From Spirochaetota bacterium (GTDB taxonomy: Bacteria > Spirochaetota > UBA4802 > JAFGDQ01): a stretch of DNA of 64,000 bases. Both the position numbers and the translations under genes were made by a program. Below are positions 1-64,000 of the stretch, one piece after another. Below the pieces are notes generated by a model. That model did no database searches. It was not told the origin of the DNA and saw nothing but the letters and a program-made list of their open reading frames with translations. Location of the stretch: NCBI GenBank assembly GCA_043803405.1, contig JAZDKB010000004.1, forward strand, positions 128,001 to 192,000. Direction: 5' to 3'. Each line of letters begins with the position of its first letter. Position 1 is the first letter of the stretch.

Positions 1-1
1 G

Positions 2-202
2 AATTATGTTGATATTGTGGATGCCTGCATAAAAAGTTATCTCTTAATGAAACAGTCGCTTATTGCAGATTACAAGCTTCCGGTCGCAAAATCATTCATT
101 GACCGTGCAATAGTTAAAACCGAGTATTGCAAAAACAGCATTAAAAGCTGCGTGGACGATTTAATCGGAGATACGTATTTTAAAATTGTTGGCGAAGAAT
201 AG
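2..202 (+). CDS. 3' end of a gene truncated by the window edge, unknown product
   Basis: Frame is open from base 2 (NYVDIVDACIKSY...GEE*), stop at 200-202. Confidence 0.55.
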   Translation, partial: NYVDIVDACIKSYLLMKQSLIADYKLPVAKSFIDRAIVKTEYCKNSIKSCVDDLIGDTYFKIVGEE

Positions 203-269
203 ATAAATATTTTAAATTAGATAGTCAGATTGCATTTTAACTGCAAAAGTCAATCAGAGTGTAATTAAT

Positions 270-857
270 TTAATTATCCTCTGATTGACTAATATATTTT
301 ATCCTTATAAAAAATTCAGACCTTGTTTCAATATTAATGCATCTAACAATTGTGCCGTTTTTTATCCCTGCAGGAAGTTTTACAGTGTAAACTATTTCTC
401 TGCCTTTAAGCGATATTCCAATTCCTCTATTGGCTTCCTCTTCAGTGATTGCAATATCCTGAATTTTTATTTCATTTGCATTGAAATTCCCCGGCCAGTT
501 AGTAAAGTGATTAAAGCCGTGAGCTTTCGTAAAACCGCAACCTTCCATGCCGCCGTTTATAAAATCATCAAACTCAGCTGCAAAAGCATAAGGATTCCAC
601 CCGTATGAATATGTGTTTCTATTGCTGTTATTGTATTCGTAAGTACCGGTCCTGTCATACACCAGTCTCATCTCCGGATCAATAAGCACTTCATAAGCAT
701 TGCAAATTTCCTTGAATTTTTCTTCTGACTCTTTAGTCCCCTGATTTTTGTCAGGATGAAATTTATGAGCAAGCCGCCTGAAGGCTGTTTTTATTTCATC
801 GATAGATGCATCTTTCGAAATATTCAAAAGACGATAATAGCCATTAGCGTCGGACAT
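270..857 (-). CDS. J-domain co-chaperone (short DnaJ/CbpA-like)
   Basis: N-terminal J domain with HPD motif (AHKFHPDKN), G/F-rich linker, truncated C-terminal domain, no Zn fingers. Confidence 0.88.
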
Positions 858-935
858 ACTGTTTAATCCTTATGTGTTTCAATTTGAATATTGAGCAGGA
901 TTTCTAAATCGATTTATTTTATATCACTATATTTA

Positions 936-961
936 CCCCGCAGCTTTAACGCGCTGCGGGG
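936..961. repeat. GC-rich palindrome CCCCGCAGC-N8-GCTGCGGGG (terminator or REP-like)
   Basis: 9-bp perfect stem in an AT-rich intergenic region; same outer ends as the element at 51869-51946. Confidence 0.6.
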
Positions 962-1014
962 CGGTTTATATTACTTAAGGAAGGTTATCTTGAGTATGGG
1001 ATAAAATAAAAAGA

Positions 1015-1590
1015 TTAGAGAGATGCGGTTACCCCGACGTTAACGGCATTCCCTTTTATTTTAACATCGTTTTCCTGCTTCGAAGTTGTATATAAGTATT
1101 CAGCAAAAATCATTACCTTTAATTTTACAAGGCTGAATAATGTACGGCTTAAACCAAATCCGAAATAATGTGACTTGAAATTTTCGCTTATATTTGATGA
1201 TCCGCCGGAAGTTTTAACTTCGACTTTTTCATTGAGAGCAATGCCGTATCTTGCATAGGGAAAAACAGGGAGTATGGGCAGATCGATCTGGGCATAAACA
1301 TCAAGCCCCGCAGTTTTCTTTTTGGCATCCACATCTCCCTTTAACGGGGCAATCAAATAAAAACCGCCTGCGCCTGCTGTTAATATAAAAGGTATACCCG
1401 TATTAACATGGCCGTAACAGCCGTACTGCCAGCCGTCTATATCGGTTTTTGATCCGGAGCTTTCGATTTCACCGCCAAAAGAACGGCCTCCGAATACGCT
1501 TGCGTCAATAATAGCATAACCGGATGCCGGTATAAAAAGCAGTATTGCCAGTATAGCAAATGATTTCCAGAATTTTTTTACTGAACACAT
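1015..1590 (-). CDS. Outer-membrane beta-barrel protein
   Basis: Signal peptide, alternating Gly/aromatic beta strands, terminal strand VNVGVTASL. Confidence 0.7.
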   Translation of the reverse strand: MCSVKKFWKSFAILAILLFIPASGYAIIDASVFGGRSFGGEIESSGSKTDIDGWQYGCYGHVNTGIPFILTAGAGGFYLIAPLKGDVDAKKKTAGLDVYAQIDLPILPVFPYARYGIALNEKVEVKTSGGSSNISENFKSHYFGFGLSRTLFSLVKLKVMIFAEYLYTTSKQENDVKIKGNAVNVGVTASL

Positions 1591-1784
1591 ACAAACGCCT
1601 CCAAGATTTATTTTCGTTTTAAATACTATAGCAATTATTTATATTAATTCCGGCAATAAGTCAAATGTATTTTACTTATGATTTTATACTGTTATTATTG
1701 TTTTGTATTACGATATTACAACAGGTTTTGGGACGCACTCTTAATTAAATTTAATTTACTGACTCTCAAAAAAAACAATATTTT

Positions 1785-3605
1785 CTATGCCTTATTTGCC
1801 GAATAATTTCCATTTCCGTATTGTTTTAGTAATGCATATAATTCGTCACGTTTTTCTTTTAATAATTGCCCGCGATAAGTGTCTTTAACTTTAAGAGGAT
1901 TCTCAAAAGTCTCGATAGGTTCAATCATAAGGTGCACTGCTTCCTTTCTTTTGCTGGCTTCTTCGATTTCGTCCGGTGTCGGGAGTATTATTGCATGAAG
2001 AGAATACGGTGTATGGATCAGAGAGTGCCCCCTGTTAAGGTATGCTTCGGCAAATCCGCCGTCAATGTTTATTGCTCTGCCGTCGGCTGAGGCTATTTTT
2101 TCGCCTTTCAGAATGTCGACCGGAGTATGGCCGTATACTATCCTCTTTGCTCCGAATTCTCTCATTATTAAATCCATGAATTCCTGTTTGTTCAGGTTTT
2201 CTTTCCAGAACAGCGATTTTTCCTTATGAGTATCCTTATCCTTGTAAAAATATCTTTCAAATGTTTTCATTGCATGTTTGCCGAAAAACGGTGATTGCGG
2301 CCCGCACCAGAGATAAAACATCAGCTCAAGCTCTTTCTGATTCTGCGGTTTGTCTTCCAAAAAATTTTTTCCTACGTTTTTTACAATACCCTGTAAATAC
2401 TCAAATAAATCCTTGCCTTTTTTATCAAGCAAAGATTCAAACTGGCCGTCTTTTGTGCTTGGGATAAGAGCATGAATATTCAAAATATAATTATTTATAT
2501 GATACAGTTTCCCATGTTCAAAAAGGAATTTCATAAGAGATTTTATTCTTTTGCTTTTTGTGAACTGCAACACCAGATCATCGATCACTTCTTTTTCTTC
2601 ATCGGTTAGTTTTGTAGGCTCATCCAGGTCGAGTGTAGGAAAATGAGTGTCGGTCAATCCGTCAACTTTATTCGAATTAAGCATTTCTTTCAGCTTGTCA
2701 AGATTCAGCCTGGGTTCCATTTTAAATTCGGGATTTGCATTGATTGTTTTTTCTTCGAGTTTAAACTGAATCATCGCAAGGGTTTTTTCCATCTTCTTGG
2801 AGATGTCGAGCTTGGCTTTAAAAGCTCCGGAAATTTTGTCAGGATACAGTTTTTGCGCAAATTTTGTTAGCCTGGTTATGTCAATTCCGAGCCTTTTAAG
2901 AAACGCGAGGTTATCATACCGCACGCTTATGCGCAGGGCTTCCGCTATTAGCGATCTGTTGCCTGCTGCGGCTCCCATCCATAATATATCATGGTTTCCC
3001 CACACATATTTTATAATAGGCCGTATATCCCATTTGTTCAGTATCCTTAATATTTTATCGGGTTCGTCTCCCCTGTCGAAAACGTCTCCCAGTACAACGA
3101 TCTGTCCCAAAAGCACCTGCTTTAGAGCTTTTGAAAGCGAGGTTATTACCCTGTCTGCTATTAAATTATCTTCATAAATTATATTCGGTACCGGAAAATT
3201 AAGGATAAGATTTTCAAGAATGTTTTTTAAATCCTTATTTATATTTAATCTTATCCGGTCGAAATTCTTGATATTGTTTATTTTGTATTGGATTATTTTT
3301 ACGAGATCGGAAATCACATCCTGTCTTTCCATTAAAATATTTTCGCTGGCAAAATATCTTTCTTTTCTGATTATGCTTCCGAGATATTCTATCTTTTCAT
3401 TGGAAACCGTCTTCGGAAGCGCTTCAAAGCAGGTTCTCCATACCAGACCGAATCTGCCTTTAAGAATGGAGACAAATCTTTTACCCGCACCGTGCGGATC
3501 GCTTATCCATAGCGTCGTATCAATGTTCGATTCCAGTTCGGCTTCAATCTCGGTTAATTGTTTTATTAAATCGTGAAGTGATGAAATGGTTTTTACTGAG
3601 GACAT
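1785..3605 (-). CDS. fbp: Fructose-1,6-bisphosphatase class III
   Basis: Metallophosphoesterase motifs SDPHG, GDVFDRG, WGNHD, GHTP, IDGGF; LWCGPQSPFFGK segment typical of class III FBPase. Confidence 0.85.
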   Translation of the reverse strand: MSSVKTISSLHDLIKQLTEIEAELESNIDTTLWISDPHGAGKRFVSILKGRFGLVWRTCFEALPKTVSNEKIEYLGSIIRKERYFASENILMERQDVISDLVKIIQYKINNIKNFDRIRLNINKDLKNILENLILNFPVPNIIYEDNLIADRVITSLSKALKQVLLGQIVVLGDVFDRGDEPDKILRILNKWDIRPIIKYVWGNHDILWMGAAAGNRSLIAEALRISVRYDNLAFLKRLGIDITRLTKFAQKLYPDKISGAFKAKLDISKKMEKTLAMIQFKLEEKTINANPEFKMEPRLNLDKLKEMLNSNKVDGLTDTHFPTLDLDEPTKLTDEEKEVIDDLVLQFTKSKRIKSLMKFLFEHGKLYHINNYILNIHALIPSTKDGQFESLLDKKGKDLFEYLQGIVKNVGKNFLEDKPQNQKELELMFYLWCGPQSPFFGKHAMKTFERYFYKDKDTHKEKSLFWKENLNKQEFMDLIMREFGAKRIVYGHTPVDILKGEKIASADGRAINIDGGFAEAYLNRGHSLIHTPYSLHAIILPTPDEIEEASKRKEAVHLMIEPIETFENPLKVKDTYRGQLLKEKRDELYALLKQYGNGNYSANKA

Positions 3606-3911
3606 GGCTTAACTCCATATAATTATTAAATATTTTTGTTTATATCTAATAATAATAGCTAACTCAATTAACAGATATTTTATTTTAACTGTTTTACTAA
3701 AAATTCATTAACCGAAGAATCAGAATCATTTTACTTTGGTTAAGAAGGCAATAATTTGCGTATAAATATGTAGTAAAACGGATAATTATGCCGGTTGCGG
3801 CAAACTATCTGACATAACTCCGGAATTTTGAAAAAGATTGCGAGTTATATGAGTTATTTAGTATAATAATAGGATTGTTTTAAAAACAGGGGTTAATTGT
3901 AAAGCAAAAAT

Positions 3912-4400
3912 TTACATTATTTTCCCGCCGGCATCCTCAATGTCAATGCCTTCGAGAAATTCTTCGAGCGTTTCTTTCTTGCCATCCTTGGTTGCTTTTT
4001 CAAGCCCCATATAAAGGGCGAACAGCTTTCGCTCGACATATATAGGGGATTTTGTCCTAAGCGCCAGGGCGATTGCATCGCTTGGTCGGCTGTCTATTTT
4101 TAATTTTGATGTACCGTTTAACAGATTTAATCTCGCATAATAAATGCTGTTTTTAAGATCATATACTTCTATGGATTCAACCTCGTAAGATAATTCTTCA
4201 AGTATGTTTACAATAAGGTCATGGGTTAGAGGCCTTAAAGGCTTTTTCCCTTCAAGCTCAATAGCTATCAGGCTGGCTTCAAGAGGGGCTATTAAAATGG
4301 GAAGCGTGTCACTGCCTTCAACATCCTTTAAGATTAATACAGGGACGCCGCTTTTTTGATCTATAAAAATATTTTCTATTTCGACCTTTATTAAGGACAT
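3912..4400 (-). CDS. Bifunctional nuclease family protein (DUF151)
   Basis: RPLTHDL and DSRPSDAIALA motifs. Confidence 0.92.
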   Translation of the reverse strand: MSLIKVEIENIFIDQKSGVPVLILKDVEGSDTLPILIAPLEASLIAIELEGKKPLRPLTHDLIVNILEELSYEVESIEVYDLKNSIYYARLNLLNGTSKLKIDSRPSDAIALALRTKSPIYVERKLFALYMGLEKATKDGKKETLEEFLEGIDIEDAGGKIM

Positions 4401-4536
4401 TATATATTATCCCCGTTAAGTTTGCGCGATATTTCATTAATAGTTACTGACTCAAGTCAAAATAATGTGTTATATTTAAATATTATTATGATACTAATTA
4501 TAAATAAATACAACAATTAATTTGAATAATATATAA

Positions 4537-5700
4537 TTATATTTTTTTACTTTTAACTTCTTTTATAAGCTCTCTTGCAACAGCGTTTTTCTGTATTTCC
4601 GTTGTGCCTTCGAAGATGGTTAAAATCTTTGAGTCACGCAGCATTTTCTCCACCGGAAAATCACGCATATATCCGTATCCGCCCAATATCTGCAAAGCAG
4701 AATTTGCGACTGCAAACGCATTTTCTCCGCAAAAAGCCTTTGCCATCGAAGAATATTTTTGATAGGACGGGTGTTTCATGTCAATCATTCTTGCAGCTGT
4801 ATAGGCGAGGTGTCTCCCTGCCTCTATTGTTGCAGCCATATCTGCAAGCTTGTGCTGTATTGACTGCTGAGAGCTTATGGGATTATCGAACTGGATTCTT
4901 TCTACGGCATATTTGAGCGCTGTTTCAAAAGCGCCCTGCGCCAGCCCGACTGCGCCGGCAGCTACAACCGCCCTTGAATGGTCGAAAGTCCCGATAGCGT
5001 ATTTAAACCCATGCCCTTCTTTGCCGATCAGGTTTTCAGCAGGAATCTTGCAATTATCGAAAATGACTTCCCGTGTTTCCGAACATCTTATCCCAAGTTT
5101 CTTTTCTTTTGCTCCGAATGAGAGCCCTTTTGCATCTTTTTCAACAATAAAACAGCTTATGCCGCGAATGCCTTTATTCTTATCGGTTATTGCAAAGACC
5201 GTATAAATATCCACTCTGGAGGCTGAGGTTATCCATTGTTTCACTCCGTTTAAAATGTAGCTGCCGTTTTTTTTGACTGCAGTCATTTTCATATTTATTA
5301 TATCCGATCCCGCTGATGATTCTGTAAGTGCAAAGGCAGCCGTTTTTTCTCCTTTGGCAACAGCCGGTAAATATTTCAGCTTCTGTTCGTGAGAACTCCC
5401 GAGTAAAATCGGGAAGATACCGAGCCCTGAAACAGAGTACGAGGTGGAAACACCCAGACATCCTCTGGCTAATTCTTCTGCGATTAGAGCAGCTTCAAAT
5501 ATGCCCTGCCCGGCGCCGCCGTATTCTTCCGGAATAAATGGACATGCAAGAAAAAGATCCCTGGCAAGCTTATTGATTATATCTTCCGGATACTCTTCTT
5601 TCTCATCCAGTTCGGCTCTGACCGGGATGATTTCCTCATTGGTAAATTTTTTAACAGTAGCTTTAAGAGCTTTCTGTTCTTCAGTTAAAAAAAGGGGCAT
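4537..5700 (-). CDS. Acyl-CoA dehydrogenase (butyryl/short-branched-chain type)
   Basis: FALTE..AGSD, KQWIT, KLGIR, GGYGY, IFEGT motifs; likely start ATG 5700 with GAGGA RBS. Confidence 0.93.
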   Translation of the reverse strand: MPLFLTEEQKALKATVKKFTNEEIIPVRAELDEKEEYPEDIINKLARDLFLACPFIPEEYGGAGQGIFEAALIAEELARGCLGVSTSYSVSGLGIFPILLGSSHEQKLKYLPAVAKGEKTAAFALTESSAGSDIINMKMTAVKKNGSYILNGVKQWITSASRVDIYTVFAITDKNKGIRGISCFIVEKDAKGLSFGAKEKKLGIRCSETREVIFDNCKIPAENLIGKEGHGFKYAIGTFDHSRAVVAAGAVGLAQGAFETALKYAVERIQFDNPISSQQSIQHKLADMAATIEAGRHLAYTAARMIDMKHPSYQKYSSMAKAFCGENAFAVANSALQILGGYGYMRDFPVEKMLRDSKILTIFEGTTEIQKNAVARELIKEVKSKKI

Positions 5701-5906
5701 ATATTGTATCCTCTTTATCAAAAAAATTATTCAGGTTAGGAACTCTCATTTTTTTAAATTATTAGCAACTATTTCTATTTTTTCGTTTTTTAATCAAATA
5801 ATATTTTATATAACAGGATTTATTATAATAAAATCTTTTAGCGGGATTTTTTCTTGCAAAATCCGACTTAATAAATTATTAGTTTTTCAACAGGTATAAT
5901 GATAAT

Positions 5907-8489
5907 ATGTCAAACAATAAATATCCCTCCGAATATGAAAGCCGAATTATTTTAAAAGACGGCTCAGTATGTTTATTCAGACCAATAAAGAAAGACGATG
6001 CCGATGCCTGGCTTGATTTTTACAACAGGCTCAGTTATAAAACAAAATATCTCCGTTTTCAGTATGAACCCAGAGAAATGACTACTGAAGACGCAGTGCG
6101 CTGGTGTACGGTTGATTATGTAAACAGTTTCGCTTTTGTAGCCGAAGCCATAGAAGAGCAGAAAAAGTTCATTGTCGCAGTGGGCAGGTATTATCGGTTA
6201 CCTTCAAGAAGTAATGTAGCAGAGATAGCTCTTGTTACTGATGATAAATATCATGAGAAAGGAATATGCACAAAACTTATCGAAAGGCTGGCTGATGTAG
6301 CAGTTAAAAACGACATTGATATTTTCGAAGCTTTTGTTTTGTCGCAAAATATTGCAATGCGGTCTTTATTTCAGAATTATGGATTTCATATTAAAAAGGA
6401 GATTATAGATAAAGAATTTTACCTTGTTTTCCCCATCGCTAAAACTCCTGAAATAATCAGGAAAAATGACGAAAGAAACCTGAATGCTGCAATTAATTCT
6501 CTTAATCATATATTAAAACCAAAATCAGTAGCAGTAATAGGAGCTTCCAATAAAGCCGGAACATTCGGACAACTGATTTTTCACTCAATAATACAAAACG
6601 GATTTTCCGGGATCGTGTATCCTGTTACGCGCAGTTCGGATTCCGTAATGTCGGTAAAAGCATATAAATCCATACTGGATGTGCCGGGTGATGTCGATGT
6701 GGCGATAATTATTGTGCCTGCTTCCCAGGCTATCAGTGTGACTGATGAATGCGGCAGGAAAAGGGTAAAAGGAATTGTTGTTATCTCAGCCGGCTTTAAG
6801 GAAAGAGGGGATAAAGGCGCTGAACTGGAGAGAGAGCTTCGTCAGACTGCATTCGGCTATGGCATGCGTATTATCGGCCCTAACTGTATGGGACTGATAA
6901 ATACAAATCCTGAAGTGAGGCTGAACGCTACTTTCTCTCCGGCATGCCCATCGCACGGGAATATTGCTTTTATTACTCAAAGCGGTGCTCTGGGAGTTGG
7001 CATATTGCAATATGCAAATAAACTCGGGATCGGTTTTTCAAATTATATTAATGTCGGAAATTGTGCGGATATTTCCTCCACCGATATGCTGCAATGCTGG
7101 GAGAAAGATACTGATACCAAGGTTATTTTGCTTTACATGGAATCGATTGATAATCCGGGATTATTCAGCCGTGTTTCCAGGAGAGTGTCGGAGACTAAGC
7201 CAGTTCTGGCTATTAAAGGCGGTAATTGGCCGACAGGTTCGGCAGCAGGCATATCTTCTGCAAGCTCTGTAAGTCCGGGTGCATTATCTGAAGCTCTGTT
7301 CAATCAGGCAGGCATTGTCAGGGTCAATACTATAAAAGAACTTTTTTATTCCGCAACATTGCTTTCCAGTCAACCGGTTCCAGAAGGAAACAGAATAGTT
7401 ATAATTACCAATGGGGGCGGCCCGGGTATGCTTGCTGCCGATGCCTGTGCTCAAACCGGACTTATTTTACCGGAGATATCGGCACAGACTGCAGCCAGGT
7501 TAAAAGCCGCCATTACGCGCGAAATAAGATTTCATAATCCGCTTAATTTAAGCACAGGAGTATCTGCACAGGAATTTGAGAATGCGTTAAAAATTCTGGC
7601 AGAAGATCCGGATTATGACGCGATCGTAACTTTATATGTACCGCCTGCAGGAATGAAAATAAAAAGTATCGAGGATTCAATAAGCAAGGCGGCCGGTGTT
7701 ATCCGGCAAAATAACAAGCCTGTTGTTTCCTGTTTTATCGGTCAGGTTGATTCACATGGAAAGATTGTTGACGGTAATTACTTTGTGCCATATTATTCTT
7801 TTCCTGAAGACGCTGTGTTTGCATTAAGCAATGCAGTCAAATATGGTGAAATAATAAGACAGGATCGCGGAAAAATTCCGGATTTTGAAGATATTGATCG
7901 GGACGAAGGCAGACGCATAATTAAATCTATTTTAGTAAGCAGCACTCATAGGCCGTTATTTGTTCCTGCGAACGATATGCATAAGTTATTGAAATGTTAT
8001 GGCATACTTACGTCAGAATCATTAACTGCAATTATGTCCGATGAAACTGAAAAAGAATCAAATGATGTCGGGGATCCATCAGGCAAGCCTGTCACAAAAC
8101 AGGAAATGCTCGTTGGTATATCGGAACATATTAATGAAAGCGTAGATATAATTATTAAAATAACAGAAGAATCTTCGTTGGGCCATGTAATTACGTTCAG
8201 GTTGGGCGGTTTCTATGCTGATCTTCTTAATGATACTGCGGTTAGATTGCATCCTCTTACTGATGTAGATGCAAGGGAACTGATAGAATCGGTTAAGATG
8301 GCAAAGCTGTTGAAAGGTTATAAAGGCGCTTCGCCGGTGGACATTCGTTCTCTTGAAGAGCTTTTGCTGAGAGTCTCTTTCATGGTGGAAGACATCCCGC
8401 ATATCAGCGAAGTGAACCTGAATCCGGTTAAGGTGCTGCCAAATGGCAGGGGTTATCAGATAATAGGCGCCGGAATAATGATAAAGTGA
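5907..8489 (+). CDS. GNAT + NDP-forming acyl-CoA synthetase-like fusion (Pat-type protein lysine acyltransferase)
   Basis: N-terminal GNAT (AVGRY, AEIAL), CoA-binding domain (VAVIGAS, GPNCMG, QSGALG), TNGGGPG, degenerate ATP-grasp with LNPV. Confidence 0.88.
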   Translation: MSNNKYPSEYESRIILKDGSVCLFRPIKKDDADAWLDFYNRLSYKTKYLRFQYEPREMTTEDAVRWCTVDYVNSFAFVAEAIEEQKKFIVAVGRYYRLPSRSNVAEIALVTDDKYHEKGICTKLIERLADVAVKNDIDIFEAFVLSQNIAMRSLFQNYGFHIKKEIIDKEFYLVFPIAKTPEIIRKNDERNLNAAINSLNHILKPKSVAVIGASNKAGTFGQLIFHSIIQNGFSGIVYPVTRSSDSVMSVKAYKSILDVPGDVDVAIIIVPASQAISVTDECGRKRVKGIVVISAGFKERGDKGAELERELRQTAFGYGMRIIGPNCMGLINTNPEVRLNATFSPACPSHGNIAFITQSGALGVGILQYANKLGIGFSNYINVGNCADISSTDMLQCWEKDTDTKVILLYMESIDNPGLFSRVSRRVSETKPVLAIKGGNWPTGSAAGISSASSVSPGALSEALFNQAGIVRVNTIKELFYSATLLSSQPVPEGNRIVIITNGGGPGMLAADACAQTGLILPEISAQTAARLKAAITREIRFHNPLNLSTGVSAQEFENALKILAEDPDYDAIVTLYVPPAGMKIKSIEDSISKAAGVIRQNNKPVVSCFIGQVDSHGKIVDGNYFVPYYSFPEDAVFALSNAVKYGEIIRQDRGKIPDFEDIDRDEGRRIIKSILVSSTHRPLFVPANDMHKLLKCYGILTSESLTAIMSDETEKESNDVGDPSGKPVTKQEMLVGISEHINESVDIIIKITEESSLGHVITFRLGGFYADLLNDTAVRLHPLTDVDARELIESVKMAKLLKGYKGASPVDIRSLEELLLRVSFMVEDIPHISEVNLNPVKVLPNGRGYQIIGAGIMIK

Positions 8490-8541
8490 TTTGATATAGT
8501 AAATCAATCGTAAACTGCTATAATTTAAAGCGAGAATCGCA

Positions 8542-8937
8542 ATGAAAATAAAATTGATCGCCTTGCTTGCAACATTAATATTTATTGTATTCAGTATGCC
8601 ATCTTATTCTACGGAAAAATTCGGTCCATGGGATCCGGATGTTTCGGTTGCAGATGAAAATATTGCGATAAAAATAAAGCATTCTGCCCGGCCGGTCAGC
8701 ATATTCAGCGCGCCCGCAGCAGGAGCATTTTTTATGATACGCGGATTTCAGAAATTCATTTCGCCTCAGGACGGGCCGAATTGCAGATTCAGGCCGACCT
8801 GCAGCGAATACGGCAGGATAGCCGTTCTCAGATACGGCGCTGTTGTCGGGGCATTCCTTGCCGGCGACAGGCTCATCAGATGCAATCCGTATAACGCCCC
8901 GGGCAGAGATCCTGTGCCGGAATTTTTATTTAAATGA
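8542..8937 (+). CDS. yidD: YidD-family protein with N-terminal signal-like extension
   Basis: CRFRPTCSEY and RLIRCNP motifs. Confidence 0.85.
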   Translation: MKIKLIALLATLIFIVFSMPSYSTEKFGPWDPDVSVADENIAIKIKHSARPVSIFSAPAAGAFFMIRGFQKFISPQDGPNCRFRPTCSEYGRIAVLRYGAVVGAFLAGDRLIRCNPYNAPGRDPVPEFLFK

Positions 8938-8940
8938 GCC

Positions 8941-9879
8941 ATGGCAATAGTGACAATAAAAAAATATTTAGTTTTATTCGTAAAAATATTATCCCTGATT
9001 TTTATTTTACCTTCCGCTTTTTCTTTTGCCGAATTAACGCAACCGGATTTTATTATTAAACAAAAAAAATTTATTCATGAATTATATCAAAGCAAAAGAT
9101 ATTTCGATTGTATTGCAGAAACACAAAGGTTACTGGCATACGGAGATAATATTAAAAACAAAAATAAATATATATATTTTATGGAAGCATGTTATTATCT
9201 TGGCGGGCAATATAAGACGGTAATTTCCGGATTAGAGAATGCAAATAGCATTCGCAAGGATAAACCGGAACCGGCAAATATATTTCTACTTTCACATTCG
9301 TATCTGAATATCGGTTATTACCGGTTAAGCAAAGAAATATTAGATAAACTGGAGTATGTTGAATTAAAGAAAGATGAGCAAACTAAATTGTTTGTAAACC
9401 GGACTGAATTGCTTATTAAAAATTACGAATTCCGGGATATTTTAGCTGAGATTGAAACAGCAGATAAATATATAAACAGGTTTAATAACTCATTTGCCTT
9501 GCTGGATTTTAAAAATGATATTCAAAGATACACGGAAATCGGATTAAAGTCGAAATGGCTTTCCGCATCGCTGTCGGCATTGATGCCTGGTGCAGGGCAG
9601 GTTTATTCCGGCAAAATAATTGATGGGGTGTTAAGTTTTACTGCTGTTGTCGGATCGGCCGCCGGAGCATTTTATTTTAATCATAAGAAAGAAAAAGCAT
9701 TGGCAATAACCTTTTCGTTTTTTACCTGCCTCTTTTATGCGGGGAATCTGTATGGCGCCTATAACTCGGCGGAGAATGCAAACGGGATTTTAAATGAACG
9801 TTTTGCAGACAGTATTAATAAAAAATATGATTTGTATTATAATCCGGGAGAATATATTGATATGGAAATGTTCAGGTAA
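8941..9879 (+). CDS. TPR protein with C-terminal TM2-like membrane domain
   Basis: Signal peptide, TPR-like helices, SALMPGAGQVYSG motif followed by TM helices. Confidence 0.75.
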   Translation: MAIVTIKKYLVLFVKILSLIFILPSAFSFAELTQPDFIIKQKKFIHELYQSKRYFDCIAETQRLLAYGDNIKNKNKYIYFMEACYYLGGQYKTVISGLENANSIRKDKPEPANIFLLSHSYLNIGYYRLSKEILDKLEYVELKKDEQTKLFVNRTELLIKNYEFRDILAEIETADKYINRFNNSFALLDFKNDIQRYTEIGLKSKWLSASLSALMPGAGQVYSGKIIDGVLSFTAVVGSAAGAFYFNHKKEKALAITFSFFTCLFYAGNLYGAYNSAENANGILNERFADSINKKYDLYYNPGEYIDMEMFR

Positions 9880-10736
9880 TGTTTTTTAAAATAATTAATA
9901 TTAGTGTGTTATTAATATTTTTATTAAATACAAAAATTATTGCATCCGAAAATGAATTAATCAGACTCGCTCAGACATTTAACCGTAATGGCGAATATTA
10001 CAATGCAATTACCGAAACAATGCGATATCAATATCTGTATCCGAACGGGGTATATTATCCTCTTAGTATGCTGATACAAAGCGAAGCATTTTATAAAGGA
10101 GGGAACTACAGCAAAGCAATATACACTCTTTCGGAATGTCACGAAAAATTTAAAAATACCCCTGAGGGCGAAAAAGCATTTTATAAAACCGGCTACATTC
10201 AGCTAGCTATCGGAAATCCACATCTGGCATTTCGAAAATTTCAGGAATATAATTATTTATATAAAGACGGAAGCTACATAGAAGACATTTCCCGCGATTT
10301 ATGCTATACATTGGCGCTTATGAAAGATATGAAAGAAGCGAAAAGTTTAATCGGGCAGTACGAAGAAACTTACTCCGGGGGGAAATATCTCCAGGAGATA
10401 AAGGATCTGCAATTACTTATAGACGAAGAGATTAACAGGCCGAAAAAAAGCGTCTGGGTGTCCGTGCTCGGATCAATTGCTCTACCAGGCTTCGGACATT
10501 TTTATACGGGTCAATATTATACCGGAATGTTATCCCTGGTCTCCAACGCTGTTTTAATATATCTTTTTTATGACGGATACAGAGACCGGAATAAACTAAG
10601 AATGATACTTTTCGGGGTGACTGAATTTTCATTTTATCAATATTCCCTGTATTCGGCAGTAAGAAATGTTTATGAATATAACAGCAGCGAAAATTTTTAC
10701 AAATCGGTTCAGCTGAGCGCGGAAAAGGAATTTTAA
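9879..10736 (+). CDS. TPR (BamD/YbgF-like) protein with C-terminal TM2-like domain
   Basis: TPR repeats, SIALPGFGHFYTG motif; start overlaps the upstream stop (TAATG). Confidence 0.75.
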   Translation: MFFKIINISVLLIFLLNTKIIASENELIRLAQTFNRNGEYYNAITETMRYQYLYPNGVYYPLSMLIQSEAFYKGGNYSKAIYTLSECHEKFKNTPEGEKAFYKTGYIQLAIGNPHLAFRKFQEYNYLYKDGSYIEDISRDLCYTLALMKDMKEAKSLIGQYEETYSGGKYLQEIKDLQLLIDEEINRPKKSVWVSVLGSIALPGFGHFYTGQYYTGMLSLVSNAVLIYLFYDGYRDRNKLRMILFGVTEFSFYQYSLYSAVRNVYEYNSSENFYKSVQLSAEKEF

Positions 10737-10737
10737 A

Positions 10738-11379
10738 ATGGATAATCTTGAATTAAAAAAAGGCCTGGATTCAATAGTACTTGAAAAGGCCGACTTTTTA
10801 TTAATTGAAAAACTGATAAAGGAAGAGAAGGATCTTGAAGCAGTTGCCAATATTATCCTGGAAGGAGCTTATAAAAGTTTTGATATTTTAAAAAAAGATT
10901 CTATCGAGAGATTTCTGGATTTCGTAATAATAAAGGTCAGAACAGGCAGCTATCATATTCCTTCACTGGCATTCCCTACGCGCAGAATGTCCGATAAACA
11001 ACTGGAAGAAAAAATTATTAAACTGATAAATATTTATTTGAATCCGGAAATAATTTTCCCGATGCTTAAATATTTTGCCAGAAATATTAAGGATTCGGAC
11101 AAGAATTTATACCTTGCTTATTTAATAAATTCGGATGATATTATTAAAGCAATATTCGATACTTTTTTGCTCTTTAAAAAAGATATTTATATTGCAGATG
11201 TAAAAAAGAGGACTTTAAATGTAAAAAAGATTCAGCAGTTTCCTCCGACTGTTGATCCGGGCGTTTCATCCCCGCTGGATACTTGTTGCAGGTTTAAATA
11301 TATTCTGGAGTTTATTGCATTAAAGCAAAATGTGGAGCATATCTATACTTCGGAGCAAATTAAAGTCGGCAATAAATAA
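10738..11379 (+). CDS. Hypothetical protein
   Basis: 213-aa ORF with 1-2 nt gaps to its neighbours; no recognised motif. Confidence 0.7.
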   Translation: MDNLELKKGLDSIVLEKADFLLIEKLIKEEKDLEAVANIILEGAYKSFDILKKDSIERFLDFVIIKVRTGSYHIPSLAFPTRRMSDKQLEEKIIKLINIYLNPEIIFPMLKYFARNIKDSDKNLYLAYLINSDDIIKAIFDTFLLFKKDIYIADVKKRTLNVKKIQQFPPTVDPGVSSPLDTCCRFKYILEFIALKQNVEHIYTSEQIKVGNK

Positions 11380-11381
11380 GC

Positions 11382-12032
11382 ATGAATTTAATAGTTAATG
11401 AAATATTTTACTCTATACAGGGAGAAACCAGCAGAGCAGGTTTTCCCAGCCTCTTTATAAGAATGGCAGGGTGTAATTTGCAATGCCCATACTGCGACAC
11501 TGTTTATGCGCGGTCGCTGTCATCAGGTAAAGAAATGCCGGTTGAAGATATAATAGAAAAAGCAAAGACATATAGGTATTTCGATCACATTACTATTACA
11601 GGCGGCGAGCCTTTAATGCAGCCCGAATCAATCCGTCTCATGCAAATGCTTCTCTGGACGGGATTCGATGTTCAACTGGAAACAAACGGAAGTATATCGT
11701 TAAAAGACGTGCCGGGAAAGGTAAGGAAGATCGCGGACGTAAAGACTCCGTCCAGCGGACATCCATCATCCTTTCTTATGGAAAATTTAAAATATTTGCA
11801 AAAGCCGGATGAATTAAAATTTGTTATATTAGATACACAAGATTATAATTTTTCAGTTGAATTCATTAAGAATAATTGTAAAGATAAAGATATTGTTATA
11901 AATTTTTCACCTGTTTTCGGATCATTCCCGGGGCATAAGCTTGCTGAGTTAATTCTAGTTGACAGGCTTCCTGTCAGGTTGAATCTTCAGCTTCATAAAA
12001 TTCTTTGGGCCGACGAGCCGAAAACAAATTAG
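11382..12032 (+). CDS. queE: 7-carboxy-7-deazaguanine synthase (radical SAM)
   Basis: EIFYSIQGE, CNLQCPYCDT, TGGEP, ETNGS, LQLHK motifs. Confidence 0.9.
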   Translation: MNLIVNEIFYSIQGETSRAGFPSLFIRMAGCNLQCPYCDTVYARSLSSGKEMPVEDIIEKAKTYRYFDHITITGGEPLMQPESIRLMQMLLWTGFDVQLETNGSISLKDVPGKVRKIADVKTPSSGHPSSFLMENLKYLQKPDELKFVILDTQDYNFSVEFIKNNCKDKDIVINFSPVFGSFPGHKLAELILVDRLPVRLNLQLHKILWADEPKTN

Positions 12033-12045
12033 GAGATAATGCTTT

Positions 12046-12924
12046 ATGGATTATATAGGATCAATATACCGTCCGCCAAGCGAAGCGTACAGCATGATTA
12101 TACAGGCCGCTGTCGGATGTTCTCATAACCAATGCACATTCTGCAGTTCTTTTAAAGCAAAAAAGTTTTTCATTAAGGATATGAAAAGAATTAAAGCAGA
12201 TATTGATGAAGCGGCAATGTATAATAACAGGTTCGAAAAAGTCTTTCTTGCTGACGGAGATGTGCTTATTCTCCCTACTGCCGAACTGCTTGAGATAATG
12301 CATTACATTAAAAAGAGATGTCCGCAGGTTACCAGGATCGGGAGTTACGCGAATGTAAAAGCGATACTTAAAAAAACGCCGGCCGAGCTGAAAGAGCTGA
12401 AGGATGCCGGGCTGGGTATTGTATACCAGGGAATTGAAAGCGGCAATAAAGAAGTGCTTAAAAGAATTAAGAAGGGAGCCTTCCCTCATAAACAGAAAGA
12501 AACTGCCGATAAAATAAAAACTGCCGGGATTCTTCTTTCGCAAACAGTGATTCTGGGCATTGGCGGCGTGGAGCTAAGCCGCGAACATGCGATCGATACA
12601 GGCAAGCATTTGGGCGATATGTCGCCGAATTTTGCATCTGCGCTTACTGTTATAATCGAGCCTCAAGCTGAGCTTTATCAGCAGGTTAAGTCCGGGGAGT
12701 TTAAAATTCCGGATAAATTCGGCTTGCTAACAGAGCTTAAACTTATACTGGAGAACATGGATGTAAAGAATGACTGTTTTTTTACTTCTAATCATGCGTC
12801 CAATTATCTTCCGGTAAAAGCTTTTCTCCCAAAAGAGAAAGATGAGGTTGTTGCGCTTCTCGATAAAGTTATCAAATCAGCTGATCCCGGCATGTTAAGG
12901 CCGGAATACATGAGAGCCTTATAA
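12046..12924 (+). CDS. Radical SAM protein of unknown function
   Basis: YRPPSEA, GCSHNQCTFC, FLADGD, SNHASNY motifs. Confidence 0.9.
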   Translation: MDYIGSIYRPPSEAYSMIIQAAVGCSHNQCTFCSSFKAKKFFIKDMKRIKADIDEAAMYNNRFEKVFLADGDVLILPTAELLEIMHYIKKRCPQVTRIGSYANVKAILKKTPAELKELKDAGLGIVYQGIESGNKEVLKRIKKGAFPHKQKETADKIKTAGILLSQTVILGIGGVELSREHAIDTGKHLGDMSPNFASALTVIIEPQAELYQQVKSGEFKIPDKFGLLTELKLILENMDVKNDCFFTSNHASNYLPVKAFLPKEKDEVVALLDKVIKSADPGMLRPEYMRAL

Positions 12925-13090
12925 TTGATTCAAAGAAGAGTCTTTTCACTAGATAATATCCTTCTAACTTATTATTATAGGGTAATGTTTAAGTTACTGG
13001 AATTGGTTCTAAGTAGAAAAGCGTATTATTTATTCCCCGCTTAACAGGCTGGGGATACAATTTATAATTCCAATGTCAGGGTGAAAAGAT

Positions 13091-13255
13091 ATGTCCGATA
13101 AATCAATGGAAGAAACAATAAGATTCATAAGCGCGGAATTAAATGCGAATCCGGATGCAGACAGGATAAAGTTGATTGAAAAAGCCAGCCAGGAATTCGA
13201 TCTTAATCCATTGCAGACAGATTTTTTAATGAATAAATACGTTTATAACAAATAA
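13091..13255 (+). CDS. Small hypothetical protein (54 aa), below the ORF-track cutoff
   Basis: MSDKSMEETIRFISAELNANPDADRIKLIEKASQEFDLNPLQTDFLMNKYVYNK; its stop overlaps the next ATG (TAATG). Confidence 0.75.
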   Translation: MSDKSMEETIRFISAELNANPDADRIKLIEKASQEFDLNPLQTDFLMNKYVYNK

Positions 13256-13587
13256 TGAATAAAAGAAAAATAATTATATTACTGGTATTTATTATCAGTC
13301 TTTCTGCGTGTCAGGATTATGACGTTACCGGAAAGATTGTTATCGAATACGATAACGCATGGACAGCAGTAATCTCGCAGAATCGTACCGAGAGCAATGT
13401 GAGCGGCAACGGCAACCGGGAATACAGCTTTACGAATCCTGATAGTTTATCAGTTACTGCCTCAAAGCAGGATGATTCTCAAAACAAACTCACAGTGTTT
13501 ATTTACGAAGATGAAAGAATAACAGCCGCAGCTTCGACAAGAGAACCGCAGGGCAGCGTAAGAGCTGAATACGAATTTCCGTATTAA
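13255..13587 (+). CDS. Small lipoprotein
   Basis: Lipobox LSAC after a hydrophobic signal peptide. Confidence 0.8.
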   Translation: MNKRKIIILLVFIISLSACQDYDVTGKIVIEYDNAWTAVISQNRTESNVSGNGNREYSFTNPDSLSVTASKQDDSQNKLTVFIYEDERITAAASTREPQGSVRAEYEFPY

Positions 13588-13670
13588 TATTTTTGTAATA
13601 TTCATGCATCTGCCGGTAAATCAAGTTTACAGATTAATCGGAAATAGATTTATTAATAAAATAATTCCTC

Positions 13671-13699
13671 TTGACATTCGTATTTTTTTCGCGTAGAAT
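13671..13699 (+). promoter_or_regulatory. Sigma70-type promoter for the DUF4912-GH57 operon
   Basis: TTGACA-17 nt-TAGAAT. Confidence 0.7.
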
Positions 13700-13813
13700 A
13701 TTTTACTCCAGCCGACAATTTCATGTGAGTAAATCAAAAATTTTTTATTACCGGTGAGTGACCTTGTTTTTGCTTTGATCCATTCATTATAAGTTACCAA
13801 GGAGTAATACAAT

Positions 13814-14290
13814 ATGGAATTAAAAATTAAAAGAGATAAAAAGCAAAAAGAAACCAGTTATTTTATTGCACTTTTAAAAAAAAGAGACCTTATATTTCTA
13901 TCATGGAAAATCGACAATCCTAAGTGGAAAAAGCGGATTGAAATAGCGCAGACAGACCCTTCCATGAAAGAATTCCTGTTTGTTGACATAGTTTCAGTTG
14001 AGAAAAAGAAGCATAACAAAATCGACACCATACCTGTTTTCGGTCTGGAAAATAACTGGCATATTTTCGTTAAAAAGGAATATCACGGAAAACGATTAAT
14101 ATTTAATCTTTCATATCGCGATAAAAAAGGTAAATTTTCCGACTTGCTGAACTCTATTGAAATAGATATACCTCTGGCTTTGGAGGATATTGAAGCTGAT
14201 CAGACACTATTCGAAGAAAAAAGCATTTTGATGGAATTATCGGAAATAAATTCCGCCATATTATCCGGTTCGCAAAATTCGTCATGGTAA
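13814..14290 (+). CDS. DUF4912-like protein
   Basis: Located upstream of GH57; LSWKI...NNWHI pattern and C-terminal SSW. Confidence 0.55.
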   Translation: MELKIKRDKKQKETSYFIALLKKRDLIFLSWKIDNPKWKKRIEIAQTDPSMKEFLFVDIVSVEKKKHNKIDTIPVFGLENNWHIFVKKEYHGKRLIFNLSYRDKKGKFSDLLNSIEIDIPLALEDIEADQTLFEEKSILMELSEINSAILSGSQNSSW

Positions 14291-14296
14291 GTTAAA

Positions 14297-15826
14297 ATGA
14301 ATGGTTCAACGCATGTTAAGGTTGTGCTCGCTCTGCATGCACATCTTCCTTATATAAGAATTCCTGATAGAAAATTCCCCTTGCAGGAATTGTGGCTTTT
14401 CCAGGCCATTACCGAAACTTATATCCCGCTTCTTCAGTGCTTTAATGAGCTAATTGAAGAGAAAATCAGCTTTAACATTACAATTTCACTAAGCCCAACT
14501 TTAATTTCAATGCTCTCGGACGAATATTATAAAAGAAAGTACCACCAATATCTGGGAATGATGCTGGAGCTTTTACGAAAAAAAAGCGCTAATTCAAACG
14601 GTGAGGAGAAGTCTTCTTTACTTTCTCTGCTTAATAACTTACAGTCCGTATCAAATTATTACATCGAAATTAAAGAGGATATTTTACGCGAACTCCGGAA
14701 ATTATCGGAAAGCGGCCATATCAATCTTATAACGACTTCCGCCACGCACGCCTTGCTACCGCTTTTCAGATTCAGCGAAGACTTTATCGGCAGCCAGATC
14801 GGCATTGGACAGGCCGTTTTTGAGAAGGCGTTTGGTTTCGTGCCCGAAGGTTTTTGGCTGCCGGAGATGGGATATTGTGCCAACCTGGATAAAATGCTTG
14901 GCCGCTTTAACATCAAATATACTTTTCTTGAAGCGCACAGCGTGTACCTTACAAAAGGCAGTCCTTCCTATGGGAATTTTTATCCTTCAATTACGGAGTC
15001 CGGTTTAAAAATATTCCCGCGGGAGCTTCATCTTTCCAATGTAATATGGTCTGCAAAGAGCGGATATCCCGGCGACCCCAGGTACCGTGAATTTCATTTC
15101 GATTATATTTACTCGCTGAGCGATACCGAGCTTAACGAGTTCGGACTGGACAGGATCCCGTTCGGCTTAAAGATTTACAAAATAACAGGCGGCGAAAAGC
15201 CTAAGGAATTTTATAATAACAGAGAAGCTGCTGAAACAGCCCGTGCGCATGCAGACGATTTTGTCGCCAGGATAAGGGAGCGTGCGGCAACTGTGCGCAG
15301 GCACATGCACAGGAATCCTGTATTTACTCTGCCTTTTGATGCCGAACTTTTCGGGCACTGGTGGTACGAGGGGCCTGTGTTTTTAAAACACGTCATTAGG
15401 AATATCGCATCATCTCCGGATATTGATCTTATTCAACCCGCTGATATTAACGGCAGTGAGCTTGATATTGTCGCGCCTGCGGAGTCTTCATGGGGACGCG
15501 GCGGATACTTTAAATCGTGGATAAACCCCGAATGCTCGTGGATATATCCGAAGCTTGCACTGCTTGACGCCCGTTACAAGAACATTATAAGCGATAAAGT
15601 TAGCGAAGCTTCCGCGCAGGCAATAAAAGAGCTGTTGCTTGCGTCATCTTCGGACTGGCCGTTCTTAATCGCAAACGAGACATCCGTAGACTACGGCAGG
15701 ATGAGGCTTGAGGACCATATCAATACTGCAAAAAAAATTCTGGACGAAATAGAAGCAGGCAATGTCGATGAGAAATTTTTACATGAAAGAGCCTCGCTTT
15801 ATCCTCTGTTCGGGCATTTGCATTAA
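14297..15826 (+). CDS. GH57 1,4-alpha-glucan branching enzyme
   Basis: HAHLPY, ETYIPLL, GFWLPE, FDAELFGHWWYEG, SSDWPF motifs. Confidence 0.92.
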   Translation: MNGSTHVKVVLALHAHLPYIRIPDRKFPLQELWLFQAITETYIPLLQCFNELIEEKISFNITISLSPTLISMLSDEYYKRKYHQYLGMMLELLRKKSANSNGEEKSSLLSLLNNLQSVSNYYIEIKEDILRELRKLSESGHINLITTSATHALLPLFRFSEDFIGSQIGIGQAVFEKAFGFVPEGFWLPEMGYCANLDKMLGRFNIKYTFLEAHSVYLTKGSPSYGNFYPSITESGLKIFPRELHLSNVIWSAKSGYPGDPRYREFHFDYIYSLSDTELNEFGLDRIPFGLKIYKITGGEKPKEFYNNREAAETARAHADDFVARIRERAATVRRHMHRNPVFTLPFDAELFGHWWYEGPVFLKHVIRNIASSPDIDLIQPADINGSELDIVAPAESSWGRGGYFKSWINPECSWIYPKLALLDARYKNIISDKVSEASAQAIKELLLASSSDWPFLIANETSVDYGRMRLEDHINTAKKILDEIEAGNVDEKFLHERASLYPLFGHLH

Positions 15827-15888
15827 AAAAAGCTGATTGATATTTTTTTAAACTTATAAAAAAGTATTATAAATATCGAAATTCGTTT

Positions 15889-17466
15889 TTACTCAATCTT
15901 GAAATTCAAAACAAGTTCTTTCAGTTTTTTTGCGGTTTCCGCGATATCCATCGAGTTGCCCGATATCTCTTCGGAGCCGGTAGCGTTCGCCTGCGTAACG
16001 TCATTAACGGACGAGATCGATCTTACCATCTCATGCGAAGCAGTCTTTTGTTCTTCTGTCGCGGATTTTATCTCTTCCGATTTATCCCTTACCTTTTTAG
16101 TCTCTTCGTTGATTACTTTATTTGCTTCGAGCTGCTTGTTCATTTGATTGCTGATATTTTCCATAAGCTCGGCAATACTATTCACGCTCTTTAATATTTT
16201 GGTAATTGTGTCTGTTGTTTTGCTTACGTTTGTCTTTCCTTCGTTTATTTCTTTGTCGTTCGATTTTATTAATACGCTTATGTTGTTTGCACTTGACGTC
16301 GTCTTTTCCGCAAGCTTCGAGATCTCGTCAGCAACAACTGCGAAGCCTTTACCCGCATTGCCGGCTCTTGCCGCTTCAATTGCGGCATTAAGCGACAGAA
16401 GATTTATCTGATCCGAAATATCATTTATTATTTTTATAATGCTGCTCATTTCGCTTGAGCTGTCGCTTATTTTAGTCATGCTGGTGCTCATCGATCCCAG
16501 ATTTTTGTTGCCTGTTTTTACGTATTCAGTGATCCCCGATGTCAGGGTGAGCATATCTGCAATGTTGTTTTTTGTCTCAACAATAATTGCTGAAAACTCT
16601 TTCATCTTTTGCATCAGGGCTTCCATGCTCTGATTCTGAAAGTCCGCGCTGTTGAAAATGCTTTCCATCCCTGCGGTGATCTCTTCCACTGTCGCGGTTA
16701 TCTCTTCGGCTGAGGCTGCCTGCGTTTGCGAGTTTTCCGAAAACAGCGACGCAGCCTTTGAAAGTTCATTTGAAGACGAAGCAAGTTCCGACGAAGTGTT
16801 CTCAATGGTTTTTAAAAGCGACACGGTGTTAGTATACTGCTCGATGCTTTTGTTCGCATTTTCAGTTGAGTGCAATAACCCGCTTTCGAATGTTTTATTA
16901 ATAATAAGTAAGATAATAAATAGGGCGATTATAGCAATAAGGGAAACAGGGAAAAATTGCTTTTCAAGAAAAGTAGCCGGATTGGAAACCAGATTATTTA
17001 TCAGGCTAATAAATTCGGCATTCGCAATTAAAAGCAAAATGCCTGCTGTGAAGTAAACCGGCTTTGAGGAGAACAGAGCAGCAATAGCGATCATTGTAAT
17101 GTTAAAGTAAACGGGAAAGGTGGCGATTCCTGCGGGATTAAAGTCCCCCGCAGAAGCAAGCATCACTGCAACTGGGGGCGCAATGATATCAAGAACAAGC
17201 ATTATTGTAATAAAATTTCCTGCGAAAACATACCGGCCTGCTTTTAATAAAGCCAGATCAGCAATAAATATTATTAATGATATTGCAGAAAATATGAAAA
17301 AAATGTTTACCTGTAAATTGGAATTGATCAGAGATACGACTGAGAAACTTACTGCTGCAACAATTAATAATAAGTTCAGATATAATAAAAAGAATGCTTT
17401 CTGCTTAATTACGTAGGAGGTGTTATCATATCTGCCCAGAAAGAAGTTTTTCAGAATACGATTCAT
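15889..17466 (-). CDS. Methyl-accepting chemotaxis protein with multi-pass membrane N-terminus
   Basis: [25 protein letters not shown] hairpin motif; about 6 TM helices. Confidence 0.93.
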
Positions 17467-17658
17467 ATTAGCTCCGAAATTATATTTACAATAAAACAGA
17501 TTTTTATTCTATCCTTAATTAACAGTAAAGTCAATATAAAACAGGAAAAATACATTGACAGTCAGGCTTTGAAAATATTAATATTGATGACTTTATGAAA
17601 TGCTAAGCGAGTAGAAAAGAGTTAACTGACGTATTATTTTATTCTTTCGGACGAAGAA

Positions 17659-17712
17659 TCCCCCGGCCCGCTTCGCGATCCACCCCCTTTAATTAAAGAG
17701 GGTATAGGGGGA
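17659..17712. repeat. GC-rich imperfect palindrome upstream of trpB
   Basis: TCCCCC...GGGGGA outer stem with inner CTTTAATTAAAG palindrome. Confidence 0.5.
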
Positions 17713-17787
17713 GCAGGAAAATTTTTTTATCAAACATTACATTAAATATATAATAGACTCGAATTCAAGTTATAAATAAACATTAGA

Positions 17788-19047
17788 ATGGCTATGAAAA
17801 ATAAAATAAAAATAAATCCTTTTAACACGGCAGGACATTTCGGGCAATTCGGCGGGAGATACGTTCCTGAAATGCTGATTCCGGCTCTCGATCAGCTGGA
17901 AAAAGTTTACCTGAAAGCAAGGAAGGATAAAGGCTTTAAAGCCGAGTTTGAAAGTGTGCTGAAGAACTATTCGGGAAGGCCGACCCCGCTTTACTTTGCG
18001 GGGAACCTTACAAAGCAACTCAAGGGAGCAAAGATATACCTGAAACAGGAAGGCCTGGGACAGACAGGTTCGCATAAAATAAATAATGCGATCGGCCAGG
18101 CGATACTGGCAAAGCGAATGGGAAAGAAGCGCGTTATTGCCGAGACAGGCGCAGGACAGCACGGGCTTGCAACCGCTACAGTAGCGGCAAAGTTCGGCTT
18201 TGAATGTGAGATATTCATGGGGCTCACAGATATTAAGCGCCAGCGTCCTAATGTATTCTGGATGGAACAGCTGGGTGCAAAGGTGACACCTGTTACCACA
18301 GGCAACATGACTCTTAAAGACGCTGTCAACGAAGCCATTCGCAACTGGATTGAAACTCTCGACAGCACACATTTTTTAATAGGCTCGGTTTTAAGCGCGC
18401 ATCCTTATCCTGTTATGGTTCGCGACTTTCAGTCCGTAATAGGCAAAGAAGCTCTTGTGCAGATAAAGCAGGCTGAGGGGAGGCTCCCTGATTACCTGGT
18501 GGCGTGTGTGGGAGGCGGCAGCAACTCGATCGGGCTATTTTATCCTTTTTTGCAGTATGATAAAGTTAAGATGATAGGCGTGGAAGCAGGAGGCCGCAGC
18601 ATGAATCCGGGCGAGCATGCAGCGCGTTTTGCAAAAGGCAGGGAGGGCATCATTGAAGGTTACAGATCGCTCTTTCTGCAGAATGAAGACGGCCAGTCGC
18701 TCGAAACGCATTCAGTTGCGGCCGGTCTCGATTACATAGGAGTGGGGCCGGAGCACGCTTACTTAAACTCGATAGGACGGGTAAATTACGTAAACGCATC
18801 CGATGCAGAGGTGCTCGATGCGCTTCGGCTGCTTATCAAAACTGAGGGCATAATACCGGCACTCGAATCATCGCACGCGCTCGCTAAGGGCATAGAGCTT
18901 GCTAAAAAATTAAGCAAAAATAAAATTATAATAATCAATGTATCAGGCAGGGGCGATAAGGATATATTCCTTATCGCCGAAGCATTGAACGATAAGGAAT
19001 GGACTTCGTTTCTTAAATCAAAAGTTGAAGAGGCAGAAAAGAAATGA
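17788..19047 (+). CDS. trpB: Tryptophan synthase beta chain
   Basis: GSHKINNA (PLP lysine), AETGAGQHG, GGGSNS, VSGRGDKD. Confidence 0.97.
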   Translation: MAMKNKIKINPFNTAGHFGQFGGRYVPEMLIPALDQLEKVYLKARKDKGFKAEFESVLKNYSGRPTPLYFAGNLTKQLKGAKIYLKQEGLGQTGSHKINNAIGQAILAKRMGKKRVIAETGAGQHGLATATVAAKFGFECEIFMGLTDIKRQRPNVFWMEQLGAKVTPVTTGNMTLKDAVNEAIRNWIETLDSTHFLIGSVLSAHPYPVMVRDFQSVIGKEALVQIKQAEGRLPDYLVACVGGGSNSIGLFYPFLQYDKVKMIGVEAGGRSMNPGEHAARFAKGREGIIEGYRSLFLQNEDGQSLETHSVAAGLDYIGVGPEHAYLNSIGRVNYVNASDAEVLDALRLLIKTEGIIPALESSHALAKGIELAKKLSKNKIIIINVSGRGDKDIFLIAEALNDKEWTSFLKSKVEEAEKK

Positions 19048-19811
19048 ACATCCATAATACAAAAAAATCCCTAATGACGCACATTGTGCTTGGCTACCCG
19101 GACATGAACACGAATAAAGAGCTGATTAAAGTAATGTCCGATGCCGGCGTCGGCTATATCGAGATGCAAATCCCGTTCAGCGATCCCATTGCAGACGGCC
19201 CTACAATAGTAAACGCGAATCAGCAGGCATTAAAACACAACATTACATTAAAGGATTGCTTCGATTTCGCAGAAGATATGGCGTCATCATACAAAAATAT
19301 TAATTTTTTATTCATGTCGTATTATAATATATTGTTTAGCGCCGGCATTGAGAACTTTGTTAAAACAGTAAAGTCAGCAAATCTTTACGGTTTAATAATT
19401 CCGGATATTCCTTTTGAAGAAGACATGGAAGGATTTTTTCCAGCCTGCATTGAGAAGCATCTGAATGCAGTTTATGTGATCTCGCCCACAACGCCCGAAA
19501 CGCGTCTTAAGCGAATACGCAATGTTGTGTCCGGATTTGTGTACTGCACGTCGAGAATCGGCATCACGGGAGCGGATAAGAACCCTCACCGGAAGCTAGA
19601 GCAATACGTACGCAAAGCAAAGAGAATCCTGAATGTTCCGATCGCGGTCGGGTTCGGTATCGACAGCGCAGAGAAAGCTAAAGCAATATCAGGGTTCGCG
19701 GACATTATTGTTATCGGGAGCAAGGTCATAAACATGGTTAATCAATATGGCAGGGATTTCCAAAAACCGGTGTATGAGTTTTTGTATGAAGTTAAAAAAG
19801 CAATAACATAA
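19044..19811 (+). CDS. trpA: Tryptophan synthase alpha chain
   Basis: PFSDPIADGPTI, GITG, VGFGI; ATGA overlap with trpB. Confidence 0.96.
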   Translation: MNIHNTKKSLMTHIVLGYPDMNTNKELIKVMSDAGVGYIEMQIPFSDPIADGPTIVNANQQALKHNITLKDCFDFAEDMASSYKNINFLFMSYYNILFSAGIENFVKTVKSANLYGLIIPDIPFEEDMEGFFPACIEKHLNAVYVISPTTPETRLKRIRNVVSGFVYCTSRIGITGADKNPHRKLEQYVRKAKRILNVPIAVGFGIDSAEKAKAISGFADIIVIGSKVINMVNQYGRDFQKPVYEFLYEVKKAIT

Positions 19812-19828
19812 TACGCTTTTAATAATTT

Positions 19829-20194
19829 TTACTTAAAAACTATTTTTCTCATTCGTATGTTCATATCATTTACCACAATGAAATTCATTTGAGGATCATT
19901 TTTAATAATGAATAAAGCAGTTTTTATTTTTTCGAGTACATAATCCAGCGATTTCGGTTCTATTCTTAATAGAATAACACCATCAATTATATGTCTTGAT
20001 CTGAATACCAATTCTCCAAAATCTTTATCAAATGTGAGGATATAACCGCCATTTTGTTGAGCAATTTTTATAATTTCCTCATCTGAAATACCGGGTGAGT
20101 TTTCACTAATGCTGATGATCTCAGTGCCGTTTTTACGTAAATTTTGAACAGCTTTTAATGGAATATTTTCATCAGCTATTATTTTAATCTGCAT
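19829..20194 (-). CDS. DUF5615 PIN-like toxin
   Basis: ADENIP, SDEEI, LTFDKDFGEL motifs. Confidence 0.9.
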   Translation of the reverse strand: MQIKIIADENIPLKAVQNLRKNGTEIISISENSPGISDEEIIKIAQQNGGYILTFDKDFGELVFRSRHIIDGVILLRIEPKSLDYVLEKIKTALFIIKNDPQMNFIVVNDMNIRMRKIVFK

Positions 20195-20195
20195 T

Positions 20196-20417
20196 TTACA
20201 TTATTAAAACTTTTTCATCTTTGAGTACGTATGAAGCATATTCAAGACAGGCCGTAATATCTTCAGCTTTTAACTGAGGATAGTTTTCGATTATTGCTTC
20301 AGAAGACCAATTCTTAGCAAGAAGATCAATGATAAAGTCAACTGAAATACGAGTACCCTTAATTATAGGTTTACCTGCAATAATCTTTTCATCTGTTTCA
20401 ATTCTTTCCTGCCACAT
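20196..20417 (-). CDS. DUF433 antitoxin
   Basis: GKPIIKGTRISV, YPQL..EDI.ACL.YA; likely start ATG 20417 with AAGGGG RBS. Confidence 0.9.
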   Translation of the reverse strand: MWQERIETDEKIIAGKPIIKGTRISVDFIIDLLAKNWSSEAIIENYPQLKAEDITACLEYASYVLKDEKVLIM

Positions 20418-20654
20418 ATAGTTATCCCCTTTGATAATTGATTTTGCTATAACAGAGTTTGCTGTATTTGCAAGCAAATTTTCATTATAGATCCATTTAG
20501 AGGACAAATAGAATAATTAAAATAAATTGCTGGCAAAATTAATAAAATTATTTTAAGCTTACAAAAATTTAAAGTAAAACAATTTTTTAATTGATTATAT
20601 ATAACGATTAATCTTTTAAATATCGTAATTAATAATTTAAATGAAAGGTTTGAT

Positions 20655-21701
20655 ATGAAGAACGCAACTATCATTGGAGCAACAGGTTTCGGGGGCCTTG
20701 GCCTTATAGAGATTCTATTAAGGCATCCGGAATTTAAAATAAAGCAGCTTGCCGCGCGCAAGGATGTCGGAAAACGCGTTGACGAGGTATTTCCGCACCT
20801 GAACGGCTTCTGCGATCTGATGGTAGAAAGCCCGGAAGCTATAGATTATTCCGGGATAGATATCGCTTTCTTTTCAACACCGGACAGGGCAGGCATGATG
20901 CTCATTAGTGAATTTTTTAAGAGAGGCATACCTGTGATCGATTTCAGCGGCGACTTCCGCTTTAACGATACCGAAACATACTCAGCATACGCTCGTTTTA
21001 AAGGCATGGAAGACAGACATCTTTCTCCAGAAATACTGGCGCATGCTGTGTACGGGCTTCCTGAGATCAACGCGGACAAGATCAGAAAAGCGAAGGTAGT
21101 CGGCAATCCCGGCTGCTTCGCTGTCTCCATCATGCTTGGGCTTTTGCCCACAGTAGAGATGGGACTGGCAGACTCGCCCACTATCATCTGCGACGGCAAA
21201 ACAGGCGTCTCGGGAGCTGGGAAGAATCCGGGTGAGGCAAATTTTTATCCTCAGAGATACGAAAACGTAAACACTTACAGGGAAGGCAAACATCAGCATA
21301 TTTACGAAGTTGAGAACGTCCTTAACAGCAGAAGCAAAAATAAAGTAAAGATAATGTTTGTTCCGCAGATCGTTCCGCTTAACCGCGGAATACTCTCTAC
21401 TATGTATGCTCCTGCAAAATCCGGCCTTACAACAAAAAAGGCGCTTGATGTTTACAGGGAATATTATGCAGGCAAGCATTTTGTTGTGGTCACGGATAAA
21501 TCTCCTAACACAACAGATGTTCGCGGCTCCAACAGATGCGAGATTCGCCCTATGGTTGATGAGCGTACTGGTACGCTCTTTGTGACTTCTGTAATAGATA
21601 ATCTTGTCAAGGGACAGGCAGGCAACGCAGTGCAAAACGCGAACATCATTCTCGGCTTTGATGAAAAGACGGGACTTGACGTGCCGGCGTTTTATCCGTA
21701 A
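20655..21701 (+). CDS. argC: N-acetyl-gamma-glutamyl-phosphate reductase
   Basis: GATGFGG, DFSGDFR, NPGC, GVSGAG, DNLVKGQAG. Confidence 0.95.
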   Translation: MKNATIIGATGFGGLGLIEILLRHPEFKIKQLAARKDVGKRVDEVFPHLNGFCDLMVESPEAIDYSGIDIAFFSTPDRAGMMLISEFFKRGIPVIDFSGDFRFNDTETYSAYARFKGMEDRHLSPEILAHAVYGLPEINADKIRKAKVVGNPGCFAVSIMLGLLPTVEMGLADSPTIICDGKTGVSGAGKNPGEANFYPQRYENVNTYREGKHQHIYEVENVLNSRSKNKVKIMFVPQIVPLNRGILSTMYAPAKSGLTTKKALDVYREYYAGKHFVVVTDKSPNTTDVRGSNRCEIRPMVDERTGTLFVTSVIDNLVKGQAGNAVQNANIILGFDEKTGLDVPAFYP

Positions 21702-21771
21702 TTATATTTAATAAATTATTGACCTAATTATTAATAAGGATTATCTTAATATCATTAATCCGGAGAATAAT

Positions 21772-21990
21772 ATGAATTATAAAGTGATCATTATGTACGA
21801 TCCTGAATATAAGGGATATATTGTGGATGTACCTGAACTTGAAGGTTGCATGAGTCAGGGTAAGACGATAGATGAAGCGATTATAAATATTAAAGATGCA
21901 ATTAATGGATGGCTTGAGGCGGAAAAAAAACATCATCCACTGGAAATACATGAACCCCGTGAGATTTTTTTAGGTGAAGTAACAGTATAA
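21772..21990 (+). CDS. hicB: HicB-family antitoxin (short form, no DNA-binding domain)
   Basis: VPELEGCMSQGKTIDEA motif. Confidence 0.9.
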   Translation: MNYKVIIMYDPEYKGYIVDVPELEGCMSQGKTIDEAIINIKDAINGWLEAEKKHHPLEIHEPREIFLGEVTV

Positions 21991-21991
21991 T

Positions 21992-22210
21992 ATGGGGATA
22001 CTTTCTAACATTTCCGGTAAAGATGCTGTAAGAATATTCCAAAAGTATGGTTATAATATTGATCATCAAACCGGCAGTCATATAATATTATATCATCCAT
22101 CCAAACCAACTCTTTCTATTCCAAATCATAAAGAACTCGCCCCGGGTTTGCTTCATGGACTAATAAGAAAAAGCGGCTTGACAGTTCAGGACTTTATAAA
22201 AGAAAAATAA
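21992..22210 (+). CDS. hicA: HicA-family toxin
   Basis: GSH catalytic motif, IPNHKEL. Confidence 0.9.
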   Translation: MGILSNISGKDAVRIFQKYGYNIDHQTGSHIILYHPSKPTLSIPNHKELAPGLLHGLIRKSGLTVQDFIKEK

Positions 22211-22252
22211 TTAAAAATTTAGCATATAAGAATTTATTATAATAAAACAGTA

Positions 22253-23467
22253 ATGACCAGGGAAAAAATACAATACGCAAACGGAACAATCAAAACGCCG
22301 GATAATCCGGCAATACTTTTTATCGAAGGCGACGGTACCGGGCCGGATATATGGAAAGCAGCAAAATATGTCTTTGATTCTGCGGTTGAAAAGGCATACG
22401 CGGGCAAACGAAAAATCCAGTGGATGGAAGTCCTTGCAGGCGAAAAGGCTTTTAAAGCGACCGGGAACTGGCTCCCGGACGAGACTCTGCAGAAGATAAA
22501 GGAATATAAGATCGCTATAAAGGGTCCGCTAACTACTCCGGTTGGCGGCGGCATTCGAAGCATAAATGTTGCATTAAGGCAGGCATTAAAGCTTTACGCA
22601 TGCATTAGGCCGGTCAAATACATCAAGGGGATGCCCAGCCCGGTCAGGAACCCGGAGAAAGTCGACATGGTAATTTTCAGGGAAAATATGGAAGATGTAT
22701 ACTCGGGGATAGAATGGAAGCAAGGTTCTGAAGAAGCAAGGAAAGTGATTAGCTTTTTAAATGACGAGTTGCATCAGAATCTTACTTTTGATTCAGGTAT
22801 AGGCATAAAGCCGATCAGTATTGCGAACACAAACAACCTGGTCCGGGCCGCAATTAAGTATGCAGTTGCCAATAAAAGAAAAAGCATCACACTTATGCAC
22901 AAAGGCAACATAATGAAATTTACCGAAGGCGCATTCAGAGACTGGGGTTACGCGCTCGCAAAAAAAGAATTTGCCGGTATAATAGTAACGGAGGATGAAC
23001 TCAGGGAAAAGTACAATGGCAGGCAACCCGGTGACAGGATCATTATCAAGGACAGGATCGCTGACGCGATGTTTCAGCAGGTATTGCTGAGGCCGGATGA
23101 ATACGATATTATCGCAGCGCCCAATCTTAACGGCGATTATCTTTCTGATGCGCTTGCTGCTCAGACCGGCGGGCTGGGGATGGCTCCGGGCGCGAACATC
23201 GGGGACAGTGAAGCTGTCTTTGAAGCTACGCACGGAACGGCACCCAAGTATGCCGGGCTGGATAAGGTGAACCCGGGCTCGCTTATACTTTCGGGAGAAC
23301 TTATGCTTCGCTTTATCGGATGGACGGAAGCTGCCGACCGGCTGATGAGCGGCCTGGAAAAGACAATTCAGCAGAAAAAGGTTACATACGACCTGGAAAG
23401 GCTGATGCAGGACGCAACACTTTTAAAGTGTTCGGAATTCGGAGAAGCAATCGCGGAGAATATTTAA
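22253..23467 (+). CDS. icd: NADP-dependent isocitrate dehydrogenase
   Basis: [37 protein letters not shown]. Confidence 0.96.
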
Positions 23468-23501
23468 CCACCAATACATACAGATAAAAAGAGGGAAAAT
23501 T

Positions 23502-24008
23502 ATGAAACCGTATAAAACCGATAAAACCGGTGAAGATATTTTGACTATTCTTGCTTCGGATGGCAAAATAGCACATGAAGATATTGCCAAACAATTAAAT
23601 CTTCCGGTCAGTACTGTATCAAAATATATAAATAAGTTTGAAAAAGATAAGATTATTTTAAAATACAGGGCTCATATAAACTGGGAAAGGATTAAAGAGC
23701 ATGAAGTAAGAGCGCTAATTGAGGTAAGGGTAATCCCTGAGCGGGGAGTCGGCTTTGATGCCATTGCGGAATCCATTTACCGTTTTCCTGAGGTTACGGC
23801 TTTGTATCTTATTTCCGGGGGTTACGATCTGCTTGTTCAGGTTGAGGGCCCGAATCTCAGAGAGGTTGCGCTTTTTGTTTCCGAAAAACTTGCTACCTTG
23901 AAAAACGTGCAGTCAACTGCAACGCATTTTCTATTAAAGAAATTCAAGGAAGACGGCGACATTCTGGTTGCTCAACCTGATTCGAAAAGATTGCTTGTAA
24001 GCCCGTAA
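23502..24008 (+). CDS. Lrp/AsnC family transcriptional regulator
   Basis: N-terminal HTH, SGGYDL, STATHFLLKK. Confidence 0.9.
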   Translation: MKPYKTDKTGEDILTILASDGKIAHEDIAKQLNLPVSTVSKYINKFEKDKIILKYRAHINWERIKEHEVRALIEVRVIPERGVGFDAIAESIYRFPEVTALYLISGGYDLLVQVEGPNLREVALFVSEKLATLKNVQSTATHFLLKKFKEDGDILVAQPDSKRLLVSP

Positions 24009-24044
24009 TCCTGTTTAATTTAACGCCTTGAAGCAAAATATTTT

Positions 24045-24809
24045 TTATTTTTCTATTTTAATAAGAGAGCAAATTCCTTCAGCAATATCGCCGGCATTGC
24101 TGGAGTTATAAATATCCACAGATCTTTCGCCGTCAATAATATACTTATATTTATATATTCCGGGGTTAAGCCTCTTTACCAGCATCCAGACCCCGCTTTT
24201 CTTTTTTTTAAGCAGATCATTCTCAGGGTTCCAGTTATTAAAATCCCCAACAAGCGAGATATGTTTAGCGCGTGGTTTATAAATCCTGAATTCGACTAGC
24301 TGAGTATCAATTAACCTGTAAGATACATTTTTTGTGTCGGTTAAATTAATTGGATATATAATAGATACGTAAGATCCTGAATCATCATCTTCCTTTTCCG
24401 GATTCATAGGATCTGGAAGCCAAATTCCGTCTACAACGAATTTATACCGGATCGTATTATTATTGTTATTATCGTTAAACTCATTTATAAAATAATACCA
24501 TATCCCGTAATTACCCTTTGACATGTCTACAGGCATCCAGTTGGAGAAATCTCCTGCTATTTGGACATTGTTTGTATTCCTGTTCTTATGTGTAACAAGA
24601 ATGCCTTTTTCAATTAAAGATTTTCCTTTTCCTGCATTATCTGTCTTTACAACCTTTAGTTCGCGGGGCGCACCGGATTCTTTTAATGTACGAAAATTAT
24701 TATAATATTCAATATGTTTATTATTTTCCGTTGATATGAATCCAGTAAAAAGAAACGGCAAAAAGATTAAAATTAGTTTAAACTTTTTAATTTTTTTTAT
24801 CATTCTCAT
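24045..24809 (-). CDS. Exported protein with two CBM48/AMPK-type glycogen-binding domains
   Basis: Two repeats of GDF.NW and Y.Y/F..DG; N-terminal hydrophobic segment. Confidence 0.85.
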   Translation of the reverse strand: MRMIKKIKKFKLILIFLPFLFTGFISTENNKHIEYYNNFRTLKESGAPRELKVVKTDNAGKGKSLIEKGILVTHKNRNTNNVQIAGDFSNWMPVDMSKGNYGIWYYFINEFNDNNNNNTIRYKFVVDGIWLPDPMNPEKEDDDSGSYVSIIYPINLTDTKNVSYRLIDTQLVEFRIYKPRAKHISLVGDFNNWNPENDLLKKKKSGVWMLVKRLNPGIYKYKYIIDGERSVDIYNSSNAGDIAEGICSLIKIEK

Positions 24810-24946
24810 TTATGTTATTTTATTATAAAGTGCTTATTGTTGAATTTAGACTTCCATATTTTATGTCGATAACTATAGTAAAAATATTGAAATAAAAACG
24901 TAACAACTGCAAAATAAGTTAAAAATTATACAGTCAGGTTGGATAA

Positions 24947-27900
24947 ATGGCAGAAAACGAAGAAATAATTGAATATTCTCCGGCAGAACAGAAGGAGATA
25001 GATAGAATTTTAAATTATTTATCACAGGAAACATTGGGACATATGCCTGTAAATTCCATATCTGCAGATGAAGGTATAGATAAAGAAGCGGGATATGCAC
25101 AAGAAGAAGTGAATATTCAATTTGACAAGGGGGATTTAGGGGTTCTGCCGGAGGATGAGGAAATCGGTGAAGAATTCGAAGCTGATTTAGAAGAGCAAAT
25201 AATTAGCGATCAGGAAGAATCAGCAAAGGTTGAACAGGAACAGGAGCATGAAGAAGAGGAAGAATTAGAGCTGGAAGAACTGGAGCAAAACATGCTTGAA
25301 GATGAGCCGGAAGAATACCAGGACATTACCGGTTTAATACATGAAATAAAAGATAAAAAGATAGAAGAACGGCCTTCTGATGAGATAAGTGATGAAATTA
25401 CTGATGAATTGCTTTCCGAAGATTTTTCAGCAGTTGAAGAAATAGATGGGAAATCAGGTCCGCATGAGGAACCAGTTGAAGAAGAGTTCGATGCTGATTT
25501 GCTGGAGAGCATTGATTTAGACGAAGTTAAGCCGGCCAGAAAAGCTTCTGAAGAACCGGATTACGATTTAACTATGCTTGCCGACGAGTTCGAAAAACAG
25601 GAAAAAGATCTTGTAGCTGATGAAGAAGGGAAGAAGGCTGTTCCTGTAACCGAAATTCCGGACATTAGCAATGAGCAACCCGGGCATGAACCGCTGCTAG
25701 ATGAGGATCTTTTGGAGGGACTTGAGTCTACAGTAACGGAACAGGTTCCCGCTGAAAAAGTTAAACCTTTGAAGGATAAAGCGACGGGGAGCATAGTTCC
25801 GGAAGAGCAGTTTAATCTGGATGAACTTGAGGGAATGGATGTAATAGATGAAACACCAGCTAAATCGGCCGATGATAAATTTCCCGACATAGACCTGACG
25901 GATTTGGATGAGCTTAAAACAGAATCCGAAGAAAAAAAACCGGTTTCCAAAACTGACAAAAAAATTAATAAACAGGATTTATCGCCGGATTTCAATATAG
26001 ATCAAGAGACTCATGAGGAAAAAATAGCATTCGATATTTCACCGGAAATGGGAATAAGCGAATCTGTTGAAAAAGATATTCCGGCATCTCCGGAAAAAGA
26101 AGGTGAGATTGATCTTTCCGACAGTGAATTAAAAAAACTTAATAAAGCAATACAAATTTTTCATCCGAATCTAAGCAAAATTATTAAAGACATTATATTA
26201 AATGACCGGCTTCCTGGCAGTGATATTAGAGATCTGGTCGATATGCTTTTAAGTAGCACATCGGAAGAAGATGTAAAATTATTTTTAGAAGAAAAACTGA
26301 ATAAAAAAATTGATATTTCCGCGAAGGCCGCGCAACCTAAAAGACGCGTCATAGCAGCAAGATCGGAATATACGGCAGAAGGCAGGGAAAAACAAAAGAA
26401 GCGTATTAAAAACGCAGGAATTATTGCAGCCGTCGGAGTAGTGCTGTTAGTGGCAGGTGTTCTTGTTTATAAAAATATTTACATTCCGGTAATGGCCAAA
26501 AAAAATATAGATGAAGGGGTTCGTATTATAAAGAGACCCGGAGTGCCCGTACTCCAGAAACAAAAAGATTATAAAAAAGCTGAAGAATTATTTAATCACG
26601 TTAATGATAATTATATTAAGGACTATCTTTACGGCTATCATTCTTATGCGAAGGCATATTTCCAGAACAAAGAATATGATTATGCTCTGGAAAAGCTTAA
26701 TAAAGCTTACGATATTGATGCTTCGAATATAGATACACTTAATAACCTGGGTTTTTTCTTTGCTAAAGTGCCGGAAGCAAAATTTGAACAAATTAAACCT
26801 CAGCTCAGGAATTATTATTATAAAACTATTAAGCCGGTAGGCCCGATTAATAAACAGATTGATGTTGCTATTGATTTTTACCGTAAAGCGCTTAATTTGG
26901 ATCCAAATAATATTACAGCGTTATACGGGATAGGTAATGCCTATACCAGTCAGGGAGAATTTCTAAAAGCCAGGCAATTCTACGAAAACATTCTGGCTGT
27001 GGATAAGGATTCAACAGTTGGGTATTCGGGACTAATGAACCTGTTCATTGAAAGAGATGCTTTACCGGAAGTGCTAACTATACAGTCTGATCTTGAATAT
27101 AAGAAAAAATTATCGCAGGTGCCAAGGGCATTACTGGCAAAACTTGCTTCGTATTATTTAAGTAAAAAAAGAACGGACTCAAAAAATATCAGGATTGATT
27201 ACGGGATTCAGTCTCCGGATATCAAGGATTTTAACGACAATCCGTTTCCTGCGGTAAAAAAAGTTCTGAATGCGCTGGCGGAACAGGATATGGATTATCC
27301 TCCATTATTTCTGCATTTTGCCCGACTTTCGAAAGAAGAGAAAAACTATAATCTTGTAAAGAGAAATTTACTGACTGCGCTTGAAAGAGAACCGAATTAT
27401 TTTGCCGCTCATATTCTGTTAGCAGAACATTATTATCAGACAAAGGATCCTGTTGAGGCATATAAATCATGTAAAAAGGCTTTGCAGTCTTTCCTTTCCC
27501 CGCCCGAGTTTACCAATGAAGATTTTTATTATGAAACAGAAAAGATCGGCACTGCGTACGCAATAATGGGGAATATTTTTTATTACGCAGACAGGTTTAA
27601 CGCCAGGTTTGGAGATGATTTTGAAGATGATAATATAGAAGAAAAAAGCGATGAGCTGGCAACCTTATCAATAGCCCAGGATAAATACGAGAAAGCAATT
27701 TCTGAAAATTTTAAATCAGGCGAGATCTTTTATAATCTGGGAAGAATATATTATAAAAAAGGACAATACGATAAAGCTGTTACTACATGGCTTAATCTTT
27801 ATGAGGATTTTATTGCTCAGCCGGAATTGCTTTTTGCATTGGGGAATGCGTTTTATCACCTGAGGAATCTTGAAGCCAGCAAGGGAGAATATCTGAAAGT

Positions 27901-28210
27901 CATTTCTTTTTATGAAGGCAAAGCTGAAAATATAAAAGCAGTTTATCCTTCAAGAGAGGAACACAGTAAAATATTTCTTACATTATCATCCGTATACAAT
28001 AATTTGGGCGCTGTATATCAGATTCAGAATAATGAGACAAAAGCGAATATAAGTTACTGGAAAGCAATTGACAATGCTAATAAAATTGAAAGGGAAAACG
28101 AATTTGCACGCGTAAATCTGGCCAGGGCGTTTAAGCAGCACAAGGAAGCTGCGCAGCCTGTCCTTGATGAAAATATAGCGGTAAATGTGGAAAGTTACAC
28201 TGATTTTTAA
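24947..28210 (+). CDS. Large membrane TPR protein, spirochaetal flagellar-collar FlcA-like
   Basis: Acidic low-complexity N-terminus, one TM segment near aa 490-510, long periplasmic TPR array ending YNNLGAVY. Confidence 0.65.
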   Translation: MAENEEIIEYSPAEQKEIDRILNYLSQETLGHMPVNSISADEGIDKEAGYAQEEVNIQFDKGDLGVLPEDEEIGEEFEADLEEQIISDQEESAKVEQEQEHEEEEELELEELEQNMLEDEPEEYQDITGLIHEIKDKKIEERPSDEISDEITDELLSEDFSAVEEIDGKSGPHEEPVEEEFDADLLESIDLDEVKPARKASEEPDYDLTMLADEFEKQEKDLVADEEGKKAVPVTEIPDISNEQPGHEPLLDEDLLEGLESTVTEQVPAEKVKPLKDKATGSIVPEEQFNLDELEGMDVIDETPAKSADDKFPDIDLTDLDELKTESEEKKPVSKTDKKINKQDLSPDFNIDQETHEEKIAFDISPEMGISESVEKDIPASPEKEGEIDLSDSELKKLNKAIQIFHPNLSKIIKDIILNDRLPGSDIRDLVDMLLSSTSEEDVKLFLEEKLNKKIDISAKAAQPKRRVIAARSEYTAEGREKQKKRIKNAGIIAAVGVVLLVAGVLVYKNIYIPVMAKKNIDEGVRIIKRPGVPVLQKQKDYKKAEELFNHVNDNYIKDYLYGYHSYAKAYFQNKEYDYALEKLNKAYDIDASNIDTLNNLGFFFAKVPEAKFEQIKPQLRNYYYKTIKPVGPINKQIDVAIDFYRKALNLDPNNITALYGIGNAYTSQGEFLKARQFYENILAVDKDSTVGYSGLMNLFIERDALPEVLTIQSDLEYKKKLSQVPRALLAKLASYYLSKKRTDSKNIRIDYGIQSPDIKDFNDNPFPAVKKVLNALAEQDMDYPPLFLHFARLSKEEKNYNLVKRNLLTALEREPNYFAAHILLAEHYYQTKDPVEAYKSCKKALQSFLSPPEFTNEDFYYETEKIGTAYAIMGNIFYYADRFNARFGDDFEDDNIEEKSDELATLSIAQDKYEKAISENFKSGEIFYNLGRIYYKKGQYDKAVTTWLNLYEDFIAQPELLFALGNAFYHLRNLEASKGEYLKVISFYEGKAENIKAVYPSREEHSKIFLTLSSVYNNLGAVYQIQNNETKANISYWKAIDNANKIERENEFARVNLARAFKQHKEAAQPVLDENIAVNVESYTDF

Positions 28211-28211
28211 T

Positions 28212-28529
28212 TTAAGATTCAACTATCTTCGTAATCTTAGTCTTTTCATTTAAATTGATATCGATAAATTCTATACCCATGCCGGATGGACTATTCTTAC
28301 CGTCTCCTTCGCTCAACCATCTGACAATTCCTTTAATCTCGATATTCTCTTCATCGGGACCGATAACGGAAAGCTGTATTTCAGATCCGATATTAACAGG
28401 TTCGGGTGTTGAAATGAAAATTCCACCGTAGCTTAAATCTTTTGATGAACTGAAAGTCATCCCGTCAGATGAATGGACTTCTGATTTTATTTTTTTTGAG
28501 ACTCTTGGATGTTTTCTTTTTTCGTTCAT
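28212..28529 (-). CDS. Stand-alone PilZ domain c-di-GMP receptor
   Basis: RKHPR (RxxxR) and DLSYGG (DxSxxG) motifs. Confidence 0.9.
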   Translation of the reverse strand: MNEKRKHPRVSKKIKSEVHSSDGMTFSSSKDLSYGGIFISTPEPVNIGSEIQLSVIGPDEENIEIKGIVRWLSEGDGKNSPSGMGIEFIDINLNEKTKITKIVES

Positions 28530-28636
28530 TTTATTTTCTTCCTGGTATTATTGTCTTATTGAAATTAACTGGATATCAATTTAATTTATTATAATATACA
28601 TTGACAAATTTACAACTTTTTTTTATTTTAAAGGAT

Positions 28637-29071
28637 ATGGAAAAAAAAATTTTTGAGGATGATGTTTTTTACAGCATTAATTGGTCGCGGCCGAATCAGT
28701 GCGACAGGCATACGGTCATGGGTATCCCCAGCGTAGCCGGTATTGTCGCTTTATTTCAGAAAAGAAATGATATTATAGAATATCTGCTCTTTTACGCATG
28801 CTGGAAGAGCGGAGTCAGAAGCGGCGTGCGCGATCTTCTTGATCCAACCTTTAGCCAGTTCCGCGAGCTTATAACTTTGTCCGAGAATAAAGATCTAATG
28901 TTCAATTTTACAGTTGTTGATACGAGTCCGCAGGACATGCAGGACATTATGTACTGGCTGATAAAAGAATACAGCCCCAAATTAAATAATATCAAAGATT
29001 TTCTTGATTCCGAAAGATATAAAAATATTTATCTGCTGGAAAAATTCGAGGGAGATGCGGACGATAAATAA
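28637..29071 (+). CDS. Hypothetical protein
   Basis: Likely start ATG 28637; the TTG at 28601 coincides with a TTGACA -35 box. Confidence 0.7.
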   Translation: MEKKIFEDDVFYSINWSRPNQCDRHTVMGIPSVAGIVALFQKRNDIIEYLLFYACWKSGVRSGVRDLLDPTFSQFRELITLSENKDLMFNFTVVDTSPQDMQDIMYWLIKEYSPKLNNIKDFLDSERYKNIYLLEKFEGDADDK

Positions 29072-29073
29072 AT

Positions 29074-29146
29074 TGGGTTGCCCGAGAATCGAACTCGGAA
29101 CCTATTGATTAAGAGTCAAGTGCTCTGCCAATTGAGCTAGCAACCC
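29074..29146 (-). tRNA. tRNA-Lys (anticodon CTT), CCA not encoded
   Basis: GGGTTGC/GCAACCC acceptor stem, D arm TAGCTCAATTGGCAGAGC, loop CT-CTT-AA, T arm GTTCGATT. Confidence 0.96.
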
Positions 29147-29163
29147 GTGAAAAAAGCTTGTAA

Positions 29164-29193
29164 AGCATAGTTTAGAGGTGATTTTACTGTCAA
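29164..29193 (-). promoter_or_regulatory. Probable promoter of tRNA-Lys
   Basis: TTGACA-18 nt-TATGCT on the minus strand. Confidence 0.5.
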
Positions 29194-29332
29194 GTTTTTT
29201 TTAAAACTTAATGTGTCAGCAGAATAAAATCCGTTAATTTTATTATAATTCGAGAAAATACAGATTATTATCCCGGATAAATATAAAGATCAATAAACAA
29301 CTTATATTCGTAATATTTTAAAGGAAAACAGT

Positions 29333-30310
29333 ATGAGTAAAAATAATTATGATGTCGCGGGCATAGGTTCACCGCTGATCGATTTTACAGTTAATGTTGA
29401 TGATGCTTTACTTGGCGAACTTGGATTAAAGAAAGGCCAGATGCATCTTATAGATGAAAATAAAAGCAAAGATATATTTTTAAAATTAAAGAATTATAAA
29501 ATCGATAGAACGCCCGGCGGTAGCTCTGCGAATACGCTCGCCGGATTGGCATTGCTTGGTGGAAAGGGCGTGCTGTTCGGCACAGTCGGGAATGATGCCA
29601 ACGCAGAATTCTATATTGAGGAAACTGAAAAGGCAGGAGTAAAGACCATGCTCAGCCGCAACAGCAGCATGACAGGGCACGCGATTACTTTTATTACAAT
29701 TGATTCCGAACGCACTTTTGCAACCCATCTCGGCGCAGCGCTGAATTTCAGAAAAATAGATGTTGCCGAACACGAGATAAAAGCCAGCGGCATTTTGCAT
29801 ATTGAAGGATATCTTTTGGAACTGCCGGAAGTCAGGGAGGCAGTTAAATATGCAATGTCAATCGCGAAGAAAAACGATGTGAAGATCTCCATCGATCTTG
29901 CAGATCCCGGGCTGATAGCCAGGATTCCCGATGTAATTGATGATACGGTAAAAAATTATGCCGATATAGTTTTCGTTAACGAAGCTGAGGCAAAAGTCTA
30001 TACAAGGAAAGAAAAAGAAGCAGCTCTTGACGCAATTTATTCCAGCTGTGATGTTGCGATTGTAAAACTTGGCGAGCACGGCAGCCTGATAAAGAAGGAT
30101 TCGACTACATATCGCATACCTGCATATAAAGCAGATGTCGTAAACACTAACGGGGCAGGGGATATGTACGCGGCGGGTATACTTTACGGCTTGTCGAAAA
30201 ATTTGCCCATTGAAAAAGCCGGAAAGATCGCGAGCTATGCCGCATCATTGGTCGTATCACAGGTAAGCACAAGGCTAAGCAGAAAGATCGATATAGAAAG
30301 CATAAAATAA
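29333..30310 (+). CDS. PfkB-family (adenosine/nucleoside) kinase
   Basis: PGGSSANT, FVNEAEA, NTNGAGD. Confidence 0.9.
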   Translation: MSKNNYDVAGIGSPLIDFTVNVDDALLGELGLKKGQMHLIDENKSKDIFLKLKNYKIDRTPGGSSANTLAGLALLGGKGVLFGTVGNDANAEFYIEETEKAGVKTMLSRNSSMTGHAITFITIDSERTFATHLGAALNFRKIDVAEHEIKASGILHIEGYLLELPEVREAVKYAMSIAKKNDVKISIDLADPGLIARIPDVIDDTVKNYADIVFVNEAEAKVYTRKEKEAALDAIYSSCDVAIVKLGEHGSLIKKDSTTYRIPAYKADVVNTNGAGDMYAAGILYGLSKNLPIEKAGKIASYAASLVVSQVSTRLSRKIDIESIK

Positions 30311-30320
30311 GTATTATTAT

Positions 30321-30425
30321 TAGAGTTATTGCAAAACTGTCATTCCGACCGAAGGGAGAAATCTCTCGATTGCTATGAGATTTCTCCCTTCGGTCGAAAT
30401 GACATTGAGATATGCAACAAGTCTA
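30321..30425. mobile_element. MITE-like element with long internal palindrome
   Basis: Ends TAGAGTTATTGCA / TGCAACAAGTCTA (11/13 inverted match); inner arms TGTCATTCCGACCGAAGGGAGAAATCTC / GAGATTTCTCCCTTCGGTCGAAATGACA (30338-30404). Confidence 0.6.
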
Positions 30426-30427
30426 TT

Positions 30428-31567
30428 CTATATAGGGATATAAAGTTCAAGGCCGGGCTTAATTGAACCGGGATTTTTCAGATTGTTAAACAGCATAATT
30501 TTTTTCACCTGCGTTTTATAAAGCGATGCGATTCGGCTGATGCATTCGCCTTTTTTTACAACATGTTTTTTAAGGTTGTTGAATTTAATATCGTACAGGC
30601 TTGTAATATTATTTTCGAGTTTTGCTTTACAGCCTTTAGGTACAATTAGAGTGTATTTTTTTTCAAAAGGCGGAGTAATATTCTGGTTTAATTCCGGATT
30701 AAGACTTTTTAAAGTCTCAACTGGCACATCAGCAAGAGTTGCGGCGACTTTAATTTTTACAGGATATTCAAATACAATTTTTTCGGTCTCTGCTGCTATA
30801 GGTGAGGCTGCTTCATCTCCAATATCAAAAAGCTTTTGATTTTTATAAATTACAAGAAGAGCCGCAAACCGGTAAAGGTATTCATTAGTCTCTCTTTTTA
30901 AATATCCGCTCTCGAGCAGTTCAGTGACCGACCTGGACCGGGTTTTAATCATGCTTCTTTTAATATAACCTGCACCGCCGTTGTAGGATGCAAGCGCTAA
31001 TTCCCATGATCCGAACATGGAATATAAGTTTCTCAAATGCTTTATTGCTGCTTGGGTTGATTTTTCCACGTTTCTTCTTTCATCTACCCAGTTGTTGACT
31101 TTTAACTTTAATGGCCTGGAAGTGCCTTTTAGAAACTGCCACAAACCTACAGCTTTGCTTCGTGAAACGGCATACGGATTAAAGGCGCTCTCAAGCAAGG
31201 GAAGCAGCGCAATATCTTTCGGGATATCGGAATTTTCGCTGAATATTTCTTCGATTCTTCTTAAGTATCTGTTGGAGCGCGTGAGTGCAGCAGTTAAATA
31301 CTCCCTCCCTTCGTTGAGATATAGAAAAATAAATTTTCTGACATGCCTGCTCCTGCAGATTGAAAGATCGCTTATTGAACTGAAAAAGTCCTTATCGTCC
31401 TGAGGAGGAAGAAAATAAAAAATTTTTCCGGAACCGGCTGACGCTTTCTCGCTATCACTTGTGGCAAACAGGTCGGTAAAATCCAGACAGAAAGCGCTTT
31501 CTTTAAATAAAGAAAAAGATGAAAAGAATATCAGGATGAAAATTAGTATTTTATATGTTTTTTTCAT
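30428..31567 (-). CDS. MltD-like lytic transglycosylase with C-terminal LysM
   Basis: LESAFNP, AVGLWQF, ASYNGG, LysM HVVKKGE; start re-placed to ATG 31567. Confidence 0.9.
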   Translation of the reverse strand: MKKTYKILIFILIFFSSFSLFKESAFCLDFTDLFATSDSEKASAGSGKIFYFLPPQDDKDFFSSISDLSICRSRHVRKFIFLYLNEGREYLTAALTRSNRYLRRIEEIFSENSDIPKDIALLPLLESAFNPYAVSRSKAVGLWQFLKGTSRPLKLKVNNWVDERRNVEKSTQAAIKHLRNLYSMFGSWELALASYNGGAGYIKRSMIKTRSRSVTELLESGYLKRETNEYLYRFAALLVIYKNQKLFDIGDEAASPIAAETEKIVFEYPVKIKVAATLADVPVETLKSLNPELNQNITPPFEKKYTLIVPKGCKAKLENNITSLYDIKFNNLKKHVVKKGECISRIASLYKTQVKKIMLFNNLKNPGSIKPGLELYIPI

Positions 31568-31689
31568 TTTCGATAACTGATTTAAGTAGACTCCTATTAT
31601 TGGTTTGACAATGATTATTGACAGGATTACTATTGCCTGCCGGAAATATCTGCATATTGAACCGGATTTAAACACGTCGAAATTCACTG

Positions 31690-32793
31690 ATGAAAAAAAT
31701 TACAATTTATATAGCAAAGGAACAACTTTATCCGTTCTTAACGGGATTCATCTTTTTCACATTTATTCTAATGCTTCAACAATTTTTTTCACTGGCAGAT
31801 CTATTAATAAACAAAAATGTTAAAGTATTTCTTGTATTAAAATTATTTTTAATAATGCTTCCGATTACAATGTCTTTAACAATACCGATGTCGGTTCTGT
31901 TCTCTTCTATAATGGCAATGGGCAGGCTTTCCGGAGACTCGGAAATTACGGCGCTCAGAGCTTCGGGCATATCCATTTACCGTATCATTAAACCTGTCAT
32001 TTTATCCGGCATCGCAATTTTTATTTTAATGATTGTATTCAATGAAACCGTGCTTGTCTACTGCAATAAAAATTATAATAAAATATTTGTGGAGATATTA
32101 AGAAGCAGCCCCGCGTCGATGCTGGAAGACGGGGTTTTTACAACACTTGGAGATAAGACAATATGGGTGGAGAAAATCAGCAAAAGAAACGGAAAACTAA
32201 AAAACATAATGATATATAATAAAAATGATGACGGGGGATGGGATGTCATTAAAGCCAGGGGCGGTATTTTAAGGCAAAATGAGGACGGGAGCAAAACATT
32301 AAAACTTGATTCCGGGAAAATATTTTCCAGCAAAATTAAATCGGGTTCATTTTCGGTTATCGATTTTACCCAGGGCAGTTCCGAGCTTTTGCTTTCCGAA
32401 AGTAAAATAGAATATAATGTCGCGGATAAAACAAATCCCGGCGAGATGAACAGTTTTGAACTGTACCGGATGCTGACTTCCGGCAAAATGAATAAGAATA
32501 AAAGGGAAATCGCTCTTTACTGGATAGAGCTGCATAAGCAAATTGCGATACCTTTCAGCTGTATAATATTTGTTATTATAGGAGCGCCTGTAGGAATATC
32601 GTACAGAAGAAACGCCAGAGGCATAGGTTTCGGTATAAGTATAATTATTTTTTTTGTTTATTATATATTGTCCATGCTTGGGCAGTCCTTTGCAGTCAAA
32701 GGAGTAATAGAGCCTTTAATAGGCGTGTGGTATCCGAATTTTTTACTTCTTATTGCAGGAATAATCCTGCTTTTTTATAAAGAAAAAGCGTAG
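31690..32793 (+). CDS. lptF: LptF/LptG-family LPS export permease
   Basis: GRLSGDSEITALRASGIS motif, 3+3 TM layout. Confidence 0.88.
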   Translation: MKKITIYIAKEQLYPFLTGFIFFTFILMLQQFFSLADLLINKNVKVFLVLKLFLIMLPITMSLTIPMSVLFSSIMAMGRLSGDSEITALRASGISIYRIIKPVILSGIAIFILMIVFNETVLVYCNKNYNKIFVEILRSSPASMLEDGVFTTLGDKTIWVEKISKRNGKLKNIMIYNKNDDGGWDVIKARGGILRQNEDGSKTLKLDSGKIFSSKIKSGSFSVIDFTQGSSELLLSESKIEYNVADKTNPGEMNSFELYRMLTSGKMNKNKREIALYWIELHKQIAIPFSCIIFVIIGAPVGISYRRNARGIGFGISIIIFFVYYILSMLGQSFAVKGVIEPLIGVWYPNFLLLIAGIILLFYKEKA

Positions 32794-32992
32794 CGAATTA
32801 TCTGTGGATTTTTTTAAAGGGATTAATTAGTATTCGGGGAACAATTGAATTTAATCCTATGATTTCATCACCGAAGTTTGAATTATTCACTATTCACTAA
32901 TTATTAATTTAAAAAGGTGTTGAAAAATATTTATTGATGTGGAAATAATAGCGGGTGAATTAATAAAAAAATAAGAATAAAAGGAAGTCCTG

Positions 32993-33607
32993 ATGGAAGC
33001 GGTAATTATATGGTATTTGACTGACAACGACGAAGGCAAAGATACTGCAAAGAGAATTAAAAATATAGGCATTGACGTTAAAACCATACCAGTAAAGTCA
33101 TTAAAAAAAGAAAATATACTGCCCGAAAATATCAATATATTTATATTTGATTTTACTAACCTCGACCTGACAAAATTATTTTCTTTGCTTTCTGACGATA
33201 AATGCTTACAAAATTTTCAAAAGTTCGTTATACTGGATAAGAAAAACATCAAAGAGGCTTTAAATAAAGCAGTCGGTTTTTTACATACTGAATTCCTGTC
33301 AAGGCCAATCAACAAAAGGGAATTTATTTTACTGATTGAAAAATCTGTTATAATCGAAAGATATAGGGAAGTGATGAGACTGATTTCCGAGGAAGCGGAA
33401 TCCAGAATTAAAACATACGAGAATATACTGGATATTAACAGGAGAGATATTTTTAAGCACGGCGGAGGAAAACAGGATTTTAAAAATATTCTGAAATACG
33501 AAAAAAATTTGGGAAAGAAACCTGATTTAAATAATATTAGAACTGTCCGGGGAAATAAGTCAAAACCCGGAGCCGGCTCAGTGAATAAAACATCGGGAAT
33601 TAAATAA
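32993..33607 (+). CDS. Degenerate receiver-domain protein
   Basis: YLTDND, FIFDF, FLSRP resemble REC motifs; followed by a helical tail. Confidence 0.55.
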   Translation: MEAVIIWYLTDNDEGKDTAKRIKNIGIDVKTIPVKSLKKENILPENINIFIFDFTNLDLTKLFSLLSDDKCLQNFQKFVILDKKNIKEALNKAVGFLHTEFLSRPINKREFILLIEKSVIIERYREVMRLISEEAESRIKTYENILDINRRDIFKHGGGKQDFKNILKYEKNLGKKPDLNNIRTVRGNKSKPGAGSVNKTSGIK

Positions 33608-33629
33608 TAAAGGTATAAGCTGAAATTCA

Positions 33630-33902
33630 ATGGAATTGGAAAGCGTTTTACAGGACGTCATTAAAAGTAATGAAATAAGGGAATTATATTTAAAAAAAAT
33701 TCCTGTTTTAATAACATGTGATAACTGGAAAAAAGTCGTTCCTATAGGATGGGTGGAGCATAAAACAAATCTGGCGTTTTACAGAGGCGGGCTTGTGGAA
33801 CTTAAAGGAAGGATTTATTTCGTGTCCGATAAAACCATAGACGCATTATCCGAATTTATCGATTTTAAATTCAAGAATAAAATCCACGTAATCATGGAAT
33901 AG
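33630..33902 (+). CDS. Hypothetical protein
   Basis: 90-aa ORF directly downstream of the previous gene. Confidence 0.65.
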   Translation: MELESVLQDVIKSNEIRELYLKKIPVLITCDNWKKVVPIGWVEHKTNLAFYRGGLVELKGRIYFVSDKTIDALSEFIDFKFKNKIHVIME

Positions 33903-33905
33903 CCA

Positions 33906-35768
33906 CTATTCAACAGCTTCATCAAAAAGGTTAATTACAGCATCATTTTCTTTTGCTATTTTAATTATTTTATCCATATATCTTCTGTCAATTATAGCGT
34001 AATCCGCGGAGATCCTTTTTATTATGGAGTTTTTGATTTTGCCGTGGGCGATCTTATCGATAAAAGATGTTTGATCTGTATATAATATTACGGCATTGAA
34101 TATTTTAAGCCTGATAGTCTGATTTACCCACTCTGTTATAAGGAAATTCAGATTGTCAGGGATTTCGGTCTTTAAATGCGTTCTTAAAACATTAAAAAAC
34201 ATTTCATTGCTCATTCCTCTTTTAAGCGATGCAAGTATTGATTCCCGGCTTATTTTTGTATGCAGAATGACATCGTTAACAATGATTTCCGTATGAGTGA
34301 GTATGTGATATAAAGCATCGGAGGAAATATCGTGCTTCGGTGTGATAATAGTAAAATTTGAGTCCAGGTACATGTTTTTTACATCTTTCTGAACGCCATC
34401 ATTTGTTTCTTCCGTATGTATAATTTGCAATTTATGCGCTATTCTTAATCCGATATCCGAAAGTTTTATAAGGTTATTCTCCGATTCAATTATTCCCGTG
34501 ATGCATAAAAATTGCGTGCAGATATGGAAGGTTTTATTTGTGTTTTGCTTTATTTGTTTTGTGTTTATGAATTGATCGCCGGACAGCTGCGCAACGTAAT
34601 TGATATAATGTGCCGATTCAATAAATTTATATGTATTATTATTGTTTTTAAATATAAGATTTATGGTAAATATCAAATCCTTATATTCCGGAATCTCGAA
34701 CGGGGATTTTAGGATAGAATCATTAATCGGAAAATCGTTAAGCTGTATAATAATCTTCAGCAGCCATTCGAGCGGATCATCCAGGTATTTTTCAATATTT
34801 TTTAAAGATACTATTACAGAATCATCTTTAATAGATAAGCTGTTCTGAACATTCAGCAGATACAGACAAAGCTGGGATATCTTTTCTGCGTCAAACTCCG
34901 CTCCGTCCGGATCTGAAAGTTTTATCATGGAATCTTCAAGATGTTTTTTGTCGATTTTTCGGAACTCTTTCTGTTTTGTTAAAAACAGACCGTAAGTGGA
35001 AACCGTGTCGTAGGTCTTCAGCAAATTAAGCAGCAAATAATACCTGTTATGAACGCTTATATTCTTCTTTGCCTGGTCGGGAGTTTCGATCGCAAATGCC
35101 GCAAATATTTTTTTCGAGAGCGCTATATATGTGTGGCCCGACAGAGTCAATTCGTGAAAAACGTGAACATACTTTTTTTGTATGAGATCAGTAATAATTT
35201 TATCGGTTTGTTTCTGCGGCGTTAAATTCTCAAACTCCTTTAAGGATATCATGCCGCCTTCGTTGTAAATATGCGCGAGCAAGTCAACCGATGCCTTCGG
35301 CAAAGAATTTACAGCGCCTTTTATGCCGGAAAAATCCTTTAATTCAATTATTCTGTTAATATCCCTGAAGTAATCAAAAATATGATTGTTGTCTATCGGG
35401 TTTAAAAAATCCCGGATTTCGGATATTAAATGGATTTTATCCATTTTATTATTCAGTTTTTGCCTGTTTTTCAGAACAGATAAAAGCAATATACGCGAGA
35501 GCTTATTTGTATATTTCTCTATCTTTTCATTTTCCAGCTTGAACCGCTTCTCCAGTTCCGCAAAGGTAATGCCGTTTTTTTCCTTATGCGCGGCATAGAG
35601 AATGTTTCTTTCGTCGCAGTTAAGCTGCGACACTATCTGAGCCATGCCCGAATACGAAAGAATTATGTTGGCAAGACTGCGCGACGAGTCCTTAATATTT
35701 AATGATTTTTTTAATTCCTCGATCTGGGAAGCGGATAAGGTTTTTATTATTTCGGATAAATTCTTCAT
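33906..35768 (-). CDS. XPB/Ssl2 helicase-associated domain protein (Helicase_C_3-like)
   Basis: C-terminal DSNFTII...ISRESI..SL.RG...L..H....IPDNL.FLITEW; no Walker A or DEAH motif. Confidence 0.72.
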   Translation of the reverse strand: MKNLSEIIKTLSASQIEELKKSLNIKDSSRSLANIILSYSGMAQIVSQLNCDERNILYAAHKEKNGITFAELEKRFKLENEKIEKYTNKLSRILLLSVLKNRQKLNNKMDKIHLISEIRDFLNPIDNNHIFDYFRDINRIIELKDFSGIKGAVNSLPKASVDLLAHIYNEGGMISLKEFENLTPQKQTDKIITDLIQKKYVHVFHELTLSGHTYIALSKKIFAAFAIETPDQAKKNISVHNRYYLLLNLLKTYDTVSTYGLFLTKQKEFRKIDKKHLEDSMIKLSDPDGAEFDAEKISQLCLYLLNVQNSLSIKDDSVIVSLKNIEKYLDDPLEWLLKIIIQLNDFPINDSILKSPFEIPEYKDLIFTINLIFKNNNNTYKFIESAHYINYVAQLSGDQFINTKQIKQNTNKTFHICTQFLCITGIIESENNLIKLSDIGLRIAHKLQIIHTEETNDGVQKDVKNMYLDSNFTIITPKHDISSDALYHILTHTEIIVNDVILHTKISRESILASLKRGMSNEMFFNVLRTHLKTEIPDNLNFLITEWVNQTIRLKIFNAVILYTDQTSFIDKIAHGKIKNSIIKRISADYAIIDRRYMDKIIKIAKENDAVINLFDEAVE

Positions 35769-35938
35769 TATAAAAAAGTTGTGGACAGTGCGATGTGACT
35801 ATCTTATTAAATGCCTATTTAATAAACAGGCGCTTATTTGTGCAATCAGTTTTAATAATTTAAAAGAAATTTATTAAAATATAAAATATTATTTTGGATA
35901 TCTATCTTTTACTAAAGATCATTTTTTAGGAGCATTTA

Positions 35939-37030
35939 ATGTTACAATTTTTAAAATTTAATAAAAATATAACGACCGAATCCGAGTTCCCGATAATTGC
36001 AGGCAGTGAAAGTATTAAATTTTTCTTAAAAAGAATCGGATATGTAATATTTTTCCTTTATTCTACCACTTTTATCGCTGCGATTGATCCGTTTGTTATT
36101 AATATTATGTTTCAGAAAATCGTTTTTTATGTCGGCGGCTTTATTACAAGTATTATTTTAATCAGATTAATCAGTCATACGCTTAAATTCATGAAATTTT
36201 CCGGCGGGAAAATAGCGATTAAACCAAATAAAATTATTATTTACGATAAAAAAGGAAATACTGAGATATCGACCGATAGCTTACGCATTGTTCAAATGAA
36301 TTTTTTAGGAAATATTATTATCAGGGATCAGAATAACCTGGTATCCTTTCCTATTATGCTTATTTCCGATGCCGATAGAGAAAGATTTTTACTTAATTTT
36401 GATGATTCTGCAAAAAAGAAGACTGCTTACTTAAAAAAAGCATACGATTTTTGCGACTCGCTTCTCATTGCGTTTATACTTGCGATGCATATCCGCGAAT
36501 ATATTGTACAGGCATACTATATTCCATCCGGCTCAATGGAAGACACTCTTTTAATAGGAGATCATCTGCTGGTCGAAAAGATCACTTACGGCCCCATTAT
36601 TCCGAAGATGGGCGGAATGAGCAAAGAGATGCATTTAAAAGCTTTCGGCATAAGGGATATTGAAAGAAACGACATTTTAATTTTTAAACCGCCGAATGAA
36701 ATAGAAAGGGATTTTATCAAACGCTGCATTGCACTTCCGGGCGATGAGCTCCATATTAAAGAGAATGCCGTTTTTGTAAACGGCAAAAAATTGAAGGAAC
36801 CGTTCACCAAAGGATTCACAAGTTATGACGGATTTCCTGAGAAAAAGCTGGAAGGAATTGTTCCGCAGGGCCATATTGTTGTAATGGGAGACAACAGGGA
36901 GAACTCATCGGACAGCAGGGCCTTCGGGTATTTACCCGTTGAACGCATCAAAGGAAGGGCGTTTATCCTTTACTGGAACACAAAGCATTTTAAGAATTTT
37001 GATTTTTCCAGATGGGGTCTGATAAGATAA
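35939..37030 (+). CDS. lepB: Signal peptidase I with N-terminal membrane extension
   Basis: IPSGSMEDTL (Ser), FIKRCIALPGD (Lys), MGDNRENSSDSR. Confidence 0.93.
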   Translation: MLQFLKFNKNITTESEFPIIAGSESIKFFLKRIGYVIFFLYSTTFIAAIDPFVINIMFQKIVFYVGGFITSIILIRLISHTLKFMKFSGGKIAIKPNKIIIYDKKGNTEISTDSLRIVQMNFLGNIIIRDQNNLVSFPIMLISDADRERFLLNFDDSAKKKTAYLKKAYDFCDSLLIAFILAMHIREYIVQAYYIPSGSMEDTLLIGDHLLVEKITYGPIIPKMGGMSKEMHLKAFGIRDIERNDILIFKPPNEIERDFIKRCIALPGDELHIKENAVFVNGKKLKEPFTKGFTSYDGFPEKKLEGIVPQGHIVVMGDNRENSSDSRAFGYLPVERIKGRAFILYWNTKHFKNFDFSRWGLIR

Positions 37031-37042
37031 AAAATAATTCGA

Positions 37043-38893
37043 ATGGACCAAAAAGTTTTTAAAAGAAGAGTCGTGATAACAGGCATATTCATAATGGGTA
37101 TTGCCTGTTTTTTTATGTACAGGCTTGCAGAACTGCATTTCTCGGGAAAAATAAAAATAGCTTTAAAAAATAATTACGAAATAAAACGCGGTTATATTAA
37201 CGATAAAAACGGCAACCTCCTTGCTGTCACAGTAGAAAAGAAATCTTTATTTGCAGATCCTGAAGAAATCCGCGATCCTTCTGAATTTGCAAAAACGCTT
37301 GCGCCTGTTGCAGGGCTATCGGAAAAATTTATTCAAAGCAAAATTGCCAAAAATAAGCGTTTTGTCTGGCTCAAACGAAAACTGGATGATTCGGAAGCCG
37401 GTAAAATAAAAAATCTGAACCTGAGAGGCGCATATCTCACAAAGGAATACCAGCGCGTCTATCCGCATGAAAATCTCGCCGCAAATATTGTCGGATTTGT
37501 TGATGTTGATAACAACGGGCTCGATGGAATTGAATACAAGTTTAACGATATTCTGCTAAATAAAAAAGACCGCAATATTTTCAGCAGGGAAACGGAAAAA
37601 CAATCCATCAGCGGCATAACCCTGACTATAGATAAATATATCCAGTATATTGCTGAAAAGGAAATCAGGCAGGCAGTAATTCAGAATAAGGCTGCCCAGG
37701 GCGCGGCGTTTGTGCTCGAAGTAAAAACAGGCAAAATACTCGCTTATGGCAAATATCCTTCTTTTAATCCGAATCATTATTCAAAATATACTAATGAAGC
37801 AAGGGGAAGCTATACAATAGTAAATTCCTTTGAACCGGGTTCCACATTAAAAATAATTGCGCTCGCCGCAATTCTTGAAAAGAATCCCGAGCTTTTTAAA
37901 AAAGAATACTATTGTCCCGGCAGCATTACCATAGCGGATATTACAGTTAAATGTACAAAAGTGCACGGAAGAGTGAATATGACCGACATTATTCAGCAGT
38001 CGTGCAATGTCGGAATAATGCAGGCAATAAAAGGAGTCAGTAAGAAAGATTTTTATGACATACTGCAAAGATTCGGCTTCGGGGATAAAACCGAAGTTGA
38101 GCTGTCGGGAGAAAGCGCGGGACTCCTGAGGCCTGTTGCGGAATGGTCTGGCCTGTCGAAGTATTCGATTTCCATTGGCCAGGAAATCTCGGTTACTTCG
38201 CTGCAAATGGCTGCCGCTTTCGGCGCAATTGCTAATGGGGGCGAGTATCTTTATCCGACAATTATTGAAAGAATAGACGAAGGGGACGGAGTTGCACGGA
38301 TTTATGCGCCGCGTTCCAGAGGGAAAATTATAAGCGGAAATAACGCCGCAAAAATACTGCAGATGATGAGGACAGTTGTTTCCGGCGGCACAGGCGAACT
38401 TGCCGATTTCGAGTATTACAGCCCGGCCGGTAAAACAGGAACCGCGCAGAAGTCGCTCAGCAAGGGCGGATATACCGAGAACAAGTACACTGCTTCTTTT
38501 ATCGGTGTGGCGCCTTTGCGCAACCCAGATATATGTGTGTTTGTGGTGCTGGACGAACCAGGGCAGGCAATTTCCGGAGGTTCGGCAGCCGCGCCCTGTT
38601 TTGCGCAAATAGCTAAAAGGGCGCTTGCTTACAGGGGAGTGAAACTGGCTAATATGCCGGCTATTGATCCGGTCAGCATTAAGCCGAAAGAAAAGAAGTT
38701 TGACGGGCAGACAATGCCGGACTTTAGCGGCCTTTTAATGGCCGAGTCTGCGGAACTCCTGATCAAAATACAGAATAAATACAGCGTTAAGTATAATCTT
38801 TACGGTAAAGGCACGGTATACAGACAAACCCCCAAAGCCGGTGAAAAGCTGACCGGCAAGCAGGAAATAAATCTCTATTTAAGAGACCGGTAA
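37043..38893 (+). CDS. ftsI: Class B penicillin-binding protein (FtsI-like) with PASTA domain
   Basis: EPGSTLK (SxxK), SCN, KTG; RG.I.D.NG dimerisation domain. Confidence 0.88.
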   Translation: MDQKVFKRRVVITGIFIMGIACFFMYRLAELHFSGKIKIALKNNYEIKRGYINDKNGNLLAVTVEKKSLFADPEEIRDPSEFAKTLAPVAGLSEKFIQSKIAKNKRFVWLKRKLDDSEAGKIKNLNLRGAYLTKEYQRVYPHENLAANIVGFVDVDNNGLDGIEYKFNDILLNKKDRNIFSRETEKQSISGITLTIDKYIQYIAEKEIRQAVIQNKAAQGAAFVLEVKTGKILAYGKYPSFNPNHYSKYTNEARGSYTIVNSFEPGSTLKIIALAAILEKNPELFKKEYYCPGSITIADITVKCTKVHGRVNMTDIIQQSCNVGIMQAIKGVSKKDFYDILQRFGFGDKTEVELSGESAGLLRPVAEWSGLSKYSISIGQEISVTSLQMAAAFGAIANGGEYLYPTIIERIDEGDGVARIYAPRSRGKIISGNNAAKILQMMRTVVSGGTGELADFEYYSPAGKTGTAQKSLSKGGYTENKYTASFIGVAPLRNPDICVFVVLDEPGQAISGGSAAAPCFAQIAKRALAYRGVKLANMPAIDPVSIKPKEKKFDGQTMPDFSGLLMAESAELLIKIQNKYSVKYNLYGKGTVYRQTPKAGEKLTGKQEINLYLRDR

Positions 38894-40749
38894 TGAAATC
38901 CTTCTTTGAAGAAAACATCTCCATAATTAAAAAAAACAATCCGGCATTATATTCCCGGATTGCGGATTTAAGCAGCAATATAAAGATCAGCATAATATCT
39001 TCCAAAACAGGGGAGAATATTCCTGTTATAGAAATAAATAATAAAAATATTTTCATTCACAGCAGGTTCGATCCTGTTAAAGAGGCGTCCAGATTTGCTT
39101 CGGAGATCGATGCGCGGAATTTTGATCTCTTTATTGTTTTCGGGTTCGGATTTGCGTTTCATATCGAAGACCTTCTAAAGAAAGCAGGCGCGGATTCTAC
39201 AGTGCTGGTGCTGGAAAAGGATCCCGGCATAATAAAGAGCGCGATTGCTTACAGGAACATAGCCGGCCTGTTAAAAGATGAAAGGCTGAAAGTCATTGCC
39301 GATCCGGACGAGGAGCAGATATCCGAAACGCTCAGGGGCAAATCGTCGCGGCGCGTTTGCTTCCTTGTGCACAGGGGCTCGTATCAGCTTGATCCGGAGT
39401 ACTATGCGAACATTGGCAGGATCGCGAGGTCGTATCTGTCAACAAAGGACGTAAATATTGCTACATTGTCCAGGTTCGAAAAAACATGGGCCTCGAATAT
39501 AGCAAGGAATATCCGTGAATATATTTCGCTGCCAGGGGCAAATATCTTTTATGATAAGTTTGCAGGCTTGCCGGCAATTGTTGCGGGCGCAGGGCCTTCA
39601 CTTACAGGTAGCATCGAATTCATCAGGCAGAACTGCAAAAAAGCCCTGATAGTATGCGTGGACACATCGTACGGAATTCTAAGGATGAACGGTATTGTTC
39701 CGCATTTCTGCGTCACGGTCGACCCCCAGATCATTAACGCCCGTTATTTTGAGGGAGATACTGCGGCAGATACGATCTTTATAGCAGATCCGACCGTGCA
39801 TCCTTCGGTGTTCCGTTTAATAAAAGGAAGCATCGCAGTCACAGGCATGGCGTTCGATATGATGAAGTGGATCGAGGCGACAGCAGGCGAAAAAGGCGAG
39901 CTCGCGTACGGCGGCTCGGTAATGACCAACGCGTACGACTTCGCAAAAAGGACAGGCGCATCTCCGGTTGTGCTTACAGGGCAGGACCTCGCGTTTACAG
40001 GCAGCCTGGCGCACGCGCGCGGCTCGTATCTTGACGAAGAGATGTTCCTGCGCTGGACAAGGTTTTACAACGCTCACATGAAAAACAGGTCGCAGCTCAC
40101 AGCGCTTCCAAAAATAAAAGTGAAGGGAATACGTACGCCGGAAGTTATCACCAATCAGAAAATGATGATCTTTCTCGCGTGGTTCGAGAAAAGGAACGAT
40201 CCTGATTTAATAAATGCGGGCTTCGACGGCGCCTTTATTAAAGGCGTCCGCCATATCCCTGCAAATGAAATAATATTTCCGGATTCTGATGCGGATATCT
40301 CCGGGACTATACGCAGGCTGTATGCGGCAAACATGCCCGCAGCAACAGGCGCGGATGGCATAAGGAAATCTTTACTGAACAAATGTACTAAAATGAGGGA
40401 CGAGCTTTACCTGCTTTCTGAGAAGCTTGGGCGTGCTGTAAGTCTCTCAGGCGAACTCATTGACCTTGTGAAAAAAGGCAATAAAAGCAAGCTCGACTAT
40501 ATCCTTAAAAGGCTTTCGGAAACTGATGAGTTCTTGTATTCAAGGGACACCATAAAAGATATGATCGGATTTACAATACAGCGCGTAATACATACAATAA
40601 CCGAAGGATATGAACTGGATACCGGCGATTCCGGCTCTCCAAAAGAAGAGCTTGTCGCGAAGAGATCGCTTTACCTTTACGAAGGAATGCTGGAAGGTTC
40701 CGGCTTTAATATAAAGATATTAAATAAAATGATAACGCTTTTATCGTAA
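38893..40749 (+). CDS. Motility-associated factor (Maf/DUF115) flagellin glycosyltransferase family
   Basis: HSRFDP, GFGFAFH, AGAGPSL, GGSV, GQDLAF motifs. Confidence 0.85.
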   Translation: MKSFFEENISIIKKNNPALYSRIADLSSNIKISIISSKTGENIPVIEINNKNIFIHSRFDPVKEASRFASEIDARNFDLFIVFGFGFAFHIEDLLKKAGADSTVLVLEKDPGIIKSAIAYRNIAGLLKDERLKVIADPDEEQISETLRGKSSRRVCFLVHRGSYQLDPEYYANIGRIARSYLSTKDVNIATLSRFEKTWASNIARNIREYISLPGANIFYDKFAGLPAIVAGAGPSLTGSIEFIRQNCKKALIVCVDTSYGILRMNGIVPHFCVTVDPQIINARYFEGDTAADTIFIADPTVHPSVFRLIKGSIAVTGMAFDMMKWIEATAGEKGELAYGGSVMTNAYDFAKRTGASPVVLTGQDLAFTGSLAHARGSYLDEEMFLRWTRFYNAHMKNRSQLTALPKIKVKGIRTPEVITNQKMMIFLAWFEKRNDPDLINAGFDGAFIKGVRHIPANEIIFPDSDADISGTIRRLYAANMPAATGADGIRKSLLNKCTKMRDELYLLSEKLGRAVSLSGELIDLVKKGNKSKLDYILKRLSETDEFLYSRDTIKDMIGFTIQRVIHTITEGYELDTGDSGSPKEELVAKRSLYLYEGMLEGSGFNIKILNKMITLLS

Positions 40750-40764
40750 CAATTGACTTTAACA

Positions 40765-40865
40765 GTGAATGAACGACTGCATTGATGGAACAAGCTTCTG
40801 CGCCCTGTGAATGAACAGCTGCATTGATGGAACAAGCTCCTACGCTCTATGAATGAACGACTGCA
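40765..40865. repeat. 42-bp tandem repeat, about 2.4 copies
   Basis: GTGAATGAACGACTGCATTGATGGAACAAGCTTCTGCGCCCT and variants at 40765, 40807 and 40849. Confidence 0.85.
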
Positions 40866-40911
40866 CTCTGTGTGTCAGCAAAGAATTCGCTTTTTTTTGC
40901 AATATAAAAAT

Positions 40912-40938
40912 GGGGCAGACACATGGGTCTGCCCCTAC
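40912..40938 (-). repeat. GTAG-type REP element
   Basis: Minus strand reads GTAGGGGCAGACCCATGTGTCTGCCCC. Confidence 0.75.
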
Positions 40939-41116
40939 GGGCACTGAAAGAATAGGCACAGAGCTAATTAAAATAAATGCCAGCCCCGCACAGACAGGCA
41001 TCTGCTACTGTCAGATAAACAGCCGAATTTTAAAGTTTTTCTTGCTATTTCTTAAACTTATTTCTATAATAATTATTAGTCCAAATTAAAATATTTTTTT
41101 AGAAAGCGATAACTAT

Positions 41117-42697
41117 ATGCCTGCATCTCATCAAATATTGCTTGTAGAAGACACGAATACTACTGCAGCATTAATCTCGAAAATCCTGCAGGAAAATGAT
41201 TTTAAAGTGATCGATACAGTGAACAACGGAGAAGATGCCATAGTTGCTGCCAGGGAGAAAATGCCGGATCTTATTATCATGGATATATATTTAAAAGGCA
41301 AAATGGACGGGATTGAAGCTGCAAAGAAGATAAATTCCGAAATGGATATGCCGATCATTTTCTTAACCGGCAGCGACAATTTAAATAATTTCGATAGAAT
41401 TGCCGAAGCATCGCCTTATGGTTACCTGACCAAACCGTTTAAAAGCAGCGATTTGATATATTCAATAAAGACATCGCTTTACAAACATGAACTCACACTT
41501 AAACTTGAAGAGAACAAAGAATATCTGAATGCCCTTCTTTCTTCACTCGTAACCATATTGATCGGAATATCCGGGAACGACTCAATTATTTACTGGAACA
41601 ACATAGCAGAGGATACATTCGGCGTGCCGGCTTCCAAAATGATAGGCCTGCAGCTTATGGAAAGCGGCATTAAGTGGGACTGGATCAGGGTATACGAAGG
41701 GATTTCCCGGAGCATTACAGAAGAGAAACCGGTCAGACTTGACGACCTGCGATTTACTAATCCTGGAAGTTCCGAAGGATTTCTGGATATAAGCATAAAC
41801 GCGGTTAAAAATAAAAAGAATAAATTAACGGGATTCATACTCACTGGCGAGGATATTACAAAGAGAAAACAGCTGGAGCTTCAGCTGGTGCAAACACAAA
41901 AACTGGAATCAGTAGGCCGTTTGTCGGCAGGTATAGCGCATGAGATTAATACTCCGACTCAATACATTACCGATAATACATATTTTTTAAAGGATGCATT
42001 TTCCAGTTTAGTCCCTATACTGCATAACATCAGGGAATTAATTCAATCCGGAGAAAATGCTTCCGCCTCATTTCTTAAAAATATTGAAAAGATGGTGTTA
42101 AACAGCGACCTGAATTATCTAACGGAAGAAATCCCGAAAGCAATTGACCAGTCGATTGAAGGTCTCGGCAGGGTAGCTAAAATAGTCCAGTCGATGAAAA
42201 GCTTCAGCCATCCGGGCACAGATTCAAAAGTCCCAATTAGTATTAATAATACTATCGATAATATTATAACTATTTCGCGCAATGAGTGGAAGTATGCTGC
42301 CGACATTACAACACATTTTAACGAAAGTCTGCCCAGCGTCCTGTGCTATCCGGGTAAGTTCAACCAGGTTCTGCTTAATATTATAATCAATGCCGCGGAT
42401 GCAATTAAGGAAAAGCTCGGCCCTAATCCTGTTAAAAAAGGCCTTATCGACATAATAACGTTTATGGAAAACGACAATGTTGTGATTAGAATAAAGGATA
42501 CGGGCACAGGCATTCCGGATAAAATTAAGGGAAAAATATTCGATCCGTTCTTTACTACTAAAGACGTAGGTAAAGGAACAGGGCAGGGCCTTTCCATAGC
42601 TTATGATATTATAGTAAATGACCATAAAGGAGAAATAAGTTGCGAGAGCGAACCTGGAACCGGCACGACATTTATAATAAAAATACCCGTGAAATAA
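41117..42697 (+). CDS. Soluble hybrid histidine kinase (REC-PAS-HisKA-HATPase)
   Basis: LLVED/IMDI/KP receiver; AHEINTP; DPFFTTK, GTGQGL. Confidence 0.93.
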   Translation: MPASHQILLVEDTNTTAALISKILQENDFKVIDTVNNGEDAIVAAREKMPDLIIMDIYLKGKMDGIEAAKKINSEMDMPIIFLTGSDNLNNFDRIAEASPYGYLTKPFKSSDLIYSIKTSLYKHELTLKLEENKEYLNALLSSLVTILIGISGNDSIIYWNNIAEDTFGVPASKMIGLQLMESGIKWDWIRVYEGISRSITEEKPVRLDDLRFTNPGSSEGFLDISINAVKNKKNKLTGFILTGEDITKRKQLELQLVQTQKLESVGRLSAGIAHEINTPTQYITDNTYFLKDAFSSLVPILHNIRELIQSGENASASFLKNIEKMVLNSDLNYLTEEIPKAIDQSIEGLGRVAKIVQSMKSFSHPGTDSKVPISINNTIDNIITISRNEWKYAADITTHFNESLPSVLCYPGKFNQVLLNIIINAADAIKEKLGPNPVKKGLIDIITFMENDNVVIRIKDTGTGIPDKIKGKIFDPFFTTKDVGKGTGQGLSIAYDIIVNDHKGEISCESEPGTGTTFIIKIPVK

Positions 42698-42719
42698 ATT
42701 ATAAAGGGAGCTTATTTAA

Positions 42720-43082
42720 ATGATTAGAATACTGTTTGTTGACGATGAAAATAATCTGCTGGAAGGGTTAAAAAGAATGCTCAGAAAAAAAAAGGATGAA
42801 TGGGAGATGGAATTTGCAAACAGCGGGGCAAGCGCTCTTGAGCTTCTGGAGAAAGGCAAATTTAATATAATTGTTACCGATTATAAAATGCCGGGAATGG
42901 ACGGGTTGGAGCTATTGGCCCGGGTCAAAGAAAAGTTCGGGGAAACAAAACGTATAATATTAAGCGGCCAGTCCGAAGCGGAGATATTCAACAGGTCCAA
43001 GGAGGTCGCACAGTTTTACCTGGCAAAACCATGCGACCCGGAACAAATAATATCCGTAATTGAGCAGTGCTCAAAAAACTGA
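42720..43082 (+). CDS. Single-domain response regulator
   Basis: FVDDE, TDYKMPGMDG, LSG, KP. Confidence 0.93.
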   Translation: MIRILFVDDENNLLEGLKRMLRKKKDEWEMEFANSGASALELLEKGKFNIIVTDYKMPGMDGLELLARVKEKFGETKRIILSGQSEAEIFNRSKEVAQFYLAKPCDPEQIISVIEQCSKN

Positions 43083-43135
43083 CATGGGATCATGTCGGGG
43101 TACAGAAGAAAATGATATTTTGCTGGGGTTAGTCA

Positions 43136-44389
43136 ATGTCATCGGAGACAAAAATAATTATAAAAATTTTAATTATTGATGATTCAGCCGCTGTTGTTAA
43201 ATTCATTGAGGCGCTTTTATCCGAATCTCAAATTGTTGACTATGTATCGGAACACGCGGATTCCCTGGATGCAGCATTTAAAAAATTAAGCAGTTTCAAA
43301 TGTGATAACATACTTCTGGATCTGAATATTAAAGACTCATCGGGTCTTGATACGCTTGAGAAAGTTAAACGGAAGTATCCGGATTTGCCGGTTATCGTAA
43401 TGACAGGTGAATATAGCGATGACATAGGCCTTAAAGCCGTAGCGCTGGGTGCCCAGGATTTTTTGTTGAAAAATAAACTTGATTATTACTCCCTTAATAA
43501 AGCTATACATTATGCTATTGAAAGAAAAAAAGCGGACGAAGAAAAGCACAAACTTGAAAAACAGCTGCAGCAGTCCAGGACGCTTGAATCGATCGGTACG
43601 CTTGCGTCGGGCATTGCGCACGAGATAAACACTCCTATGCAGTATATACAGGACAATACAATGTTTTTCAGTGAAGGAGTTATAAATCTCTTTGAAATAA
43701 TAAATGTTTATTCTGAAATCGTTGCACAGTATTGTAATGATGAGACAATGAGTATTGCCCGGGAAAAAATAAATAAGGCATTGGGGAACACGGACATAGA
43801 ATATCTGAGAAAAGAGATCCCGTCTGCGATTTCCCAGTCGCTCGATGGCATCGGACGGGTTAAAAACATTATAAACGCGATGAAATATTTTTCACATGCG
43901 GACAGCGATGAAATGCAGAAGGGAGACATAAATAAAGCGATTGAAAATACAGTTATGGTTTCGAAAAACAGGTGGAAATACGTCGCTGAAATTAAAACCG
44001 ATCTTGATCCGTCGATTCCGGAAATCAAATGTTTTATGGGCAGAATTAACCAGGTGATAATGAATCTGATCCTGAACGCGGCAGATGCTATTTCCGAGGT
44101 TGTCAAGGATAATCCTGATAAAAAAGGTCTTATCCAAATATCCTCAAAAAAAGAAAATAATTCAATTGTAATTACTATCAGAGACACGGGCTGCGGCATA
44201 GCGGATAATAATAAGGATAGAATATTCGATCCTTTTTTTACAACAAAGGACGTGGGCAAGGGAACAGGGCAGGGGCTTTCTATAGTATACGATATTATTG
44301 TGAATCAGCATAAGGGAAGCATTGATGTAGAGTCGGCAGCCGGAAAAGGGTCGGCATTTACAATCCGCCTGCCGACTAATCTTGATTAA
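43136..44389 (+). CDS. Soluble hybrid histidine kinase (REC-HisKA-HATPase)
   Basis: IIDDS/LLDL receiver; AHEINTP; GTGQGL. Confidence 0.93.
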   Translation: MSSETKIIIKILIIDDSAAVVKFIEALLSESQIVDYVSEHADSLDAAFKKLSSFKCDNILLDLNIKDSSGLDTLEKVKRKYPDLPVIVMTGEYSDDIGLKAVALGAQDFLLKNKLDYYSLNKAIHYAIERKKADEEKHKLEKQLQQSRTLESIGTLASGIAHEINTPMQYIQDNTMFFSEGVINLFEIINVYSEIVAQYCNDETMSIAREKINKALGNTDIEYLRKEIPSAISQSLDGIGRVKNIINAMKYFSHADSDEMQKGDINKAIENTVMVSKNRWKYVAEIKTDLDPSIPEIKCFMGRINQVIMNLILNAADAISEVVKDNPDKKGLIQISSKKENNSIVITIRDTGCGIADNNKDRIFDPFFTTKDVGKGTGQGLSIVYDIIVNQHKGSIDVESAAGKGSAFTIRLPTNLD

Positions 44390-44466
44390 AATAACAATAT
44401 TGGCTATAATATTATTTTATAAAAATATATTCAATAAAATATATTAATACCGTGGAAAAAATAATT

Positions 44467-45621
44467 ATGGAACAGAAAATACTGTTTGTTGACGATGATA
44501 CAAATATTTTATCTTCTTTTAAAAGACAGTTCCATGGGATTTATAATATCCTGACTGCCGGGAAAGGATCCGAAGGCCTTGAAATAATCGAAAGAGAGCA
44601 CCCTGTAGCTGTTGTTGTTTCCGATTACCGCATGCCTGAAATGAACGGAGTAGAATTTTTAAGCAAAGTGCGTGAATTGTCTCCGGATACGGTACGTTTC
44701 ATGTTAACAGGCCAGGCGGATATGGAAGCTGCAATAAAAGTAATTAACGAAGGCCAGATATTCCGTTTTTTAACCAAGCCGTGCCTGCCGGATTTAATGA
44801 AGAAAAACATTGAAGATGGAATTGCACAGTATAATTTAATCGTATCCGAGAAAGTCCTTCTTGAGAAAACGCTTAGCGGCGCCATAAAGGTATTAACCGA
44901 CATACTCGCCCTGGTGAGCCCGCAGGCTTTCAGCAGGGCGGCGAGAGTAAGGCGGATTGTGCAGGAGTTCATCGATAAAATGCAGTTAAAGAATTCCTGG
45001 CAGCTTGAAATAGCCGCAATGCTTTCACAGATCGGATGCGTTACAGTCCCCGATTTTATTATATCCAAAGTCTATAACAATAAAGATTTATTACCGAATG
45101 AATATCCCATGTTTCAGAATCATCCCAAAATCGGCAGCGAAATGCTGGCCAACATCCCGAGACTCAGAACAGTTGCCAGGGTAATCGAGTATCAGGAAAA
45201 GCTTTATAACGGCTCGGGCGTGCCAAAGGATGATTTATCCGGCGATAAGATCCCGCTTGGAGCCAGAATATTAAAAATAGCCCTTGACTTTGACTCGTTT
45301 TTACAATCAGGTGCCAACAGGGAAAATATCATGGAAGTACTGAACCAAAGAACGAAGCTCGGATGGTATGATGAAAAGCTTATAAAAATACTGGAAAAAC
45401 CTGTTGTGAAAAGAAAGAAATTTGTTTCTGCTGAAGTATCAATAAATAAATTAAATGAGTCAATGATACTTGCAGAAGATTTATATAATAAAAAATACAC
45501 AATACTGCTGGGCAGCAAGGGACAGGAGATAACAAAATCTTTTATTTACAGGCTTATTAACGTACACAAAAATGAAGGCATACGCCTGCCGATAAAAGTT
45601 GTTTATCCGTTGGATGAGTAA
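44467..45621 (+). CDS. Response regulator with degenerate HD-GYP-like domain
   Basis: REC (FVDDD, SDYRMP, KP); LSQIG and YQEKLYNGSGVP in place of LHDIG and HHE..DG.GYP. Confidence 0.85.
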   Translation: MEQKILFVDDDTNILSSFKRQFHGIYNILTAGKGSEGLEIIEREHPVAVVVSDYRMPEMNGVEFLSKVRELSPDTVRFMLTGQADMEAAIKVINEGQIFRFLTKPCLPDLMKKNIEDGIAQYNLIVSEKVLLEKTLSGAIKVLTDILALVSPQAFSRAARVRRIVQEFIDKMQLKNSWQLEIAAMLSQIGCVTVPDFIISKVYNNKDLLPNEYPMFQNHPKIGSEMLANIPRLRTVARVIEYQEKLYNGSGVPKDDLSGDKIPLGARILKIALDFDSFLQSGANRENIMEVLNQRTKLGWYDEKLIKILEKPVVKRKKFVSAEVSINKLNESMILAEDLYNKKYTILLGSKGQEITKSFIYRLINVHKNEGIRLPIKVVYPLDE

Positions 45622-45658
45622 AACATAGATAGTTATCGGTAATTAAAATTTTAACATT

Positions 45659-47119
45659 ATGGATCATTCACATAAGGCAAATCCTGATTCTGCTTATTCT
45701 GCACGCAAGAAGAATCAGATAATCGAAGAAAAATTTCTATTGCGTAAAGCAATTTACGAAATGGATGAATTGTCTTATGAAAAAGGAACAAGATCGGGCG
45801 ATTACATAATAAGAAGAATAATTCAGGAAATCAATGAAGAGCTTAAACTGTTCGACAGCCATGTAAAGACATGCGAAATCGACATAAAAAGTAATTCTTC
45901 TTCCCTTAAGGAGACTTTATTATTTTTTGAGAACAGATATCTGTATACGTTTCTCCTTCAGGAGAAAATTAATTCATTAAAACAGGAGTTAATCAATCAG
46001 CAGAACGAAAAAAATAACCAGAATGATATTGAGAATAAAGAAAAAAATTATGCAAGAAATATAAATAGCCCTTTCAGGAAAGATTTTAAAAAAGATCTGA
46101 TAAACTTCGAGAATGCACTGTTGAATAATTTAGTTCCAAACCTGTCCGGGTTTCTCACAGATCTTAACGATTTTCTCTTCTATACTGCAGCGAATGAAAT
46201 TGTGGATGAACTGGCGGAAGAAAATATTTTTGAAGATACGGATAATAAATTAAAACAAACTATCGTTTTTTACATCGGCATTCTAAGTAAATTAGAAAGG
46301 AAACAGTTTTCCCGCGAAGAAGCACAGTCATTCGCATATTCAATACTGTTAAAAACAGAGATAAAAGCGCGTCTTCTTAAGTTCGGGAATATTAATGAAG
46401 ACGAATTGGAAAAAATCGTTAAAAGCTCCGTGGAATATTATTTTCGGAATTTATCAACTCCGGTTCCTTCCGAACAGCAGCAATTAAAAACGCAGAAAAT
46501 AAGGGATGAAAGTATTTCGGATGAGGAAGGAGAGAATAGTATGGATATTGCGTTAAAAAATCTAAAGTATTTAGCTGATTATAAAGACGAAATTTTAGAA
46601 TTCGGCAATCGGTTTGCTGAGAATATTCCTGTAAATCGTCCGAAAAGATATTTATATTACTCGTCAGATCCAAAAAAGATATTATTAAAAGAAATTGCAG
46701 ATTATTTGAAAGATTCTCTTATTTTTATTAATGAATGGTTTTCAATCGAGTTGAAAAAAAACAAGGATTCCTTTGGCATGTTGAATTCAATTGCCGAATG
46801 CCTGCCTATGGAAATAAAATTTTACGAATTGTTTGCTACTGCAAATGCAACAGGCTTGCAGGAAATTAACCATAGAAAAAATGTTTGGGGAGATTCTGAG
46901 CAGTTTATATCAAAAGAAACAGCTTATAATCTTATCGATGTTATTAAAACTTTATGTGCTGAATTAAAAGACGCATTTGTAAAAACCGTAATAAGTATTG
47001 AAATGGATAAGCCTGCCAGTTCCGGAATATTATTGAAAAAGATAAATATTATTTATGATTCTTTTGAAAATGCGTATAAAAAAATTATAAATGCCGTGCG
47101 CCAGATGGAAAAAAATTAG
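45659..47119 (+). CDS. Hypothetical helical protein
   Basis: 486-aa ORF with no recognised motif. Confidence 0.7.
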   Translation: MDHSHKANPDSAYSARKKNQIIEEKFLLRKAIYEMDELSYEKGTRSGDYIIRRIIQEINEELKLFDSHVKTCEIDIKSNSSSLKETLLFFENRYLYTFLLQEKINSLKQELINQQNEKNNQNDIENKEKNYARNINSPFRKDFKKDLINFENALLNNLVPNLSGFLTDLNDFLFYTAANEIVDELAEENIFEDTDNKLKQTIVFYIGILSKLERKQFSREEAQSFAYSILLKTEIKARLLKFGNINEDELEKIVKSSVEYYFRNLSTPVPSEQQQLKTQKIRDESISDEEGENSMDIALKNLKYLADYKDEILEFGNRFAENIPVNRPKRYLYYSSDPKKILLKEIADYLKDSLIFINEWFSIELKKNKDSFGMLNSIAECLPMEIKFYELFATANATGLQEINHRKNVWGDSEQFISKETAYNLIDVIKTLCAELKDAFVKTVISIEMDKPASSGILLKKINIIYDSFENAYKKIINAVRQMEKN

Positions 47120-47217
47120 ACTATTTTATTTAAATGTGTTTATTGAAAAGAGAGTTTAGGAGCTTCTTAATATTTATAACTTTCTTTCAGGGAATAATAT
47201 AGGGAAGCTATTAAAGA

Positions 47218-47976
47218 CTATGCGATAAGTTTCTCTTTTTTATCAAAGTAAAACCATCCTGCTAAGCCGCATATAACGAAAATTATGCCAATTACCTGAG
47301 CCTGCGAAAGAGCATCGAAAAATACCTGGGGATTTATTCTTATAAATTCCACGAGAAATCTCGGCAGCCCGCTTAAAATCAGAAAAGCTGAAAATAGCTT
47401 CCCTGTAGCTAGATTTTTTTTTCTCAAATTCAATAATATGCCTACTGCAATAAACGAGAAAAACACTTCGAACAATGGCGTAGGGTACACGGTAATTGAT
47501 GATGGTACCAGCCCGTTAGGGTATGGAGTAGCGAAGATACCGGCTGTCTCTTTGCCGAAGCAACCGTCGCCTGCTATGTGGCATCCGAAACGGCCGAAAC
47601 AATATCCGAGCGCCATTGATGGGGAAGATGCATCGAAAATATTCAGCACGCTTTCTTTGCTTTTCCTTATTACGAAGAAAGCGAGAAGAAATGATAGTAT
47701 ATATCCTCCGAAAGCGGATAAGCCTGCGCCCGAAAACAGCATTCCCAGCGGATCTGCAGCAAAGTCGTTCAGATGATCCAGTATGTGAAATATTTTTGAG
47801 CCTACTATTCCCCCGGGAATTGCAACAAGCAGAATCCTGTATGCCAGTTCCGGATTAATATTCCTCAGTTTATATTCTCTTTCAAGAAGCAGGAACGATA
47901 AATAAAATCCCAGTCCCAGCATTATGCCGTACCCGCCGATCGTTATAAATTTGTATTGAAATAGAACAGGGAACAT
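47218..47976 (-). CDS. lgt: Prolipoprotein diacylglyceryl transferase
   Basis: GRFGC..AGD..G, PTPLFE, RFLVEFIR. Confidence 0.9.
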   Translation of the reverse strand: MFPVLFQYKFITIGGYGIMLGLGFYLSFLLLEREYKLRNINPELAYRILLVAIPGGIVGSKIFHILDHLNDFAADPLGMLFSGAGLSAFGGYILSFLLAFFVIRKSKESVLNIFDASSPSMALGYCFGRFGCHIAGDGCFGKETAGIFATPYPNGLVPSSITVYPTPLFEVFFSFIAVGILLNLRKKNLATGKLFSAFLILSGLPRFLVEFIRINPQVFFDALSQAQVIGIIFVICGLAGWFYFDKKEKLIA

Positions 47977-48204
47977 TTTATTTGCTTTTCTCCGGGAGAG
48001 TTTAAAAAGTATTGAATTCTTATCTTGAAATTAAATATTGTCCCAAATAATTAATGTCAAGGACAATTTATGGGTATGAATTATGCTAATATTATCGAAA
48101 TATTATTGACATTATATACTGCAATATTTAATTTGTGACTCAATTGAAATTTTAATTATTTTTTGTTAAATAAATTATAAATTTAGTAAAATTGGAGTCC
48201 CCCA

Positions 48205-48990
48205 ATGAAAATAGTAGTTTGTATTAAACAAGTTCCAGATATGGAATCAAAATTTGTCGTTGCCAATAACAAGGTCGACGAATCGCAAATCGCATTCAAA
48301 ATGAACGATTTTGACGAATTTGCAGTAGAAGCGGCGCTGCAGCTTAAAGAAAAAGCGGGCGGCGAGGTTGTCATTGTATCAGTAGGCCCCGAAAGAATAG
48401 TAAAAGACATCAGACAGGCTTTTGCAATGGGAGCCGACTGGGGCGTTCATGTTAATGATCCGCAGATTGATGCAGGCGACAGTTTTGTTGTAGCTTCGGC
48501 TATTCAGAAAACAGTCGCAAAAATAGGCGGAGCGGATTTAATCCTGACCGGCGTTATGAGCAATGATAATCAAAACGCGCTGACAGGCGTAATGGTTGCG
48601 GATATGCTTAATATGCCTCATTGCACCAACATTGTTAAGCTTGTATTAGGAGGAGATTCAAAATCGATTACCGTAAACAGAGAACTCGAAGGCGGGTTGA
48701 ATGAAGTAGTTGAAATGCCTCTCCCCGCAGTATTGTCAATTCAGTCCGGTATTAACCAGCCGAGATATCCCACACTGCCTGGCATCATGAAAGCCAAGAA
48801 AAAGAAGCTTGATGTAATGAAAGCTTCGGATATAGGCCTTGCGGAACTTGGAGCAGCAGGATCAAAAACCGAAATGGTAAAAATGTTTATACCGGTTTCT
48901 GAGCATAAAGCGGAGATACTGAAGGGTGATGCTAAAACAGCAGCAGCTGCTCTTGTAAATAAACTGAAAAATGAAGCTAAGGTAATATAG
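48205..48990 (+). CDS. etfB: Electron transfer flavoprotein beta subunit
   Basis: CIKQVPD, MGAD, NQPRYP. Confidence 0.95.
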   Translation: MKIVVCIKQVPDMESKFVVANNKVDESQIAFKMNDFDEFAVEAALQLKEKAGGEVVIVSVGPERIVKDIRQAFAMGADWGVHVNDPQIDAGDSFVVASAIQKTVAKIGGADLILTGVMSNDNQNALTGVMVADMLNMPHCTNIVKLVLGGDSKSITVNRELEGGLNEVVEMPLPAVLSIQSGINQPRYPTLPGIMKAKKKKLDVMKASDIGLAELGAAGSKTEMVKMFIPVSEHKAEILKGDAKTAAAALVNKLKNEAKVI

Positions 48991-49001
48991 GAGGACCGAC
49001 A

Positions 49002-49958
49002 ATGTCAAAAATATTAATTATAGCAGAGCATAGAAAAGGTAAATTAAGCGACGGAACTCTTGAGCTGTGCAAAGTGGCAAAACAGATAGCCGCAGCAACC
49101 GGCAATACGGCAGCAGCTGCAGTATTTGCAAAAGACGACAGCATCGCAAAAGAACTTTCAAAGTATATACCCGAAGTTTTATCGGCAGTAGATGCGAACT
49201 TCGAGTTTTATACAGCAGATACATATACCCAGGCAATTAAATCGGTTGCAGAGGGCAATGATGTTAAGGGCGTTGTTATTTCTCACAGCTATGACGGCGT
49301 TGATTTTGCAGGCAAAGTTGCAATGGCTCTCGGAGTTGGTATTGTATCAGGATGCAACAAAGTTGAAGCAGCCGGCGGCAAGCTTGTTTTAACAAGAAAC
49401 ATTTATAACGGCAAACTTCAGGAACAAAGATCAATTAAAACAGATAAATTCGTTATAACAATTGAAAAAGGCGCATGGGATAAGGAAGCAGCAGGAGCAG
49501 AAGGCGCTGTTAAACCGGTATCTGTTACAGTTGGCGCTTCCAGAACAAAAGTTAAAGAACTTGTTGAAACAACAAAGGGTTCTGTTGATATATCTCAGGC
49601 AAAAATAATAGTATCGGGCGGTAGAGGAACAAAAGACGCCGACAAGTACAAAGCTACGGTAGTGGCTCTGGCTCAGAAGCTTAAAGGCGAATACGGCGCA
49701 TCGAGAGCAGCAGTAGATGCAGGCTGGACAGACCATGCCCGTCAGGTAGGACAATCAGGGAAAACAGTTGCTCCTGACCTGTATTTGGCGCTGGGAATAT
49801 CCGGTGCGATTCAGCACGTTGCAGGCATGAAAAGCTCTAAATGCATAGTAGCTGTAAATAAGGATCCCGAAGCTCCTATATTTAATATTGCTACATACGG
49901 AATAGTGGGAGATCTTTTTGAAGTTGTTCCGGCTATGATAGAAGAATTGAATAAATAA
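49002..49958 (+). CDS. etfA: Electron transfer flavoprotein alpha subunit
   Basis: SGGRG, GASRAAVD, QVGQSGK, GISGAIQH. Confidence 0.95.
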   Translation: MSKILIIAEHRKGKLSDGTLELCKVAKQIAAATGNTAAAAVFAKDDSIAKELSKYIPEVLSAVDANFEFYTADTYTQAIKSVAEGNDVKGVVISHSYDGVDFAGKVAMALGVGIVSGCNKVEAAGGKLVLTRNIYNGKLQEQRSIKTDKFVITIEKGAWDKEAAGAEGAVKPVSVTVGASRTKVKELVETTKGSVDISQAKIIVSGGRGTKDADKYKATVVALAQKLKGEYGASRAAVDAGWTDHARQVGQSGKTVAPDLYLALGISGAIQHVAGMKSSKCIVAVNKDPEAPIFNIATYGIVGDLFEVVPAMIEELNK

Positions 49959-49989
49959 GTAAATATAAATCATTAAACGAAGGCTTTTA

Positions 49990-50030
49990 AAAACGATGGG
50001 TTGCGTAACGCACCCATCGTTTTATGTTTT
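49990..50030 (+). terminator. Intrinsic terminator after etfA
   Basis: AAAACGATGGG...CCCATCGTTTT hairpin followed by a T-rich tract. Confidence 0.7.
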
Positions 50031-50036
50031 TGCCTG

Positions 50037-50263
50037 TTAGCCGGTAAACTGCCACATTGAAAATAGTGAATGAATTGATATTTTATAATTGAATTCCATA
50101 TCAAAATTTTTTGCGGAATCAGGCCTTTCTATGCAGCTTTTTTGTGTTTTAAAAGGCTTTTGCTTTAGGCCTGAAAGGCGTCCTCAAAAATTTTGATATG
50201 GAATTCAATTATTGACACTATTAACTACTAAAGCCAAATGTGATGCTGTAGTAGCCCGGTTAA
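50037..50263. other. Long rod-like palindromic element, copy A (structured RNA or MITE candidate)
   Basis: 27-bp perfect inverted repeat 50085-50111/50186-50212 around TGCGGAA...GTCCTC; imperfect outer pairing. Confidence 0.65.
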
Positions 50264-50280
50264 TGCCTGGTAATATGATT

Positions 50281-50985
50281 TTAGAAAGTGCAAAGCATAA
50301 ATCCTGCGCGGGCTGTGGCATTGTAAAGATGGTATTGGGCGTCTTCTTCACTATCCGAGATGAGATTGGTAAAATGATATTCACCGACACACGATATAAA
50401 AAAACGCGTAAATTTTGTTATCCTGAATAATATTTCAATTCCGCCTCCGGCACCAACCTGACAGTACCCAAGATGTTTTTGTATGTTTTCACTGCTTTGA
50501 TTATTGGTTTCTTTCATATATGATTCCGCAATATATGAAAGATTTATCCCGGTAAGTAAGTTTAAAATCACAGCTCCGGAACCGAATGAAGTAATCAGAT
50601 AAAAAGGAACTGTAAATATATTTGATTTGATTTTATGGTCAGTGGGAGAATCTGTCTTTTCCTCGGAAAATTTTGCTTCTAAATTAAAATGCGAAAACCA
50701 GATACCTGAATGCAGGCCGAAAGTGCCCGTAAACATCCTCTCATACACTAATCCGCCGCCGTATCCGAAACCATGACCCCAATTCATGTGTTCTTCGCCA
50801 ACAGCATTGACGTCATAGTATCCGAATAAGCCGCCTGCTCCGATCCGTACTTTAGGCGTATCGGTTTCGCTTTCCAGCGCACAGGAGTTACTCGGAGTGT
50901 ACAGCAATGCTGTAATAAGAGAAAATGCAGCTATTGAATATTTTATAAATAATTTCGATTTATTTAAAAAATCACTATGATTCAT
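50281..50985 (-). CDS. Outer-membrane beta-barrel (PorT-like) protein
   Basis: Signal peptide, amphipathic beta strands, C-terminal Phe. Confidence 0.7.
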   Translation of the reverse strand: MNHSDFLNKSKLFIKYSIAAFSLITALLYTPSNSCALESETDTPKVRIGAGGLFGYYDVNAVGEEHMNWGHGFGYGGGLVYERMFTGTFGLHSGIWFSHFNLEAKFSEEKTDSPTDHKIKSNIFTVPFYLITSFGSGAVILNLLTGINLSYIAESYMKETNNQSSENIQKHLGYCQVGAGGGIEILFRITKFTRFFISCVGEYHFTNLISDSEEDAQYHLYNATARAGFMLCTF

Positions 50986-51337
50986 TTTTTGTATTCATTA
51001 TACAGGTGCCGTTAAACTGGCAGCCTTTCTCTATATAGATATCCGGGGTTACTAGGTCGCAGTTGATCCGGCTATTGCTGAAAAGTTCAATGGATTTATC
51101 GGCCTTAATGCTGCCGGAAACATGGCCGTTTACGGATACTATACCTGCTTTTATTGATGAACTTATGTTCGCTTCCTGGCCAATAATTAAATGGCCGTCT
51201 GTTTCTATTTGACCTTCAAAAGTGCCTTTTATCTTTAATGAATTTTTAAATAGAATTTTACCTTTAAAATCTATATCATCTGCAATTACTGTATCGATCT
51301 TATTTTCATCTTCAACAATTTCATTGATTTCAGTCAT
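50975..51337 (-). CDS. Bactofilin (polymer-forming cytoskeletal protein)
   Basis: DTVI....FKG...LKIKG.FEG...IEKGCQFNGTC beta-helix repeats. Confidence 0.92.
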   Translation of the reverse strand: MTEINEIVEDENKIDTVIADDIDFKGKILFKNSLKIKGTFEGQIETDGHLIIGQEANISSSIKAGIVSVNGHVSGSIKADKSIELFSNSRINCDLVTPDIYIEKGCQFNGTCIMNTKNES

Positions 51338-51756
51338 TCTGCCCTCGATTTGTATTTAATTTATACAGTCGGTGTTATACTCGCATAGTATTAATCAGCA
51401 TATTAAATATGTCAAATAAAATTGATTCTGCTTTAAAGAATTTAACATTCGATATAGCGGGGTTAGGGGGTGAGCCAATAAAAGAGACGCCCTTAACTTA
51501 ATGACATTGAGGATTAGGGATGCACTTTAATTAATATTTTTAAAATATGCTTGCAAAATTGTTTGGTGCAAATAATTCTGCCATTTGTATTTTTGTCTGT
51601 ACGAAATAATAAAAAAAATATTTTTTTATTATTTAAAAGAAATATGCAGTCAAGAAGCTGCGTAATACATTATTAATAACAAACGGCAAAAAAATTTCTT
51701 TTTTTTGCAACTTCTTTAACGGAAATATTGTACTTAAAGTAATGAGATTTGTTTTG

Positions 51757-51946
51757 CGCCTATCGGCTATAAAAACGATAGGCGACTAAATTATTTTTTC
51801 AAGGTAAGTTCGACATTTGCGCCGGGGATGGCGCGCAAAACAGATCGGCAATATCTTGAATCTGAAAACCCCGCGTGCCCCGAAGGTCTCCCGCAGGCTT
51901 GACACCAGTCCTGCTTCGGCGAGAGCATCGGCAGTTTGCTGCGGGG
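51757..51946. other. GC-rich multi-hairpin region upstream of acyl-CoA dehydrogenase
   Basis: Three consecutive structures: 51757-51784, 51798-51860, 51869-51946. Confidence 0.5.
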
Positions 51947-51971
51947 AATTTTATTATAGAACGGGAAAAAA

Positions 51972-53843
51972 ATGGCAAATTTGTTAGTAGAAAAAAGGGA
52001 TATAGATTTTGTACTGTATGAACAGTTCAATATAGCAGACCTGATCAAAAATGCAAGATTTTCTCACTGCTCTAAAGAGGACTTTGATATGATAATAGAG
52101 CATGCGCTTAAATTCGCAGAGAACGTACTGGCACCCATTAACAGGGAAGGCGACGAACTGGGCGCTGTGTGGGAAAACGGCGAAGTCAGATTGCCCGAGT
52201 CGGCCAGGAAGGCGCTAAAGGAATTCGGGGAAGCGGGCTGGGTTTCCATGACCGACGATTTCGAGTCCGGCGGGCAGCAGCTCCCCATGAGCGTATACGC
52301 TGCAGCATACGAAATGTTTTTCGCTGCAAACGCCGGTCTTGCTCTGTACCCCTGCCTTACACACGGCGCAGGTAAAATGGTAGATCTTTTCGGCACCGAC
52401 GAACAGAAGAATAAGTATCTTGAAAAACTATTTACATTCGACTGGTGCGGTACAATGTGCCTTACTGAAACCGGCGCCGGAAGCGATCTCGCTCACGTAA
52501 CCACTAAAGCCGTGAAAGCCGACGACAAGCGTTATAAAATAACCGGACAAAAAATATTCATTTCGAGCGGCGAGAACGACGCAAAGGAAAATATAATACA
52601 TCCGGTGCTTGCAAGGATTGAAGGCGATCCCAGGGGCATAAAAGGGATTTCAATATTCCTCGTTCCAAAGTACAGGCTTAAAGAAGACGGCACTCCGGGC
52701 GAATTCAACGATGTACACTGCACTGGCATTGAGCATAAAATGGGATTGCATGTTTCATCGAGCGCTCAGCTTTCTTTCGGAGACAACAATGAGTGCTTCG
52801 GCGAACTGCTCGGCGAGCCCCGCCAGGGTATCCTGATCATGTTCCACATGATGAACGAAGAGCGCTACGTTGTAGGTTTGCAGGCGCTGGGTCTTTCTTC
52901 CGCAGCTTACCTGAACGCGCTGAATTATGCAAGGCAAAGGCTTCAGGGCACGGATATTTCCCGTAAGGGCGCATCAATGGAACTTGTCCCTATCATCAAA
53001 CACCCGGACATAAGACGTAGCCTGCTTTTCATGAAATCGTATGTTGAAGGTCTGAGAGCCCTTAATTATTTCAACGCTCTTTGCATGGATAAAAGCAAAT
53101 CTGAAACCGATGAGAACGAGAAAAAGATATATTCCGGACTTGTAGAATTTTTCACGCCAATATCCAAGGCATATACCACGGATTGGGTATGGGATATTAC
53201 CGAACAGGCAATTCAGATATACGGTGGCTATGGATATTGCCAGGATTACCCGGTTGAACAGTTCGCAAGAGACAGTAAAATATTATCGCTATACGAAGGC
53301 ACAAACGGCATACAGGCAATTGATCTCCTGTCGCGAAAGCTGGGTCTTCAGAATGGCAAAGTCTTTAAACATATTTTAAATGAAATTGATAAAACCGTTA
53401 ACGAAGCCATGAAAGATGAATCTTTGAAAAGATATGCGCGTATTGTTATTGACGCCAAAAGCAGCCTGATAAAAGCTGCTGATCATCTGACGGGGCTGAT
53501 TAATGCCGGTAAAGTTCATAACGCGTTTTTAAGCGCGACGCCGTTTTTGGAGGTTGTAGGCGATACACTGCTCGGCTGGATGCATTTATGGCAGCTGATG
53601 ATCGTGAATAAAAAGTTAAATATAATTTTCACTGAAAAGAACGCGAAAAGCAAAGAAGATAAAATAAAAATAAAAAATGAAAATAAAGAAGCTGCTTTTT
53701 ATTCAGGGAAAGAGCATTCGGCCAGGTTTTTTATTACGAAAGTGCTGCCTTTGCAGAAATCCAAAGTAGAAACAATTTTAAATGAGGATACCGACGCTCT
53801 TGATATTGAAGGCGTATCTTTCGGCGAAGAAATGAATAATTAG
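51972..53843 (+). CDS. Acyl-CoA dehydrogenase (long ~600-aa type)
   Basis: TMCLTE..AGSDL, KIFIS, EHKMG, GGYGY, YEGTNGIQA. Confidence 0.93.
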   Translation: MANLLVEKRDIDFVLYEQFNIADLIKNARFSHCSKEDFDMIIEHALKFAENVLAPINREGDELGAVWENGEVRLPESARKALKEFGEAGWVSMTDDFESGGQQLPMSVYAAAYEMFFAANAGLALYPCLTHGAGKMVDLFGTDEQKNKYLEKLFTFDWCGTMCLTETGAGSDLAHVTTKAVKADDKRYKITGQKIFISSGENDAKENIIHPVLARIEGDPRGIKGISIFLVPKYRLKEDGTPGEFNDVHCTGIEHKMGLHVSSSAQLSFGDNNECFGELLGEPRQGILIMFHMMNEERYVVGLQALGLSSAAYLNALNYARQRLQGTDISRKGASMELVPIIKHPDIRRSLLFMKSYVEGLRALNYFNALCMDKSKSETDENEKKIYSGLVEFFTPISKAYTTDWVWDITEQAIQIYGGYGYCQDYPVEQFARDSKILSLYEGTNGIQAIDLLSRKLGLQNGKVFKHILNEIDKTVNEAMKDESLKRYARIVIDAKSSLIKAADHLTGLINAGKVHNAFLSATPFLEVVGDTLLGWMHLWQLMIVNKKLNIIFTEKNAKSKEDKIKIKNENKEAAFYSGKEHSARFFITKVLPLQKSKVETILNEDTDALDIEGVSFGEEMNN

Positions 53844-53877
53844 TAAAATATATAAATATAATTACGGAGATTCCGGG

Positions 53878-54267
53878 ATGGAAGAGATTTTAAAAAAAGC
53901 GAATGAACTCGGCCTTATGATAAAAGGCAGTGAAATAACTCAAAGACTGGAAGAAATAACAAAAAGACTGGATCAGGATAATGAAGCCAAAAAGATGGTT
54001 GATGAGTATATTAAACTTAGCCAGGACCTTCAGAGAAAAGAGACAGCCGGCATATTAATTGAGGATGATGAGAATAAAAAGATTCAGGAACTGAGTGAAA
54101 AAATGTCGGTAAATGAGATTATTAAAGAGTATATTGCAACTCAGAATTATTTTATGAATATGATGATGCAGGTTCAAAATGTAATTTCTGATCCCAAGGG
54201 AGAGCCGATAAAAGAGTCTAAAATAATTACTCCGGGCAGTTCAGGAAAAATATTCACAGGAATATAA
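53878..54267 (+). CDS. YlbF/YmcA-family regulator
   Basis: Helical protein, ILKKANELG start, EYIATQ...MM.V..IS. Confidence 0.7.
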   Translation: MEEILKKANELGLMIKGSEITQRLEEITKRLDQDNEAKKMVDEYIKLSQDLQRKETAGILIEDDENKKIQELSEKMSVNEIIKEYIATQNYFMNMMMQVQNVISDPKGEPIKESKIITPGSSGKIFTGI

Positions 54268-54337
54268 ATCTATATTTTAACAGGATTATAAGTTTGTCAT
54301 TTATTTTAATAATATGATAAGCACTGTTTTAGTTTTT

Positions 54338-54360
54338 GTATGGCGGATCATGATCCGCCC
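54338..54360. repeat. REP-like perfect palindrome
   Basis: GTAT + GGCGGATCATGATCCGCC (18-bp perfect palindrome) between convergent genes. Confidence 0.6.
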
Positions 54361-54381
54361 TTGTCGGTATTTCGTAGCTTT

Positions 54382-54900
54382 TTAGCTGTGCTCCAGAATT
54401 TCAATCAAATCGAGTTTGATCTTTGCCTGGTACGCAAAATTGGAATCCGGATGTTCTTCGATAAGCGATAGAAAGATTTGTTTTGCGTTATCAAGAAAGC
54501 CCATTTTCTGGTAGCAGATACCGGACATGAAATACGCTTCTATTCCTTCTTCAGAATTGCTGTATTCTTCGTATAAAGAGTTAAAAGACTTAATCGACTT
54601 AATATAATTAAATTGCTCAAAATAAATTAGTGCAACATTCTTATAAGCTTCCTTCCTGTGTGCTCCATTAATATATATCTCAAGATATTCGGTAAAAAGC
54701 ATTAACGCTGTATCGTATTTTTTTAATTTATAAAATTCATTGGCGTTCGCGAACTGAGTATGATCTGTAAATCTCCCTAAATCAATCTTTTCTTCTTTTG
54801 CTTTCGGTTCTGCAGGCGCTTGTGCCTGTGTCTGTGAAAACAGACCTGGTTCTGTAGTGCAAAATAAAAGCAGCAGAATAATATTTATTGTAATTTTCAT
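54382..54900 (-). CDS. Exported TPR protein (YbgF/CpoB/BamD-like)
   Basis: Signal peptide, three TPRs, HPDS..A..AK. Confidence 0.78.
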   Translation of the reverse strand: MKITINIILLLLFCTTEPGLFSQTQAQAPAEPKAKEEKIDLGRFTDHTQFANANEFYKLKKYDTALMLFTEYLEIYINGAHRKEAYKNVALIYFEQFNYIKSIKSFNSLYEEYSNSEEGIEAYFMSGICYQKMGFLDNAKQIFLSLIEEHPDSNFAYQAKIKLDLIEILEHS

Positions 54901-55049
54901 GTTTGCGTTTTTACTCTTGGGATTCTATGCCGGAAATTTCAGGCTCATGTTGTATTATCGGCCTGATAAAGGCGGATTTTGACTTAAAAATCATGACTTC
55001 TGCAAAGCACTTTTGTAAGCGCTATTGGTTAAAGTGATCGTAAATACAG

Positions 55050-55904
55050 CTAGCCCTTCTTGAGGTGCATAAGCACTGTTTCATCCATTTTAAATGCATG
55101 TTCCTGCTTTGGAAATTCTCCATTTGTAACTTCTTTAATATAGGATTTAACTGCTTCTTCTATAAGGGGATACAGGCTGGCGTATTGCTTTACGAACTTC
55201 GGCACAAATTTCTCAAACAGGCCGAGCATGTCGTTTATTACGAGCACCTGCCCGTCGCAGAATGCCCCTGCGCCGATACCGATTGTCGGTATATTAATAC
55301 TTTCAGTGATGAGCTTTGACAATAGTTCAGGAACACATTCCAGAACGAGCATGCATGCGCCCGCTTCTTCCACTGCAATTGCTGAATCTAAGAGGTGCTG
55401 CGCGGTCTCGACATCCTTTCCCTGCACTATGCCGTCAAGCGAGCCCGCAGTCTGCGGCGTATAACCTATATGCCCCACAACCGGTATACCGATATCCGCA
55501 AGGCTGTAAATAGTATCAGCCATGTGAACGCCGCCTTCAAGCTTAACTGCATCGCAGCCGGCTTCTTTCATAAAACGGCCTGCGTTTTTAATGGCTTCCT
55601 CGATGGATACATGGTAGGACATAAAAGGCATGTCTCCGATCAGGAAAGCATATTTTACTCCGCGGCGCACTGCTTTGCAGTGATGCAGCATTTCTTCCAT
55701 TGTAACGGGAACCGTACTGTCGTAGCCGAGGATCACATTGCCGAGGGAATCTCCGACTAATACCGTATCAATTCCCGATTTATCCAGAACCGTTGCGATC
55801 GAATAATCATAGGCCGTAAGCATGGATATTTTTTCGCCTTTTGCTTTTTTATCTCTTAAAAACATAGGGGTAATTTTTTTTCTTTCAGTATTTTTATGAG
55901 TCAT
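55050..55904 (-). CDS. panB: 3-methyl-2-oxobutanoate hydroxymethyltransferase
   Basis: MLTAYD, LVGDSLG, DMPFMSY, VKLEGG, GIGAG. Confidence 0.96.
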   Translation of the reverse strand: MTHKNTERKKITPMFLRDKKAKGEKISMLTAYDYSIATVLDKSGIDTVLVGDSLGNVILGYDSTVPVTMEEMLHHCKAVRRGVKYAFLIGDMPFMSYHVSIEEAIKNAGRFMKEAGCDAVKLEGGVHMADTIYSLADIGIPVVGHIGYTPQTAGSLDGIVQGKDVETAQHLLDSAIAVEEAGACMLVLECVPELLSKLITESINIPTIGIGAGAFCDGQVLVINDMLGLFEKFVPKFVKQYASLYPLIEEAVKSYIKEVTNGEFPKQEHAFKMDETVLMHLKKG

Positions 55905-56127
55905 TAGATTCCTCCGTATATTAACGATTAAATCATCCTGATATAATATTTAATTCTCTGAATTCGTTAATGTCAACTCAATAATTGAGCGATGCTCTCA
56001 TTGACAATGGCCGGATATCGGGGACTAACCGATATTTTAAAAATTATTCTGGCAATTTGCAGGCATTTAAAATAATGTGACCGTCTTAGCAGCTAAGATA
56101 ATATTACTTTTAGTTAAGGAAATCAAT

Positions 56128-57195
56128 ATGAAGATCGGTATAATCGGGTTGCCGAACAGCGGTAAAAAGACATTATTCAAACTTTTAACAGGCGTGCAGG
56201 TTGCAGCAGGCGGAGAATTAAAATCGATTCCGGGCATTGCGGAGATACGCGACAGCCGCTTTATGTTTTTATCGGGATTATATAAACCGAAGAAAAATGC
56301 GCCTGCGCAAATCTCAATGGAACTGATGCCCGATCTTGACAGGCGCATTATACAGGAGGGCAATATTTTCAAGGATATTGCTAATCTGGATGCTATATGT
56401 TTTGTTGTACGGTCGTTTAATGACGAGTCCGTTTATCATGTAAACGGATCTGTGGATCCTGTGCGCGATATAGAAGAGATCACAGGTGAGCTTATTCTTC
56501 ACGATCTTCTGTTTATAGAAAAGCGCATGGAACGCATTGCCAAGAACTTAAAGAAAGCGGGCGCGGATCAGTATAAAAAAGAAGAAGCGCTGCTGCTCGC
56601 TTTTAAAGAGCATCTTGAAAAGGATTTACCTTTGCGTACATGTGAAATAACCGAAGAGGATAAAAAGATTATTTTAAGCTATCCGTTCATAACTTTAAAG
56701 GATCTGATCATTGTGCTGAATGCAGGCGATAACGAAATATCCGATATGAAATTAAAAGATATGCTTGGCAGCAAATACGCTGCGCACAGGATTAATATTA
56801 TGCAGATCTCGGCAAAGCTTGAGGCGGAGATACAGGCTCTGGAGTCTCCCGAGGAGCGCGCTGAATTCATGGCGGCATCGGGTATAAGCGAGCCTGCGGT
56901 AAACCTGCTGACGCAGCTCTGCATGAAAGCGCTCGGGCTTATTTCGTTTTTTACAGTAGGCGAGGACGAAGTAAAGCAATGGCTCATTAAGAAAGATTCG
57001 CTTGCTCCCGAAGCGGCCGGAGCAATTCACTCCGATATTGAGCGCGGTTTCATCAGGGCAGAGGTCATGAAATATGACGAGTTCGTTTCATATGGCAGTG
57101 AGGAGAAATTGAAGCAGGCAGGCAAATATTATATAATGGGAAAAGACTACGCGGTCGGGGACGCGGACATAATAAATTTCAGGTTTAATGTGTAA
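56128..57195 (+). CDS. ychF: YchF/OLA1-family NTPase with divergent G motifs
   Basis: GLPNSGK, FFTVG, AAG.IHSD..RGFIRAEV, C-terminal FRFNV; start ATG 56128. Confidence 0.85.
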   Translation: MKIGIIGLPNSGKKTLFKLLTGVQVAAGGELKSIPGIAEIRDSRFMFLSGLYKPKKNAPAQISMELMPDLDRRIIQEGNIFKDIANLDAICFVVRSFNDESVYHVNGSVDPVRDIEEITGELILHDLLFIEKRMERIAKNLKKAGADQYKKEEALLLAFKEHLEKDLPLRTCEITEEDKKIILSYPFITLKDLIIVLNAGDNEISDMKLKDMLGSKYAAHRINIMQISAKLEAEIQALESPEERAEFMAASGISEPAVNLLTQLCMKALGLISFFTVGEDEVKQWLIKKDSLAPEAAGAIHSDIERGFIRAEVMKYDEFVSYGSEEKLKQAGKYYIMGKDYAVGDADIINFRFNV

Positions 57196-57252
57196 GTATA
57201 GTACATGGATTAAGTTTTAATCCGGCATATAATTATATTGCGTACCGGAGGA

Positions 57253-57654
57253 TTACATTTTACCTTCAAAGAAACTTTTATAATTCATATCCGTCTTTTG
57301 AATATGATTTATAAGCCAGTTGCTCAGGAAATTCATCAGTTCCAGTGAAAAAGTAGATTTACCGGATTTAAGACGTTCGTAAAAATCTTCGACCTGCGAA
57401 GTGAGCGAGTCGTGCTCTTTCTTGTGCGTTACATAATCGGCATATTTGTGTTTCACCATTGAATCTTCTTCATGCTTAAAATGTATCTTTGTGTAATTCA
57501 CAAGGCCCGTAAGTATTTCTGTCATTGTTTTCTGCGCGGTTCCTATCTGCAGCGCATGATTGAGTTTATTGATATAATTTATAAGCTGCTTATGCTCTTC
57601 ATCAAACGATTTTACACCAACGCTTATTTTATCTGTCCACATAATTGGTTCCAT
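57253..57654 (-). CDS. Bacteriohemerythrin
   Basis: EHK, HFKHEE, HKKEH, WLINHI..D iron ligands. Confidence 0.95.
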   Translation of the reverse strand: MEPIMWTDKISVGVKSFDEEHKQLINYINKLNHALQIGTAQKTMTEILTGLVNYTKIHFKHEEDSMVKHKYADYVTHKKEHDSLTSQVEDFYERLKSGKSTFSLELMNFLSNWLINHIQKTDMNYKSFFEGKM

Positions 57655-57769
57655 CTGAAGTCTCCTTTTAATTGCTTAAATAATGCGGATATTTAATAAA
57701 TTAATCAACGGCAATTATATAACTTATTTTAAAAAAATCAAATATAAATATAAAGGAATCCATTAAGTA

Positions 57770-58573
57770 TTATTTTAAATATTTTAACGCGAACTTTTCA
57801 ATGCCGGCCCAGGTACGGTCCCTGACTTCCCTGATTCTCAGCTTATCTACTGTCAGGGTATCATAATTAAAATAACCGTCGTTAAGATAAAGCGAGGTTG
57901 AAATGGAAAGCCTGAGCATTGGTATTTTACCCTGGCCGTATGTTTCCAGAATGTATCCGTTGCTTTGAGGATTATTGATGGAAAATTTTTCAGAAACAGT
58001 ACAGTCTTCACTGCCGAAGTATTTTTTAAAGGAGGAGAGGAAATTTTCGGCTGTTTCAACCGGGCAGGTTCGCATGCTCCTGATGTCGCCTTTAATTATA
58101 TTTTCTATGTCGATCAGCGGCCTTGGCCTGCCTGCGTCTTTTGCGTGTCTTGGGCCGACCGGCATCATGGTACGACATTCGATTATAAGTTTAATATTCC
58201 CTGTTTTCAGGGCGTTTTGTATACTGTAGTGAAACGGACTATAGTATCTTTTTAGGATATTATAAATTGCGATATCGTCTGGGAATATTTTTTCTTTGAA
58301 TATTTTTCTTCCGCCAGGCGATTCCTTTTTAATAACGCCATCCGGGAACTGCGGAGGAAGCATTGAACTCGGCCTGTCAGTGTCTATAAAAAGACGCGAT
58401 ATGTGCGTGCCAAATTTTGCCGCAGCATCTTCAAAGTTAAACAGATCGTTGGCAAAAGCATCGGATTCTATGAATATTCCGAACTCGTCTATTTGCTCAT
58501 GCCCGGCAAGTTCATCCGGCACTGTTCGTCCGCCGTGCGGTATAATAATGAGTATAGGCAGTTTTGCTTTCAT
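57770..58573 (-). CDS. N-formylglutamate amidohydrolase-like protein
   Basis: IPHGG, SR..ID.DR, YY.PFH motifs. Confidence 0.75.
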   Translation of the reverse strand: MKAKLPILIIIPHGGRTVPDELAGHEQIDEFGIFIESDAFANDLFNFEDAAAKFGTHISRLFIDTDRPSSMLPPQFPDGVIKKESPGGRKIFKEKIFPDDIAIYNILKRYYSPFHYSIQNALKTGNIKLIIECRTMMPVGPRHAKDAGRPRPLIDIENIIKGDIRSMRTCPVETAENFLSSFKKYFGSEDCTVSEKFSINNPQSNGYILETYGQGKIPMLRLSISTSLYLNDGYFNYDTLTVDKLRIREVRDRTWAGIEKFALKYLK

Positions 58574-58672
58574 TTTCCTGGTGTAATGCCCGGCGCAAGG
58601 TTTTATATCTTATTCTTATTTTATTTATGGATTATTTAGTGAGATAGACTCTTATCTGTTTATTTAAAAAGC

Positions 58673-60169
58673 CTACATATATTTCGGCTTAGTATAGGAG
58701 TACATATCGTGCACTCCGCCTTCCATCTGGGCGGATACTGATCTGAGTTCGAACCTGAGTTCTCCGGCATATAATAGTCCGTGAAGTGTCGGGATGTCCT
58801 TTGCGCCCATATCCTGGAACGAGTGCTTTAACCCCTGTATCAGATACTGCACATAATCGAATAGCGATCCCTTGTCCATAACGGCTCCCGAAACTCCCTG
58901 GGCAACTTTAATTTTGCTGTCCTCTGCAAAGTATCTCTTTGCCCCGCCTTCTTTCATTGCTTCGAGCGAGGCCATGCCTCTGTATTTTTTAAGGCGTACG
59001 CCGTTTTCGTAAAAATATTCCCCCGGAGCTTCATCGGTTCCGGCAAACATGGAGCCCATCATAACGGTTGATGCTCCGAGCGCGAGTGCTTTTGCGATGT
59101 GCCCGATGTTGGCAATGCCCCCGTCCGCAATTACCGGGACGCCGGTTTCTTTTGCGTACTTAGCGCATCTGTATATGGCGTTTGCCTGCGCCCTGCCCAC
59201 AGCCATTGTTGTCTGTGTTGTGCAGATTGAGCCCGGGCCCATGCCTATGCGGAGCGCGTCTGCGCCTGCGCTGATAAGGTTTGCGCATTGGTCCTCGGTT
59301 ACCACATTGCCGCAGATAACGTCCAGTTCCGGATATCTCTTTTTAATATATTTCAGCATTTCTATCTGGAACACTGAGTTGCCCTGCGCGGAATCAATAA
59401 TAATTACATTGACTCCTGCGCTTGCAAGCGCTTCCAGCCTGTCCTTCGATTCATCCCTTGTTGAAATGGAAGCGCCTACCATAAGCTGTTTTTTATTATC
59501 CTTGGATGCAAACGGATATTCCCGGTTAGTGTGAAGGTCGTTCCTGCTCATTAAAGCTACAAGATTTCCATTCTTGTCTACAATGGGAAGCTTCCCCTTC
59601 TTCGATTTTTTCAGTATCTCGTTTGCTTCTTTTAATGATATGCCTTCAAGGGCAGTTACAAGGTTGGTAGTCATTACTTCGCCGAGTCTTTTTTCCCTGT
59701 CTGTTTCAAAATCGATATCGCGGTTTGTGACTATTCCAAGAAGCTTTGAATTGAGCTTTCCGTTTTCAGTGATCGGTATACCGGAAAATCCGTATCTTTG
59801 CCTGATTTTATCTATTTCAGATATTTTGAAGTCAGGAGAAAGAACAATAGGATTGTTTATAAAACCGTTTTCATATCTTTTTACTTTTTTTATCTCAACA
59901 AATTGTTCTTCAATAGTGTTATTATAATGGATGAATCCGACGCCGCCCAGAAGGGCAAGTCCTATTGCCATTTTCGATTCGGTGACCGTATCCATTGGAC
60001 TTGATGAAAGAGGTTTTTTTATTTTTATGTTCTTTGTAAGGTTTGTTTCAAGGGAAACGTCGTCGGGATTAAAGTCGATAAATCCCGGTAAAATAATGAA
60101 GTCGTCAAAGGCAAGTCCTTTATGTGATCCGAATATTTCCGCCGCCGAGCTGCCGTCTTTATTTGCCAT
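58673..60169 (-). CDS. guaB: IMP dehydrogenase
   Basis: [11 protein letters not shown] pair, [14 protein letters not shown]. Confidence 0.96.
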
Positions 60170-60384
60170 GTGAAATACCCCTGGTTTAAACTGTTAATTT
60201 TGATATAAAGTAATAACTTATTTTTAAAAATTCAAGCAAAAATATATAAAATAAGCAATAGACAGGAAGCTTGTTTATTGTGCAATTATTTTATGTTGAC
60301 ACATGTAAGGAATATTTTAAGTTTTTAATAACGATGATATTATTATCATAAAGAAATTAGATTGTTATTCTGATAACAGCAATA

Positions 60385-60583
60385 TAAACTGAAGATTATC
60401 AGAATTCATCTTAAAAAACCGATGCTTTAAAAATTAGATAGACTTAATAAAAATTTCCTGCGGAACTCGGACAACACTTGGAAAAACTCAAACAGTCCTC
60501 GAAAATTTTTATTAAGTCTATCTAATTTGAACATCGCAAACTATTTACAACTTAAAGATGAGTTTTGATTATGTTTCGGCTTA
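60385..60583. other. Long rod-like palindromic element, copy B (structured RNA or MITE candidate)
   Basis: 26-bp perfect inverted repeat 60431-60456/60503-60528 around TGCGGAA...GTCCTC; outer stem with G-U pairs. Confidence 0.65.
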
Positions 60584-60708
60584 GTACATGTTTCAGTAGG
60601 CGTCAAATATCAGTATAAATGCTCTCGTTAGAGCATAGATAAAATATCTATTTAAATAGGTGCTTACTACATCTGATTAGCTATTATTTATATAAGAGGG
60701 ATATTTTT

Positions 60709-61827
60709 ATGCAAAGGAAATTTATCGTTTTTATTTTATCTGTGCTGGTTGTAATTATCTGTTCCGGCGGACTGCATGCGGCTGATACAATAAAACTGGG
60801 AGTTGCGGGCGCGCATAGCGGGGACCTTGCGTCCTACGGTATTCCGTCTGTGCATGCGGCCGAGCTGGTAGTGGAAGCAGTTAATGCAAAGGGAGGCATA
60901 CTCGGAAAAAAAGTTGAGCTTTTAATAGAGGATGATGCATGCAAGCCGGAAATATCGACCAATACTGCAACAAAGCTGATATCCAGGGGAGCTAAAGTGG
61001 TCATGGGGCATATATGCAGCGGCGCCACTAAATCGGCTCTGGGAATTTATAAAGACTCGAAAATAATATGCATGTCCCCGTCTGCGACCAATCCTCCGCT
61101 TACAAAAAGCGGCGAGTATCCTAACTTTTTCAGGACAATAAGCCCGGACGATGCGCAGGCGCGGCTTGAGGTTAATTTTGCCGTCAATGTTCTTAAGCTC
61201 AGAAGGATAGCTGTTATACACGACAAGGGGGATTACGGCAAAGGCCTTTCTGAATTCGCGAAGGATTTTATCGAGAAATCCGGAAAGGCAAGGGTTGTGC
61301 TTTACGAAGGAGTGACCCCGGGCGCTGTGGATTACTCTGCGGTTGTGCAAAAGATAAGGCATTCCGGCGCAGAAGGCATAATATACGGCGGTTATCATCC
61401 GGAAGCTGCAAAAATTATAATGCAGATAAAAATTAAAAGAATGAATGTTCATTTTATTTCAGATGATGGAGTAAAGGATGACACATTTATAAAAGTGGCC
61501 GGCAAATATTCCGAAGGGGTATACGCGACAGGCCCTAAGGACACATCAAAAAATTCGCTTGCGCTGAAAGCCGCAAAGGATCACAGGGCGAAATACGGTT
61601 CAGATTATGGCGCATTTTTTCTGAATGCTTATGCTGCAACGCAGGCCCTGCTTAACGCAATTCAGAAAGCAGGCAGCACCGATTACAATGCCGTGTCCAA
61701 AGCGTTAAGAAAAGAATATGTTGAAACTCCCCTTGGCAAAATAAGTTTTGATAAACGCGGAGATGCGATCGGAGTCGGTATCTCTATGTACCAGGTTAAG
61801 AACGGGGTTTATGTGGAAGTAAAATAA
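60709..61827 (+). CDS. livK: Branched-chain amino acid ABC transporter substrate-binding protein
   Basis: Signal peptide, EDDAC, GHICSG, SPSATNP, YGGYHPEA. Confidence 0.92.
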   Translation: MQRKFIVFILSVLVVIICSGGLHAADTIKLGVAGAHSGDLASYGIPSVHAAELVVEAVNAKGGILGKKVELLIEDDACKPEISTNTATKLISRGAKVVMGHICSGATKSALGIYKDSKIICMSPSATNPPLTKSGEYPNFFRTISPDDAQARLEVNFAVNVLKLRRIAVIHDKGDYGKGLSEFAKDFIEKSGKARVVLYEGVTPGAVDYSAVVQKIRHSGAEGIIYGGYHPEAAKIIMQIKIKRMNVHFISDDGVKDDTFIKVAGKYSEGVYATGPKDTSKNSLALKAAKDHRAKYGSDYGAFFLNAYAATQALLNAIQKAGSTDYNAVSKALRKEYVETPLGKISFDKRGDAIGVGISMYQVKNGVYVEVK

Positions 61828-61861
61828 ATGCTGGGGCCACGGGAATTAATAATATAAAATA

Positions 61862-62764
61862 ATGGATTATTTTTTTGAAATATTTTTGGGAGGAATGATA
61901 AGAGGGAGCATATACGCGCTCATTGCTCTCGGTTATACCATGGTTTACGGAATAATCGAGCTTATCAACTTTGCCCACGGCGAGATATACATGATAGGCG
62001 CTTTTACTGCCCTTATCGCCGCAAGCGTTTTTGGCCTGTTGGGCTTCAGCGCTCCTGTCATATTTATCCTTGCCCTTGTGCTTGCGGTTATATATTCATG
62101 CTGCTACGGTTTTACTATGGAGAAGATCGCATACAAGCCGCTTCGGTCTGCACCCAGGCTATCGCCGCTTATAAGCGCGATCGGGATGTCCCTATTTCTT
62201 CAGAATTACGTTCTGCTCGCGCAGACGTCCGATTTTCTCCCGTTCCCAAAGCTGATCCCCGACCTCGAATTTATGGAGCCCTATGCACACATTATTACTA
62301 CTCAGGGAGCGGCCATCCTTGTTGCTACTGCGGTAGTGATGATATTGCTTAGTGTTCTTATCAAGTTTACTAAGATAGGCAAAGCAATGCGGGCCGCTTC
62401 GCAGGACAAGATTATGGCTTCGCTATCCGGTGTTAATGTAAACCGCGTTATATCAATAACGTTTATTATAGGCTCAGCTGCTGCGGCAATTGGCGGGCTG
62501 TTTATTGCTTCACATATAGGAATGATTAATTTTTATATAGGGTTTATCGCGGGGATAAAAGCTTTTGTAGCTGCCGTGCTGGGCGGAATCGGCAGCATCC
62601 CGGGCGCTGTTCTGGGCAGTTTTATTCTCGGATGGACCGAGAGTTTTGCGACAGGTTATGTTTCCAGCGATTACGAGGATGTGTTTGCTTTTCTTTTATT
62701 GGTGCTTATCCTGATTTTCAGGCCGGCGGGCATTCTGGGCAGAAAAGAACACAAGAAAGTGTAG
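61862..62764 (+). CDS. livH: Branched-chain amino acid ABC permease
   Basis: YALIALGYTMVYG, NFAHGE, KAFVAAVLGGIG. Confidence 0.95.
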   Translation: MDYFFEIFLGGMIRGSIYALIALGYTMVYGIIELINFAHGEIYMIGAFTALIAASVFGLLGFSAPVIFILALVLAVIYSCCYGFTMEKIAYKPLRSAPRLSPLISAIGMSLFLQNYVLLAQTSDFLPFPKLIPDLEFMEPYAHIITTQGAAILVATAVVMILLSVLIKFTKIGKAMRAASQDKIMASLSGVNVNRVISITFIIGSAAAAIGGLFIASHIGMINFYIGFIAGIKAFVAAVLGGIGSIPGAVLGSFILGWTESFATGYVSSDYEDVFAFLLLVLILIFRPAGILGRKEHKKV

Positions 62765-62779
62765 GGATTTATTTTTACT

Positions 62780-63988
62780 ATGTTAAATATTTCAGAAATA
62801 AAAAAGTCTTTGCTGGCATCTCTCTGGTTTGTTTTCCTTACGTTTCCCATTATGGTAGTTCGCGTTAGCACTGTGGAAAAAACAGTGGAATGGCGCTGGC
62901 ACAATATGATCATTATCGCAGTATCCGCTTTTATATTATCTTTCGTATGGCGATATATGCTGAAACGAAAAGAGTCAAAAGTAAAAAAGGAAGATGTCGC
63001 AGCAGGTATTAAACCGTCTTTTATAATGCAGCTTTTTGCGAATAAAAAATTCAGCATTCCGGGCTTAGTATTTCTTTGCGTCTTTGCGGTTATATTTCCT
63101 AATATCTTTTCAACATACCAGACTAATATTATGATATCGGCTCTTATTTATATTATGCTCGGCCTGGGGCTTAATATTGTTGTCGGGATGGCCGGACTAC
63201 TGGTGCTGGGCTATGCCGCGTTTTTTGCGGCAGGCGCTTATGCATACGCGCTCCTCAATTTTCATTACGGATTAGGCTTCTGGGCTGTTCTTCCTGTGGG
63301 AGCCGGGCTGGGTGCTCTGTTCGGCATTCTTCTTGGATTACCTGTGCTGAGGCTCCGGGGGGATTATCTTGCAATTGTCACTCTTGCTTTCGGAGAGATC
63401 ATCCGGATAATACTTGAGAACTGGAATGAGTTTTCATTCGGGCCGAGCGGAATATCCAATATAGCGAGGCCTTCACTTTTCGGCATATCCATGCCGGTCA
63501 GCGCATCTACAGTATATATCTATTACATTATGATTGTCCTTTGCCTGATTACGGTCGTTGTGGTCAGAAGGCTGCGTGACTCGCGGATAGGACGCGCATG
63601 GATGGCTCTGCGCGAGGACGAGATCGCCTGCCAGGCAATGGGCATAGACAAGACGAAAACAAAGCTTTCCGCGTTCGCGCTCGGTTCCACATGGGCAGGC
63701 ATGGCAGGCGTTGTGTTCGCTGCAAAGACTACATTCGTGAACCCGGCGAGCTTCACTATATGGGAGTCGATCATTATACTTTGTATAGTTGTACTCGGAG
63801 GCATGGGCTCGGTCGTTGGTGTAATTTTGGGCGCGCTAGTTTTAATACTGGTGCCCGAGTATCTGAGGGCATTCTCGGAGTACAGGATGCTTGTTTTCGG
63901 GCTTATGCTTGTACTTATGATGGTCTTCCGGCCTAACGGCATTATCGGCAGCGTAAGGCGCGTTTATCATTTTAACAGACAATTATAA
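62780..63988 (+). CDS. livM: Branched-chain amino acid ABC permease
   Basis: GLNIVVG, LRLRGDYLAIVTLAFGE, ALREDE. Confidence 0.95.
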   Translation: MLNISEIKKSLLASLWFVFLTFPIMVVRVSTVEKTVEWRWHNMIIIAVSAFILSFVWRYMLKRKESKVKKEDVAAGIKPSFIMQLFANKKFSIPGLVFLCVFAVIFPNIFSTYQTNIMISALIYIMLGLGLNIVVGMAGLLVLGYAAFFAAGAYAYALLNFHYGLGFWAVLPVGAGLGALFGILLGLPVLRLRGDYLAIVTLAFGEIIRIILENWNEFSFGPSGISNIARPSLFGISMPVSASTVYIYYIMIVLCLITVVVVRRLRDSRIGRAWMALREDEIACQAMGIDKTKTKLSAFALGSTWAGMAGVVFAAKTTFVNPASFTIWESIIILCIVVLGGMGSVVGVILGALVLILVPEYLRAFSEYRMLVFGLMLVLMMVFRPNGIIGSVRRVYHFNRQL

Positions 63989-64000
63989 ACACAGCTATTT

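Follow-up and report, generated by a model that had tools for sequence, protein, structure and literature searches.

The palindrome between guaB and a livK-like gene in the 64,000-nucleotide stretch analysed here (the window) is built in three layers, with 15-bp terminal inverted repeats (the shell) outermost, perfect 26-bp arms inside them and a 42-nt core at the centre. On balance, we consider this element (copy B) to be a copy of a dispersed composite repeat, a non-autonomous mobile DNA element with a core of the single-stranded DNA (ssDNA) type, rather than a regulatory RNA gene. That it belongs to a dispersed DNA repeat which moves, or has moved, is very probable, and in the guaB-livK gap it is a lineage-specific insertion rather than a conserved regulator.

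Table 1. Features of copy B, its neighbouring genes and copy A, in window coordinates.
Feature	Position	Strand	Basis or remark
Copy A, 27-bp arms around the long-subtype core (50112-50185)	50085..50212	.	
Copy B, element proper	60402-60565		164 bp, terminal repeat to terminal repeat; inside 60385..60583, the interval of the sequence-only reading
Copy B, left terminal inverted repeat (outer shell)	60402..60416	+	13/15 identity to the family end GAACTCATCTCAAAA
Copy B, left arm, 26 bp	60431..60456	+	100% complementary to 60503-60528
Copy B, conserved core, B subtype, 42 nt	60459..60500	-	Match to model R2 and covariation
Copy B, first direct 9-nt repeat, ACTCRRACA, defining the B subtype	60465..60473	+	Sequence
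Copy B, second direct 9-nt repeat, B subtype	60486..60494	+	Sequence
Copy B, right arm, 26 bp	60503..60528	+	Complement of the left arm
Copy B, right terminal inverted repeat (shell)	60551..60565	-	Decayed, 11/15
Neighbour guaB, IMP dehydrogenase (outside the element)	58673..60169	-	TIGR01302, 639 bits, above cut-off
Neighbour livK-like substrate-binding protein (outside the element)	60709..61827	+	NF011933, 292 bits, below the cut-off of 477

The perfect arms of copy B, the core it shares with copy A and the outward continuation of the pairing were all as described in an earlier, sequence-only reading of the window. Copy B has the B-subtype layout with two direct 9-nt repeats, which recurs in copies from three other genomes (G005, G021 and G013). 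Model R2, built without sequences from the source genome (G000), matches it on the minus strand at 60448-60510 with 43.8 bits, and on that strand the core is predicted to fold with a GA/GCA loop, a GGA/TCC helix and a pyrimidine-rich bulge. The fold of the two copies gave z-scores of -7.3 and -7.6 against shuffles, 0/200 of which were as low. A triloop is missing from copy B itself, and its two strands lie within 1 kcal/mol of each other as DNA and within 4 as RNA; energy alone picks no strand. The TTGACA box at 60296, which had been noted upstream of the element, belongs to no called sigma-70 site; six such sites were called, versus 3.8 +/- 2.2 in shuffles.

The element had been taken to occur in two copies, and this proved a large underestimate: nhmmer (E<=0.2; profile from 27 seeds) found 48 distinct loci in the source genome, 33 of them with both core halves. 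Those 33 comprise 22 long, eight short and three B-subtype cores, copy A being long and copy B of the B type, and all three subtypes retain the same two loops. The elements measure 160-213 bp with no transposase gene inside, and the family accounts for 17 of the genome's 43 perfect inverted repeats of at least 24 bp with spacers of up to 120 nt. Dozens of copies are carried by each of two congeners (G001 and G002, which with the source genome make up the three genomes of the genus), 9/141 genomes in a sample of the phylum match, each in the window's order, and a near-identical short-type copy is present in a Spirochaetes record (L021). The copy at C36:53589 is mixed, with a left arm of the long type and a core and right arm of the B type, a combination suggestive of recombination within the family. 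Family copies are themselves interrupted at C13/C50 (C13 start, C50 end) and at the C53 end by another multi-copy element, present also at C10:2613-3923 in the source genome, whose 436-aa protein we take from its motif to be IS110-like and which occupies unrelated sites as well. At L230, L205, L213 and L393, either the core or the direct repeat of the B type is present in tandem.

Insertion sites in the congeners are consistent with movement. Of the matches to the copy A region in G001 and G002 (41 and 42), two in each represent the flanking genes, and neither genome has an element at the syntenic site; likewise, G002 has no element between guaB and livK, whereas synteny is missing at the copy B site in G001 and G005. 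The empty sites that the sequence-only reading proposed to look for are therefore present, for copy A in both congeners and for copy B in G002, with exact filled/empty junctions unreadable because the genes are only 66-78% identical to those of the relatives. In copy A itself the 27-bp arms are perfect and the shell ends have decayed beyond recognition (8/15 and 9/15 matches). A separate terminator-like palindrome (window 49980-50030) follows etfA immediately upstream of copy A.

With one mismatch allowed, the shell-end motif occurs 55, 57 and 102 times in G000, G001 and G002 (reversed control, 0-1) and no more than five times in any of 119 other genomes of the order. A shell end lies within 110 nt of 17/26 cores, on both sides in seven, versus 15/326 control gaps with one on both sides, the filters of this comparison having retained 26 of the 33 full copies. 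Both ends are visible in 25/86 elements, which gives the family termini of the MITE type. The end-to-end length is 201-202 bp in 14 of these 25, and TA stands on both flanks in 13. A target duplication of 3 or 4 bp could be ruled out, as direct repeats of either length flank 0/25; the flanks are frequently inverted rather than direct, and the TA may therefore belong to the shell end.

The shell ends share 8-11 of 15 bases with the ends of the genome's own IS1182 (transposase NF033551, 457.8 bits) and 13-15 of 15 positions in purine/pyrimidine pattern, and IS1182 relatives within the phylum also have similar ends. Movement of the shell by an IS1182-type transposase is accordingly plausible, falling somewhat short of probable. 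None of nine inspected IS1182 loci has a core at its ends, and outside the genus IS1182-like ends flank 3/234 cores versus 2/570 controls. DUF772 is present in G003 and G004, which have no element match, and was not found in the carriers G001, G002 and G005, all from incomplete genomes. No IS1182 was found in viral contigs; the shell end matched viral sequences 59 times, in no case with a second end in inverted orientation. In G001 (C119), G002 (C3) and the source genome (C4), inverted shell ends lie far apart, and these proved to belong to distinct small elements that surround ordinary genes. Elsewhere in the source genome (C44:27041-28755; L186, L363) an intact IS1182 lies within another palindromic repeat, whose hairpin it appears to have replaced, in the manner reported for IS1272 (PMC5678879).

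These observations could also be read as an ordinary IS1182-derived MITE, in which the transposase reads the ends only, while the inner rod is a passive passenger that was picked up a single time and is now decaying. A constant length, flanking TA and ends like those of IS1182 fit such a history, as do many shells of only 46-103 bp with the inside missing and variable breakpoints, which look like deletion products; furthermore, degenerate ends and DNA structures both serve as substrates of IS1182-type transposases (PMC12056078). We nevertheless think this unlikely, because the core is kept across about nine phyla, mostly without the shell, the three subtypes hold on to the same two loops, and the arms remain perfect while their sequence turns over.

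That turnover is evident at 24 pair positions in 86 elements, where departures from the subtype consensus affected both sides and kept Watson-Crick pairing in 313 cases, affected a single side in 72, and affected both sides without pairing in 10, counts that are inflated by related copies and not independent. Arm sequence had been regarded as free; by eye, however, the left arm of copy A matches the long-type consensus at 20/24 positions, so the arms are passed on by descent and diverge through compensated changes. The excess of two-sided over one-sided changes points to the copying of one arm from the other rather than to selection on an RNA stem. The plus-strand G-U wobbles noted in copy B are real and do not extend to a family-wide bias, since arm wobbles number 12 on the plus strand and 25 on the minus (86 elements); terminal-repeat wobbles number 22 and 17, respectively (25 elements). 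Perfect arms of at least 20 bp are uncommon outside the genus (15/244 cores).

The core reaches much further than the shell. A search with GAGGACTGTYTGAG-N(4-30)-GAGTTCCGCAG returned at least 126 GTDB stretches, at least 122 metagenome stretches and three viral ones, spanning about nine phyla among the matches listed (80 GTDB titles). Among 58 diverse copies, 93.9% of cells were paired, with 86 two-sided changes, although 25 fixed bases are set by the search pattern, so that the free evidence lies in the flanking pairs and the loop only. Covariation, which the sequence-only reading had proposed to assess, is strong: 0/500 shuffles reach the observed pairing and slid registers drop to 30-49%. 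Covarying structure alone fails to separate RNA from ssDNA, as argued in PMC5737381. The strand signatures are more informative. On the GAGGA strand, which is the minus strand of the window, the triloop cGNAg is found in 138/252 unique cores (in 107 as the called apical loop), compared with eight on the other strand, and RNA-type cGNRAg and cTTCGg loops are found in six and none of the 252. G.T outnumbers A.C by 24:2 at outer pairs 1-3 and by 34:4 at inner pairs 0-3, while outer pair 4 opposes this bias (G.T 13, A.C 20). The GNA triloop is a stable DNA loop and tandem sheared G.A pairs are a stable DNA motif (PMC10085684). The apical triloop and wobble signatures thus favour folding as minus-strand DNA over plus-strand RNA, and it is fairly probable that a protein reads the core in that form.

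Alternatively, the core may be a structured RNA motif, a site for protein binding or for processing, that rides on the repeats and acts on neighbouring transcripts, for example by stabilising or terminating them. Its strong covariation is in keeping with such a motif, tandem G.A pairs occur in RNA too, and the plus strand of copy B carries three GGA words. In addition, 28/44 copies follow a gene that is read on the TGCGGAA strand, and 11/44 are in convergent gaps, versus 129/1244 of the background gaps. However, all four classes of gene context are occupied (17, 11, 10 and 6 of the 44), including 10 copies in divergent gaps, triloops stand where GNRA or UUCG tetraloops would be expected of RNA, and wobbles are nearly absent from the arms (37 of about 2060 cells). 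Nor is there an Rfam match: at gathering scores the window yielded tRNA only, sets of 20 and 10 loci yielded nothing matching the element, and the surroundings of copy B gave sub-threshold hairpin matches only, in keeping with the earlier statement that the element matches no recognised family. Three of 244 cores also form in-frame parts of ORFs that show homology on either side of them; judged by their motifs, the proteins are presumably a glycosyltransferase, RecJ and a P-type ATPase. We therefore regard the RNA motif as improbable, and the plus-strand structured RNA that had been offered as one branch of the sequence-only reading is disfavoured by the loop and wobble signatures, the four contexts and the in-frame copies. 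In one contig from a viral collection (L004:2700-3216), a core with long outer inverted repeats seems, by eye, to lie inside a topoisomerase-like frame.

Our data also suggest that cores are exchanged. The same shell also occurs in another family of the order, where it encloses a doublet of palindromes bearing TGTC tags, with both ends in G231 and G195 and one end in G219 and G021; these palindromes resemble the CGTC/TGTC REP class of PMC3733652. In the source genome a different, twin-GGA core lies between arms built in the same way (at least 20 bp in 10/14, median 26), and at C4:15708-15887 it sits in a full shell of the variant also found at the short core C48:21430-21627, with a shell end at 2/14 twin-GGA cores only. 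One shell with a TGTC doublet and one arm build with a twin-GGA core make the cores appear interchangeable, and this pairing of one shell and one arm build with different cores renders directly testable the origin both of composite bacterial repeats and of arms that remain perfect as their sequence changes. About a dozen other sites in the source genome have a twin-GGA core with perfect 23-29-bp arms. A palindrome with 28-bp arms at 30338-30404 of the window starts with a TGTC tag, belongs to a different class (CGTC/TGTC-type REP) and misses the strict Ssn consensus. The sequence-only reading had thus recognised a real element and overlooked its IS1182-like shell, the spread of the core across phyla and core exchange.

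A search for an enzyme associated with the core gave no recurrent candidate. All-against-all clustering of six-frame ORFs at 129 and then 250 loci revealed no recurrent nuclease or transposase beside it, and a Pfam scan of 148/176 selected neighbour ORFs (the 28 omitted being mostly recognised genes or duplicates) revealed no recurrent enzyme; HTH_Tnp_1 and HNH were found once each and DUF2971 three times. PF01609, PF05598, PF13358, PF13586 and PF01797 gave no hit in G002, the carrier richest in the element, with 36 model matches and 102 end matches; PDDEXK_2 gave none in the source genome. No link to the core was found for Y1_Tnp, GIY-YIG, DDE_Tnp_1, DUF772, DDE_3, DDE_Tnp_1_2 or Phage_integrase, and no full core adjoins the RAYT, GIY-YIG, integrase or DDE loci of the carriers. 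A phage-integrase-family gene (C9:721) has a half copy at its 3' end, an arrangement that did not recur. In two genomes of one genus (L390 and L391) a 150-aa ORF faces the core head to head; this ORF matched no NCBIfam family and has no homologue in the source genome.

These searches bear on a further reading, that of a REP/REPIN-type element moved by RAYT (HUH) or Ssn (GIY-YIG), with the shell as a preferred landing site. The ssDNA hairpin signature of the core would agree with it, as would GC-rich inverted core pairs that flank unrelated genes at five distinct loci and the two Y1_Tnp genes of the source genome (L001, C7:56247; L002, C18:118177). Yet both of these genes are flanked by other REP-like palindromes, and 10 Y1_Tnp and 12 GIY-YIG loci in five carriers have no adjoining full core; a single GIY-YIG gene adjoins a half copy, and no copy adjoins its orthologue in G002. 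Furthermore, the Ssn motif consensus matches 0/252 cores and neither window copy, as a strict pattern that also missed eight TGTC-tagged loci and the window palindrome I2. We consider this reading very unlikely, and the linked HUH/RAYT genes that the sequence-only reading proposed to look for were not found beside the core in the source genome or the carriers, within incomplete genomes. The first Y1_Tnp gene is followed by a 21-bp tandem repeat.

Several GC-rich copies (L003, L054, L066, L073 and L082/L083) bracket or abut defence-like or orphan genes (DUF2971 three times, 8xMP and, by eye, an McrBC-like pair), and Abi_alpha and TIR adjoin others. Against plasmids, a GC-rich copy was matched mainly at its outer end, in Ralstonia records (best 40 of 130 without annotation).

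The composite mobile DNA element that we favour would most likely work as follows. The shell, judged by the similarity of its ends, would be a MITE whose termini go back to those of IS1182-type elements and which a DDE transposase of that type mobilises in trans. In a single-stranded state the minus strand would fold into a rod with a core containing sheared G.A pairs and, in most relatives, a cGNAg triloop; this core may be the docking or cutting site of a putative ssDNA-processing protein that moves it between shells and hosts. The arms may be kept identical by fold-back copying of one onto the other, as the excess of two-sided changes would suggest. The many copies, the lineage-specific sites, the covariation and the lack of an Rfam match uphold the earlier proposal of a non-autonomous hairpin element read by a protein as to the kind of element; no protein partner was found in these searches.

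More tentatively, the core could possibly be a cross-phylum ssDNA recognition module with a putative enzyme of its own, parallel to REP/RAYT and SRM/Ssn, that plugs into different carriers. In this genus the carriers might then be IS1182-like shells whose 26-bp arms correct themselves, and in Betaproteobacteria inverted pairs on either side of defence-like genes, a reading we hold just as tentatively. If so, bacterial mini-elements are built from interchangeable shells and cores. Definition of the REP and SRM motifs led in both cases to a new enzyme that processes ssDNA, and a core that is widespread and tightly conserved, with no description in the libraries and freely readable papers searched, could serve as bait for a third.

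Comparison with known systems places the element among MITE/REP-like composite repeats. As described in PMC3184786 and PMC10969869, MITEs share with it a short, non-coding sequence, terminal inverted repeats, a long stem-loop, dispersal and absence from relatives' syntenic sites; terminal repeats, small size, many copies and filled and empty sites, by which MITEs are recognised, are all found here. It differs from them in that no clear target duplication was seen, no transposon with the same ends was found, and the core is maintained in different phyla and seems exchangeable. IS1272 is a member of the IS1182 family. Its transposition replaces inverted repeats, according to PMC5678879. IS1182 ends are, like those of the element, 15-16 bp long with a similar pattern, and insertion without direct repeats would fit the inverted flanks; however, only 8-11/15 bases are identical and the nine inspected IS1182 loci lack the core.

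REP/REPIN sequences and CGTC-tagged REPs, as covered by PMC3337134 and PMC3733652, are also dispersed palindromes likely read as ssDNA, with inverted doublets and intragenic copies. The element instead has no GTAG/CGTC tag at the stem foot (the word CGTC occurs inside the long-subtype core only, and at the foot of neither arms nor core), no flanked RAYT gene and a rod with two internal loops in place of a simple stem-loop. Ssn-related motifs (SRM/NTS), cross-phylum ssDNA hairpin motifs read by sequence and structure (PMC11893778), are the best model for how the core might work, but their consensus is unmatched in the cores and no Ssn-type gene adjoins one. Rickettsia palindromic elements, which PMC10969869 describes as palindromic repeats of about 150-200 bp, some in frame in unrelated genes, differ from the mostly intergenic copies found here, a distinction drawn from description, not sequence. 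The Betaproteobacterial repeat BRE is likewise a dispersed repeat; four core words were absent from two of its supplement files, and the listed BRE sequences that were shown (PMC3110155) look unrelated. Because the defining features of REP/REPIN and SRM are missing, we file the element as neither; in its working it resembles a MITE that contains a module of the REP or SRM kind.
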